64,000 nt of DNA from Squalus acanthias (taxonomy: Eukaryota), in contig CM059432.1 of assembly GCA_030390025.1 (NCBI GenBank), forward strand, positions 27,964,001 to 28,028,000. Direction: 5' to 3'. Under the pieces are notes generated by a model that saw nothing but the letters and a program-made list of their open reading frames with translations, was not told the DNA's origin and did no database searches. Position numbers and translations under genes: made by a program. Positions 1 to 64,000 of the stretch are shown in pieces; position 1 is the stretch's first letter, and each line of letters starts with the position of its first letter.

Positions 1-1012
1 GCTGTACTGGCAGGCCACCTCGCCCTCCAGGATCTACGGCGGAGGGAGTGTAGGCAGCGAGAAATATGGGAACATGTGCGCAGAGAGATGAGGAGAACAT
101 CAGGGCTCACACCAGGAGGCCTTACCCTCTGAGGGTCTTCCAACAGCACTTCTCCTACCTTTAATTAAGCGACGAGCAATGTAATAGATGGCTCCACATC
201 ACCAAGGTGGTGGTCACAGAACGCTGTCACCTCCTCCAAACTGACCTCCAGCCTCACACCAGGATGACTTAAACCCCAGATCCCTTTTGCTCACCACATC
301 CCCATCATACCATCCCTGTGTCATGACATATCACAGCGTCCTCCTGGGCGCAAAGGTGAAATGAGAGAGACCACAAAATATTGCAAACTCCATTAATAAA
401 TTAATGCATAAACATATCACACATATCACAGTCATTCTAATAACTAATGACCCTTGTGCCTCCCATAGTTGAATAGATGTCATTGTGTGCAAGGTGTGAG
501 ATGTAGGTGTGTGTTGGTAGGTAGACATTGTTGGTGGGTGAGTGCTGGGGTTCTGGTGCTTTGGGCAGTGTGTGAAGCTTGTGGTACAGATGGTGGTATA
601 TAGCATTTGTTGAAGCATTCAATCACCCTGACCACCCGACTGAGGTGGATCTGCCATGAGCACACCTGCTTCAGTCCTCCGGCACCTTCTCCTTGTTGTG
701 CTTCTCCTTAATGAGGCAGCTGCACAGAGATGCTGAGAATGAGGTGCTGCAGTATCAATGAACCTCCCCTTTAAATACTGGGAAAAGCCTGTGGCAATGA
801 TGAGTTGCGATTAGACTGCACCCGATATTGGTCCACCCTTTAAGTGTAACGCCACTGAGCTAGGCCGTTAAGACTTGATTTAGCGCTCCAGTCATTTCTT
901 TGAGCAGTGAGAATGAATTTTGCATGCAGTCTAAAGCATTAGCGCCTGGCGCTAATTCTCAAACTTTTCTAATGATACCGCTCATTCCTGGGCTATAATG
1001 AATTTCTGGCCC
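1..1012. mobile_element. Right part of a decayed, internally deleted PIF/Harbinger element
   Basis: Bases ~114-270 (+) read RRPYPLRVFQQHFSYL*LSDEQCNRWLHITKVVVTERCHLLQTDLQP (HARBI1-type N-terminus). A Myb exon-1 end remnant lies on the minus strand near 625-660. A terminal AATTTCTGGCCC resembles the other Harbinger TIRs here. Confidence 0.7.
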
Positions 1013-2655
1013 CCAGTCTTTGTGACTATTGTTTTCAAACTTGGAGGTAAACTTTGACCCTTTCACTGGGTTTCCAAAAAGTAAGTCAACACCTTTAGGA
1101 GAGTTTTTGAAGAAGAATGATACTGAGACAAGGGTAGACAGTTCCAACTGAAGAGCTAACACCCGCACAGGTGTGATGGGCCAAATAGTCGGCCCCCCTC
1201 GCAATGCTGCAAGTTCTATGATTCTAAATTTCCCTTTCATTTCAGAAGAACAGGATTCCTTCGCCCCTTCCATCATCAGTTCTACGCACAAAATCTTGAC
1301 TTCTCACAGTTTGTGAAAACCTCATCCCACCCTAACAGTGACTTTTTGACATGAAAATCCTCCAGTTACAAAGACAAATTCCTTCTCCGAAGGCAAACTC
1401 ATGAATAAGAACAAGTTATTTTTGGGAAGCTGCCCAGAATCCTCCATGAGATCCAATCATTTTTTGTTTCTGAGCAGTTTCCATTAATTGACTAAATTTG
1501 TTCAAATGGATAAAACATTAACCATTAACAAGCAACATTAATGAAATTGTCAAAGAGTGATGGATTTATGGGAGATCAACTGTGCTTCAGGAGACAGGGC
1601 AGGTATTCGAATGGCAACTAGCCATCCCTCTGGAATATTTAAAGGGGAAATACAGTATACCGAATTGTCACATAATCCTGGATGACAATATCTAGAAATT
1701 TACTAGAAACAGGATCTTACAGCACTGAAGGAAACCATTCGGCCCATCATGCCTGTGCTGGTGCCTAGTGTCTCTTAGTCATCTTTTGATGCTTGGAAGC
1801 AGCTTGGGGGGCAGACATTTTGAGCTAGATTTTCAAATGACCGCTTTGTGGTTAGCCCTCATTAGCGCTCCGTTGTTGAACTGCTCGCAGTTTTGGAGCA
1901 CTTCACTAATTGGAAGGGGTGGGAAATCGCCTCTTTGAGAGAGAAAAGATAGAGGCAAATTGAAGAGACAAAACAGAGAGAAGGGGGTCACAATAGAGGG
2001 AGGAGAAAGAAATAAGTCAAATAAAACAGATAGGAAAGAATAAGCTGGAGAGAGGACTGGGTTAGCTGATCTGGGCTAGAATAGTTGGAACCGTACCTCT
2101 CCATAAGAAAAAGGGAGAATCAAATACTTTTTGAAACAGAGTTAAACATATGCCAGGAGGATGAAGCCCCTCCCATTATCTAGCTAGGCTGATGGTTCTG
2201 ACAATCAAAAACTCCGACTCCATGCTGCAGCTACCCAAGCTCATAGAAAGTAAACTTTAATTTCTGCGTGGCACGTTACAGAATGTAATGATATTCCTCA
2301 GAAGTCCCTACCCGGAGAAATATTGGTGAGAGAGGCTTCTTAAAGGATTGCAAATCTTTTAATGACTGAACCCTTCAAGATTTGAAGGCCTATTCCGCTC
2401 CGGCCTAACGGAAGGCAAGTTACACCCAAATTATTTTGACAGAAAAGATGTGCATTTACATGGTGCTGTTACATTCCTAGGTCTTTTGTTCATTGTCAAA
2501 ATTCACTCCTGCAAACGAGGCCCTGCTCCCTGTGACCAGGCCGTCCTTGTACGGCCAATATCGGATAATGTAGCGAGCCCAGGGGGTCGAACAGAAATGC
2601 TCGTTATTGTATTTAGCTGACTGGATATGTCATATGTCCTCTCTTTGTGGGGTTG

Positions 2656-2816
2656 GCGGATACATTTCCGTTAGGGTTTTCCCAATCATCCAGGAAGAGC
2701 CACAGAAATCCCGGAAAAATGCAGACACCATTTACACCATTTTTCCCGGGTTTCTATGGCTCTTCTGCCAAGGTTTCGGTGGATGAGCGGGGCAACCGCC
2801 CACAGAAATTTACCGC
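2656..2816. mobile_element. Old palindromic MITE-like fold-back element
   Basis: Arms gaagagccacagaaatcccggaaaaat / atttttcccgggtttctatggctcttc plus outer imperfect inverted repeats. Similar architecture at 31121-31299 and 62412-62565. Confidence 0.55.
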
Positions 2817-2899
2817 TAAGATCTAGACTTCAGAAAGTGGTAGAATAAACACTCTATCAGCACACGGCTTCCGCTATAAAGGGTCACAAAACAGATAGT

Positions 2900-4340
2900 A
2901 AGAGCTACAAAAAAGGGATATGAAAGGAAACTTGCAAGGGATATCAAAATCAACTCAATTTTTTTTTACTATTATATTAGGAAAAAGAGGATTGTCAGGA
3001 GCAATGTTGGCCCCTTAAAAACTGAAAGCGGTGATATTATCAATGGTAATAAGGAAATGGCGGACATGTTGACTAACTACTTTGTGTCAGTACTTACAGT
3101 AGAGGAAGAGGATAGCATGCCCGAAATCCCAAGGAAACTAAATCAGGGACAGGGACTCAATAAAATTAATGTAAGTAAAATAACAGTAATGAAGAAAATA
3201 ATGGCACTAAAGAGTGACAAATCCCCAGGACCAGAGGTTTCCATCCCAGGGTTTTAAAGGAAGTAGGTGAGTACATTGCAGATGCCCTAACTATAATCTT
3301 CCAAAGTTCTCTCGATTCAGGAACTGTTCCTTTAGATTGGAAAATTGCACATGTCGCTCCGCTATTTAAAAATGGTGAGAGAGGAAACCAGGGAATTATA
3401 GGGCAGTTAGGCTAACATCTGTTGTCGGGAAATTGCTGGAGTCTATAATTAAGGTTAGGGTGACTGAACACCTCGAAAATTTTCAGTTCATCAGAGAGAG
3501 CCAACATGAGTTTGTGAAAGGCAGGTCATGCCTGACAAACCTGAATGAATTTTTTGAAGAGGTAACTAAAGTAGTGGATAGGGGAATGTCTATGGATGTT
3601 ATTTATATGGACTTCCAGAAGGCATTTGATAAAGTCCCACATAAGAGACTGTTAACTAAGGTAGAAGCCAACGGAATTGAGGGAAAATTATTGACCTGGT
3701 TAGGAAGTTGGCTGAGCGGCAGGAGACAGAGAGTAGGGATAATGGGTAGGTACTCAAATTGGCAGGAGGTGACTAGTGGTGTCCTGCAGGGATCTGTGTT
3801 GGGGCCTCAACTATTCACAGTATTTGTTAACGACTGAGATGATGGCATAGAAAGTCATATATCAAAATTTGCCAATGACACAAAGATGGTGGAATTGTAG
3901 GCAGTGTAGATGGAAGTATAAAATTACAAAGGGATATCGACAGATTAAGTGAATGGGCAAAACTGTGGCAAATGGATTTCAATGTAGGCAAATGTGAGGT
4001 CATCCACTTTGGACCTAAAAAGGATAGAACAGAGTACTTTCTAAATGGTGAAAGGCTAAAAACAGTGGAGGTCCAAAGAGACTTGGGGGTCCAGGTACAC
4101 AGATCATTAAAATGTCATGAACAGGTACAGAAAATAATCAAAAAGGCTAATGGAATGCTGGCCTTTATACCTAAAGGACTAGAATACAACAGGGGTAGCA
4201 GTTATGCTGCAGCTATACAAAACCGTGTTAAACCACACCAGGAGTACTGTGAGCAGTTCTGGGCACCACACCTTAAGAAGGATATATTGGCCTTGGAGGG
4301 AGTGCAGCATAGGTTGACCAAAATGATACCCGGACTTCAA
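2900..4340 (+). mobile_element. CR1 (HER1-like) LINE, decayed RT region, 5' part of a split copy
   Basis: ORF fragments KSDKSPGP, YMDFQKAFDKVPH, SGVLQGSVLGP, KCEVIHFG, with frameshifts and stops. Start approximate. Confidence 0.92.
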
Positions 4341-4743
4341 GGGCTCGATTTTCACTGGCCCGTGGAGCGGGATTGGGGGCATGTGGGGAGTTAAAATAGC
4401 AAAGAATGGCGGGCGGGCCCGATCCCGCCTCTGCTGAATTTTCCCAGTTGTGAGTTTTCATATCCCGTTCCCGTCCCGCCTCCAAGAGGCGGGATAGGCC
4501 CTTAAGGCCATTGACAACCACTTAATTGCCTCTATAATCCCATTTTGAGAGGCCTTTCTGATTTTAACACTTTTCCGACGTGATGCACGCCTCCTCTGAA
4601 ACACGACAGTGAAACCTGGTGGTAGCACACTTGGATTGCTGACTATCAGCTGCAGGTCCACCATTAGGAAGGAGTTCTGATCAATCATCATTCTGGGGGA
4701 ACTTTTAGCAGTCATAGACATAGTTGTGGATGTTTGGAGCCTG

Positions 4744-4744
<1 letters not shown>

Positions 4745-4787
<43 letters not shown>

Positions 4788-4807
4788 ATGGTGGTGGTGG
4801 TGGTGGT
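4745..4807. repeat. (AGT)n then (GGT)n microsatellite
   Basis: Directly visible, inside the MITE. Confidence 0.95.
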
Positions 4808-5119
4808 AAATGGTAAATTCTGGGAGCAGACTTAGGTCTCCTGCTGCTCATTTTGCCTCCAGGTCCCTCTCACAGCAAAGGCCAAAAGCATCCCAGTCTT
4901 TGCAGACTTTAAATGCAGCAGCAATGATGACATCATCAGAGGCGACTTTCAGACTGAAAACACTAATTGGGTCATGGGTTCCCACATGCTGGAACTCAAT
5001 TGCCCAATTAGGGGAAAATCGAATAATTCTCCCACATCCAATTGGAGTCGGGTGGCTAACACGAAAAGCGGATGACACGACCCCAGCCCGCCCCAATGAC
5101 AAAATCAGAGACAGACACA

Positions 5120-5470
5120 GGCTGTGAGATTCTCAGCAGCTCAGCTCAGTGCTGTGTGAACGGGTGAGCTCCACACCCCGGCTTGCAGGGAATGCTAGTG
5201 TGGAGGGCCCAGTGCAGAAGGCCTAGGGTGGGAAGGCTGTGAGATTCTCAGCTCAGCTCAGCTCGGTGCTGTGTGAACGGGTGAGCTCCACACCCCGGCT
5301 GCTTGCAGGGAATGCTAGTGTGGAGAGCCCAGTGCAGAAGGCCCAGGGCGGGAAGGCTGTGAGATTCTCAGCTCAGCTCAACTAGGTGCTGTGCGAACCA
5401 GCTGCTCTACACCCCGGCTGCTCGCGGGGAATGCCGGTGTGGAGGGCCCGGTGCAGAAGGCCCAGGGTGG
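5120..5470 (+). repeat. Three tandem GC-rich monomers of ~115-120 bp
   Basis: GGCTGTGAGATTCTCAGC recurs at 5120, 5235 and 5355, each followed by ...CACCCCGGCT...GGGAATGC..GTGTGGAG..CCC.GTGCAGAAGGCC. Confidence 0.92.
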
Positions 5471-6325
5471 AAGACCCAGAGGAGAGTGGCCCAGGCGGGA
5501 GGCCCAGCACTGAGAACCCCAGGCGGGGGGCCCAGGGCGGGGCGGCTGATCGGCAGAGGTGGAGTTGGGAGAAGGTGTGGGTGAGCATGCTGCACTGGTT
5601 CCAAAAGTTAAAGAATGGTCTCGGGCCTGAAGGAGTTCCAGCGGCCCTGTATGTGCTCCGTCTGGCGGCAGCTGTGAGGCTTTTTCTTGGTGACGGGACT
5701 GGGTTTGTGCGCCGCCATTTTGGAGGAGGAAAGACAAACTGTTTCCATCTGTAGTGTGTCACGTGAGTGGTCACAAGATGGAAATGTGAACGGTTAAAAG
5801 TGAAAAAAAGAAGGAAAAATAAAAGGAAGATAAAAGACAAAATAAAGTTATATCGGTAAGGAATAATGACTATTTGATGGCTGGGCCCTGTGAGCGATAA
5901 CAGCAAGTAGAAGAAAATTTGAGTGTTCGGTCTTTTTTACGGGATTGAGATAGTGGATGGTTTCTTTTCCGTGGAAAAGCTGAAGACTGTGGATAAGGAC
6001 TATGACATCACATGGTTGGACAAACATCAAGTGAAAACGAGGAGTTATTAAATTGCCAATAGGACTGGCGTAGAACTGGTATTACTTGTTTTGTTGAAAA
6101 AGCTTCAGGTTTTTCTGGTTGAAAGCAGTCTACTTGAAGCTTATTGATTTCTGATAAGGCTATGGGGTTTTGCACATTGTGTTGTTAATTAGTGGTTATG
6201 TAGAATTTACTTTGAGATTATTGTCTAGTAAATGGTATGTCTTAAAATAAGTTAATGGGGGATAATTAAAAAGAAAAAAAAAGATAAAATAATTTGATAT
6301 TGGTAAGAAATCTGAGTAAACTATT

Positions 6326-6582
6326 GGACGGACGGACGCTTGAGTGAACGAACGAACAAACGATTGAACGCACGCATGCACATTGGAACTTACGCTCGAT
6401 CGAACGAACTATCGTCTGGTCAGCGATTGAACGAGCGAACGCACGCATGCACGCACTTAGACAAATGGTACGCACGCACGCACATTGGAACTTACGCTCG
6501 ATCGAACGAACGGACGAACACTCGAGTGAACGAACGAACGATTGAATGAACGATCGAATGAACGATTGAATGAACAAACGAT
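6326..6582 (+). repeat. CpG-rich complex tetranucleotide array (GAAC/GCAC/GAAT) with an internal duplicated block
   Basis: Runs of gaacgaac and gcacgcac; block gcacattggaacttacgctcgatcgaacgaac occurs twice. Confidence 0.88.
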
Positions 6583-6941
6583 GCCAGTAGGACTGGCGTA
6601 AAATGGGTAGTAGTATATTTACAGCATTTAATTGAATTATGATGGTGCTATGTGATTTGTACACTGGTGTTAATTGGTTTCTTTTATGTGGAGTTTACTT
6701 TGAGATTTATTGTTTTAAATCTATAGAGTTTGTGTGTGTTTATTTAAGGGTATTTGTACTGTAAACTTCGTTGATTTATTTGTAAAACTTTATCATTGCA
6801 TTTATATTGTTAATCATAAAGCTGTTTTTTTAAGGCTTTATTGTTTATTGTGATCAATGAATGAAAAGGTTTACTATGTAATTGATGAGTTGTATAAGTA
6901 CTATTGTACTTGAATAAAAGATTAATGACAAAATCGAGCCC

Positions 6942-7390
6942 CAAGGATTAAGTTACAAGGAGAAATTACACAAATTAGGGTTGTATTCCCTAGAATTTAG
7001 AAGGTTAAGGGGTAATCTGATCGAAGTTTTCAAGATATTAAAGGGAACAGATAGGGTAGATAGAGAGAAACTATTTCCACTGGTTGGAGATTCTAGAACT
7101 AGGGGGCATAGTCTAAAAATTAGAGCCAGACCTTTCAGGAGTGAAATTAGGAAACACTTCTACACACAATGGGAGGTAGAAGCTTGGAACTCTCTTTCGT
7201 AAACGGCAATTGATGCTAGATAATTGTTAATTTTAAATCTGAGATTGATAGCTTTTTGTTAACCAAAGGTATTAGGGGATATGGGCCAAAGGCGGGTATA
7301 TGGAGTTAGGTCGCAGATCAGCCATGATCTCATTGAATGACGGAGCAGGCTCGAGGGGCTGAATGGCCTGCTCCTGCTCCTATGTTCCTA
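6942..7390 (+). mobile_element. CR1 LINE 3' part (continuation of 2900-4340)
   Basis: Removing 4341-6941 and one CAA restores ...MIPGLQ-GLSYKEKLH...YSLEFRRLRG. Ends in a cctatgttccta tail. Confidence 0.92.
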
Positions 7391-7494
7391 ATTACAGAAC
7401 AGGTGTATTAAAAGAAGCAGATAAAGAGTAGCAATGTAGATTACAACAGATTGCAGTAGTTTACAGGATGTCTCTTCCTGCTGTAAGGTGTGTT

Positions 7495-7818
7495 TTTATT
7501 CATTCTAGGCTTATAGGTGTCGCCAGCAAGGTCAGCATTTATTGTTCATCCCTAGTTGCCCTTGAGAAGATGGTGGTGGGCCTTTTTCTTGAACCACTTA
7601 ACTTCATGTGGTGAAGGTACTCCCACAATGCTGTTAGGTAGGGAGTTCCAGGAGTTTAACCCAGCGACAATGAAGGATCGGCGATATATGTCTAAGTCGG
7701 GTTGGTGTGTGACATAGAGGGGAACTTGGAGGTGATGGTGTTCCTATGCACCTGCTGCCCTTCTATGTGGTGTAGGTTGCAGTTTAGAGAGGTGCTGTCG
7801 AAAAAGCCTTGGTGAGTG
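7495..7818 (-). mobile_element. 3' fragment of a second shark LINE family (same family as 21890-23360)
   Basis: Shares the ...gcatttattg.ccatccctagttgcccttgagaag.tggtggtg... tail with 21890-22200, 21172-21415 and 37525-37905. Confidence 0.8.
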
Positions 7819-8002
7819 TGTACATAATGAGCTCAGCTGTTCAATCAATAGTGCTTCTTCAACAAAAGAACCAGCAACAGTCTCTGCATCATTTAGCTCG
7901 TCAGTCCGAACTGACTCATATAAGATTAAGGCAGATACAAGTTCAGGCCTATCTAGAGCCAATCACTCATCGAACTGCCAAATAAACCCTCCTCTATAGC
8001 AC
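7819..8002. repeat. Unclassified ~185-bp dispersed repeat, copy 1
   Basis: Colinear with 10435-10627: tgtacata..gagctcagctg, ctgcatcatttagct.gtcagt, agttcaggcctatc.aga.ccaatcactcatc.aactg.caaataa. Confidence 0.8.
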
Positions 8003-8477
8003 GAAAAGCACCAGCCTCTTCGCAATGTAAAGTGTCAATAAGGAGTTTGACAATAAAGCTGGAACATATTAAAGGGCCTATAGGTGCGGGGAAACTGAGA
8101 ATATTACTTTGAATTAAGCAAGCCCAAGCAAGAAGGAAAGACATAGGCCTGAATTTTTAACTTTGAGATGCGCTGCCAGTGGGGGAGTCGTGGATCGTGT
8201 CAGGAACCCCAGAAGTTGGAGGGGTGCTGTTTGCAGGGGCTTTTTAATGATGCCACCGCAATTGAATCAGGCTTCCGGGTTTCCCGACCAATTAACTGGA
8301 GCGGGCGTGATTACGTCACGTAGGACTCGAATTCAGCTGAGGTATTTAAAGAAGCAATGCGTAGATGACAGCTGAAGGTTGGTGGAGGTGGAAGATAGGC
8401 TGTTGGAGTAGAGAGTGCATTGTGGAAATGCAGAGTTGGTTGTTGGTAAATAATTTGATATTGCTGTGTACTAAAAA

Positions 8478-9709
8478 ATGCAGGCTGAACGACAGAAAGC
8501 TGCCCCGAGATTCAGTGATGCCTCCCTGGAAATCCTGCAGAGTTGCGGAGCCTGCTGGTGGTGGGAGATGGAGAGAGGGGGAACTCCCAGCTACCTGGTG
8601 ACAGAATAAAATATCACACAGCCACGTGGCATACAACAGTCACTCATGTTCACTTGGTGTCAGCAGCCAGTGAAATATGATCATGTGCATAATAGTAACT
8701 TACAATATTCTCATCATAACAATTCTAATTCATATCTTTACTCTCCCACAGGCCCATCAAGTGTCCCCCCCCACTGTCCAGCCAGAGGAGGAAGACGACT
8801 CCTCAGAGGAGGTTGCGGACTCTGAGGGTGCATCGTCACATGACCCGTGCACACCAAGCACCAGCGCAGATATACACACGTCGGTGGGTCCACCAGGTCA
8901 GAAAGTAGTGTTGTCACCTGGTGTCTCACAGATCACATGTGAACAGGAGCAGGTGGAGACAGAGACAGCAGTGGAGAGTCCTCGTCGGAGGGTGCAGGAC
9001 GCTCCAAGCAGTTCTCAGCTGGACGAAGATGAAGAACCTCAGTGGCCGTCGACAAAGTGGAAGATTCTTGAGGAGCAACAGAAAATGCGGGAGAGTTCCA
9101 GCCGCGATGTGCTCGATTGCAGGGAGAATGGAGGAGTCCATCTCCAGCATGACTGGCATGATGTCGCAGGCCATGGCAATGATGTGTTCATCCATGGAAA
9201 GGGTGGCCACCTGTATGGAACATCAAATGCGGCGTTCAAACAAGTGCATGCTTGCTCTGACCAAAAGCTTGCACACTCTGAATGCCACCTTATCTAGGGT
9301 GGATAGAAACCTAGACTTGGCCGTTCATCGCCCCACTGATGTGAAGCAAAGTGTTCTCCAGCTCCTTGCTAGCAGGGAAATGCGGGTAGGCCATGAGAGG
9401 GATGATGGTGACAGGGGACATGGAAGTGGGGTCTCTGCTCAAAGTGCTCCCACTTCTCCCCCGTTGCCCCCCCCTCAGTCAGAGCCCCACATACTGCCTC
9501 GTGTCCCGATGGCCGAGTCTGCCCCTGCACAGGTGCAGGTGGAGCAGTCTTTGGCGAGGCCCTCACAGGCTCCAAAACACAGAGGACATCTATCAAAAGT
9601 GTCTCAGCAGTCAGAGCAGGGAAGTGAGCAGCCTGCCTCTACCTCTGCTGAAGCCACAGGGGTTGCACGGCACAGGAGAGGCAGGAAGAGGAAGATTAAA
9701 GAATTCTAG
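8478..9709 (+). pseudogene. Harbinger Myb/SANT-like DNA-binding partner gene, spliced, internally deleted
   Basis: AERQKAAPRFSDASLEILQ (Myb start); donor CCTG|gtgaca near 8597; acceptor ctcccacag|GCC near 8750. The last exon is acidic then helical, frameshifted, and ends in basic RHRRGRKRKIKEF*. Confidence 0.75.
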
Positions 9710-9973
9710 GTGCACAAGTGTATGCACATGGGTGTGTTACAAAATGTTAGATTGTTAAGTTTCTGCTTACTTTCTGAGCCGCATAAAATTATTTCTTTGC
9801 ATCACTTTCCCGTCTTGTCCATTTTTGCCTGCTGCCTGATAAGTGGCCTTGTCAGTTAGAGTCAATGGGTGTGTGTGTGACAGAAATGGTTTGGTCATTT
9901 TAGGACTGCTTTGTGGTTGGGTGGGGGAAAGTTGGTTCAGCATCTGGGTGCCATATTGGTGCACTGGTGCAAC

Positions 9974-10430
9974 CTAACTAAGTCGTGCCATTATGAGGCC
10001 ATCCTGAGCCTCCAGGGCAGCAATGTGTGCCGCTGCTGGTGCTATGTCCATTTCAGATTCCTCCTCCTCTTCCACCTCCTCCTCCTCCTCATATTCCTCC
10101 TCCTCCTCTGAAGGGGCTCTGCGCCCTGCTCCTCTAGCAGCTCCAATCCTCGTTACTGCGCTCTGTTGTGAAGAGCGCAGCATACCATGATCATTCTGGA
10201 GACCCTGGCTGGTGTGTATTGAAGGGCTCCTCCAGATTTGTCCAGGCATTTGAAGCGCATCTTCAGCATCTCGACTGCTTGCTCTATTACACATCTCGTC
10301 ATCATTTGGCTTTGATTGTAGCGCTCTTCGGCCTCATTGCTTGGCCTCCTCAAGAGTGTCATCAGCCTCGTCTTCAGTGGATACCCCTTAACAATCCATC
10401 TCCAAACTCCTTTTTCTATTCCTGCTGTAA
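9974..10430 (-). pseudogene. HARBI1-type Harbinger transposase, C-terminal DDE part, frameshifted
   Basis: KGYPLKTRLMTLLRRPSNEAEERYNQSQMMTRCVIEQAVEMLKMRFKCLDKSGGALQYTPARVSRMIMVCCALHN, followed by a poly-Glu tail in another frame. Confidence 0.9.
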
Positions 10431-10434
10431 GGTT

Positions 10435-10627
10435 TGTACATATGGAGCTCAGCTGCTCGAACAATAGCGCTCCTTAAACAAAAAAAAAACTGGCAACATA
10501 TTCAGTTTCTGCATCATTTAGCTTGTCAGTTCCAAGTGAGCTGTAAGAATTTAAAGCAGATATGAGTTCAGGCCTATCCAGATCCAATCACTCATCAAAC
10601 TGTCAAATAACCCCCCTGATACAGCAC
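10435..10627. repeat. Unclassified ~190-bp dispersed repeat, copy 2
   Basis: Same orientation as copy 1; abuts the truncated Harbinger transposase. Confidence 0.8.
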
Positions 10628-10649
10628 TAAATGTCCTTGAGTGTGTTTT

Positions 10650-11980
10650 TCCAGACCCTTGCTCATTTTTCCTGCAATGTCTGGTTTGAAGTGCTCCAAG
10701 CGGGTGTCACCTCTCGCACAGTATTGAAAGGCCCTAACCAACGTCATGAACAACATTCTCTGTGACTGTGAGCATGGCGCATTTTCCCTCCTTATGCTCC
10801 TTGACCTCTCTGTAGTCTTTGACATAGGCCGCCACACGATCCTCCTCCAACACTATTCTTCAGCTCAGTGGGGCTGCCCTCACTTAGTTCCACTCTTACC
10901 TATCTGATTGTAGCCGGAGCACCTCTTCCCAGCCCCACATTGTCACTGCAGGAGCCCCCCAAGATCCATCCTTCACTCCACCTTCCTGATACATGTTGCC
11001 CCTTGGTGACATTATGCCGTAGACTTGGGGTACGCTTCCAATGATGATGACCAGCCCCACCTCTCCACCTCCTCTCTCGATCCAATCACTACCTCTGTGC
11101 TGTCAGACTGCTTGTCCAATATCCAGTCATGGCTAAGCTGTAATTTCCATCCAGCTAAACATTGAGAAGATCGAAGCTATCATCTTCGGACTCTGCCATT
11201 AAGTTTTTACACTCTCCATCGACTCCATACCCCTCTCTGACAACTGTTTCAGGCTGAATCAGACTGCTCAGAACATTGACAACCCTTTTTGATCCCTCCG
11301 CTGAGCTTCTGACCCCATATTCCCTCCATCACAAAGATTGCCTGCATCACTTCCATAACATCATCATCACCGCAATCTCTATCTCAGCCCACTAACTGCT
11401 AGACCCATCATCATGCTTTTATCACCTCCAAATTTGATTAGTCAAATGTTCCCTGGTCAGTCTCCTTGCCTCACCATCCAGAAACTTCATCTCATCCAAA
11501 ACTCTGCTGCCCGTGCTGTGGGAGGTGGACACGTGCTGGGAGGAACCTAAACCAGGCGTTGCAGGAAAGATGCTTGTCCGTCACCCCTGTCCTTGCTAAT
11601 CTACATTGGCTCTTGGTCCCCTCATGCCTGAAATTTAAAATTCTTGTGTTTAAATCCCTCCACTTCCATGCCTCTCCCAATCTCTGTAATGCCCTCCAGT
11701 GCTGCAACCTCTTGGGACTTTCTGTTCCTCTGACTCTAGCCTATAGTGCAATCCCCCTATCTTGCCCCACCATTTGTGGATGTGCCTTCAACTGGAACCC
11801 TCCCTTAACCCCCTCTCTCTCCACCTTCCTCTTTTCCTTTAAGACCCTTATTCAATCTACCTTTTTGACAAAGGTTTTGGTCATCTCTCCTAATATCTCT
11901 TTTACCTTGGTATTCATTGTCTCTGTGAAGCATTTTGCGATGTTTTTCTATATTTCAGGTACTAAATAAGTGTAAGTTGT
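10650..11980 (+). mobile_element. L2-clade LINE fragment, decayed RT and 3' tail
   Basis: Remnants of QSGF...LLDLS..FD and VTPVLANLHWLLV...KFKILVFKSLH. Confidence 0.85.
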
Positions 11981-12520
11981 TGAGGGGTTATTGAAATGCT
12001 AGTTAGAGAGTGAAAATTACCCCAAAGTCACCAGTAGTTCAATAACCCTTCTTTCCGAATCAAACACCAGGATACAGGAATTTCAGGCTTGCAGATTAGA
12101 AAACCCTCCCATTTATAAAGAACTGACCCCATTGAATTAATCTTGTTGATCGGGGAATTTAATGATTGATAAATGGCCTATCAGCGCTTTGACCTCAGTT
12201 TGACCCATTGCTACATGTTATTTTGGCTCCTAATGTGTGTCTGATTGTTCTGATTTAAACCTTTCCTCTCGCCCAAGTTGTTGCTCAATTTTAATACAAA
12301 ATTCCCCCTCTCCCTCCCCCAGAACGATCTGGAAACAATAAATATAACTATCACTCAAAGCTCAAACAATGGACTCCAATCTCATGGGAGGTTTCCCACT
12401 TCTAGCTCACTGTGCCAAATCCCAGCTTCAGCAATATTTTGCTTCCTTTACTGGACCTTTCATTGTATCTCCTGCTTCGTGTCTGGCTTGCTTTAAAACA
12501 AAGAGTTCTTCTAACTCATA

Positions 12521-12675
12521 GGGCTAGAAATTCGGTGCATTTGTGCCTTTCGTTAGTGCTCCACCTCCCTCTTGGGGCGCTAAAACTGACGTTACCGATC
12601 GCCGGCGCTATTTTTCACTGGGCGCTAAATTTAGCGCCCAGGCGATGTAAATGGTCGCTAACAAATTTTTCCCCC
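12521..12675. mobile_element. 155-bp Harbinger-type MITE
   Basis: Ends GGGCTAGAAATT / AATTTTTCCCCC; repeated GGCGCTA motifs as in the 27116 and 44566 family. Confidence 0.75.
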
Positions 12676-12964
12676 TTAAAGTCTAAATAGGCCTTTTCTT
12701 TTATCACTTAAATTAAACCAGCAACAGAAGTCTCAGATTTTACTATCTATTTTAGTCTGCTTTCTTTCCTACTTTCTGCCTTAATTTACATTTTTTAAAA
12801 ACCAATGGGATCAATAATGTGATACTTGTAGCGTTGAAGGACATTGCACTGGCTCCCTGCATTATGGTAGGATGACCATACATCCCCGTTTTTTGGGGAC
12901 AGTCCCCGGATGAGGTACTGTGTTCCCAGGCAAGCAATGTCCCCGGAAGAGTCCCTGGTTCACG

Positions 12965-14325
12965 AAACTTCCAGTCACAAAAACAACCTGCGACCATCAC
13001 CCTCTGCCTCCTGCCACTAAGCCAATTTTGGATCCAATGTGCCAAATTGCCCTGTATCCCATGGGCTCTTACCTTCTTGACCAGTCTCCCATGTGGGACT
13101 TTGTCAAATGCCTTACTGAAGTCCATGTAGACTACATCAACTGCACTACCCTCATCCACACACCTAGCCACTTTGGTCCCTAATGGGCCCTACTCTTTCC
13201 CTGGTTATCCTCTTGCCCTTAATATACTTACAAAACACCTTGGGATTTTCCTTTATTTTGCCCGCCAGTGTTTTTTCATGCCCCCTCTTCGCTCTCCTAA
13301 TTTCTTTTCTAAGCACCCCCTGCACTTTCTATACTCCTCTAGGGCTTCCACTGATTTTAGTCCTTTGTATCTGCTAAAAGCCTCCCTTTTTTTCCTAATC
13401 CATTCTCGTATATCCCTTGACATCCAGGGTTCCCTGGGCTTGTTGGTCCCACCCTTGACCTTTACGGGAACATGTTGGCGTTATACTCTCTCTATTTCCT
13501 TTCTGAAAGACTCCCACTGCTCTGATGTGGATTTTCCTACAAGTAGCTGATCCCAGTCCATTTTGGCCAGACCCCTGCCTTATCATATTAAAATCGGCCT
13601 TCCCCCAATTTAGAACCTTTATTTCCGGTCCATCTTTGTCCTTTTCCATGACTACCTTAAATCTCACCGAATTATGGTCACTGTCACCAAAATGTTCTCC
13701 TACTGACACTTCTACCACTTGCCCGGCTACATTCCCTAGAATTAGGTCCAGTACCGCCCCTTCTCTTGTAGAACTTTCTACATGCTGGCTCAAAAAGCTC
13801 TCCTGGATGCACTTTAAGAATTCCGCACCCTCTAAGCCTTTCACACTCTGACTATCCCAGTTAATATTGGGGAAGTTGAAATCCCCTACTATTATTACCC
13901 TATCATTTCTACACTTCTCTGAGATTTGCCTACATATCTGTTCCTCTATCTCCCCCTGACTGTTTGGGGGCCTATCGTACACTCCCAGCAAAGTGCTTGC
14001 CCCCTTTTTGTTTTAAAGTTCTACCCATATGACCTCATTAGAGGAACCTGCTAAGATATCATCCCTCCTTACAGCAGTAATTGACTCCTTGATTAATATT
14101 GTGACACCCCCTCCTCTTTTACACCTCCCTCTGTCTCGCCTGAAGATTCTATACCCCGGAATATTGAGCTGCCAGTCCTGCCCCTCCCTCAACCATGTCT
14201 CTGTGATAGCAACAATATCATACTCCCATGTGTTCATCAACGCCTTCAATTCATCTGCCTTACTCGCAAGACTCCTTGCATTAAAATAAATGCCATCCAG
14301 TCTTGCCATACTCCCTTGTGCCGTT
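12965..14325 (-). mobile_element. CR1 LINE with APE endonuclease region joined to RT by an internal deletion
   Basis: YFNARSL..KADEL, DIVAITETWL, IVGDFNFPNINW, LDLILGN, SDHN. An abrupt junction near 13172 leads to VDVVYMDFSKAFDKVPH. Confidence 0.9.
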
Positions 14326-15005
14326 ATGAAACAAAATTTGACATCGAGCCACATAAGGAGATAGTAGGACAGATGAGGTAGGTTTCAAGGAGTGTCTTAA
14401 AGGAGGGGAGTGGTGTCGAGAGGCGGAGAGGTTTAGGGAGAGAATTCCAGAGCTTAGGACCTAGGCAGCTGAAAGCACGGCCGCCAATGGTGGAGCGATT
14501 AAAATCAGGGATACACAAGAGGCCAGAATTGGAGGAGCACAGAGATCTTGGAGGGTTATAGGGCTGGAGGAGATTAGGGAGGGGTGAGGCTATGCAGGGA
14601 TTTGAAAACAAGGATGAGAATTTCAAAATCGAGGCGTTGCTGGACCAGGAGCCACTGTCGGTCAGCAAGCACAGGGATGATGGGTGAATGGGACTTGGTG
14701 TGAGTTAGGACACGGGCAGCAGAGTTTTGGATGAGCTCAAGATTATGGAGGGTGCGAGGTGGGAGACCAGCCAGGAGAGCATTGGACTAGTCGAGTCCAA
14801 AGGTAACAAAGGCATGGATGAGGGTCTCAGCAGTAGTTGAGATGAAGCAAGGGCGGAGAAGGGCAATGTTATGGAGGTGGAAGTAGGCAGTCTTGGTGAT
14901 GAAGAGGATATGGGGTCAGAAGCTCAGCTTTGTGTCAAATAGGACGGCAAGGTTCATCCTCAGACAGAGGCCAGAGAGTGGGATGGAGCTTGTAGCTAGG
15001 GATTG
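14326..15005 (-). mobile_element. L2-clade LINE 3' fragment
   Basis: NLLQPYNPPRSLCSSNSGLL...IGGRAFSCLGPKLWNSLP. Confidence 0.88.
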
Positions 15006-15431
15006 GAGCATACGGTTGCTCCATAACCATTTGCAGCTGGCATTTCAGGGGAAGCCTTAAATAAAATTTCAACTTTCTTCCTGGCTGATCCTTTCCTTTA
15101 CAGGACCACCCTTTATTGTTCCACCTCCATTTTCATTGACTCCAAAGAACAAGCCTTCAAAGGGATTGATGTGCATCAACATGTTTTTAAGAAAAAAAAG
15201 CTGGGCCTAGAAATTCAATAAGGCAAAGAAATGGTCGTGGGCACTGTGATGCGAGCTGTTCAAAAAGCACAGGCAACACGTCAACTTCGTGCTGCCTGCT
15301 AATTATCATGATTGTAGCGCACAGCCTTGCGCTGAATGTATGGCTGACAGGCTGTGTGCTCAGCAGGGAACCCAAGTTTGCATTGTTTGAGTGAGGCTAG
15401 CTTTACTTAAAGCTAGCCTGCTCCTCTTAAA

Positions 15432-15638
15432 GGCAGTATGTACCTCTTAAAGGTGAGCTGCCTTCTGCACATGAAAAAATGTAAAAGTGATTCAGCACTA
15501 GGCAGTCTGCATCTCCGAAAGGTGAGCTGCCTTCTGCTGATGAAAAACTGTAAAAGTGCTTCAGCCCTAGGCAGTCTGCACTTCTTAAAGGCGAGCTGCC
15601 TTCTGCTGATCAAAAATGGTAAAAGTGCTTCAGCACTA
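15432..15638 (+). repeat. Three tandem 69-bp units in front of the Myb start codon
   Basis: GG(T/C)GAGCTGCCTTCTGC at 15452, 15521 and 15590; ATG at 15645. Confidence 0.92.
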
Positions 15639-15704
15639 ACATAAATGGCTTAACAGGCCAGAAAAAGGGCACTCAGGGTCTCAGATGCAGCACTCAAGCT
15701 TTAT

Positions 15705-17875
15705 AGAAACATAGAAACATAGAAAATAGGTACAGGAGTAGACCATTCGGTCCTTCGAGCCTGCACCGCCATTCAATGCGTTCATGGCTGAACATGCTAC
15801 CTCAGTACCCCATTCCTGCTTTCTCGCCATACCCCTTGATCCCCCTAGTTGTGAGTGTTATATCTAACTCCCTTTTGAATATATTTAGCGAACTGGCCTC
15901 AACAACCTTCTGTGGAAGAGAATTCCATAGATTCACCACTCTCTGGGTGAAGAAGTTCCTCCTCAGCTCAGTCCTAAATGGCTTCCCCTTAATCCTTAGA
16001 CTGTGACCCCTGGTTCTAGTTTTCCCTACCATTGGGAACATTCTGCCCGCATCTAATTTGTCTAAACCAGTCAGGATTTTAAATGTCTCTATAAGATCCC
16101 CCCTCATTCTTCTGAACTCCAGAGGATACAAGTTCAGTTGACCCAATCTTTCTTGATATGTCAGTCCGGCCATCCCAGGAATCAATCTAGTGAACCTTCG
16201 CTGCACTCCCTCAATAGCAAGAATGTCCTTCCTTAAGTTAGGAGACCAAAACTGCGCACAATACTCCAGGTGTGGCCTCACCAAGCCCCTGTACAACTGC
16301 AGCATCACCTCCCTACTCCTGTACTCAAATCCCCTTACTATGAAGGCCATCATTCCGTTTGCTTTCTTGACTGCCTGCTGCACTTGCATTCCCACCTTCA
16401 ATGACTGATGTACCATGATGCCCAGGTCTCGTTGCACCTCCCCTTTCCCTAATCTGCCACCATTCAGGTAATAGTCCGCCTCTCTATTTTTACCACCAAA
16501 GTGGATAACCTCACATTTATCCACATTGTACTTCATCTGCCATACATTTGCCCATTCACCCAACCTGTCCAAGTCACTCTGTAGCCTCCTAGCATCCTCC
16601 TCATTGTTCACACTGCCTCCCAATTTAGTGTCATCCGCAAATTTGGAGATATTACATTTAATCCCTTCGTCCAAATCATTAATATATAATGTAAACAGCT
16701 GGGGTCCCAGCACCGAACCCTGCGGTACCCCGCTGGTCACTGCCTGCCATTCTGAAAAGTACCCATTTACTCCTACTCTTTGTTTCCTGTGTGCCAACCA
16801 GTTCTCAATCCACGTCAACACATTACCCCCAATCCCATGTGCTTTAACTTTGCTCACCAATCTCTTGTGTGGAACCTTGTCGAAGGCCTTCTGAAAGTCC
16901 AAATACACCACATCTACTGGTTCCCCCCTGTCCACCCTATTGGAAACATCCTCAAAAAATTCCAGAAGATTTGTCAAGCATGATTTCCCTTTCACAAATC
17001 CATGCTGACTTGGACCTATCATGTCGCCACTTTCCAAATGGTCTGTTATGACATCTTTAATAATTGCTTCCATCATTTTACCCACAACCGATGTCAGGCT
17101 GACCGGTCTATAATTCCCTGCTTTCTCCCTCCCTCCTTTTTTAAAAAGAGGGGTTACATTGGCCACCCTCCACTCCATCGGAACTGATCCAGAGTCTAAG
17201 GAATGTTGGAAAATGATCGTCAATGCATCCACTATTTCCAAGGCCACCTCCTTAAGTACTCTGGGATGCAGACCATCAGGCCCCGGGGATTTTTCAGCCT
17301 TCAGTCCCATCAATTTTCCCAATACCTTTTCCCGACTAATAAGGATTTCCCTCAGCTCCTCCCTCTTACCAGATCCTCTGACCCCTTTTATTTCCGGCAG
17401 GTTGTGTGTGTCCTCCACAGTAAACACCGAACCAAAGTACTTGTTCAATTGATCTGCCATTTCCTTGTTCCCCATTACGACTTCCCCTGTTTCCGACTGC
17501 AGGGGACCTACGTTTGTTTTTACTAACCTCTTTCTTTTTACATATTTATAGAAGCTTTTGCTGTCCATTTTAATGTTCTCTGCAAGCTTCCTTTCATATT
17601 TTATTTTCCCTGCCCTAATCAAACCCTTCATCCTCCTCTGCTGAGTTTTGAAGTTCTCCCAGTCCCCGGGTTTGCTGCTACTTCTGGCCAATTTGTATGC
17701 AACTTCCTTGGTTTTAATACTATCCCTGATTTCCCTTGTTAGCCATGGTTGAGCCACCTTCCCTTTTTTATTTTTACGCCAGACCGGGATGTACAATTGT
17801 TGTAGTTCATCCATGTGATCTCTAAATGTCTGCCATTGCCCTTCCACTGATAACCCCTTAAATATCGCTTGCCAA
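15705..17875 (-). mobile_element. Young 5'-truncated CR1 (HER1-like) LINE
   Basis: Complete 3' UTR ending in (TTTCTATG)n on the minus strand; TTTAT on both sides (15700-15704, 17876-17880). Confidence 0.95.
15802..17875 (-). CDS. Uninterrupted CR1 ORF2 frame (linker, reverse transcriptase and C-terminus; no endonuclease, no native start)
   Basis: ORF track 697 aa with KSPGPDG, NYRPVSLTS, YLDFQKAFDKVPH, GVPQGSVLGP, FADD. The first few residues come from flanking DNA. Confidence 0.9.
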
Positions 17876-18830
17876 TTTATGCAGGGGGTCAACACTGGAG
17901 GAAAGGTCCTCTACCCACAGGAGACCAGGAGGCCCTCCAGAAAGAAGGATGTGAGACCAGATCGCCGAGGTGGTTACTGCCAGCATTTTTACCCCCAGGA
18001 CTTGGCTCCAGTGCCCAAAGAAGTTTCATGACCTCAGACCAGTGGTCAAGGTCAGTGAATGCATCTTCAAAAGCCGTCTCCTACCAACTGCACCACTAGC
18101 CTCACACACTGCTCAATATACATCTCACCCACCCAATCACTCACCTACCAACAATCTCTACCAAACATGAGGCACACCTCGCATTACTAGCTTCACCTCA
18201 CCTCCTTGGAGGAGACGGTGCTGGCCAATCTTGGCAGGGGCATGGCTGAGCCCTTGGCCAGCAGCAGGGTTGAAAGAATACAAGATGCTAGTATCCTCGT
18301 ACGTTATCCTCCTTCTCACATCCCACTTTCCCCTCATCCCATAATATCCTGATTTACAAGCTGCATATGCTGTAAACATGCACCTCTTGCTTTACCCTCC
18401 TCCCCTCATCACAACCCTACCCTTGTGCCTTCTCATTTTAGACACCCAAGAAATCCAGCCAGTGGTTAACCAAGAAGAGGGAGAGGAGGGTAAAGAAGAA
18501 GAAACACCGTCACTCAATTTCACACACCCAGCCACCAGCTCCTCGAGGTTGTCCTGCAAGGCCATATGCCATCTCCCCCACTGAAAGTCAAGCAGCCTTC
18601 CACCAGCCATGCTGCAGCCACTGGGGTAGCACTGCGTAAGAGCACTCGGATAGGCAAAGGCACACACAGGACAGTCACTAAGGGAACGTACAAGGGTGAT
18701 TAGTTGATTAGTTTGCATTTTGGTGGCTTTTATTTCAGCATTGTGGCCAAGAGGAAGTTGTGATGGTCAGTAACAGAGGGAAGGGAAGGTGTGGGACTAA
18801 TGCTGAAAGGGGAATTGGGGTTGTGTTCAC

Positions 18831-19050
18831 TGGTAGATGATTCGATCCTGGATATCCCGGCCAGAAAGGGGCTGTCTAGGTTGTCTCCTTCCTTCCGTTT
18901 CCCCCTATTCTGCTTCCTCCTCTTCTGCTTCTGCTTCTTCCTCTTCCTCTTCCTCCTCCCTCTGCGAGCAGCTTGGTCCCTTCGCTGCCTCTGCTCCATC
19001 TCCATGTCATGCTGCAGCCCAAGAGGGACTGCAACTAGAGCCCCCCCCCC
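18831..19050 (-). pseudogene. Harbinger transposase with N-terminus fused directly to the acidic C-terminal tail
   Basis: GALVAVPLGLQHDMEMEQRQRRDQAARRGRR runs into EEEEEEAEAEEEEAE*...GRDIQDRIIYQ*. The catalytic core is absent. Confidence 0.65.
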
Positions 19051-19575
19051 AGGACTGGGAGCAAGTGGTCTTCTCAGAGGCCTTCCTTTAAGACCCAAAA
19101 TCTTGCAAACATCCAGCAGCACTTCCTGCACACTTTATCAACTCTTTAAATGCATTACACCAAGCCACTACTCCAATAAAATGTAAAGAAACCACTACAA
19201 AAGCAAAAATCTAAACTTACCTGAAAGTTGTTTGTATCCTTTTAAGAAGCGCTGGCAGCGGGTCCGTCGTACTGCTGCACGAACGTTCTGCCGTGAGTGC
19301 TTTGGAGAGGGCGTAAATAAGAGCAGTGATGTCCAAAATACCAGATCGTGTGTCAATTCAGTGTTGCACGCCGATTGACGTCACGAGCTGGCTTATCTAA
19401 ATATGTGAAGCGAGCGCAGGCAACGGCAGTGCTGCCGACCTTCCCAAAATGGCGGCCGCCACATTCCATGCCGGAAGCGGGCGGAAGCGAGGCGGCTGCC
19501 ATTTTTCTTCCAAACTGGCCTTAATGGTCAGCGCAAATGGGTCCAATTTCCGGGCCCTGGTGTTTTAAGTGCAAG

Positions 19576-19790
19576 AAAGAAAGATTTGCATTTATACAGC
19601 ACCTTTTACGACCTCAGGATGTCCCAAAGCACTTTACAGCCAGTGAAGTATTTTTGAAGTGTAGTCACTGTTGTAATGTAGGAAACGCAGGAGCCAACTT
19701 GCACACAGCAAGGTCCCACAAACAGCAATGGGACAATCTGTTTGTTTTTAAGTGATGTTGGGTTGAGGAATAAATATTGGCCAGGTATCA
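19576..19790 (-). mobile_element. DeuSINE (SacSINE1-like) 3' fragment
   Basis: Matches the tail of the full copy at 60921-61393. Confidence 0.8.
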
Positions 19791-20877
19791 TGGTGGAATG
19801 GTTTAGCTGAGAGTTCAGGATGTAATTTTTGGCTCTGTTTGTTGGAATGCTTCCTCTCTCCTTGTTGGAAAGTTTCTCTCTTCTGATTGGCACATCTCCA
19901 TGTCAGCATTGCTGAGATCCAGTGATGGTAGTAACTAGTTGTTAGAGGAATCAAGCCTGTAAATACTGCCACTGTGCCCCGCAGTGTTTGTCACAGATAA
20001 ACCTTACTTGATCAAAAAGGACCAACTTCAACTAACAGAGTGAATATCCAATCCATGGAGCGAGCAGTCACTAAAACAGGTCAGACAAATGGACCAGAAG
20101 CTTATAAATTTCAGTTGAAGAGGCCTGATTTAAAAATGGAACCTCTCTTACCAAGAACGACAGTGAACGGATATCTAAATATATCTGAGAACGAGGAGCC
20201 ATGAATTAAGTTAATTAGCACTGTACTTATGAGGTTGGAGGGATGTGGCTGGGAATGAGGCATCTGAAGAATGACGAACATGTCCTAAAGTAACTTACTG
20301 TATGTTCTGGTCATGAGGTTGCCTCTCCTTGACAAAATAAATCTCTTAACCATACAATGGCCACTCACAAGACCATGGTGTTTGCTCCAGCACCTGACTG
20401 CTCCATCACACAGTTCTATCGTTTACAATAGTGCCCACCCAATAAGCTGTGAATGGGGGCGATTCAAGGCAAAATATTTACATATACACAAAAAAAACCA
20501 TTTATTTTCAGCTGATGAATGTACACAGTTCTCTAAAATTCTTTCTTTTTAAGGGAAGTGTGAGGTTCCACCGCAAGATGCAATGTTGGAGACGTGGCTA
20601 CAACATTGCAGCCCCAATTCTGCGTCCCGTGCTCGCAAATCCTAAGGCTCTTCGCTGGCACCGGAGCCTCACAATTTATGCCCCATAGCTTTTTAAATGA
20701 TTGAGGTGTTTATCAAGGGTACCAAAAGGTAAGTGTGAGTAAACAGGTGAGCAACACAAGGTAAAATATATTGAAGAAAAAGTTAATTTCTACTGCTACT
20801 CTGTGCCTTGTGCCCATTGCCAAAGGGTTGATAGGTAATTCATGAAAAAAACACACGTGAAAAATGCTTATTAAAGA

Positions 20878-21522
20878 AAGAAAAAACTTGCATTTATATG
20901 GCACCTTTCACGATCTCAGTACTTCCCAAAGCGCCGTACAACCAATGAATTAACGTTGAAGTGTAGTCACTGTTGTAATGCAGGAAATGCAATAGATAAT
21001 TTGCGCACAGCAAGGTCCCACAATGAAATAAATTACCAGATAATCTGTTTTAGGTGTTGGTTATGGGATAAATATTGGCCAAGACACCAGGAGAACTCCA
21101 CTGCTCCTCTTCAAATAGGGCCGTGGGATCTTTTACGTTCACCTGAGAGGGCAGACAGGACCTCGGTTTAATTATTTTTCATTCATGGGATGTGGGCCTC
21201 GCTGGCAAAGCCAGCATTTATTGTCCATCCCTAATTGCCCTTAAGAACGTGGTGGTGAGCCGCCTTCTTGAACCGCTGCAGTCCGTCTGGTGAAGGTACT
21301 CCCACAGAGCTGTTAGGGAGGGAATTCCAGGATCTTGACACAAGAAGATGAAGGAACAGCGATATATTTCCAAGTCAGGATGGCATGTAACTTGGAGGGG
21401 AACTTGGTGTTCCCATTCGAAATATCTCATCCGAAAGACGGCACCTCCAATAGTTCAGCGCTCCCTCATTACTGCACTGGACTGTCAACCTAGAGTATGT
21501 GCTTAAGTCTCTGGAGTGAGGC

Positions 21523-21553
<31 letters not shown>

Positions 21554-21580
21554 ATGCTCCCACTGAGCTAAGGCTGACAC
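20878..21580 (-). mobile_element. DeuSINE (SacSINE1-like) interrupted by a LINE 3' fragment (~21172-21415)
   Basis: Tail 20878-21170 and tRNA-like head ~21425-21580 are colinear with 60921-61393. Confidence 0.82.
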
Positions 21581-21889
21581 CTTAAATACTGCCATGGGTT
21601 GGAGGTCAATTGGGATATAAACATGTAGCTTTGCACAGGGGGCAATGCAAATGACTTCACTGGAAAGTCCAATCGAGCAGGGTATAAAATAGGCGGCCGA
21701 TCCGATCCCGTTAAGTTTCCCACCAGGCGGGGTAGGTTAACATTTACCCTCATTGAGTTCTAAGCTCCCATTCAGAACCTGGATTCACCATATAAAGACT
21801 TAGATGTACTATTAAAGATTATTGTTGAAAAATAATCAGTGGCAGGATTACGAGGGATACCGTCACATCATTATTAAACTGACTTTTTT

Positions 21890-23360
21890 ATTTATTCATT
21901 CACGGGATGTGGGCGTCGCTGGCAAGGCCAGCATTTATTGCCCACCCCGAATAGCCCTTGAGAAGGTGGTGGTGAGCCACCTTCTTGAACCGCTGCAGTC
22001 CGTGTGGTGAAGGTACTCCCACAGTGCTGTGAGGGAGGGAGTTCCAGGATTTTGACCCAGCGACGATGAAGGAACAGTGATACATTTCCAAGTCAGGATG
22101 GTGTGTGACTTGGAGGAGAACTTGGAGGTGATGGTGCTCCCATGAGCCTGCTGCCCTTGTCCTTCTAGGTGGTAGAGGTCATGGGAGATGCTTTTGAAGA
22201 AGCCTTGGCGAGTTGCTGCAATGCATCTTGTAGATGGTACACACTGCAGCCACGGTACGCCGGTGGTGGAGGGAGTGAATGTTTAAGGTGGTGGATGGGG
22301 TGCCGATCAAGCGGTCTGCTTTGTCTTGGATGGTGTCAAGTTTCTTGAGTGTTGTTGGAGCTGCACTCGTCCAGGCAAGTGGAGAGTATTCCATCACACT
22401 CCTGACTTGTGCCTTGTACGTGGTGGAAAGGCTTTGGGGAGTCAGGAGGTGAGTCACTCGCCACAGAATACCCAGCCTCTGACCTGCTCTTGTAGCCACA
22501 GTATTTATTTGGCTGGTCCAGTTAAATTTCTGGTCAATGGTGACCCCCAGGATGTTGATGGTGGGGGATTTGAAGATGGCTATGCCATTGATTGTCAAAG
22601 GAAGTTAGTTAGACTCTCTCTTGTTGGAGATGGTCATTGCCTGGCACTTGTGTGTTAAACGAATGTTCCTTGCCACTTATCAGCCCAAGCCTAGATGATG
22701 TCCAGGTCTTACTGCATGCAGGCATGGACTGCTTCATTATCTGACGAATTGAAAATGGAACTGAACACTCTGCAATCATCAGCGAGCATCCCCACTTCTG
22801 ACGGCGGGAAGGTCATTGATGAAGCAGCTGAAGATGGTTGGGCCTAGGACACTGCCCTGATGAACCCCTGTCCTGAGGCTCAGATGATTGGCCTCCAACA
22901 ACCACAACCATCTTCCTTTGTGCTAGGTATGATTCTAGTGAGTTTTCACCCTGATTCCCATTGACTTCAATTTTACTAGGGTTCCTTGGTGCCACATCCG
23001 GTCAAATGCTGCCTTGATGTCAAGGGCAGTCACTCTCACCTTACCTCTGGAATTCAGCTCTTTTGTCCATGTTTGGACCAAGGCTGTAATGAGGTATGAA
23101 GCCAAGTGGTCCTTGCAGAACTCAAACTGAGCATCGGTGAGCAGATTTTTGGTGAGCAAGTGCTGCTTGATAGCACTGCCGATGACACCTTCCATCACTT
23201 TGCTGATGATTGCGAGTAGGCTGATTGGGCGTTAATTGTCCGGATTAGATTTGTCCTGCTTTTTGTGGACAGGACATACCTGCGCAATTGTCCACTTTGT
23301 CGGGTAGATGCCAGTGTTGTAGCTGTACTGGAACAGCTTGGCTAGTTCTGGAGCCCAAGT
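21890..23360 (-). mobile_element. LINE (CR1/L2-group, second family), RT to 3' end, decayed
   Basis: ALDIKAAFDRMWH, INILGVTIDQK, YKAQVRSVMEYSPLAW, SFIVAGSKSWNSLP. Confidence 0.88.
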
Positions 23361-23934
23361 CTAGATTTTTGTGCTCAAATCTCTGGAGTGGGACTGAACA
23401 CGCAACCTTCTGACTCAGGGACGAGAGTGCTACCATCTGAGCCACAGCTGACACTCTTATCAATCCTAGATCAACCAAACTCACACTGGCAGTTCACACA
23501 CTCAAATAGCTTATAGCTGAAGACAATGAACATATTACAAGTCAGCCACACATTCATTCATTTTTGCATCAAAAAACCTAACATTTATAATTTCACAGAG
23601 GTTGTAGTGATAACTGACTTCACACATGGTCCAAGAAGATATTGGACCCATTTTTGAAAACTGATATGATCACAGCAGAAGGAGTCCAGCAAAAATGAGG
23701 TGAGTATGTATTGCCCTTGTAGCACAGCAACATAGTAAAAGATTCAGGCAGGAGAAGACCTTCGGTCCATCTAACCCACATATCCACTGTATTCCCTTAG
23801 TGCTTTTCTACTAACCCTAAATTTCATTTTTTGACCAGAACCTGTCTAGCTTCTTCTTATTTCTTGTTCCACCACCTGTTCTGATAATCTGTTCCACCTA
23901 CCTTGATTATTAATATTCCTTGTTTACCTTACCT

Positions 23935-24180
23935 AACAAAATTCTATCGACCTTAGTCTTGAAAACTTTAATTGACTCAACATCCACAGCCTTTTGTGGG
24001 AGAGAGTTCTAGATTTCCACTACCTTTGTGTGAAAAAATGCTTCCTGATTTCACTCTTAAATAGCCCAGCTCTAATTTTACGTTGTCTTGTTCTGGATTC
24101 CCCCACCAGGAGAAATAGTTTCTCCGTATCAACCCTATCAAATCCATTTAACATTTTAAACGCCTCAATTGGATCCAATT
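23935..24180 (-). mobile_element. CR1 3' fragment
   Basis: FKMLNGFDRVDTEKLFLLVGESRTR...EIRKHFFTQR. Confidence 0.8.
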
Positions 24181-25462
24181 TCCTGAGGGAAAGTTCTGAA
24201 TAAGAACTCTTTGATCTGCAAAGGTAATTATGTAACACACCAAGTTGTTCATTTGCAACATCTCCACAGTAATTCTGGCTAAGATCAGCTAACTCAGAGC
24301 AGATGAAGGAGCTGTACCTAGGACGTTTCTGGTCTAGTCCAGATGGCGTATTTACCCACTTAACCATTGGTGAACTTCACTTAATTGACTTGCAGGATTC
24401 CTACGTTGTACTTGAGAAGTGTGTGATAAAATAAGTTTCCCCCCCCCACACCTCTGCTCCCCTTCCCCTGATCTTGCTGCTCAATGACATATACCATCAG
24501 CAAGCTTCTGACAAAGCTGTTCCATAGACTGTTTCCTTTGGCTCAGTTGGTTAAATAAATTGCCTGCTGTCCCGCCACAGCACATGTAATTTCAATCTGA
24601 CTGTGAGTGTGTGGCCACTGTAGAAAGAAGGGTAGTGCCTCTTTAAATTTGTGACATCTGCCAATGTAGAAAGAAAGGTTTGCCAAATGCGTTTTTTTTT
24701 AAAGAAAATAGTGGCCCTGAAAATCTGTGGGCTGTCAATCCTGTCAAAGTTTGCGGGGTCAGGGAGGGGACACTTAATTTAAATATTCTGGGCGAGCGCT
24801 ACACGGGATATAAGGGCTAATCTCAGGCATTCCTGACCGCCTGAGCAGGCCGGAAATTGCGGCGCTGGCTGTCAGCTTTGAGGAGGAGGGGGTTGGGGGT
24901 TGCCAGAGCCCCCTGCATCAGAAGTATGGATATAGTGCCCCATCGAATCCCTTTAAAGGGGGCCCAAAAACTGCTGTCAAAACTTTCAGATCTCTGGGTG
25001 GTCAAGGAGCAGGCTAGGACCCCTAGGCGAACCCTTTAAATTTATGATGTCTGCCAGTGAGAAAGAAAGGTTTGCCAAACGCTTTAAATAAAAAAGGAGA
25101 CAGCATATCTTTAAGTTTGCGATACTTTGAAAGTCTCAAATGTATATTTCTGATATTAAGGTAACCGTGGGCTGTCAGTGCAAGGAACACAAAGATCAAG
25201 AGAAGAAAAATATGTTTTTTCCACATGATTTGCTGGCTGCTATCAGCTATACAGAAGCAGGCATTTTATTTGGAATGAAGTGCTGAGAGAGTGGGAGCCA
25301 AGAGACAGTCACTTTAAGCCTGCAGGTCAATACCCTGTTCTTAAGAAAAAAAAGTGTTGATAATTTAACAATGTGACATGTCACTGGCTTTCAATACGGA
25401 GTGCTGGAAAAATATTTATGATCTCACTCTCTCTCTCTCTCTTTTTCTCTCTCACTCTCTCT

Positions 25463-26154
25463 GGCCTAGAAATTCGGTAGCAACCATTTTTGAGCGCCTT
25501 ACCCGCAAGAGTAAATGGGGAGGTCCGAGCAGCCCCGGATTTTGGGCCTTGGACCTCATTATCATGTAGATGGCGCAGCGGTAGGGGGCCCGCACAAGTT
25601 CGTGCGCTCATTTTCAGGTAAATGATTGGGTTAGATCGCGGGGGTCTGGAGAAGGAACGGCTGGGCCTCGGAGTTCGATCGGAGGGCTTTCGGGTAGGAA
25701 GATCGCGGGGGTCTGGAGTATTGTTGAGGGGTTGGGAACACTGACGGGGGTTCTAGGAGGTCGGGACGGGGGCTGAGGGGGGTGGAGATCGGGGGGCCTG
25801 GAAGTCGGAATCGGGAGTGAGGTCGGGGAGCTCGAGACCGGGAGCAGCGGTGATTATGGTAAGTACTTACCTTTTTTAAAATTCTGTGCTGTTTTCCCGG
25901 AGGCAATCAGTACTGGTGCAAACCAAAGTTGCAAGAGGGAGCAGAAGCAGGTGTTAAGCTCCTTATTTGCATATGTTAATGGCCTAATCGCTTGCTTCAG
26001 ACGTGGGTAAATGATGCTACTTGGCCTCTACCAAGATGGTGTCCGGCACGGCCCGCACTAGATGTGTGCACGCATGGCGCGGACGCCATTTTGAACATAA
26101 AACATCACCCATAGTCCTGAAAAACCGGGTGCTACGGAGCCGAATTTCTAGCCC
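25463..26154. mobile_element. Harbinger-type MITE, 692 bp, CpG-rich
   Basis: TIR GGCCTAGAAATTCGG / CCGAATTTCTAGCCC; TSD TCT on both sides. Confidence 0.9.
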
Positions 26155-27115
26155 TCTATCTTTCTCTCTCTCCCTTTATCTTTCTGTTCTGTGGAATACT
26201 TGGAACTACTTCTAGATTGTGTGAGTTTTATTGTAACTACTCACAGGATTATATAGGACATTTCTGTTCATTTTTTTCTCAAGGGCCACAATGACAAAAG
26301 TGTCTTGTTCATGGACCAGTCTCAGGACGGCTACAACATTAGTGATGGGTTGCACCTGATCTTCACTACACACCAAATTGCTGATTTCAAAACATGCTGC
26401 CCTGAGCAGCTGTCAAGTGGAGGCCGGGCACTTCCTCAGCTCCTATTATTCAGGTGGAGCCCTTTCACTTGCTCGGTGAATTCTGAGATAGGCTCCGCTT
26501 CACAATCGTATTCCTTTGACTAGAATACAAGAGATTGAATGCTGCTTCCAACAGCCAGGTGAGCTATGAGGGAGACTCAAGAACACTGGAAGCAGTAGCT
26601 CTCCGGTGGCCCCCGTGGGCAATAATCTGGATATCTCTGAAATAGAGACTTCAGATGAAAACACAGGTTGATGCATCTTTTCAGACACCACCCACCATTT
26701 TCTGATGAGCAAAGATACCAGGCTGGCAGGGCAGGGTACTGGTACTGGCTTGTGTGACAATATCTCTCCCTTTTGACAAATAAAGATGTCATTGCATCCA
26801 CCAGCTCTGAGAGCCATGTGCCAAAGTTAGTGGTGCCATACAGACCTCCTGACATCGAGCCAAACCTGTATCACTCTATCAGTTGTTTTTTTTTGTGCAT
26901 CTGCAATAATCAACCAGGTTACTTCTCCAAAATGTTCTTCTTTATCTACCCTACATTGCAAAGATGGTGACTCAGTTTGGGATGTGGTTCTATGAGGATT
27001 GTTGGCCAAAGTAGACAGGGCAGTGAGTATTGGCAGGCTACTAGACTGTGTGGGACATCACAGTCAAGTCCAATCCCACCCTCAGCCAACATACATACAT
27101 ACAAAGGCACACATA

Positions 27116-27854
27116 GGGGGAGAAATTGGGTACCTTTGCGCCTCCCGATAACAGGGCGCTAATCACTTACTGACCGGGTGTGGTGAGAAGATTGACTCCC
27201 GCTATATTCAGCAGGAGGTTTGCGGTGGCGGCATGGCGTTGCGCCCCGATCTCCTTCGCCTGGAGATCGTGACGTCATCGCCATGCGCATCGCCCCGGTA
27301 GCGCCCCGGACCCGAACTTCGGTTCCACCCCCTGCAGCATCGGCGGGTGAAAACACCGGCAGCTGCAGGAGGCGTTCATCGGGAGGCCGGGCGCTTCGGG
27401 GGCGATACTTAAAGGCGAGGTGACTGAGGGAAGTGGAAAAAATTCTCAAATGGTCTTTCTGTTTTTGTTTCATTTTTCTTCTCCCGCGATCAATCAGCCC
27501 GGCACTCTGCTGCAGTGTATCGGGCTGATCGGGCCGGATCGCGGCTGCCGTGGGGGACCAGGTAAGTTTTCCTCTTGCAGAGCCTGCAGCGATGGCCCTT
27601 CCCTTTAAGGGAGGGGAGGAGCCTTCCAACGCAGCGGCGCTGCACGGCCCAGTGTGCAGCGCTGCTCACCTACCGCCCCGCCTGCTGCCTACTGCGCTTC
27701 AGGAAGGAAGTGGAACGCTTGATTTAGCGCTCCACTTCCTTCCTGGAGCGCAAATCCGAATTTTTTAGAAGTTGAAAGACATTAGCGCCTGGCGCTAATT
27801 TTTCAACTTTTAAAAGTTAGCGCCACAAACGCGACGATACCGAATTTCTCCCCC
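27116..27854. mobile_element. Harbinger-type MITE, 739 bp, CpG-rich
   Basis: TIR GGGGGAGAAATT.GG / CCGAATTTCTCCCCC; flanks ATA/AAA; homologous in reverse orientation to 44566-45335. Confidence 0.88.
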
Positions 27855-27967
27855 AAAAACACATATTTCCATCATGGATCACTTGACAGCAATCAGCAGT
27901 TGGAAGCCTCACTGATTATCTATTTTCACCTTCCTAGCCTAGGAATACTAATGGCCACTGTACTTTG

Positions 27968-28342
27968 TTTAATTAATTCTCAGGACGTGGGCGTTGCTGA
28001 AAGGCCGGCCTTTTTTGCCCATCCTTAGTTGTCCTGAGGTGGTGACCTTCTTGATCCAGTATTGTTTGTAGTGGTTGGATACAAATCAGTGGTTTGCTAG
28101 ACCACTTCTGAGTCAACGATGTCGGTGTGGGACTGGAGCCGCATGTAGACCAGACCGGGTAAAGACGGCAAGTTTCCTTCCCTAAATGACATTAGTGAGC
28201 CCATTGGGTTTTTACGACAATCCAACAGCTTCATGGCCATATTCCAGATTTTTTAAGCAGAATTCAAATTTTCTAACTGCCATGGTAGGATTTGAACTCA
28301 TGTTCTCTGGATTACTAGTCCAGTAACATAACCAGTATACAA
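27968..28342 (-). mobile_element. tRNA-headed SINE with LINE-derived body and tail
   Basis: Minus strand: actggactagtaatccagag...gttcaaatcc head; body ctaatgtcatttagggaaggaaac; tail matches the 3' end of the LINE at 21890. Confidence 0.7.
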
Positions 28343-30480
28343 CTGTACCAATTTCCAGTATTGCTCTGGCCGAGATCAGACAACTCAGCACAGACCTGGC
28401 ATTGAACCTGGGATTTCCCTGGTCTGTACGATGCAGTTTCATACCACAAGACGAGTGCATTTCCCCGCTGAACTGAAGTGGACCACCCAGCTAATTGATA
28501 CCTCTCGCTTACCAAATGGCAGTTTCCTGGGCATTGACAGGGCAGTTTAGTAGCAACCAGCATCAGCGCACACATAGATTCAGCACTTTCTAACTAAAGG
28601 ATAGGCCTGCTGTACTGCTCAATGCGGCAGGAATTAGAATGTAAATGGGAAGTAACAGGAAGGAGTCTGATCTTTGGAATCCACTTTTATCTCAAAGGTT
28701 CACACCAAATCAAGGATGGACATGCTGTCTAAACTATATTTGAAAACAGTCTATTAATCATTAATGATACCTGGCTATCCACTGTAGCCCCTATACTAGA
28801 TGCATCTATGGAGGGACGTTGATCTAGATTGAATAGATTATAAAGTTAGATTGATGTTCAGTAGATTTACACAGTCACCTTAAGGGGTTAGAACTTTATC
28901 TTCTGAGAGGTTTTACCTGTTTCACCTCCCTCAGGAGTTTGAATGGCGGGAGTAGAATCTACAATCGGATGAATTGTATATGGTCCAAGGAAAGGCCTTG
29001 ATAGTTCGAATGGCCTTTTCTTGTTCCATGCTTTATTATTCTATGCTAGATTATTAGGATTATTATCAACAATTGGGTACATATTAGGAAATTATGCCCT
29101 CGGTGCAGAGCTGCACACACCAGGAAGACCATCTTGGGAATTCAGGCGTGCAGGTCAGCAGGCTGCATGCAATTTTTACACCCATTTGGCATCCTTTGTA
29201 AATTAAGGCCAATGGATATCAAGGGTAAGACATGGACGTGGGGAAGGAAAAGAAACGGGGGGGGGGGGTGCTGTCGTAAAGGGAACTAGATGGCATTGGG
29301 AAGGTATTGAGTGGAGTGTCCCAGGGATTCATGCTTCCTGGCGCAATTAACTGATCTGGTAATTTCAGTCACAGGGTGACTGCGAACTCAGAGGAGGGAG
29401 CCAATATTTTACAAAGAGAGCTGGACCAGGTTTGCACCTGTGCTGCTCAAAACCCAAGGCACTGCATGTCAGAAGTAAACATAGTAGGGATGTGAGGGAT
29501 AGATCTTGCCAAGGGGGAAGTTGAAAGACTCAGGGGGCTAAGTGGGCAGAAATCTCACGTAATGGAGCTCCGCCCTTTTTCTGGTCAGTTTCGTTCGTCA
29601 AACAGGCATAACCAATTGTAAACTCTGACCTGATGTGTGACAAATCAACAGCCCTAGGGTACTGCATATCAAAGGTAAACATAGGAGGCCTGTGCGTTAC
29701 AACCTGTAATGCAGCAGAACGTGAACGCTGCAGAATTCAAATTCAAAACGTGGTCATATGGCTGGCAACAGAAAAAAATAGGGACAGCGCTTGAAAAATA
29801 TTTTTGCTTGGGACGTGATACTTCCACAAAATGTATGGGCGTGACACAACCACAGATTGCAAAATGAGTGCTCTGCTCTGTTTACTCTGCTCAAAAATAC
29901 AAAACTAATTGCTGGTTCTCAGAATTCCAGACTCCTTGGCTCAGGCAGGCTGAAGAAGGAGCTGTTATATTACCTGTCTTTATGGCCCTCACCACCTGTT
30001 TGCATTGAGCATCCCCATTGCAGCCTGTCTCACTCATCACTCACTTCAACCTGTAGGTTAGGCTAAAAAAAAATCTCGTAGAGTATATTTTCCTCCCTGC
30101 GCACAATTAAAGACCCTTCCTTTGCTGTAAACCGTCATTGGCTTATAATGATCGATTTGTAAAAGCATTTTCTCTTGACTCTCAGCTTGACTCATTTGGT
30201 AAGTATCTCACCTCTGGGTTAGAAGGTTATGGGTTTACAAAGTTCAGTACAGATGAGATCATTAGCACTATGCTGACTCCTAACGTTATGTCACGTCTAA
30301 ACTCTGTTCAGCGTGTGTAAGGTTCAGCTTTCACCAATATGTGCATTTAACCATCATTATTTATTTAACCTCTTGATATGTTGTTCAGTACTATCCTTTC
30401 ACAGAAACCTGCGATTTCCTCCCCATCACAGCATTTCTAAAAAATGCCAGCATGGGTCAGTGATAACATTCTCACTGCTC

Positions 30481-30910
30481 ACAACAACAATGTGCATTTG
30501 TATAGTGCTTTTAACGTAGTAAAACATCCCAAGATGCTTCACAGGAAAGTCATCAGACAAAAATGAGCCAAATAAGGGGACATTAGGACAGGTGACCAAA
30601 AGCTTAGTCAAAGAGGTAGGCTTTAAGGAGCGTCTTAAAGGAGAAAGAGATGGAGAGGCGGTGAGGTAATTCCAGAGCTTAGGGTCTAGACGGCTGAAGG
30701 CACTGTCGCCAATGGTGGGCCGAAGGAAATGGAGGATACACAAGAGGCAAGAATTTGAGGAATGCAGAATTCTCGAAGGGTTGTAGGGATGGAGGAGGTT
30801 ACAGAGATAGGGAGGGGCGATTCCATGGAGGGATTTCAACACGAGGATGAGAATTTTCAAATCGTGGCGTTGTTGGGCCAGGAGTCAATGTAGGTCAACA
30901 GGACTTGGTG
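30481..30910 (-). mobile_element. L2 LINE 3' fragment
   Basis: KILILVLKSLHGIAPPYLCNLL...PKLWN, with a (TTG)n-type tail. Confidence 0.88.
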
Positions 30911-31120
30911 TTGAGTCAAAAAGTTTGTGAGTTCTTCTTCTTGAAGCAATTAATCAATATAAAGAATGAAGCTCTGCACTCAAGTTAAACGGAGGGTGTA
31001 CGTATGTCAACTTGGCAGTGAAGTCGAGCCATATGAAAATAATCATTTAAGAAGTCCAATTCACACAAAGCCAAAGCCTCCCTCTGGCGTGAGTCCAGGA
31101 GCTGCTTCTAGGCACGCTAT

Positions 31121-31299
31121 GGGGGTGAACTTTTGTGAGGTTTCTCCCACTCGTCTGCCCTAAACTTTGGGAAGAAGAACTGCAGAAAGGGCCAGATAAT
31201 AGAGCATAAATGCCATTTACACCGTATTCTCTTGGCTTCACGGTTTTTCCTGCAATGTTACGGTCGATGAATGAGAGAAACCTCTGTGAAATTTAACCC
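31121..31299. mobile_element. Old palindromic MITE
   Basis: Left gggtgaacttttgtgaggtttctcccactcgtc versus right-end reverse complement gggttaaatttcacagaggtttctctcattcatc. Confidence 0.6.
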
Positions 31300-31640
31300 A
31301 CTATAGGTCTCCCCACCAAATTGCACAAGAGTTGGCAGCTGACAAGCTAACATGGGCTAACATACTTAGGGACAAAGGCCCCGATATTAACTGAAAGATC
31401 TGCTCGGAGTGGGAGGGTCCGATATCGCGTGGGAAACCGGGAAGTATATACAGCGGGTCTGTCAGTGGCTTTTTAACTCAGCCACCTCATTATAATTTTA
31501 ATTCCGGGTTTGGCATCCAATGCATGGTATCAGGTGTGATGAGGACCCGCATGACGCGATCTCAACTCCAGTATTTAAAAGGCCAATCAAAAGATGCAGA
31601 TTGGAGGAGTTGGAGCTGAGAAGAGAGGAGCAACTTCAAC

Positions 31641-32311
31641 AATGGATTCGAGACATTCAAAGGCTGCGCCCCAGCTTACTGATGCCTCCCTTGATGTGCT
31701 GCTGGGTGCTGTGAGGAGCCAGAGGGACATACTATTCCCCAGCAATGGGAGAAAACCTGTGTCAGAAATGAAGAAGGCGCGGTTGGAGATTGCCCAGGAG
31801 GTAAGCAGCAGGAGCGTAATGCCACGCTCCTAGATGCAGTGCAGGACGCGGTTTAATGACCTAACCAGGTCAGGAAAGATGAGTACAGTTGCACATTCAC
31901 CTACATCCTGCTGTGCGCATCACCCTCACTCTGCCTTCTCAAGCCTACCCCATCATATCACTCCTCACACTCACTTACCTTGAAGGTGCACCCATCCTTC
32001 TCTATCTGTTCACTTCCTCACATCCCCATCTATCCAACCAACATTGCCACTCACTGCAATTTGATGCCTCTCCCTGATAGTCACCCTCACCAAATGTACT
32101 CCATCCATTGGGTGAACACATGCCATTACATTCACTCATAGGTCTGTTCTTTCCCTCGTTGCAAGAGAAGACAAAACATGAGGGAGAGGGAGAGAACTGG
32201 AGGTGGTCCTCCAAACATCTCGCAACTGACAAGCGCAGATGAGGAGGCAGTGGAAGTCGTTGGAGTTTCAGCGTTCCTGGCCTTTGGAGTTGGGGAGCTC
32301 CTAGCTACCTG
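31641..32311 (+). pseudogene. Harbinger Myb/SANT-like gene, exons 1-2
   Basis: MDSRHSKAAPQLTDASLDVLLGAVRSQRDILFPSNGRKPVSEMKKARLEIAQEVSSRSVMPRS*MQCRTRFNDLTRSGK (donor mutated to atgagt). Exon 2 reads RERERTGGGPPNISQLTSADEEAVEVVG and ends CCTG|gtgaca as at 8597. Confidence 0.88.
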
Positions 32312-32329
32312 GTGACACAATTAAATATT

Positions 32330-33290
32330 AGCCAGCTATGGCCGGAAACCAGAGCGCCCGCTCATTCTGACTGTCGTCATCACAGGCGAAGTTGACATAA
32401 TTGCCTGCACTGGCAAACAAGCCATCAGTCACCTGTCTTTTGCATTTGTGGGCCGCTGACTGGGAGATCCTGGATATGTCTTCGCAGGATCCAGAACAAT
32501 GTTCCCTCTAAAGTTCAATAAGCCAGCACTGATGCCATGGAAAACTATTAGGACTGCAAAACTACTATCTTTCCATTGTTGCACCCTTTTTAATAAGAGA
32601 ATGTGCAGTAGGTCTGATCCAAGCTGCACTCTTCAATTGAGTAAAATGATCACTATATGTCTCCTGTCTATATGATGTCAAACCAAGGTTTGTGTATTTG
32701 CTGTAACATCTAAAAAGACAGGTAGACTTGGCCGTTGTCGACAAGTAAAACGCACAGGTATTTGCTGCTGGCACTAATGTGGGCGTGTTGGGCACATTTG
32801 GGCACATCTTGCGCGCGGCCTGTTTATTTCAAAGCGCGGTCCCTTTAAATTTCTGCGCATCCGCGATACTTCAAATGGAAAGTTTTGTGAGCGGCCTGCT
32901 GCGGTACCTTGCAGATCACTGCGTGGCCGAGCACGCGCACAGCTCAGCGGGAACAGTGATCCAGAGCAAAAAAGCTGAGGGCAGTGGTGACTTTGACAGC
33001 CACTGGTAATGCGTGGCCACCACCTGACATGACAACCTGAGGCTCCTGAGACACTGCTATTCAGACATGTCAAGGAAACTTGGCATCTGCCTGTAGACCC
33101 TGTTTTCGCTGTTAGTGTCTTCTGTGAGCTGCACTGATTCTGCTGCTCCGCTCTCTCTGCTGCTCCCCTCTCTGCAGCTCCCATCTCAGCTGTCCAGCTA
33201 CAGGTTTCTGAACAGCATGCTGGTGCTGGTAGCTGGACATATTGGTCCTCGTCCGAGGTTCAATCGAAGGCAGTCATAGCACCACCCATT
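32330..33290 (-). pseudogene. HARBI1-type transposase N-terminal/HTH half, disrupted
   Basis: NRVYRQMPSFLDMSE*QCLRSLRLS, LPVAVKVTTALSFF, then after the hAT insert DISRISQSAAHKCKRQVTDGLFASAGNYVNF...ERALWFPAIAG. Confidence 0.85.
32497..32958. mobile_element. hAT-type MITE, 462 bp
   Basis: TIR CAATGTTCCCTCT / AGCGGGAACAGTG; 8-bp TSD ATCCAGAA (32489-32496) and ATCCAGAG (32959-32966). Confidence 0.85.
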
Positions 33291-33904
33291 CTAATATGAT
33301 TGAGAAAACCACTCTAATGTGATTGAGAAAAGCTCCAAAGTGTAGAAGGTAACCTCTCAGCAAAAGTACTGTGAACAAACCCTTTCCCACGAGCAGGTAA
33401 GAAAGCAACTGTGAGTACTGAGTATTTATTGCAGAATTTCCTTGAGTTTCATTCAGCCCCCTCAATTGCGACTGTGTTCTCGCCTTGCCTTCACTGATGA
33501 CTTTCAGGAAGCCCGGGCAACCCGTGGATGCGCCGCTAAATTTGAATCTGAGTTGAAGTATCGCTCTAATTGAGCGATTAACATATGTTAATAGGCAACC
33601 TGCCTCTCCTGAGGGGGTTGTGCGCAGGCAGCCTAACGTGCTCCAGTTAAACCTGGAAGGCGGTGGGTTGGAGCCGGCTTACCAATGTGCTGACATTTTT
33701 GCCGGTTTTAACCTCCCACCTGCACCCAAACCCAGACGCTCCTCCAGATTAAAATTCCCCTCAAAGTTTCGAATCTTATTTTTATATTACTGGATTGCTT
33801 CAAGTAGAATCATACGAACATATGAAAATGATGGGCAGGAATAGATCAGCTAGTCCATCAAGCCTGCCCACACTAGTGATGGCTGTCAAACTGTCATAAA
33901 ATAC

Positions 33905-34144
33905 AAACTGGTTCATTAATGTTCTTTAGGGAAGGAAACCTGCTGTCCTTACCTGGTCCAGCCTAGATGTGACTCCAGTCCCACACCAAATTGGGTTACT
34001 CTTAACTATCCTCTGAGGTGGCCTAGCAAATCCACTCAGTTGTATCAAACTGCTTCAAGAAGGCGGCCCACCACCAGGTCAACTAGGGGTGGGCAATAAA
34101 TGCCAGCCTTGCTATGCCCACATCCTGAGAATGAATTAAAAAAA
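33905..34144 (+). mobile_element. Headless SINE or bipartite LINE derivative (LINE 5' body joined to LINE 3' tail)
   Basis: Body matches 52205-52365; tail cttcaagaaggcggcccaccacc...gggcaataaatgccagccttgct matches the 3' end of the LINE at 21890. Confidence 0.75.
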
Positions 34145-34186
34145 CAGTTGGGAAGGTCCCCTGAAGTCTTGCTGTAGTTTTCTTAC

Positions 34187-34294
34187 CTGTGTTGAGAAAG
34201 ACTTCCTGGTACGTGGTACATGAAGATATTGGCTTGTGTGCTGTTGGCCCAGTGAGCAGCCATCTTTACAACAGGGCAGATGATGAAATAGTCC
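34187..34294 (-). CDS. TG: Thyroglobulin coding exon (next ChEL-domain exon; appears equivalent to human exon 45)
   Basis: Acceptor ttctttctctacag|G, donor CAG|gtaaga; 108 bp. Phase-2 compatible with the previous exon (CG|G = Arg). Translates (R)DYFIICPVVKMAAHWANSTQANIFMYHVPGSLSQHS, matching TG 'RDYFIICPIIDMASAWAKRARGNVFMYHAP'. Confidence 0.96.
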
Positions 34295-34337
34295 CTGTAG
34301 AGAAAGAATACAAATACAGACTTTGATATCAGGCCAG

Positions 34338-35020
34338 AGATAGGAACATAGGAACATAGGAGTAGGCCATTCAGCCCCTCGAGCCTGTTTCACCATTCAG
34401 CTAGATCATGCCTGATCTGTATCTTAAATCCATTGACCCGCCTTGGTTCCAAATTGACATTTTCCATTGACCTAGCCTCAACAGCTTTCTGCGAGAAGAG
34501 AGTTCTAGATTTGCACTACCCTTTTTATGAAGAAGTGCTTCTTGACATCGCCCCTGAACAGCCTAGCTCTAATTTTAAGGTGATGTCCCCTTATTGTGGA
34601 CACCCCCACCAGAGGAAATAATTTCTCTCTATCTTCACTATTAAATCCATTAATCATCTTAGACATCAATTAATTCACCCTTTAATCTTCAATACTCGAG
34701 GAAATACAAGCCTAGTCTTTGCAACCTGTCCTCATAATTTAACCCTTTTAGCCCCGGTATCATTCTGGTGAATTCTTGGCACCCCCTCCAAGGCCAATAT
34801 ATTCTTCCTGAGGTGCGGTGCCCAGAATTGATCGCAGAACTTTAGATGCGGTCTAGCCAGAGCTCTATACAACTGTAGCATAACTTCCACCCCTTTGTAT
34901 TCCAGACTCCGTTAGCCTTTTAAATTCTTTTTTTGTACCTGTCCACCATTTCTTAGTGATTTCTGTCCATGGACATCTAAATCTCTCTGCTCCCCCACAG
35001 TTCCTAGCTTCCCACCATTT
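34338..35020 (-). mobile_element. CR1 3' fragment directly upstream of the TG exon acceptor
   Basis: ataggaacataggaacatagg tail and decayed ORF2 C-terminus. Confidence 0.85.
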
Positions 35021-35799
35021 GCCGCCCAAACTGCGGTCGGTATTCTCAGGTGCTTGGGCCAAACCAGCGGTCACTAATGGGACTGCTGGAGGCTGCCACT
35101 CAAAAGGTAAGTTTGAACTTTTTTACTTACCTCATTGTGGAGCTAGGAAGAGCAGGAGTGCTCTTCCCAGCTCCACATTAAATGCACAGGCTACAGCCAG
35201 CCACCGCTCACTCCCCCCTTCCGATTCCCTCCACCTCCCCCCGCACTGTCCTGAGGACCTTGGTCGGTGTCCGGGCCGGCTAATATTTCTGGCCCTCTGT
35301 GACTGGCGAGCTGCCTCTGGGGCTGCGAAAACACTGAAAAGTACAACTTTTGAACTTTATCTGAGGTGAATTTGACAGGAAGAGCGATGTAACTATATTT
35401 AAGCAGTTGTTTGTGCAACTACGTTACAGTACATTTGCAGTTTTATTTATGGAACTGTGGTATGGGAGGGGAACAAATTTATTTCTTTACTTATCTACCT
35501 TCAGTAAGTTAGCAAAACACTATTTAGTTTCCTTGAAAACACTTATTTCATTGTCTCTAAGCACATTTCTCGTAAACTTCTTTTCCAATCTTTTCAGTGG
35601 CTATGTTTACCCACCCCTCACTCCCGTAACTTGGCAGCCCACTTTGGAACAAGATCATAAGATACTTGGGATGAGGAAAGCCATTTGGCCCATCTTAATC
35701 TATTTATCCAGAACAATCCCCCATTGCAGCATCCAATTGTTTCTTAAATGATTGCCAGGTTTTTTACTCTACAGTACTTTGCCCGATTACTCTCTTCGT

Positions 35800-36150
35800 G
35801 TGTCAGTTGTGGCTCAGTGAGTAGCACCCTTGACTCTGAATCAGAAGGTTGTGAGTTCATGTCCCACTTCAGGGACTTGAGCACAAAAATCTAGGCTGAC
35901 ACTCCAGTGCAGAGGTGGCGTCTTTTGGATGAGACGTTAAAAACCGAGGCCCTGTCTGCTCTCTCAGGTGGATGTAAAAGATCCTATGGCACTATTTCAA
36001 AGAAGAGCAGGGAAGTTATCCCCTGTGTCCTAGTCAGTATTTATTCATCACTAAAGAACAGATTATCTGGTCATTATCATATTGCTGTTTGTGGGAGCTT
36101 GCTGTGTGCAAATTTGGCTGCCGCGTTTCCTACATTACAACAGTGACTAT
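35800..36150 (+). mobile_element. DeuSINE (SacSINE1-like), 3'-truncated
   Basis: A-box-like tggctcagtgagtag, B-box-like gttcatgtccc, Deu-like core gatgagacgttaaa...aagatcc.atggcactattt. Confidence 0.85.
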
Positions 36151-36252
36151 AGTCTTTCTTTAAGAAGAACTTACTGTGACATAAAGTTACATTTTACTAG
36201 TTTGAGCCTGTGTTCCATTGTCCTACTTCCACTGCTTAATTTAAAATATTAA

Positions 36253-36355
36253 GGCCTAAAAATTCGGTTGCTTTGCGCCAATTGTTAGCATCCTAAGAGT
36301 AGCGCCCCGGCGAAGTTAGCGCCCCAAAGGGGGGCGCGACTAAATTTTTCCCCCC
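36253..36355. mobile_element. ~100-bp minimal Harbinger-type MITE
   Basis: GGCCTAAAAATTCGG ... AATTTTTCCCCC, the same end pair as 12521-12675. Confidence 0.7.
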
Positions 36356-36357
36356 TA

Positions 36358-37075
36358 TACCTTTTCTATACTATTTACTATCTTATATACTTATAAGATA
36401 ATTTCTCAGAAGCTTCCTTTCCAGGCTAAAAAACCCAAGTTTCTCCAGTCCTTCATCATAACTCAGACCCCTGACACTAGGGATCACCCTTGTCGCTCTT
36501 TTCTGCACTGCCTCCAACATTTGAATGTCTCCCTTGTTTCTCAGCAACCAGAACTGAATACAGTAATTCTTGGTGCGGCCTGACCAGAGCACTGCACAGT
36601 TTAATCACTGCTTCTCTGACATATTCTACTGTTCTGGCTATGTAGTTCAACATTTGCTTGACTTTAATAACAACAGAAAATGTTGGAAACACTCAGCAGG
36701 TCAGGCAGCATCTCTGCTGAGTGTTTCCAGCACTTTCTGTTGTTATCTCAGATTTCCAGCATCCGCAGTATTTTGCTACTGTTTGATTGACTTTGTTGAT
36801 TTCTTCTTTGTACATGTTGCGGGACATGTTGAGCGTTGAATCCACTAGGACTCCTAAGTATCTTTCAACTTCATCCTGGGACATTTCAACACCATTCATG
36901 AAGTTTGCATCCTGCCTATTTTTTCCCTCCTCTGCGCAATACTTTACGCTTCTCTGCATTAACTTGCATCAGCCGTTGCTTCGCTCACGAACATATTTTG
37001 TTTAGATCTTTCAGTAGTTTTTAGGCTTCTTCCTTTGATTCAGCTGCCCTTCCTACTTTGGCATAATCTGCAAAA
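36358..37075 (-). mobile_element. Old CR1 fragment
   Basis: LEAVQKRATRVIPSVRGLSYDEGLEKLGFFSLERK; ERYLGVLVDSTLNMS. Confidence 0.85.
36666..36781. mobile_element. Fold-back mini-element resembling shark Penelope-like terminal repeats
   Basis: 33-bp inverted arms at 36667-36699 and 36714-36746; flanking 13-bp near-direct repeat TTTG(C/A)TTGACTTT. The family call is from memory of shark repeats. Confidence 0.6.
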
Positions 37076-37524
37076 TTTACAGCATGACCTCTGTTTCACT
37101 GTGAGCAACACCACATACTATCTGCTAGTTTTATATTAGAAGTCTTGTGAATTAAGTAGGTCACACTTTAAATCCGACGAGAGCACAAAATATCTGTCCA
37201 GATTTTCTAATTGTCTCAAATTTCCTAGGAACCCAACAAAAAAGACTTGCATTTATACAACATCTCATCTATCACCTTATCACATCCCTCAGAAAAAACT
37301 CACATACATTGAGTCACCCTGAAGTTAGGTGGACAAATGCGGCATCAGCCATTTTGCACACAGCAAGATCCCTCAAACAGCAACAAGATGAATGATCTGT
37401 CAAACTGTCTACCTGAACCAGGGAACAGGCAGAACCTCGATTTAATGTCTCATTCAAAGGACAGCACCTCTGGCAATGGAGCACTCCCTTATTACTATAT
37501 TAAGCGTCAGCTTAGATTTTTTGT

Positions 37525-37905
37525 ATTCATTCTCGGGATATGGGCGATGCTAGCAAGGTCAGCATTTATTGGCCATCCCTAGTTGCCCTTGAGAAGGTTG
37601 TGATGCGCCTTCTTCTTGAACTGCTGCAGTCCGTGTGGTGAAGGCATTCCCATGGCACTGTTAGGTAGGGAGTGCCAAGATTTCAACCCAGCGACAATGA
37701 AAGAATGCGGATAGATGTCCAAATTGGGATGGTTTGCGACTTGGAGGATAACTTGGAGGTGAGTGTGTCCCACATACCTTCTGCCCATATCCTTCTAGGT
37801 GGTGGAGTTCATGGGTTTGGGAGGTGCTGTCGAAGGAGCCTTGGGGAGTTGCTGCAGTGCATCCTGTAGATAGTACACACTGCAGCCATGGTTCCTGGCG
37901 GTGGA
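37525..37905 (-). mobile_element. LINE 3' fragment (family of 21890-23360)
   Basis: SFIVAGLKSWHSLPNS...FKKKAHHNLLKGN. Confidence 0.82.
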
Positions 37906-38256
37906 GAGTTGATTTTCGAAATGAATGCTCCCAGTGCAGATTTTTGCCTGCCGGGAGTGAATATTGGGAAATCATGCTCCCCGTGGTTTCACGTCCATAA
38001 ATGAATTGCCAGCGAGTGAGGCTCTGTGGTGGAAATGTACATTTGGAATAATCTGTCTGTTTGTGAACAAGTCCTGATGCAGGCCTCAAACACAATACCT
38101 TCTGACTCAGAGGACAGAGGCCTCTGATACCAGATACCTTTCATGATGTGGAGATGCCGGCGTTGGACTGGGGTGGACAAAAATGAGAAGTCGCACCTTT
38201 CAGATAATGCTACAATGAGCATTAAACTTCAGCTCTATTTAACTGTAAAATGTATT

Positions 38257-39467
38257 GGCCCGCATTTTCCGGGGTATTTGAGGTCGTAAGTACCCCGCAA
38301 GTTCCAGGTTTCCCATGCGATCTGTCAAGATTTTGCTTGACAGATCGTACCCATCTGCAGGAAATGGACATTCACTGGCACAGAGTTGGGATATTTGCCT
38401 AACTACTGCCCAGCGAATGCCCACGAAACCCTTACGCCTGGTAAATGCAGGCGTAAGGCCTTCTTTTACCAGCAGAAGTGTTTAAATAAATATTAATATA
38501 ACATTTTTTAAATGATTTAAACATTCAAAAACCTTTAAAATTAGTTTAGGTTATTTTTAGCCCCTTTAAAAATGTTTAAATTTATTTTTCAAAAAATTAA
38601 ATTTTTGTTTAAAATGTTTAATTAAATTGTATTTTAATTAATTTTGAACATGTGATAATTTATTTTTATTTACGTGCTGTCAACTTGAGGTCATCCAAAA
38701 CTCGGTGGCCCATGTCCTAACTCGCACCAAGTCCCGTTCACCCATCACCCCTGTGCTCGCTGACCTACATTGGCTCCCGGTTAAGCAACGCCTCGATTTC
38801 AAAATTCTCATCCTTGTTTTCAAATCCCTCCATGGCCTCGCCCCTCCCTATCTCTGTAATCTCCTTCAGCCCCACAACCCCCCAGAGATATCTGCACTCC
38901 TCTAATTCTGCCCTCTTGAGCATCCCTGATTATAATCACTCAACCATTGGTGACCGTGCCTTCTGTTGCCCTAAGCTCTGGCATTCCCTGCCTATACCTC
39001 TCCGCCTCGCTACCTCTCTTTCTTCCTTTAAGATGCTCCTTAAAACCTACCTCTTTGACCAAGCTTTTGGTCACCTGCCCTAATTTCTCCTTATGTGGCT
39101 CGGTGTCAAATTTTTTGTCTTATAATACTCCTGTGAAGCGCCTTGGGACGTTTTATTACGTTAAAGGCGCTATATAAATACAAGTCGTTGTTATTGTTCA
39201 AAGTGTGTTCTTTAGGGGATTCCTATTATGCTTATGGGGATTAATAACAGGAATCCCCCTTTGTGATCAGTTGGGCTGGCCCATGAGATTCCAGGGACGC
39301 TTGCGAACCACATGCGCCCCTGGGATACATGGGCCTTGATTTAGGCGTGCGCCTACAGGCTCCGGAGCGCACGTGTACGAAGGTCCGGAGGCACCAGGTA
39401 GGTGTGTACTTTGCTTGCGGTTCGGAGGCGTTTGCCCGCAGCAAGCCTTCGACCGCAATTTCCACCA
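38257..39467. mobile_element. Harbinger-type MITE with AT-rich core, interrupted by an L2 fragment
   Basis: Ends GGCCCGCATTTTCCGG / CCGCAATTTCCACC; CpG-rich subtermini; TSD not clean. Confidence 0.6.
38676..39198 (+). mobile_element. L2 LINE 3' fragment
   Basis: TRTKSRSPITPVLADLHWLPVKQRLDFKILILVFKSLHGLAPPYL; tail ggcgctatataaatacaagtcgttgttattgtt. Confidence 0.9.
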
Positions 39468-40317
39468 ATCATTAAAAAGGCAAGTAGTTGATACAAAGTG
39501 AAATGCAACTATAATAGAACGGATTACAAACAGTCAATGAATCAAATCTCAATATACTCAACTTCAGTATTTGTAAAATTAAATTGAAAGTGGGTGATAA
39601 AAACAAATGTTGCCTGGATCTCAAATTTAATGCAAATCATACTAGTATATTTTGACTACACTGTGTAGAAATTATTTGAAAAAAAAGTCTGATCGTACCT
39701 TTTTCATTTTCAGAGCTTTCAAAACACAATGAAAACATAAAATAATGCCAAAAGATAATGGGATAGTGTTTGACTTTGTGTGATAGTGTAAACACTGTGA
39801 AAGTGAATCAGCAGCCCATTTTACATCTCTCCCGATTGTTATTTTCATTGACTTGGTGATGCTGACTGGTTGTTGTTTGGTAGCTTTTCCTATCTAGGGA
39901 ATAAAACTGTTTTTTGTTTGATTGCCATTTACTCAATTGGACATTTGAGCCAATCTTGCTTTTTTGCCCTATCGATGCGTGACACCTTGAGAGTGTGGTA
40001 CTATAGATGTGCCAAATACAAGACATTTAATGATTTATGGATAGAACATAAGACCATAAGAAATATAGATATAGCAGACTTTCATATTTACAGCTGGGTT
40101 ACTCTAACTCTTTATTAAGGGCCAGAATCCCAATTATCTACCTATCTGTTTCCTTTTGTCTCTGTCCTATACTTACGTTTATTTTTATCTTGACTACATC
40201 AGTAACCCAGAGGTGGCTAGCTATGGATAGAGGCTTAGATACGCAAGGTACAGTATTGACTACAGTCAAGGGGAAGACAGGCTGCAAATAATCCCCAAGG
40301 CACATTACAAGTGCCAC

Positions 40318-40940
40318 TAACAATAACAACAACAACAATTTACATTTATATAGCGCCTTTAACGTAATAAAACATCCCAAGGCGCTTCACAGGAGCGTTA
40401 TCAAAAAACAAAATTTGACACCAAGCCATATAAAGAGATGTTAGGGCAGATGACCAAAAGCTTGGTCAAAGAGGTAGGTTTTAAGGTGTCTCTTAAAGGA
40501 GGAAAGAGAAGTAGAGAGATTTAGGGAGGGAATTCCAGAGCTTAGGACCTAGGCAGCTGAAAGCACGGCCGTCAATGAAGGAGCAATTAAAATCGGGAAT
40601 GTTCAAGAGGCCAGACTTGGTGGAGCACAAAGATCTCGGGTGATTATAGGGCTGAAGGAGATTACAGAGATAGGGAGGGGGTGAGGCCTTGAAGGGATTT
40701 GAAAACAAGGATGAGAATTTTAAAATAGAGGCATTACTTAACTGGGAGCCAATGTAGGTCAGCGAGCACCGGGGAGATGTGTGAGTGGGACTTGGTGGGA
40801 GTTAGGACATGGGCAGCAGAGTTTTGGATGACCTCAAGTTTATGGAGGGTAGAACTAGAGAAGCCGGCCAGGAGAGCATTGGAATGGTCAAGTCTAGAGG
40901 TAACAAAGGCATGGATGAGGGTTTTGGCAGCAGATAAGCT
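40318..40940 (-). mobile_element. L2 LINE 3' fragment
   Basis: SAAKTLIHAFVTSRLDHSNALLAG...LADLHWLPVK; (CAA)n on + is the tail. Confidence 0.9.
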
Positions 40941-43193
40941 GTGTAATAGAGCGTATTTTATTATTTTGTTATTACTAGCAGAAAAAAAGAGAAATATTTC
41001 CATTTCTGTATTGGCTTTCTTTAATTCTCCAACAGAAATGTGCCACAAACAGCAATGAGATAACTAACCAGTTATTTTTTTTTGATGGTGTTGTTTGAGG
41101 GAGGAACGTTGGCCCAGGCATTGGGAAAACTCCCCGTTCTTCTTTTGATATCTGAGAATTGTTAACGTTCACCTGGCAGGCAGATGGGACCGTGGTTTAA
41201 TGTTACAAAAAAAGGGACAGTGCCTCCACTAACAATGCAGTATACTGTCAGCCTGGATTAGGAGTTCAGACCCCAGAATGGGGCCGAAACCCAAATCTGC
41301 TGGCCCAGAGTCAAGAGTGCTACCAACTGAGCCTAGTTGACAGAGTAGTGAATAGTAGATGTAAAGTTTGTCCCTCTGATTTTCCACCTCCCTTTTTGTG
41401 GAGAGATGGGCGATCTCTGCTTGGAACTTCTCAACAACCATGAGATTTATGTTATGAAACTCAGTGACATGAGAGAAAAGCGAATTTATACTCCTTGATG
41501 ACTTATACTGGCGTATACCAAACCAAGCAAATTTCAATATCCTTCAATGACTATAACAGTCCTGGATACTTTCATCCAAATTTTAATATTTATTAAGTGT
41601 CCTGCTGTTAAACTTGAAAGCTCTTTCATCCCCCTGAGTACCCTTTAAATGTACAATTCAAGCAGGTATTATCGGTACAAATGATGTGCTTCATAGAAGC
41701 ACAAGGCTGCAAACGTCATGGTAATGAGGGTGCACGCTGCTTCTGATTACAGCAGCATGCGAGTCTGGCCTAACTACAGACGGCTTCTGAGGTGGGATGT
41801 AAACAGTTCCAGCTGAATGGTTCCAGTGATCACCCTGGGAACCAGGTCTTCCCTGCCAACGGTTCTACACTGAAGCCAAACATTGGGACAAAGCCAGTAG
41901 CAAGGTGAAAAAACACAGGTGACGGGAGTCTGATGTCAATGTGCTTTGTTGTCAAAGCCTCGAGCAATTTTCTGCAAATGGTAACTGCTGAACAGTCTAA
42001 GTTTGATCAAGTGTGTTCATTTCAACAGGGATATTTATTTTTTCTTCAATGCAGTGTTATTATTTTTTCAAAATTGTCTCCCCCCCCCACCCTTTTTCTC
42101 CCCTCCTCCCTGATGGAGCTCCCTTATGTAAGGGTCAATAGCAAACTCCCTAACCACACCCAACCCCCCCACTCCACCCCCACTCTCCTACTCCCCTCAC
42201 TGGCAACACTTATTGGAAAACTATGCTCACATTACCCACAATTTTCCATCCATTAAATTGAATGGATGGAAAACCATAGGCAGGATCGGCCTGATTTTCT
42301 GATAGGCATTCCCAGTACTACACAGTTCAGTGAAGACAAAAATTTAGGTCATGGAATCCTTCCAAACGAAACTCCAAGCCCATACGTTTTTCATTTTTTG
42401 TACTGATCACATTTGTAATGTCACCAGCAATGCTGGGTCTGACTACTCTCACAGCTTTCTGTTTTACAAAATTTGACTGCTCTCTCAACCTTTGCCTGTA
42501 CCTCGTTTCCTACATTACAACAGTGACTGCACTCCAAAAGTACTTCATTGGCTGTAAAGTGCTTTGAGACGTCTGGTGGTCATGAAAGGCGCTATATAAA
42601 TGCAAGTCTTTCTTTCTCTATTTATTTTTTAATCTCCTTCTGTTCACAGCCAAAAGGAATAGATACCTCCCAACACAATAGGTTTGGTATGTTTATTGAT
42701 GGCCGAGACAAGCTAACAAATGAACTATTTACAGGTTATCGGATAACAACATCAAAGACTTTAGCCATTAGCATTTTAATCACCGATTATGTCAGTGACT
42801 TTTTTAATTCAGAGTGAATATTGATACCACTGTGTCAGCCAATGAGTTGGAGGCGGGTCGGTACTTACTTAGGGAAAACAGAGTCTATTTAAACAGAGGG
42901 TCTACAAACTACAGCAAACAGAACTCTTGACTGAAACTACAGCAGAGTCTCCATATAAAAGCAACATTATTCCTCCATCAAAATGCAGTGAGCGGAGGAT
43001 AGTTACAGAATACAAATTATGTGCGTAAAATCAATCCCAGTCACTTACAGCAGTGATTGATGAGGGAATTACCCAATCATCTCCATTCTGGCCGGGACTT
43101 GTGCTATCACTATATGCAGCCTTTTTTATTTTGTGTGACTACACTTTGCTTTAAAACCCAACATTTAAAAATACCTTTTTTCAAATCTTTTCA

Positions 43194-44082
43194 GTAGCAC
43201 TCTCACCTCTGAGTCAGAAGGTTGTGGGTCCAAGTCCCACTCCAGAGACTTGAGTACATAATCCAGGCTGATACTTCAGTGGAGTGCTGAGGGAATGCTG
43301 CACTATTGGAGGGGCGAATGAGATGTTAAACTGAGGCAGGTGGATGCAAAAGATCCCATGGCACTATTTCAAAGAAGAGCATGGGAGTTCTCCCCAGTGT
43401 CCTGGCCAATATTTATCCCTCAACCAACATCACTAAATCAGATTATCTGGTCATTATCTCATTGCTGATTGTGGGACCTTACTGTGTGCAAAGCATAGAA
43501 TCATAGAATGGTTACAGCAGAGAAGGAGGCCTTTTGGCCCGTCGAGCCTGTGCCGGCTCTCTGCAAGAGCACTTCAGCTAGTCCCACTCCTCCACCCTTT
43601 CCCTGTAGTCCTGTTCCTTCAGGTACTTATCCAATTCCCTTTTGAAAGCCACAATTAAGTCTGCCTCCACCACCCTTTCAGGCAGTGCATTCCAGATCCT
43701 AACCACTCGTTGCGTAAAAAAGTTTTTAGCTAAACTAAAGCTTATGATACTATGATCTCTGTTCCCTAAAAGTTCCCCTACTGACACTTGCTCCACTTGA
43801 CCCACCTCTATCCCAGATCCAGCAATGCCTCCTTCCTTATTGGGCCGGAAACGCACTGATCAGGAAAGTTCTCCTGAACACACTTCATAAATTCTTCCCC
43901 CTCTCTGCCGTTTACACTATTACTATCCCAATCTATATTAGGATAATTGGCTGTCACGTTTCCTACATTACAAAAATGACTACACGTCAAAGGTATTTAA
44001 TTGGCTGCAAAGCGCTTTGAGACGTCCTGAGGTTGTGAAAGGCGCTATATAAAAACAAGATGTTCCTTTCTTTTCTTTCTTT
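43194..44082 (+). mobile_element. DeuSINE interrupted by an internally deleted minus-strand CR1 (~43494-43943)
   Basis: The SINE stops at tgtgtgcaaa and resumes at aattggctgtcacgtttcctacattac. The insert has a CR1 tail joined to an endonuclease piece (YPNIDWD, DHSIISF). Confidence 0.8.
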
Positions 44083-44565
44083 TTCCATCGTCAAAAAATC
44101 CTGAAATGTAACAGCTACCCACCATACCAGTGTGGCATTTTCAATTTCTGCACTACTCATCTTTCTGATCTTTCTGAATCATGTTGAATTATGGGCAATT
44201 TTGTGGCATGCGATAAATATTCACTCGGAACTCAATTCACTTAGAATCCATGAAGACAGAGCTCAACTTCATGGATTCAAACTTCTCCTGAAAGTGATAA
44301 CTTATGCTAGGGCACAATTCCATTCATACCAGCTCTCCAAGTACCCATTGTGATCCAAGAGAGTGAGTGTTGGCAGACTAATCTGATGCTCACACCCATG
44401 GCACATTCAGCAGGAGTCACTGGATGGTCATCAGAAGTGGGAAATCTACCTTCCCTGAAGACAATTGTAGCACGCGATCACCAGCTGACAACAACTGAGA
44501 CCAGCACATACACCAATAACAATTCTGCAATTGATGACTTACTTGTACAATAAAAGAAAGATTCT

Positions 44566-45335
44566 GGGGGAGAAATTCAGTATAGCCCTGTTTGGGGGCG
44601 CTAAAACTTTAGAAGTTGCTAAATTAGTGCCAGGCGCTAATCATTCTCGTCTCCCGCGAAATTCAGTTGTAGCACTCCAACAGGGAAGTGGAGCGCTAAA
44701 TCATGTGCTAACCACTTCTCTTAGGGCGCTAAAGTGTGTGAGAGGGGCGGTAGCGGCAGAGCGCTGAAGAATGTGCAGTGCAGTGCTGCCGGCATCAGAG
44801 GCTCCTTCCCTCGCTTAAAGGGAAGGGCCAATGATGGTTTGCAACATTCTTCTTCTTAGTTCTGTGGGGCCAGGGGACCTGCACGACTTGCATTACAGCC
44901 TCAAGCACTCTCAGAGAGTGGAGGGCTGAGTAATCGAGCATCAATCAGATGTGAAAAACATTCAGCAGGCACCAGACTGGTGCGAAGAATAAAGTTTCCC
45001 CAACTGACCACCACTGCCTTTAATTATCGCTCCCCAAGCAACCAGCCGAGGTGACAACGCCTCCTGTTGCTGCTGTTGTTGACGCCCGGCGATGCAGCAG
45101 GGGGCGGGAGTGGATATCAGATCCGGGGCGGTAACGGGGCGCTGCGCACCTGATGACGTCACGATCTACGGGGCGCAACAGAGCGAGGTGGTAAGTGTTA
45201 GCGCCAGCGCAAAACTGCCAGGGAAGATCGCGTGCGTCGGTGAATTTGCTGCACTCGGTCGGTAACTCCTTAGTGCCCCATTAATGTGTCCCGCAGGTGC
45301 TAACAGGAGGCACTAAGCAGCCGAATTTCTAGTCC
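44566..45335. mobile_element. Harbinger-type MITE, 770 bp
   Basis: Ends GGGGGAGAAATTC / GAATTTCTAGTCC; TSD TCT on both sides. Confidence 0.88.
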
Positions 45336-45869
45336 TCTCTATCAAAGCCTTCCAATGCTTCCCCCTTCAAAACAAGACAATCTCCCCAATTAGTTCTTAT
45401 CATATAGCGATAGCTGTCCACTGTGCTTGTGACAGAAGCTGGCTGAAGCATCACAGCACGTTATTTATTAAAGTACTTGTGCTTTTCAAGTCACATACGT
45501 TTGTAATGCAGAACAGCTTGGGGGTCCTGTCAGCACTCACACGTCATCTACCTCAGCCGTGTTTCTTTTCCCTACCCAAATTTTTATTTAGAAACCTGGG
45601 CGAAGGGTGGGGTCTGCAGTACAGGACACCACCAAGGTTGAAAGGAGAGAAAATGAGACAAATCAAAAAGTAGCGATCAGGTGATGAGGCGTGAGTGTCT
45701 GAGGGACAAAACAATTTCTACATTTTTCTTTGCAGTGGTCTGCATCAAGACTGTTAGGCCAGTTTTCGCATGAGGTAGATGCACAGTAACCCACCATCTT
45801 TCCTTTACAATCTTAAGAGCTGCCCCTACAATTCCAGTGGGACATAGCCATCAAAAGAAAAAAAAATAT

Positions 45870-46336
45870 TGTTGCACTTATATAGCACCTTTCACATTCT
45901 TAGGAAGTCCTAAAGTGCTTTGCGGTCAATGAATTACTTTTGAAGTGTAGCCGCTGTTGTAATGTAGGCAAATGCACCAGCCAATTTGTTTACAGCAAGG
46001 TCCCACAAACATCAATGAGATAATAGCCAGTACATCTATTTTTTTCATGATGCTGGTTGAGGGATAAATGTTGACCGAGGGATAAACGATGGCCAGGACA
46101 CCAAGAGAACTCCCCTGCTCTTCTTCGAAATAGTGCCATGGGATCTTTTACGTCTACTTGCACAGGACTCTGGTATAACATTTCACCTGAAAGACGGCAC
46201 TTCTATCAATGCAGCACACCCTCAGTACTCCACTGAAGTGTCAGCCAAGATTATGTGCTCAGGTCCTGGAGTGGGACTTGAGTTCACAACCTACTGACTC
46301 AGAGGTGAGAGAGCAATCACTGAGCCAAAGCTGACA
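45870..46336 (-). mobile_element. DeuSINE (SacSINE1-like), near full length
   Basis: Reverse complement colinear with 60921-61393. Confidence 0.88.
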
Positions 46337-46867
46337 GAATGTCAGCCTTGTGTCTTTACTAAACAAGATTGTCAACTTTCTGCTGAATTACAGAACTCTC
46401 AGAGCTCAGATAATGTGCCTGTGTGGAAATGAGCTAACCCACTGGTAAGTGCAAGTCCAGCTCCTTTGCATAGTTTTCTGGTACTCTGTGCTCATTTTTA
46501 TTGATGGGTGCCATTGCCAAATGTTGGGTTCCAGCAGCCAGTGAAGAGAGAATGGGAGCCATTGAGCAAGCAGCCAGGGGAGCGCTGCTCAGGCACTCCA
46601 GTTGTAATATGGAATGGAACCTTATTTACATCAAAGTCAGAGGTCTAATGAGCCTGGTTCCTGGATTGTGCATGGGTCCCAGCCTCACTTGTCTTCAACA
46701 CTCCCACTGGGATGTGTAGGGCACCTCGAGTGCTTCAGGCCTCCCATCCAGTCATATGGGGAGTGAGTGCCCAATACTCCTCAGTGCACTGGAAACCCAC
46801 CATCATATTATTTGTACCTAAAAGTTCTGTATTTTCTCTTTTGTTAAAAGGAAGACATATCTGATAT

Positions 46868-47138
46868 TCACTTTAAAAGGGCTGCTAATGGTGGGGCCCC
46901 CTTTTTAAAAGTGGTCCTAATGGCTACTCCATTTTTAAAGGGGTATCCACTGAAATTTTTTTAGAAGGTGCCTAATGGTGAACTATCCTTTTTAAAAGGA
47001 GACTAGATGGTGGTGCTTCCTTATTAAAAGAGGTTCAGATGGTACACCACTTTATTTAAGAGTGGTTATGGTGGCATGATTCTGTTTTTAAAATGATTCT
47101 TCATGGTGAAGCCCTCTTTAAGAAGAATTTTGATGGGG
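46868..47138. repeat. Degenerate ~31-bp tandem array (about nine units)
   Basis: Recurring CTTTTTAAA(A)GG....(TA)ATGGTG units. Confidence 0.7.
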
Positions 47139-47790
47139 AGACAAGTAGATCCTGGCCCCTTATGCTAAAGGTCTGTGTCCTGGTATTGCATAATTTAGAT
47201 GAGCTAATCCATTATAACTGATTAATAATGGAGCTCTGTTTTAATATGGTCTCTCATGCCTGAAGCAAAATCCTGGGTGCCTGGCTGAGCCTTTCAGCAT
47301 ATTATTTATTTTAACAAGTTACGAATTTCAATTCATCAGACTGTTCGGACAGACTTCTGACATTGAAGGGCTGGATGACTTGGCAGTAAGACAGCAATTA
47401 CAGGAATCACAGCAACTCAGGAACAGACTGTATATAGAGAGAGAGACATCTCCAATCCTGTAATTGATATACAGTGGAAACCCTCTGAAAGTATCTCCAT
47501 TCCAAGACTGGAGCACATATGTAAGGTAACACTCCGGTGCAGCACTGAGAGAATGTGGCATTATCAGAGGTGCCATCTTTCAGATGAGATATCAAACCAA
47601 GGCCCTGGCTGCCTCTTCTGGTGGACTTTTTGAAAGAAGAGCAGGGAGTTCCTCCTATGTCCTCGCCCAAAGTCTTCCCCCAAACAAAACCACCAAAAAA
47701 AAGAATATTCAGTCATTCATCTCATTATTGTTTCTTGGATCTTGTGTGCAAAATGGCTGCCATGTCAGCCTACATAGCAACAGTCACTTC

Positions 47791-48655
47791 GGGCTGGATT
47801 TTACTTACCGAGATGAGTTGGGGGCGGGACTGCTGCCTTCTGGGTTCTAGTCACGCCCCCAGCGATGTCCGACGCACAGACGCTATTTTCCCCTGATTGG
47901 CCTTGTTAAGCCCACCCTGTGGGCTTGCTGGCCAATTAAGGGAAAGCCGGTGTCAGATGACGTCAGTTGATGACGTTTCATCTGCCGGTTTTCTTACAGG
48001 TACATGAACCATAAATTTTTGACAGATGATTTGACAGTGTTTGACAGCATTGAGGTACTGTCAAACACTGACAATCACTGTACAAAGGTGAACCCTTGCT
48101 CCCAGGCTCTCCAATAACTCTCCTTAGGATAAAACAGATGGCAGCTGTAGGTGAGGGTACAGAAGCAATCTGTCACTTCTCCCAATGAGGTGAGGTCACA
48201 CAAACACTTCAAAGCTTGTCACCTGCAGAAAAGTCTAAACACATTAAAAATGACTTTCCCAACATTTCCTTACCTCTGATACTCACCAGTGTCCCATTGC
48301 ATCCTTCACACCACTTCTGCAGCTGTCATCTAAACACAAACATTAGAACAGACCCACAGCACGCCACACTTACCCTGGCGGGGTTCCCCGACGTCGGGAA
48401 GCCCGCAGCAGAAGTCGCAAAATGGGAAAAAGCCTCTTAACTGCCTGTTAACTAGCTGTTAACAGGCAGTTAAGTGGCTATAATCCTCTTCCCGCCACTA
48501 GGAGTCGGGTCCCTGCGCAAATTGGGGACCCGACTCCCGGGAAGATTGTTTGGAGGCGGGTTGGGAGCAAGTTTGGGACCCGCTCCCATTCTTTTTGATT
48601 TTCCCAGCAGTCCTGCCTCCAAACCCGCCTCCTCAGGGCTGGTAAAATCCAGCCC
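47791..48655. mobile_element. Harbinger-type MITE, 865 bp, inserted in a DeuSINE remnant
   Basis: Perfect 14-bp TIR GGGCTGGATTTTAC; TSD TTC; internal palindrome ttaactgcctgttaac...gttaacaggcagttaa. Confidence 0.93.
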
Positions 48656-49207
48656 TTCGTTTCAAAGTTAAACTGTATGTGAAGCATATACATGTGATGT
48701 GATAAGGTGGTAAACGTAAATCTTTCCAGTTTCTACAGCAAGGGCAAGATGATTATGAAGTGCATGGTAAGAAACCTTTTGCTTACTGCAGTTCTTTAAA
48801 GAAAAATAACTTTGCTGAGTTGTCCTCTCCCTAACATTGACAGGGGCAAAAATACGATTATGAAACTGATATCTGCAAGATGTTTGAATGCTTAATGTTC
48901 CATATCACCACAAATGGCCAAGAATATCTCTATACATCATCACAAAGCTGCCAAGAACACTGCAGCCACTTCCTCTCCCACTCTACACGAATAATAAATA
49001 ACGTTTCCATAAAATATGAAATTAGAGATTTATACAGTAGTCTTACCATTTGATATCCTTTTTTGGAAACCATATTGTTGCAAAAGAATTATGATTAACA
49101 TGAGAAAGCCTGGAACATTACAAGGCCACTTGGCCCACCAAGCTCACTCTTTCCACAGAATATGTAAAATCTGCCCATCATGGGCTCTACCCCAATCATT
49201 TTTGCAT

Positions 49208-49500
49208 AAGACGTTAAACCGAGGCCCTGTCTGTCCTTTCAGGTGGATGTAAAAGATCCCATGGCATTATTCGAAGAAGAGCAGGGGAGTTCTCCCTGGA
49301 GTCCTGGCCAATATTTATCCTTCAACCAACATCACTAAAACTGATTACATGGTCATTATCATATTGCCTTTTGTGGGACCAAGCTGTGTGCAAATTGGCT
49401 GCCATATTTCCTACATTACAACAGTGACTACATTTCAAAAGTACTTTATAGTAAAGCGCTTTAGGACATTCTGATGTCATGAAAGATACTATATAAATTT
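49208..49500 (+). mobile_element. DeuSINE 5'-truncated copy
   Basis: agacgttaaaccgaggccctgtctg...aaagatcccatggca through the tail. Confidence 0.85.
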
Positions 49501-51039
49501 GTTCGGCTTTCCGTCTGTCTTTCTTTCATTCTTTGGAGTCTTTTCATGTGTCTGTTATCTTGCGTGTGTTGTATGTATGTTTATCTAGCTTTATGTTTTT
49601 TTTTTGGTTTTAAACCTGTGTCCTCAAGTTCAGTGCTCGCATTTCCTAACCTCTATCATCATTATTTTTTAGATTATTTTCTTTAGTTCTGATAAGCTCC
49701 TCTTGTTGGTCAAGGGACAAGTACTTCTTTGGCAGTGACTTCAGGGCACTAAGGCTTCTGGCCTTTATCACACAATCCAGTTGAAACAGAACGTAAATGG
49801 CTCCCACAAACTGACACTTCTTCACTTCTTTAATCCAGCCCGACAAGTTTTATCCGTCCGCGGTGATACTTCCAGTAATATTTGTGCACAATACAGCAGA
49901 ATTCATTGTAAAAAAGATTTAAAAAATGAACGGCTCATCTGACACAAACCAAGACTTACACCCAGGAAGTGATGTAATGGAATTATTACTCTAATGATAT
50001 CAATCTTTCCCACAATGATAACAAACTTTGACCTGCGCAGAGTAAAACAGATTGTACTTCTGACAAGTAAACCACAGCAGATTGATAGTCTAAATTTAGC
50101 ACATGACACTTCTCCTCAGCAACAGATGTGAGTTTTGGTGGCTTTTCTGCTGGTAACTTTTTGAAGGTAATGTTTCCCAATTTTCACTGCTCTCAATTTT
50201 CTCCTATCTCCGAAACATGCTAAGTTTGCGTAGGCACTAGTAGGTCTCTGGTACCAAGTGGCTATTCCTCAAATGCTCACCCAGACTATGAGTGCTGGCA
50301 AGCTATTTTATACCGAGGGCGATGATTTTAGTAGAGTAGGTGAGTTTTTTTTTTAAAACAACTTTGAGATGGGAGACCTAAAAGTGGGCACCATGGTGGA
50401 ACCTGATACTTTCTACACATGCACAGGCTTTCCAGCAGGAAGGTCATTGGACAGAAACAGCGACTCGCCTGTTTTTAATTCACAAGATTACTGAGAACTG
50501 TAATACACCCTTGCAATAATCCTCCCACTGCGTCCCCGAACCACCTTACAACAGGCCCGTATAAAGTGTCCCAATTGTTATTAAATTAATTCGTAACCAC
50601 AGGGATGCAGGTTCCAGTGAAACACTGCTGTGCACTTGACCTCTTGTTCAGCGACTATGTAGTATCATCTTGGCTCAGTTGGTAGCACTCTCGGTTGTGG
50701 GTCAAAAGTTGGAGTTTCAAGCTCCACGAGCCACGAGGAGGTGGAGCTTATCATCTCGGCTAATGCTCTGGAGCAATACCGAGTGCTGCATTCTTGGAGC
50801 TGCTGTTTGTGGGATGAGACTTTGAAACAGAGCCCATCAGCCTGGGCCAGTGGTTGTTAAAGACCCCAGGGCACTATTTGAAAAAGTGCAGGGAGTTCTC
50901 CTGAGGACCTTGTCAACATTCCTCCCTCAACCAGCACCACTAAAAACAGACTTATGGGCTATTCATCTCAAGGCTGTTTGTGGGCTTGCACTGTGCACAA
51001 AATGCTGCTACATTTGTTTACTGAGAAAATGTGCCCTGT

Positions 51040-51830
51040 AGTCATAGAAACAATCATAGAATCTTATAGCACAGAAGGAGGTCATTCAGCCCATCGTGCC
51101 TGTTTCGGCTCTTTGAGAGAGCTGTCCATTTAGTTCTACTCCCCTGCTCTTTACCCATAGCCCTGCAAATTTTTACTTTCCAAATATATATCCAATTCCC
51201 CTTTGAAAGTTATGATTGAATCTGGTTCCACCACCCTCTCAGGCAGTCACCACAGATCATAACAACTCACTGTGCAAAGAAAATTCTCCTCCCCTCCCCT
51301 CTGGTTCTTTTGCCAATTATCTTAAAATAGTAGTTTTGCTGTTATTACTGTTTTGAACCTGTGATCCCTGGTTCTACTGTCACACTTTTAACTTGAAGTA
51401 GCGTTCCCGATTTAACTTCCCTATACAATTTATTATTTTATATACCTCTGGAAGGTCACCTCTTAGTCGACTCCTACCACAGCTGACAACCCCAAGTTTC
51501 TCCAGCCTTTCCTCATGACACTCCTTCAATGAGTGGGATCAGTGTTGTGGCTCTCTGAATTGCTGAGGAGCCATGAGTGTTTCTGTTGTGTCTCGGTGAC
51601 TTCAACTGAATACAGTTCTCAAGCTGTGGTCTGATTAGAGCCCTTTACAGTTTATGATGGCTTCCTCTGACTTGTACTCTATACTGTTATCTTGATAGTT
51701 CAGCATTTTATTGGCTTTGCTGCTTGTTGCTCCACAGTGGTTGGCCGTGTTGAGCTACAAATGCTGCTAGATCTCTTTCAGCAATATCCATCGCTAGTTC
51801 AAGACCATTCAAGGATCACACGGAACACTC
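51040..51830 (-). mobile_element. Two adjacent CR1 3' fragments of different age
   Basis: catagaatc tail at ~51045-51065; an older fragment follows, similar to 36358-37075. Confidence 0.7.
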
Positions 51831-52204
51831 TAGTCTACATCCCTTTCTGGATCCGCCGCTCTTCCAACTCTCATCTACTGCACATTCCCCCTCCCTCTGC
51901 CATGCCATCAGCCATTTTGTCCTCTGAAATTCCTCACTAATCCCATTTGTCTTGCTATATCTTCCCCACCTTCAAAAATCCTTCTTAAAGCCTTCCTGAT
52001 CGACATTGTTTCCAGCTACCACCCCTAGCCAGTCCTACTCCCTACTCTGCTCAACTCTGAAGTGCCTTAGGATATTTTGTGTTTAAAGGCTATATAAATG
52101 CAAGTAGTACTTCTGCTGCCCATTTTGCTTCATCTGCTTTACACTTGTATGTACTAAATTTCATCTTCCACTCTTCTTCCCACCTAGATATTTGGCTACT
52201 TCAT

Positions 52205-52993
52205 GAACTGATTCATTACTGGGTTCACTAATATCCTTTAGAGAAGGAAACCCACCGTCCTTACCGGGTCTGGCCTATATGTGACTCCAGATCCACAGCA
52301 ATGTAGTTGACTCTTAACTCTCCTCTGAAATGGCCTAGCAAGCCCCTCAGTTGTATCAAACCGCTACAAAAAGTCTAATAAGAATAAAACCGGAAAGTCC
52401 AACCGGCATCAACCTACACATCGAATTCGGACAACACAAAGGCACACCCAGCCCAGTCGACCCTGCAAAGTCCTCCACACTAACATCTGGGGACTTGTGC
52501 TAAAATTGGGAGAGCTGTCCCACAGACTAGTCAAGCAACAGCCTGACATAGTCATACTCACAGAATCTTACCTTTCAGCCAATGTCCCAAACTCCTGCAT
52601 CACCATCCCTGGGTATGTCCTGTCCCACGGGCAGGACAGCCCCACCAGAGGTGGCGGACAGTGGTATACAGTCAGATGGACTGGCCTTGGGAGTCCTCAA
52701 CAGCGACTCTGGAACGCATGAAGTCTCATGGCATCAAGTCAAACATGGGCAAGGAAACCTCCTGCTGATTCCCACCTACAGCCTCCTTCAGCTGATGAAT
52801 CAGTACTCCACCATGTTGAGGACCACTTGGAAGAAGCACTGAGGGTAGCAAGTGCACAGAATATACTCTGGATGGGGGACTTCAAAGTCCATCACCAAGA
52901 GTGGCTCAGTAGCGTGACTACTGACTGAGTTGGCTGAGTCCTGAAGGACATAGCTGCCAGTCTGGGCCTGCAACAGGTGGTGAGAGAACCAAC
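52205..52993 (+). mobile_element. 5' end of a LINE: SINE-like leader followed by an APE endonuclease remnant
   Basis: NIWGLVLKLGELSHRLVKQQPDIVILTESYL...WMGDFKVHHQEWL, about 270 bp after a leader shared with the SINEs at 33905 and 27968. Confidence 0.82.
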
Positions 52994-53358
52994 AATAGAG
53001 GTGTTCAAAATCAGGAGGGGTCTAGACAGAGTAGATTGAGAGAAATTGTTCCTGTTGGCAGAAGGGTCAAGAACCAGAGGACACAGATTTAAGGTGATTG
53101 GCAAAAGAACCAAAGGCGACATGAGGAAAAACATTTTATGCAGCGAGTGGTTAGGATCTGGAATGCACTGCCTGAAAGGGTGGTGGAGGCAGACTCAATC
53201 GTAGTTTTCAAAAGGGAATTTGATAAGTATCTGTAGAAAAAAAAATTGCAGGGCTACGGGGAAAGGGCGGGGGAGTGGGACTAGTCGAAGTCTCTTGCAG
53301 AGAGCTGACACGGGCTCGACGGGCCGAATGGCCTCCTTCTGGGCTGTAACCATTCTAT
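52994..53358 (+). mobile_element. CR1 3' end
   Basis: Decayed EVFKI..GLDRVD.EKLF.L..GSRTRGHRFKV and tail ctgtaaccattctat. Confidence 0.88.
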
Positions 53359-55150
53359 GGCCGCGATTTCACCTTCTGAGGTGGGTCGGGTGTGGCCGGG
53401 GTTGGTGGCGGGGTGCAACCCCGCTGCTGGCTCCATCCCGCTCTGTGAAAAGACTTTATGCTGACTGGGCTTGATAAGCCCGCCCAGCGCGTTTGCCAGC
53501 CAATTGAAGGAAGCGCATCTGATGACGTCACTTGATGATGCATCATCAGCCGGGTTCCTTAAAGGGACCATGTGCAAATTGTTTTAGACATTTGTGCGAT
53601 CAGTGTTCTGCAGCATTGAGGTGCTGCAAACACTGACAAGCACTGCACAGAGGTACAGGGCTGCACCCAGGCTCTCCCATGATTCCCTCCATATGCTTAT
53701 GGAGGGAGTCACAGCATGCAGGGAGGTCCTCTTCCCTTCCCATAGGCAGAAGAGACCTTACCCAGGAGATTAACGCAGCCTGGTTGCACATTGCACAGGA
53801 GGACACAAGCAGGGATGTCGTCAGGAGAACCAGGCTGCAGTGGCACAAACCTTTCAATGATCTCAGTAGATCACGAAACGTTACTGCAAAGCCACACTCA
53901 ACCGAATCCTGCTGTGCCACTCATCACATCTTCGTCACTCTGCCTTCCCTATCCTACTCCTGCACATCTTTACTCACACCAACTTACCTTGCACCTTCAC
54001 CCATCCCTCTCTATCTACATTATCACTTCCCCATCTCACTAGCCACCCCTCACACTCACCCTCATCCTAGTGCAATCATACCAACTAACAGCACACAAGG
54101 GTGGGCACTTGGGTGTTTTCGCCAATGTTCATGTAAAGTTTCTGGTGATGTGTTGCCAAACATTGAAATCTTTATTTTCCACAGTTTGACTTCTTGGACA
54201 GATTTGTGTGCACCTTTGGAAGAGGCTTAGTGAGTTGCAGTGAATGGTGAGACATAACGTTACCCCCCGCAATGGTGATGAACGTGAAAGGAATGGCTCG
54301 GGCATTGCAGGAATGCTTTATGGTGCTGGTGTGGGGTGGTGCCAACATGGTGCATCACGTGGCAGCCAGTGTGTACAGCCTCAAGTGAAATAAATCTGGC
54401 TATGGTGAGGCCATCCTTGGCCTCCCGGGCAGCAATGCAGTCGAGTGCTGATGTCCTGTGTCCTGTGTCCTGTGCAGCATCAGGTGATTGCGGAGCAGGT
54501 TGGTGTTGTTGTTGGTGCTGCTGGTGTGCCTGGTGATGTTGGTGTTGGGGCTGATCGTGGAGGGATTCTGAGGACCAAGGTGAGATTTTTTCAAGGGTAC
54601 CGATGCTGCTGGAATAGATGGCAGCTGAAGTTGAGATGACAGAAGCGATCAGTCAGTAGTGAGAGAGGTTGCTCCAAGGAGGTGACAGTGGATAGAGTTT
54701 ACTCCAAACACTTCCAAACTGCATAAAGCTGAAAAGTGTGTTCCAAATTCTGAAGGCTCCAGCTTCTCAGATTGGAAAGTGAACAGCTGTGAAATGATAG
54801 CTTTTATATCACTTTTGCAGCTGTCAACTATTCAGAGGAATGGAGAGTCATTGAGAACACGACATACTTACCTGACGTGATCCCGAGCACCAGGAACCTC
54901 GTGAAAAGCTGGTAAAACGGTAAATACATGGTAAAATGGTGTTTAAGTACCTTTTAACAAGCTCTTAAGTATCTGAATTGGCTCACCCATTGTTTGGTGT
55001 CGGGTCTGTAAAGCGCAGACAGACCCGACACTTGAGAAACTTATACGGAGGCGGTTTCAGAGCGGGATCCCAAGCCGCTGTCAATCTTTTCGATTTTGAC
55101 AGCAGACCCGCCTCCAAACCTGCCCTCTGAGCACCGGCAAAATTCCGGCC
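53359..55150. mobile_element. Internally deleted PIF/Harbinger element
   Basis: Ends GGCCGCGATTT / AAATTCCGGCC. Myb exon 1 at ~53655-53880 (RAAPRLSHDSLHMLMEGVTACREVLFPS / QEINAAWLHIAQEDTSRDVVRRTRLQWHKPFNDLSRS). A transposase C-terminal remnant (IAAREAKDGLTIARF) lies on - near 54390-54450. Confidence 0.82.
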
Positions 55151-55499
55151 ATAGGTTTGCTACCTAGTAGAAAACAAATTTTTCGCAGCAGCTTCATAGA
55201 GAGTACCATTTCATGTCTCAAGTTCCTTCTCAGCCGCTCCATTCAATAGTAACTTTCAAAAAGGAATTGAATATATACTTGTACAGGAAAAATTTGCAGG
55301 GCTATGTTGTCGCACTAGTAATCCAGAGAACGTGAATTCAAAATTCCACCATAGCAGTTTGAGAATTTGAAAATGGTACTGCTCCCTCCCAGGCACCAAG
55401 AAACCCTGTCTATTCCACTGGCTCTTGGTGTCTCCAGAGGCATAAGTGGTAGCTCATTAGCATAATGCAACTATTAAGCAGAATATGACCTAAACAAAC

Positions 55500-56900
55500 C
55501 AGTTGATAAAGCTGGTAACAAAGCATACAGGATCCTTGGCTTTACAAATAGAGACATAGGGGGCGATCTTGCCAGCCCTGGGGAGGTGGGTATGGAGGCG
55601 GGACTGCCGGGAAAATGGCAGAATTTGGGGGCGGGAAGGGATTAAAGCCTATTAACTGCCTGTTAACAGTTAGTTGACAGGCAGAAAATAGGATTATCCC
55701 CTTTTTGCCCTCACAAGTGCGGGCTTCCCGAAGGCTCTGAAACCCGCCAGGTCAGCGAGGGGCGTGGTGGGTCTGCGGGGGTCGGAGGGGTGCAAAAGTG
55801 TGCAGTGAAGGTAAGTGATGGGTGCAAGAGTGGAGAGGTGAGTATCTGAGGTAAGTGCAAAGTGTTAGTAAAAGTGTACTTACCTTTGTTTCTTCCTGCA
55901 GGCTTCGATCGGTGTGTATGCGGAGAGTCTCGGACCTCCGCGTTGGAGATGACAGGTGGCCGTTGCATTCTCCAATGTAACAACCGTCTCATTTCTGCAA
56001 AAGAAAGAAGTTTGACGAGGTCTTGAATTCAAGACCTCATCAAACAACAGAGAATGTCAGTGTTTGACAGCTTCACAGAGCTGTCAAACGATGACAATTC
56101 ATTTGTCAAAATTTTTTGACAGATGGAACGTCATACATTGACGTTCTCTGCAACCGGCTTTCCCTTAATTGGCCTGCTAAACCCGCTGGGCGGGCTTAAC
56201 AAGGTCAATCAAGGGAAAATAGCTTGAGTTGGCCAGAATTTGATGGAGGCGGGACTGAAACCCGACAAGTGGGAGTCCCGCCTCCAAAAGCTCCCCATTG
56301 AGAAAATCACCCCCATAGAGTACAAGAGCAAGGAAGATATGCTAAACTTTTATAAATCACTGGTTAGACCTCAGCTAGTGTATTGTGGCCAATTCTAGGC
56401 ACCACACTTTAGCAAGGCTGTCAAGGCCTTAGAGAGGGTGCAGAGGAGATTTGCTAGAATTGTACTAGGTATGAGGGGTTTCAGTTATCTGGAGAGACTA
56501 GAGAAGCTGGAATTGTTCTCCTCAGAGCAGAGACGGTTATGGGGAGATTTAGTAGACGTGTACAAAATAATGAGTGATTTTGACAGATGAGACTGTTTCC
56601 ACTGGCAGGAGGGTCAATAACCAGAGGACACATATTTAAGGTAATTGACAAAAAAGCCATGGGGGGAGATGATTTTTTTACTCAGCAAGTTATGATGATT
56701 TGGAATGAACTGCCTGGAAAGGTGGTGGAAGCAGATTCAATAGTAACTTTCAAAAAGGAATTGGATATATACTTGTACAGGAAAAATTTGCAGGGCTATG
56801 TGGAAAGAACAGATGAGTGGGACTAATTGGATTGCTCTTTCAGAGAGCTGGCACAGGCACGATGGGCCTAATGGCCTCCTTCTGTACTGTATGATCCTAT
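55500..56900 (+). mobile_element. CR1 3' fragment split by a MITE
   Basis: Removing 55559-56314 and one ATA restores ILGFTNRDIEYKSKEDMLNFYKSLVRPQL. Confidence 0.88.
55559..56314. mobile_element. Harbinger-type MITE, 756 bp
   Basis: TIR GGGGGCGATCTT / AAAATCACCCCC; TSD ATA confirmed by the interrupted LINE frame; related to the 47791 and 62821 MITEs. Confidence 0.92.
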
Positions 56901-57490
56901 AAACAGTGACCTGACCCCGGAACAGCCAGAAATAGAGAAAACTCATATATGCAATTTAAGTTCTCAGAAAAAATAAGTACTATCAGTTCTGAAGGTTACA
57001 TCAGATGTTTTAAATATATATGTGGCAAATCTAAACCCATCACTTACAAGAATGTGGGATCTCTGAGGTCACTGTGTGTATTTACAGGCAAGCGTATCTG
57101 AGCCTTGAAACTGGCTACACACCCTGGCCAGCATGATGGCTGTGTTGTGCTTCGTGATGTGGTTCCGGCTTAAAATAAAACATTTGGTAAACATTCGATG
57201 GGGTATTGTCCAGGAAGGATGAAATCATTAAGGGAGTGGGGACCAGCGTCTCCATTCTAAGGGAGGTGGTTCTTTCAGGCAAGGCTCAGTTCCTGGAAAC
57301 AGAATAGAGCAGGAAAAGGCTCCTCCTGCGGATCAGTTGGTGTAAGTGTACTGTTTATGGCTCCACAGCAAGGGCATCCAAGCTTCCTGTCTTTGTGAGT
57401 CACAAGGGGTGCATGCCATAGATCCTCAGGAACCACATAAAGTTTAAATCCATGCTCCCATTAATTTACATATATCTCTGGTTGCTAACA

Positions 57491-57941
57491 AGAAGAACTT
57501 GCATTTATATAGTGCCTTTCACAACCTCAGGACGTCCCAAGTGCTTTACAGTCAATCAAATACTTTTTGTAATGTTGTCACTGTTGTAATGTAGGAAACG
57601 TAGCTCCTGTTTTGCGCATAAACAGCAATGCGATACATGAACAGAGCAACTGTTTTAGCGATGTTGGTTGAGGGATAAATATTGGCTCGGACACCGAGGA
57701 GAACTCCCCTGCTCTTCGTCAAAATAGTGCCATAGGATCTTTTACATCCACCTAAGAACGCAGACGGGGCCTCAGCTTAACATCTCATCCAAAAGACAGC
57801 ACCCCCGACAGTGGGGCACTCCCACAGTGCAGCACTGGAGTGTCAGCCTAGAGGAGGTGCTCAAGTCTCACAAAGTGGGACTCGAACCCACAACGTTTTG
57901 ACTGAGAGGCAAGAGGGCTACCAACTGAGCCGCAGCTGACA
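57491..57941 (-). mobile_element. DeuSINE (SacSINE1-like), near full length
   Basis: Reverse complement colinear with 60921-61393. Confidence 0.88.
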
Positions 57942-58371
57942 CCAGAAAGACCTGCGAGAAAAAAAACCAGGAGTGCATGGCCTTAGGGAATCTGGCAAGT
58001 TTATTTTGTAGGTTGCCTCTGGCTGCTTGAGCATCGTCTGAGATTAGCTGATTCAGCTCAGGCCGCGGATTGAATACGGGACCTTCGTGCTTTAATGCCT
58101 GAGGATTGGCCTGTTCCAAAAACGCCATTCTAGCATTGTGATATTGGCCAGCAGACTGGCTTTATACCTATGAACAGTGAAATCTGACAACTGTAGTTGC
58201 GTTGAAGCTCAGATAAGTGATGCAAGCTAAATGCATCTATGTGTTGAAGTATGAAATATCCTTTATGACAGGATATCATGACAATATCTGCCCACCCCCA
58301 CCCTTAAAAGCCCCATAAAACTGTCAAGGACGTGAGAGAAAGATTATCCACGTTCTACACAGTGCACTTAC

Positions 58372-58553
58372 CGTGTAGCATTCTCCAATGCCCTAGAGAA
58401 GGCGGAGTAGTCAGCCAGTGAGTGCTGTAGTGAGTAAAACCAGGCCGCTGCGTCCTTGATGAGTGAGTTTGATGTTTCTCCTCCCAGTGCATTCTGAAGA
58501 GCTTGATAGAAAGCCGTTTTACTCTCTGATTTTCCAGAAGGTTCTTCAAACTT
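58372..58553 (-). CDS. TG: Thyroglobulin coding exon (cholinesterase-like domain; appears equivalent to human exon 44)
   Basis: Minus strand: acceptor ttgtttgcattattcag|AAG, donor ACG|gtaagt; 182 bp. Translates KFEEPSGKSESKTAFYQALQNALGGETSNSLIKDAAAWFYSLQHSLADYSAFSRALENATR, matching vertebrate TG 'KTAFYQALQNSLGGE...YSLEHS..DYASFSRALENATR' as I recall it. Confidence 0.96.
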
Positions 58554-60920
58554 CTGAATAATGCAAACAACAACAAAAAAATGTCTCTACAGATTATTAA
58601 TCTTTTCAAAATATATTTGTAAGTTTGAGAACAATTAGAGAGAACTTTGTACTCATCAAGCTGAGGGATGTCAGGCGCCCCCGGTTGCTCAGTTTTGAAA
58701 ATGCAACAATCAAAGTGGAATTGAGCCATATAGGCCAGGCAGGACCCAGGTTTGTTCCTCAATTTGATTCAACTGATTTCTGTGCTACACTTGGCCTCAG
58801 CACCCATGTATGAGGGTGGGGAAAATCAGGCAGGGATTTCTAGGACCTCCTTTGTTATAAAGTGGTAAGTTATTGTTGTTGTTGCTATTGACCCATCCTG
58901 GAAAATGTACATCTGTGTCGATACCAGATGAGGGCGAGATCATGGGCAGCTCACCCACTGGCCAGATATCCTGCTGATGTTCACTGTTTAGGCTCAAGCA
59001 TGAAGAAGAGCCACTTGGGTGGGGTACCTCAGCAAGGAGTCAATGCCGAAGGAAAAGAGAAAAGGGGAGCAGTAGATAAACCATTGCCTCACCCAGTCTC
59101 CTTGAGCAATGGCAGGGCAGGGGAAAGGCATTAATTGGCTACAGAGGGGGCAAAATGCAACTGCCTGTAAACACCAAAAGCTGCTTCTGTACATCATTTA
59201 AATAAGAAAAGAAAAAGAAAGACTTGAATTCATATAGCACCTTTCATGCCCTTAGGATGTCTTAAAGCGCTTTACAGCCAATGAAATACTTTTGAAATAC
59301 AATCCCATCAGTGGGGCCTTTCCACAGGAAGGACGCATATAATCAGAGGGGAAGTAACACCCAGTTTTGGCAACAATCAGGAATGTAGCTTTCAAACTGT
59401 TTTCTTGTGTGAATCTCGAGCATGTAAAAAAAAAACTTCTGAGAACCTCAAGTCTCAATATTCTCAGCAACATAATAAAAACCCAAGACCAGTCCTTGCA
59501 CATCTCTGACACAGAGCAGCAGAGGTCCTCCAGTGGCCCTCCCAGCTGCAGGCAGTGTACCGTACAGGGAGATCAAAAAGAGCTAGGGGGGAAAAAATAA
59601 CTCAAAATTAAACAAATCAATAAACCGATGTAGTAGGAAGTTGGCTTCTCTACAACACATCTGCACAAGATGGGCAACACTTCCTAGAAGGTTCTGTTTG
59701 CAAATAAACTTCTGAACTTTCCATTACACAGAGTCTCACGCCAGATGTAGAAGAAGTAATGCTAACTTACGTAACAATATATAAAAAAAAAGAACTGATA
59801 CTCCCATCTCTGACACATTGCCAGCAACCTATCTGCTTTGCCATTAACGTGACCTTTAGACTGCTGTCAGGTTCTGGGATACTCCTGACGCCTTGGGGTT
59901 GACTGGTTTTATTTGATTAAAATTCATGTACTGTGGCACTGAAACAAACACTAATACTACAGTAATAAATCTACTAAACATTAGGATAGCAACATTATTG
60001 GAATAGTAACACTAAATTAATAATGTGAACACCTGAAACATCAACTTTAAATAAAAATAACATTTAAATATTTGGTACTTTTTAATTCAATATTCTCTGT
60101 GTGCTTTTTTATTTTCTTCAAATAGGACCATGGCATCTTTTACGTTCATCTGAGAGGGTCCATTATATCTGTTTCTTACTTCTGGTGCAAGGGAAATTTT
60201 GTGCCTTTTGCCAGTTTGAATGTGTGCCTCCTTATCCTACTGTCACAGTTAGATCCAGATCCTTGAGTCTCTCCTCATGATTTACAGCTCTAAGTCATGA
60301 AATGATCATCAGTTGTCTTTTGAACTTGTATGAACAAATGACAGAGCTGCAGACAACTGCACTGCCTGGGAGAAGGTTTCACAGGAAGGAGAAGTGATAG
60401 GTGAAGCCCCATTGCGGACATTCTTGCTCAGCTTTCTGAATTGGTGCAAATTATCACTGCAGCTGTCCTTGAGTTCCTAAACGTGTATGGTATCATGTTT
60501 CACTGGTCACCATTTCGGGCAGGCAGCTGGTTGGCGGGATGTAAATGAGGGATGTAAATGAGGCTAGGGAGTTAAAATAGCCTCAAACTGTTGCTGTTGG
60601 AGGAGGGGGGTAGATACTTGCCCTGCGCCCTGGCCAGCCGAAACCTGCTCCCAGTTAAAGTCCGCCACCCCCCACCCTGCCGCCCACCCCCCCGCTCAAC
60701 CACACCACCATATATTTGTAGAACATAATTTCAAAGAACAGAATCTTAAAATCAAGCCATAGAAATGTTGACACATCTTGGACTGCATCACTGGATATTG
60801 TGTCGTGTTTCACCTACCCTTCTTTTGCTATGAATGGGAATAAGCTGAAATGTTGTCATTTGTGCATTTTGTGCTTGGGAGCATGTGGCACAATGGGTTA
60901 GAGTACAATTTCACTTTGGA

Positions 60921-61393
60921 TGTCAGCCATGGCTCAGTTGGTAGCACCATTGTTTCTGAGCAAGAAGGTTGTAGGTTCAAAGTCCGACTCCAGAGACTCA
61001 AGCACAAAAATCTGGGCTGACACTCCAGTGCAGTACTGAGGGAGTGCTGCACTGTCAGAGGTGCCATCTTTTGGATGAGACGTTAAACCGAGGCCCCGTC
61101 TGCTCTCTCAGGTGGACGTAGAAGATCCCATGGCACTATTTCGAAGACGAGCAGGGGAGTTATACCTGGTTTCCTGACCAATATTTATCCCTCAATCAAC
61201 ATCATTAAAAAAGATTATCTGGTCATTATTGCATTACTGTTTGTGGGAGCTTGCTGTGTGCAAATTGGCTGCTGTGTTTCCTACATTACAACAGTGACTA
61301 CACTTCAAAAAGTGCTTCATTGGCTTTAATGCACTTTGGGATGTCTGGCGGTCATGAAAGGAACTATATAAATGCAAGTCTTTCTTTCTTTCT
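60921..61393 (+). mobile_element. Full-length tRNA-derived DeuSINE (SacSINE1-like)
   Basis: Head tggctcagttggtag (A box) and ggttcaaagtcc (B-box-like). Core ggtgccatcttttggatgagacgttaaaccgaggcccc resembles the AmnSINE1 Deu domain. L2-type tail tatataaatgcaagtc(tttc)n. Confidence 0.88.
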
Positions 61394-61886
61394 GGGAACT
61401 AGACTCAAATATAACCCAGGCTGATAAGAACCTGCAGCTGCCACAGTGAAATCAGTTTGGGCAGTCTAAAACCAGGTTGAAGTGGTCACAAGTCCATGGG
61501 ATAAAACTGCTCATAATTCAATGAATCTAAATTGACAATTACACTCAGAGAGGTCACTAGAATCACTGGTGTGCAAAATAGAAATATCATATTGGTGCAG
61601 CAAGGGGTGCTCTTCTAAGGGTGGGATTAAGCCACAGAGTGTAGGGAGAACCTAGATCTTCATCTGGCCCATCGTATACATGGCTCATGAATACTAAATA
61701 CTGGTACTGAGTGCGGCAGTGGAAGGATGTTCCATTCCCTCAGCACTGACATGCTTCACCTCGTAGTTAGTGTATGTCTGTTTTGGATTGATTGTGCTAA
61801 CAATTGATTTTCTAAGGACAATTACTATGAATGTAGCAACCATTTATTCAACACAGGGAAAACAGGGAGCAAAGCTCTGCACCAGG

Positions 61887-62328
61887 GAAAGAAAGAAATA
61901 ACTTGCATTTACATAGTGCCTTTCACTACCTCAGGATGTTCCAAAGTGCTTTATAGCCAATTGAGTATTTTTGAAGTGTAGTCACTGTTGTAATGTAGGG
62001 AAGCATGATAGCCAAAGGTCCCACAAACCACAATGAGATAATGACTAGATAATCTGTTTTAGTGATGTTGTTTGAAGGATAAATATTGGCTAAAACACCA
62101 GGGAGAACACCCATGGTCTTCCTCAAATAATGCCATGGGGTCTTTAGCATCTGCCGGTGCCTCGGTTTTATGTCTGATCCAAAAGGCAGCACCTCCTACA
62201 GTGCAGCAGTTCCTCAGTGCTGCACTGAAGTGTCAACCTGGATTATGTGCTCAATTCTCTGGAGTGGGGCTTGAATCCACAACCTTCTGACTCAAGAGGG
62301 GAGTGTGCTACCCACTGACCCAAGGCAC
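61887..62328 (-). mobile_element. DeuSINE (SacSINE1-like) copy
   Basis: Reverse complement colinear with 60921-61393. Confidence 0.85.
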
Positions 62329-62411
62329 ATTGTCAAACTTTTGTTAATTTTTTCTTCATGGAAAGATTTTTGGGATTGCGTTATGTTTCCAGGTTGTGTT
62401 TTAAAACAATC

Positions 62412-62565
62412 GGGTGAATTTCCTTGGGGCTTCTCCTGGTCTGCCACCGTAACTTCAGCAAAAGTTGGTCAGAAACCCTGCTTGCCTACCTACATTAATC
62501 AGGTTTCTGCCGAACTTCTGCCAAAGTTATGGTGGCAGAACTGGATAAGCCATGAGGAAATGCCT
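62412..62565. mobile_element. Palindromic MITE-like fold-back element
   Basis: Arms tctgccaccgtaacttcagcaaaagttggtcagaaacc / ggtttctgccgaacttctgccaaagttatggtggcaga, extending to about 65 bp. Confidence 0.7.
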
Positions 62566-62820
62566 AACAAGTGTGAATTTACACAGGTTTGAAAAAAAAG
62601 ATGGCCACAGGTTGCAGGAATTGGAGATGATCCAGTTTGGACAATGCCACAACTCACAGTCTATTTCAAATGGATACAATGAGGATCTATTGTCTCATCC
62701 CCGGTCCTTTATCCAAAATGACCATGGGCCTTAAGTGATTAATCGCCTCATTGTAGATAGCCAAATAATATTCACATTAGTTGTTGTGAGGACGATTCTC
62801 TTCCTGTGGGCACACATGAG

Positions 62821-63666
62821 GGGCTGGATTTTCAATGACCCGTGGAGTCGGGTTTGGAGGCGGGGGGGGGGGGTTAAAGTTGCAGATTCGGGGGTCCCGA
62901 CCCCATCCCGCCTCCAACCCGCCTCCATGCCAGTTTCTCTGGCGGCGGGTACCCGATCTGTGCTGAGACCCGACTCCCCGAGGTGGGAAGGGATTAGTGA
63001 CAATTAACTGCCTGTTAACAGGTAGTTAACAGGCAGTTTTTTGCATAATCCCTATTTTAAAAAGAAAAGTGTGGGCTTCCCGACAGGTGGCAACCACGCC
63101 AAGTTATCGGGGCGGGCCGTGGGTCTGCAGGGGTTGGAGGGGTCGATATGTCCGGTGGGCAGGTGAGTGATGGGTGCATGTGTGCAGAGGTAAGTGTGTA
63201 AGGTAAGTGCTAAGTGTTGGAAAAAGTTTTACTTACCTTAACTTCCTCCTGCAGGTGTCAGCCCTTCAGCTCTCGGGAGTTAGAAATCTCACCGGCACAG
63301 AAAGCAGGAAAGCCGTGGTTCTGTCAAAACCTGCAGCCTTCTGTTTTCTGTGGTGGAATGATTTCTAACTCAGCCTGAGAGGAAGGACTGAAGTTAGAAA
63401 TCATATTGTGAGTGTTTGACAGCTTCACAGAGCTGTCAAACACTGATATTTCAACTGTCAAAAGCTCTTGACAGATGAAATGTCAGTCTGTGATGTCACC
63501 TGTTGCCGGGTGGCCCTTAATTGGCCTGCTGAGCCCACTGGGCGGGCTCAACAAGGTCAATCAAGGGAAAATACAGTGGGTTGGCCACATCTCGATGGAG
63601 GCGGGTTCACAAGGCAGAATGTGTGATTCCCGACCCCAACCCGACCCCAGTTTCAAAATCCAGCCC
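62821..63666. mobile_element. Harbinger-type MITE, 846 bp
   Basis: Perfect 12-bp TIR GGGCTGGATTTT; TSD GAG; same family as 47791-48655 in opposite orientation. Confidence 0.93.
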
Positions 63667-64000
63667 GAGGTGTCTGTGAAGAATATACTCTTGTGAGAGG
63701 AGGTAATGAGACTGGTTGATAGGCCTGCTGGTGAATTGTTGGAAGGTGCAGAGACATTGCCCTCCTGCTCTCTGGAGTCATGTTCAAGAGGTAGTCAGGT
63801 TTTTAACAAATAACTGCAAGGCTTAGCTCTTGGCCTGGAGCTGGGAGCTAAAAATACAAAAGGTCAAGTCCTGTAATTAGAAGCTGTCTAGACAGAAATA
63901 CATGCCAAAATTGAAGTCAGTGCAAAAAAGAGACAGACCACTTGGTTTATGTTTTTTTTTAAAGAGAAGTGAGATTGAATGATTTAAGTGAAATTTGCAT

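Follow-up and report, generated by a model that had tools for sequence, protein, structure and literature searches.

Large non-coding retroposons that are transcribed by RNA polymerase II (Pol II), and that are neither SINEs nor evident deletions of LINEs, are known from few lineages, those named in the excerpts of PMC4494074 being SVA/LAVA and Sadhu. The SVA/LAVA elements of apes are about 2 kb in length, composite and ORF-less, with a GC-rich VNTR, a terminal poly(A) signal and a target site duplication (TSD), and are presumed to be Pol II transcripts moved in trans (excerpts of PMC4494074 and PMC5753468). We report a 1.8-kb element that shares this architecture and, by analogy, may share this mode of transcription and movement; relative to SVA/LAVA, it has no Alu/7SL part (Rfam was blank) and no recognisable retroviral part, its tandem array lies at the extreme 5' end, it lacks a poly(A) tail and its helper is probably Tx1 rather than L1. 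Sadhu of Arabidopsis is likewise a non-coding retroposon that is neither a SINE nor a LINE derivative and has no Pol III promoter, but the present element is twice as long, with 5' monomers, an internal duplication, a microsatellite-like array and an animal host (PMC4494074, in excerpt).

Tx1-associated insertions into non-autonomous DNA transposons, with long TSDs, are represented by the crocodilian SINEU and Tx1-Mar/Tx1-9_AMi elements and by Xenopus Tx1 in Tx1D; for SINEU-3 the TSD is 16 bp, and tandem insertions occur (excerpts of PMC4494074). Unlike the present element, SINEUs are mostly shorter than 500 bp, with an snRNA head and a poly(A) tail, and the target preference that is proven there is hinted at here (same excerpts). 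The bipartite ORF-less LINEs (Bov-A, RIME, Vingi and R2 derivatives) and HAL1 are also Pol II-transcribed and helper-dependent, with UTR-like 5' and 3' parts; in the excerpts of PMC5786205, the ORF-less forms known as of 2018 derive only from RTE, Ingi, Vingi and R2, and the L1-derived HAL1 retains ORF1. No similar sequence that might represent the partner LINE of such a pair is present elsewhere in the window, by which we mean the whole 64-kb stretch of DNA analysed. Mouse L1 has tandem, GC-rich 5' monomer promoters that differ between subfamilies and a YY1-like site, features that recur here; in mouse L1, however, ORFs follow the monomers, and the promoter role of those in our element is putative.

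The element is an insert of 1,817 bp (5107-6923) with an identical 12-mer on either side (5095-5106 and 6924-6935, + strand), the left copy of which consists of 6 bp of MITE subterminal sequence and 6 bp of the MITE's right terminal inverted repeat (TIR). Excision of 5107-6935 rebuilds a 772-bp MITE (4341-6941 with the insert) with identical 12-bp TIRs (4341-4352 and 6930-6941) and a 3-bp CAA duplication on its two sides. The right copy of the 12-mer overlaps the MITE's TIR at 6930-6941, and the element thus splits the right terminal repeat of its host, which we take to be Harbinger-type from its TIR and TSD pattern. The MITE in its turn interrupts a decayed LINE ORF2, presumably CR1-type, whose left part (3195-4340, + strand) matches RVT_1 with an E-value of 1.3e-19 and whose right part (6942-7390, + strand) is, by sequence comparison, the continuation of the same ORF2 together with its 3' end; the MITE's flanks match residues 549-580 and 582-665 of a 702-aa ORF of the same type elsewhere in the window, so that the split is exact. 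By count alone the 12-mer is not significant, since a search of the window that allows 1 mismatch finds two occurrences where 0.61 are expected and 12 of 100 shuffled windows also reach two. It is its position that makes it a real TSD: removal of the insert restores the MITE, and the MITE's flanks are consecutive parts of one ORF2. The preliminary description had already read the 12-mer as an exact TSD made of the MITE's own sequence, and the reconstructable MITE and its ORF2 target bear this out. As the MITE splits the CR1 ORF2 and the element splits the MITE, the order of events was CR1, then MITE, then element.

Several neighbouring features of these host families may be recorded. The host MITE contains a (TAG)14 run that grades into TGG repeats (4745-4805), and two further MITE-like sequences (47791-48655 and 62821-63666) have 12-bp TIRs that are one letter off those of the host, with only the first 80-90 bp aligning. 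Overlapping open frames of 207 and 266 aa at 8674-9709 (+ strand) give no Pfam match at E 0.01 and have the look, we assume, of a decayed Harbinger accessory gene. The 702-codon CR1-type ORF2 frame itself (15802-17910, - strand) runs from the RT through to the C-terminus and is much better preserved than the window's remaining LINE fragments.

Read on the + strand, the element begins with a 12-nt leader (5107-5118), which is either the true 5' end or junction sequence, and continues with three GC-rich tandem monomers (5119-5472), a putative promoter array. These had been put at some 117 bp each and were found to measure 115, 120 and 119 bp, with a period of 120, 89% matches and 62% GC. A GC-rich segment (5473-5706), absent or tandemly repeated in other copies, leads to a core (5707-5793, + strand) with what we take to be a YY1-like motif, GCCGCCATTTT, at 5711, an E-box, CACGTG, at 5760-5765 and a second YY1-like site on the opposite strand, CCATCTT, at about 5775-5784, as well as a hairpin (z -2.5). 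Two units follow on the same strand. The first (5794-6250) comprises a purine run (5796-5864), the segment 5865-6053, a motif at 6054 and an AT-rich block; the second (6242-6730) comprises a purine run, a CpG-rich GAAC/GCAC array (6326-6581), a hairpin (6583-6597) and an AT-rich block. The element closes with a T-rich 3' tail (6731-6923, + strand), which holds a short terminal hairpin, AATAAA at 6913-6918 and 5 more nucleotides. The YY1-like motif, the purine run, the motif pairs at 6054/6582 and 6206/6694, the GAAC array and the AATAAA, all listed in the preliminary description, are every one present.

That description also spoke of two diverged AT-rich blocks separated by the GAAC array. Both blocks and the array are there, but the duplication is larger and takes in the purine run: the AT-rich (B) blocks align with a score of 86, against a shuffled maximum of 64, and the purine runs (5794-5890 and 6242-6340) with a score of 69, against 53. 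On sequence comparison, then, the two AT-rich blocks are best read as halves of one old tandem duplication of about 450-490 bp. The middle parts of the units align no better than chance (27 against a shuffled 31), the second of them being the GAAC array, and as the purine run is duplicated too, this array occupies the place of the segment 5865-6053 of unit 1. The best-kept motif between the units (6054-6072 and 6582-6600) is possibly a protein-recognition element. In unit 2 it includes a perfect hairpin (6583-6597; GCCAGT-AGG-ACTGGC, a 6-bp stem with a 3-nt loop, z -2.2) that has no equivalent in the unit 1 counterpart (z 0.26), and the monomers and the GAAC array fold no better than shuffles (z 0.16 and -0.46). 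The CpG richness that had been proposed holds for the GAAC array, with an observed/expected ratio of 2.25, but not for the monomers, which at 0.35 are no richer than the window (0.40).

No coding capacity was recognised. Neither the 9 ORFs of the element nor its 6 read-through frames contained a Pfam family scoring at cut-off; the longest plausible-looking ORF on the + strand, of 122 aa, found 0 relatives among 1.84 billion representatives, in a longer-protein search and in the Atlas; and the protein-like stretches 5386-5754 and 5554-6045 (a read-through) found none in word-seeded searches. The ORF1 and ORF2 (APE-RT) of an autonomous L1/Tx1 LINE are absent between the TSDs, and the 12-bp length of the TSD, for this one copy, falls within the range of such LINEs (about 7-20 bp). 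Structured RNA signatures are also lacking, with 0 Rfam matches at gathering thresholds (one chance hit, E 1.2) and 0 tRNAs by ARAGORN in the element. It has none of the Pol III SINE traits that were looked for, namely a tRNA, 5S or 7SL head or a B-box pattern, and it carries 10 runs of four or more T on the + strand. Its termini match at 9 of 30 positions and give an inverted-repeat score of 19, against a shuffled maximum of 25, and there is no terminal direct repeat; a MITE or other cut-and-paste transposon was rejected for its lack of terminal inverted repeats. Pfam, the protein searches, Rfam, ARAGORN and terminal-repeat scoring thus agree with the preliminary view of an element devoid of ORF, tRNA head, TIR and LTR. 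Two further candidates were set aside: Ngaro-type split repeats, as the element's repeats are internal and only about 70-75% alike, and a Helentron/DINE-type origin of the GGAC/GAAC array, in view of the 12-bp TSD and the lack of subterminal repeats, judged against what we take to be the traits of that family.

Within the 64-kb window there is no second copy by self-BLAST or nhmmer (best nhmmer E 2), but the element is multicopy in public sequence runs. Sixteen of these, from five organisms, contain 6-28% of its 31-letter words, and contigs from four of the 16 were aligned to 4900-7120 at 85% likeness: two DNA runs of organism A (X1 and X2), a DNA run of organism B (X6) and X7, which is only guessed to be RNA. 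No run among the 16 is recorded as RNA, and the small word shares of organisms C, D and E (0.07-0.10) are left out of account. In each of the three DNA runs all 30 bins are covered, and for the 24 bins that belong to the element depth has a median of 19,735 in X1, 5,188 in X2 and 471 in X6. The contigs most like the window copy have depths of 29 (X1) and 8.4 (X2), which puts the element at about 620-1,200 times single-contig depth, or, in crude terms, at some hundreds up to about a thousand copies; the tool itself warns against reading depth as copy number, and the ratio is an order of magnitude only. The element is about 1-2% as deep as its host MITE (ratio 0.008-0.023 across the DNA runs), and the corresponding ratio of 0.014 in X7 lies inside that range and so allows no conclusion on expression. 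Since all of the element's parts are multicopy in two organisms, a one-off captured fragment, the outcome by which the preliminary description would have been overturned, is excluded for these parts. Scans for a 19-letter motif in metagenomes (2 loci) and a 16-letter motif in viruses (21 loci) returned chance matches, 0 of the 23 loci aligning to the window.

The contigs also show how copies vary, subject to the joints being 15 of 33 and the rows of intervening letters 12 of 25, and to several sides, at 85% likeness, being shorter than 30 letters. The segment 5473-5706 is absent from some other copies (a contig of X7; joint 5211->5707 in X2 and X6), as where a 594-letter contig runs from monomer sequence (5252-5450) directly into the core (5707-6080), with the equivalent joint in X2 and X6. 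A go-back joint among those listed, 5572->5410, reaches a depth of 750 in X2 and 112 in X7: other copies carry a different tandem unit of about 174 bp (~5410-5583), which fits a depth peak at 5425-5574. At the other end, joint 6925->6429 in X2 and X6 (sides of 26 and 37 letters) shows, in two organisms, the same 3' base followed by a GAAC array, with no A run, and lends independent support to the 3' boundary. No exact empty-site joint (5106->6936) is found among the 15 of 33 joints, and an X1 joint 5106->7040, which has unidentified letters in between, was not taken for an empty allele. The 24 loose-end rows listed, of 1,010, include none at 5107 or 6923, which is uninformative, since contigs break at repeats. 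No TSD of another copy is visible in the contigs.

We regard the element, at a probability of roughly one half, as one member of a multicopy family of non-LTR retroposons that lack ORFs and are copied by a helper of the Tx1/L1 clade. The suggestion of a family, made earlier from the sequence, is supported in part: the element is multicopy, non-coding and flanked by a TSD, its 3' end is defined and its 5' tandem arrays are variable. Most likely, Pol II would transcribe the + strand from the GC-rich 5' monomer array to just after the AATAAA, and the proteins of an autonomous Tx1/L1-clade LINE would reverse transcribe the RNA at a staggered nick, through target-primed reverse transcription. What results is a 12-bp TSD, as seen for the window copy, with little or no poly(A); the contig joints show family members swapping and enlarging their 5' arrays and dropping internal segments. 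The window copy itself entered the right TIR of a MITE that already lay within a CR1 fragment. On the nicked strand the target reads CATT/GG, a weak fit to the L1 consensus, TTTT/AA. In whale shark and elephant shark, Tx1 is present and L1 occurs only as fragments, according to the excerpts of PMC8455134 and PMC5203782. On both counts Tx1 would be the likelier helper. The main anomaly of such a Tx1/L1-helper origin is the missing poly(A) tail, 5 nt after the AATAAA being followed directly by the TSD, whereas elements mobilised by L1 (SVA, Alu, retrocopies) typically carry such a tail. Cleavage canonically falls 10-30 nt past the poly(A) signal, a distance that the end of the element does not reach; perhaps the first A residues were primed against the TT of the target.

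The TSD and the terminal AATAAA would fit equally well if the element were instead the end left by 5' truncation of an autonomous Tx1/L1-type LINE whose 3' UTR was very long, and tandem-repeat-rich or captured, the monomers being an internal VNTR at which reverse transcription stopped. Depth does climb from the monomers to the 3' part in X2 (4.2k, 4.7k, 15k) and X6 (257, 483, 629), as 5' truncation would give under either reading; in X1 it does not rise from the core (27k) to the 3' part (22k), and the gradient is thus uneven across runs. We consider the LINE-end explanation unlikely, as no frame holds a trace of an ORF2 C-terminus, copies with internal skips exist, and GC-rich monomers with YY1-like and E-box motifs would, by analogy with mouse L1, resemble a 5' UTR.

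The homology of units 1 and 2 raises a further alternative, a local chimera in which two related shorter elements, one ending at about 6250 and one at 6325-6923, became fused within a single TSD, whether through a template switch or a tandem insertion, the unit of the family then being shorter than the window copy. Depth across 6100-6324 collapses to about 1-6% of that of neighbouring bins, and among the pieces listed no contig spans the whole element or bridges 6211-6325. Furthermore, three of the joints listed (5517->6624, 5558->6526 and 5560->6526) connect the GC segment to the 3' half, and 6925->6429 runs from a 3' end into a GAAC array. The dip, however, overlaps a skipped A-rich repeat (6262-6298) that partly accounts for it, block B1 is at multicopy depth (277 in X1, 84 in X2) and continues as a diverged version in X6, and the sides of the linking joints are only 24-26 letters long, all of which leaves the chimera quite unlikely.

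We find it very unlikely that the element comes from an LTR/ERV-type or Penelope-type repeat, as a piece that was retroposed or captured during repair, in a family not mobile as a unit by target-primed reverse transcription. Enhancer repeats, promoter motifs and a terminal poly(A) signal are LTR traits, and Penelope TSDs can be about 12 bp in length; the fairly flat cover over 1.5 kb, the enhancer-like tandem repeats, the promoter motifs and the terminal AATAAA would suit such an origin. Against it stand the AG...TT ends, the lack of terminal repeats by the scores given above, the 12-bp TSD and the recurrence of the 3' end in another context (6925->6429). A solo LTR, with TG...CA ends and a TSD of 4-6 bp, was rejected on the first and third of these features. 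The hammerhead ribozyme typical of Penelope-like pseudo-LTRs is also missing from the Rfam search, minimal hammerheads being able to escape Rfam, and a single CTGANGA core has no closing stem. That the element is a one-off insertion, or a multicopy lncRNA or mRNA retrocopy with no self-propagating family, is highly improbable, for although cartilaginous fishes have 14,081 retrocopies (excerpt of bioRxiv 10.64898/2026.06.26.734816) and the window copy is of a rare type (single-copy-depth contigs in X1 and X2), each of its parts has a depth hundreds of times that of a single contig, and there are structural subfamilies.

Some observations bear on the choice of target by the proposed Tx1/L1-helped family. 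In X6 and X7, joint 5106->5252 connects the right end of the MITE to monomer sequence through letters unlike those of the window (depth about 14.6, sides of 25 and 34), where chance would give 0.02-0.23 such junctions under rough assumptions; it could represent another insertion into that site, a MITE inside an element, or one locus common to the two organisms. The MITE-end/monomer junction hints at a site preference. Both 3' junctions seen start with AA and have AATCGA 7-8 nt downstream, a likeness that was noticed post hoc. Such preferences have precedents: for SINEU-3, 313 of 347 cases are found within Mariner-N4_AMi, Tx1-9_AMi favours Harbinger elements and Xenopus Tx1 enters Tx1D (excerpts of PMC4494074). 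A fuller and tentative proposal, which we consider improbable as a whole, is that of an independently evolved, SVA-sized, tailless, ORF-less Pol II retroposon of cartilaginous fishes, with mouse-L1-like monomer turnover and a Tx1 helper that would prefer the right TIR of an abundant Harbinger MITE and the element's own GAAC array.

The age of the insertion had been given as recent, from the intact TSD and CpGs. This finds no support. The best public runs share 28% of the element's 31-letter words, equivalent to a difference of about 4%; of the 40 differences listed (of 226), 21 are carried by at least 90% of the depth in all three DNA runs and 5 are CpG losses in the window copy; and at 4% divergence two 12-mers remain identical with a probability of 0.38. 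One single-copy-depth contig each in X1 and X2 is 98-99% identical to the window copy over 5519-5678 (2-3 differences), with none in X6, and the majority differs there. A close match confined to single-copy-depth contigs, against a different majority, makes the window copy one of a rare type; the two contigs represent this very locus or, alternatively, a small subfamily of organism A.

A literature search turned up no account of the family, the sources including excerpts of PMC3747384, PMC5381603, PMC5753468 and bioRxiv 10.64898/2026.06.26.734816, and four motifs of the element were absent from the main text of papers. As judged from this literature, the element is probably a new form of ORF-less retroposon, though it may be listed in Dfam, Repbase or the whale shark repeat library as an unclassified repeat. 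If it is such an entry, or a LINE 3' end, it is ordinary. If instead hundreds of copies arose via Tx1, in a lineage with only fragments of L1, this would show that Tx1 proteins are able to act in trans on long foreign RNAs that have no poly(A) tail, and the family would offer a handle on the source of retrocopies in cartilaginous fishes as well as presence/absence markers.

Two other repeats of the window deserve mention. At 15431-15638, a 69-bp unit occurs three times in tandem with 86% matches. Within LINE 3'-end sequence, a 67-bp direct repeat with one mismatch (55241-55307 and 56735-56801) has its copies about 1.5 kb apart, and might represent a duplication of exceptional length that flanks an insert.
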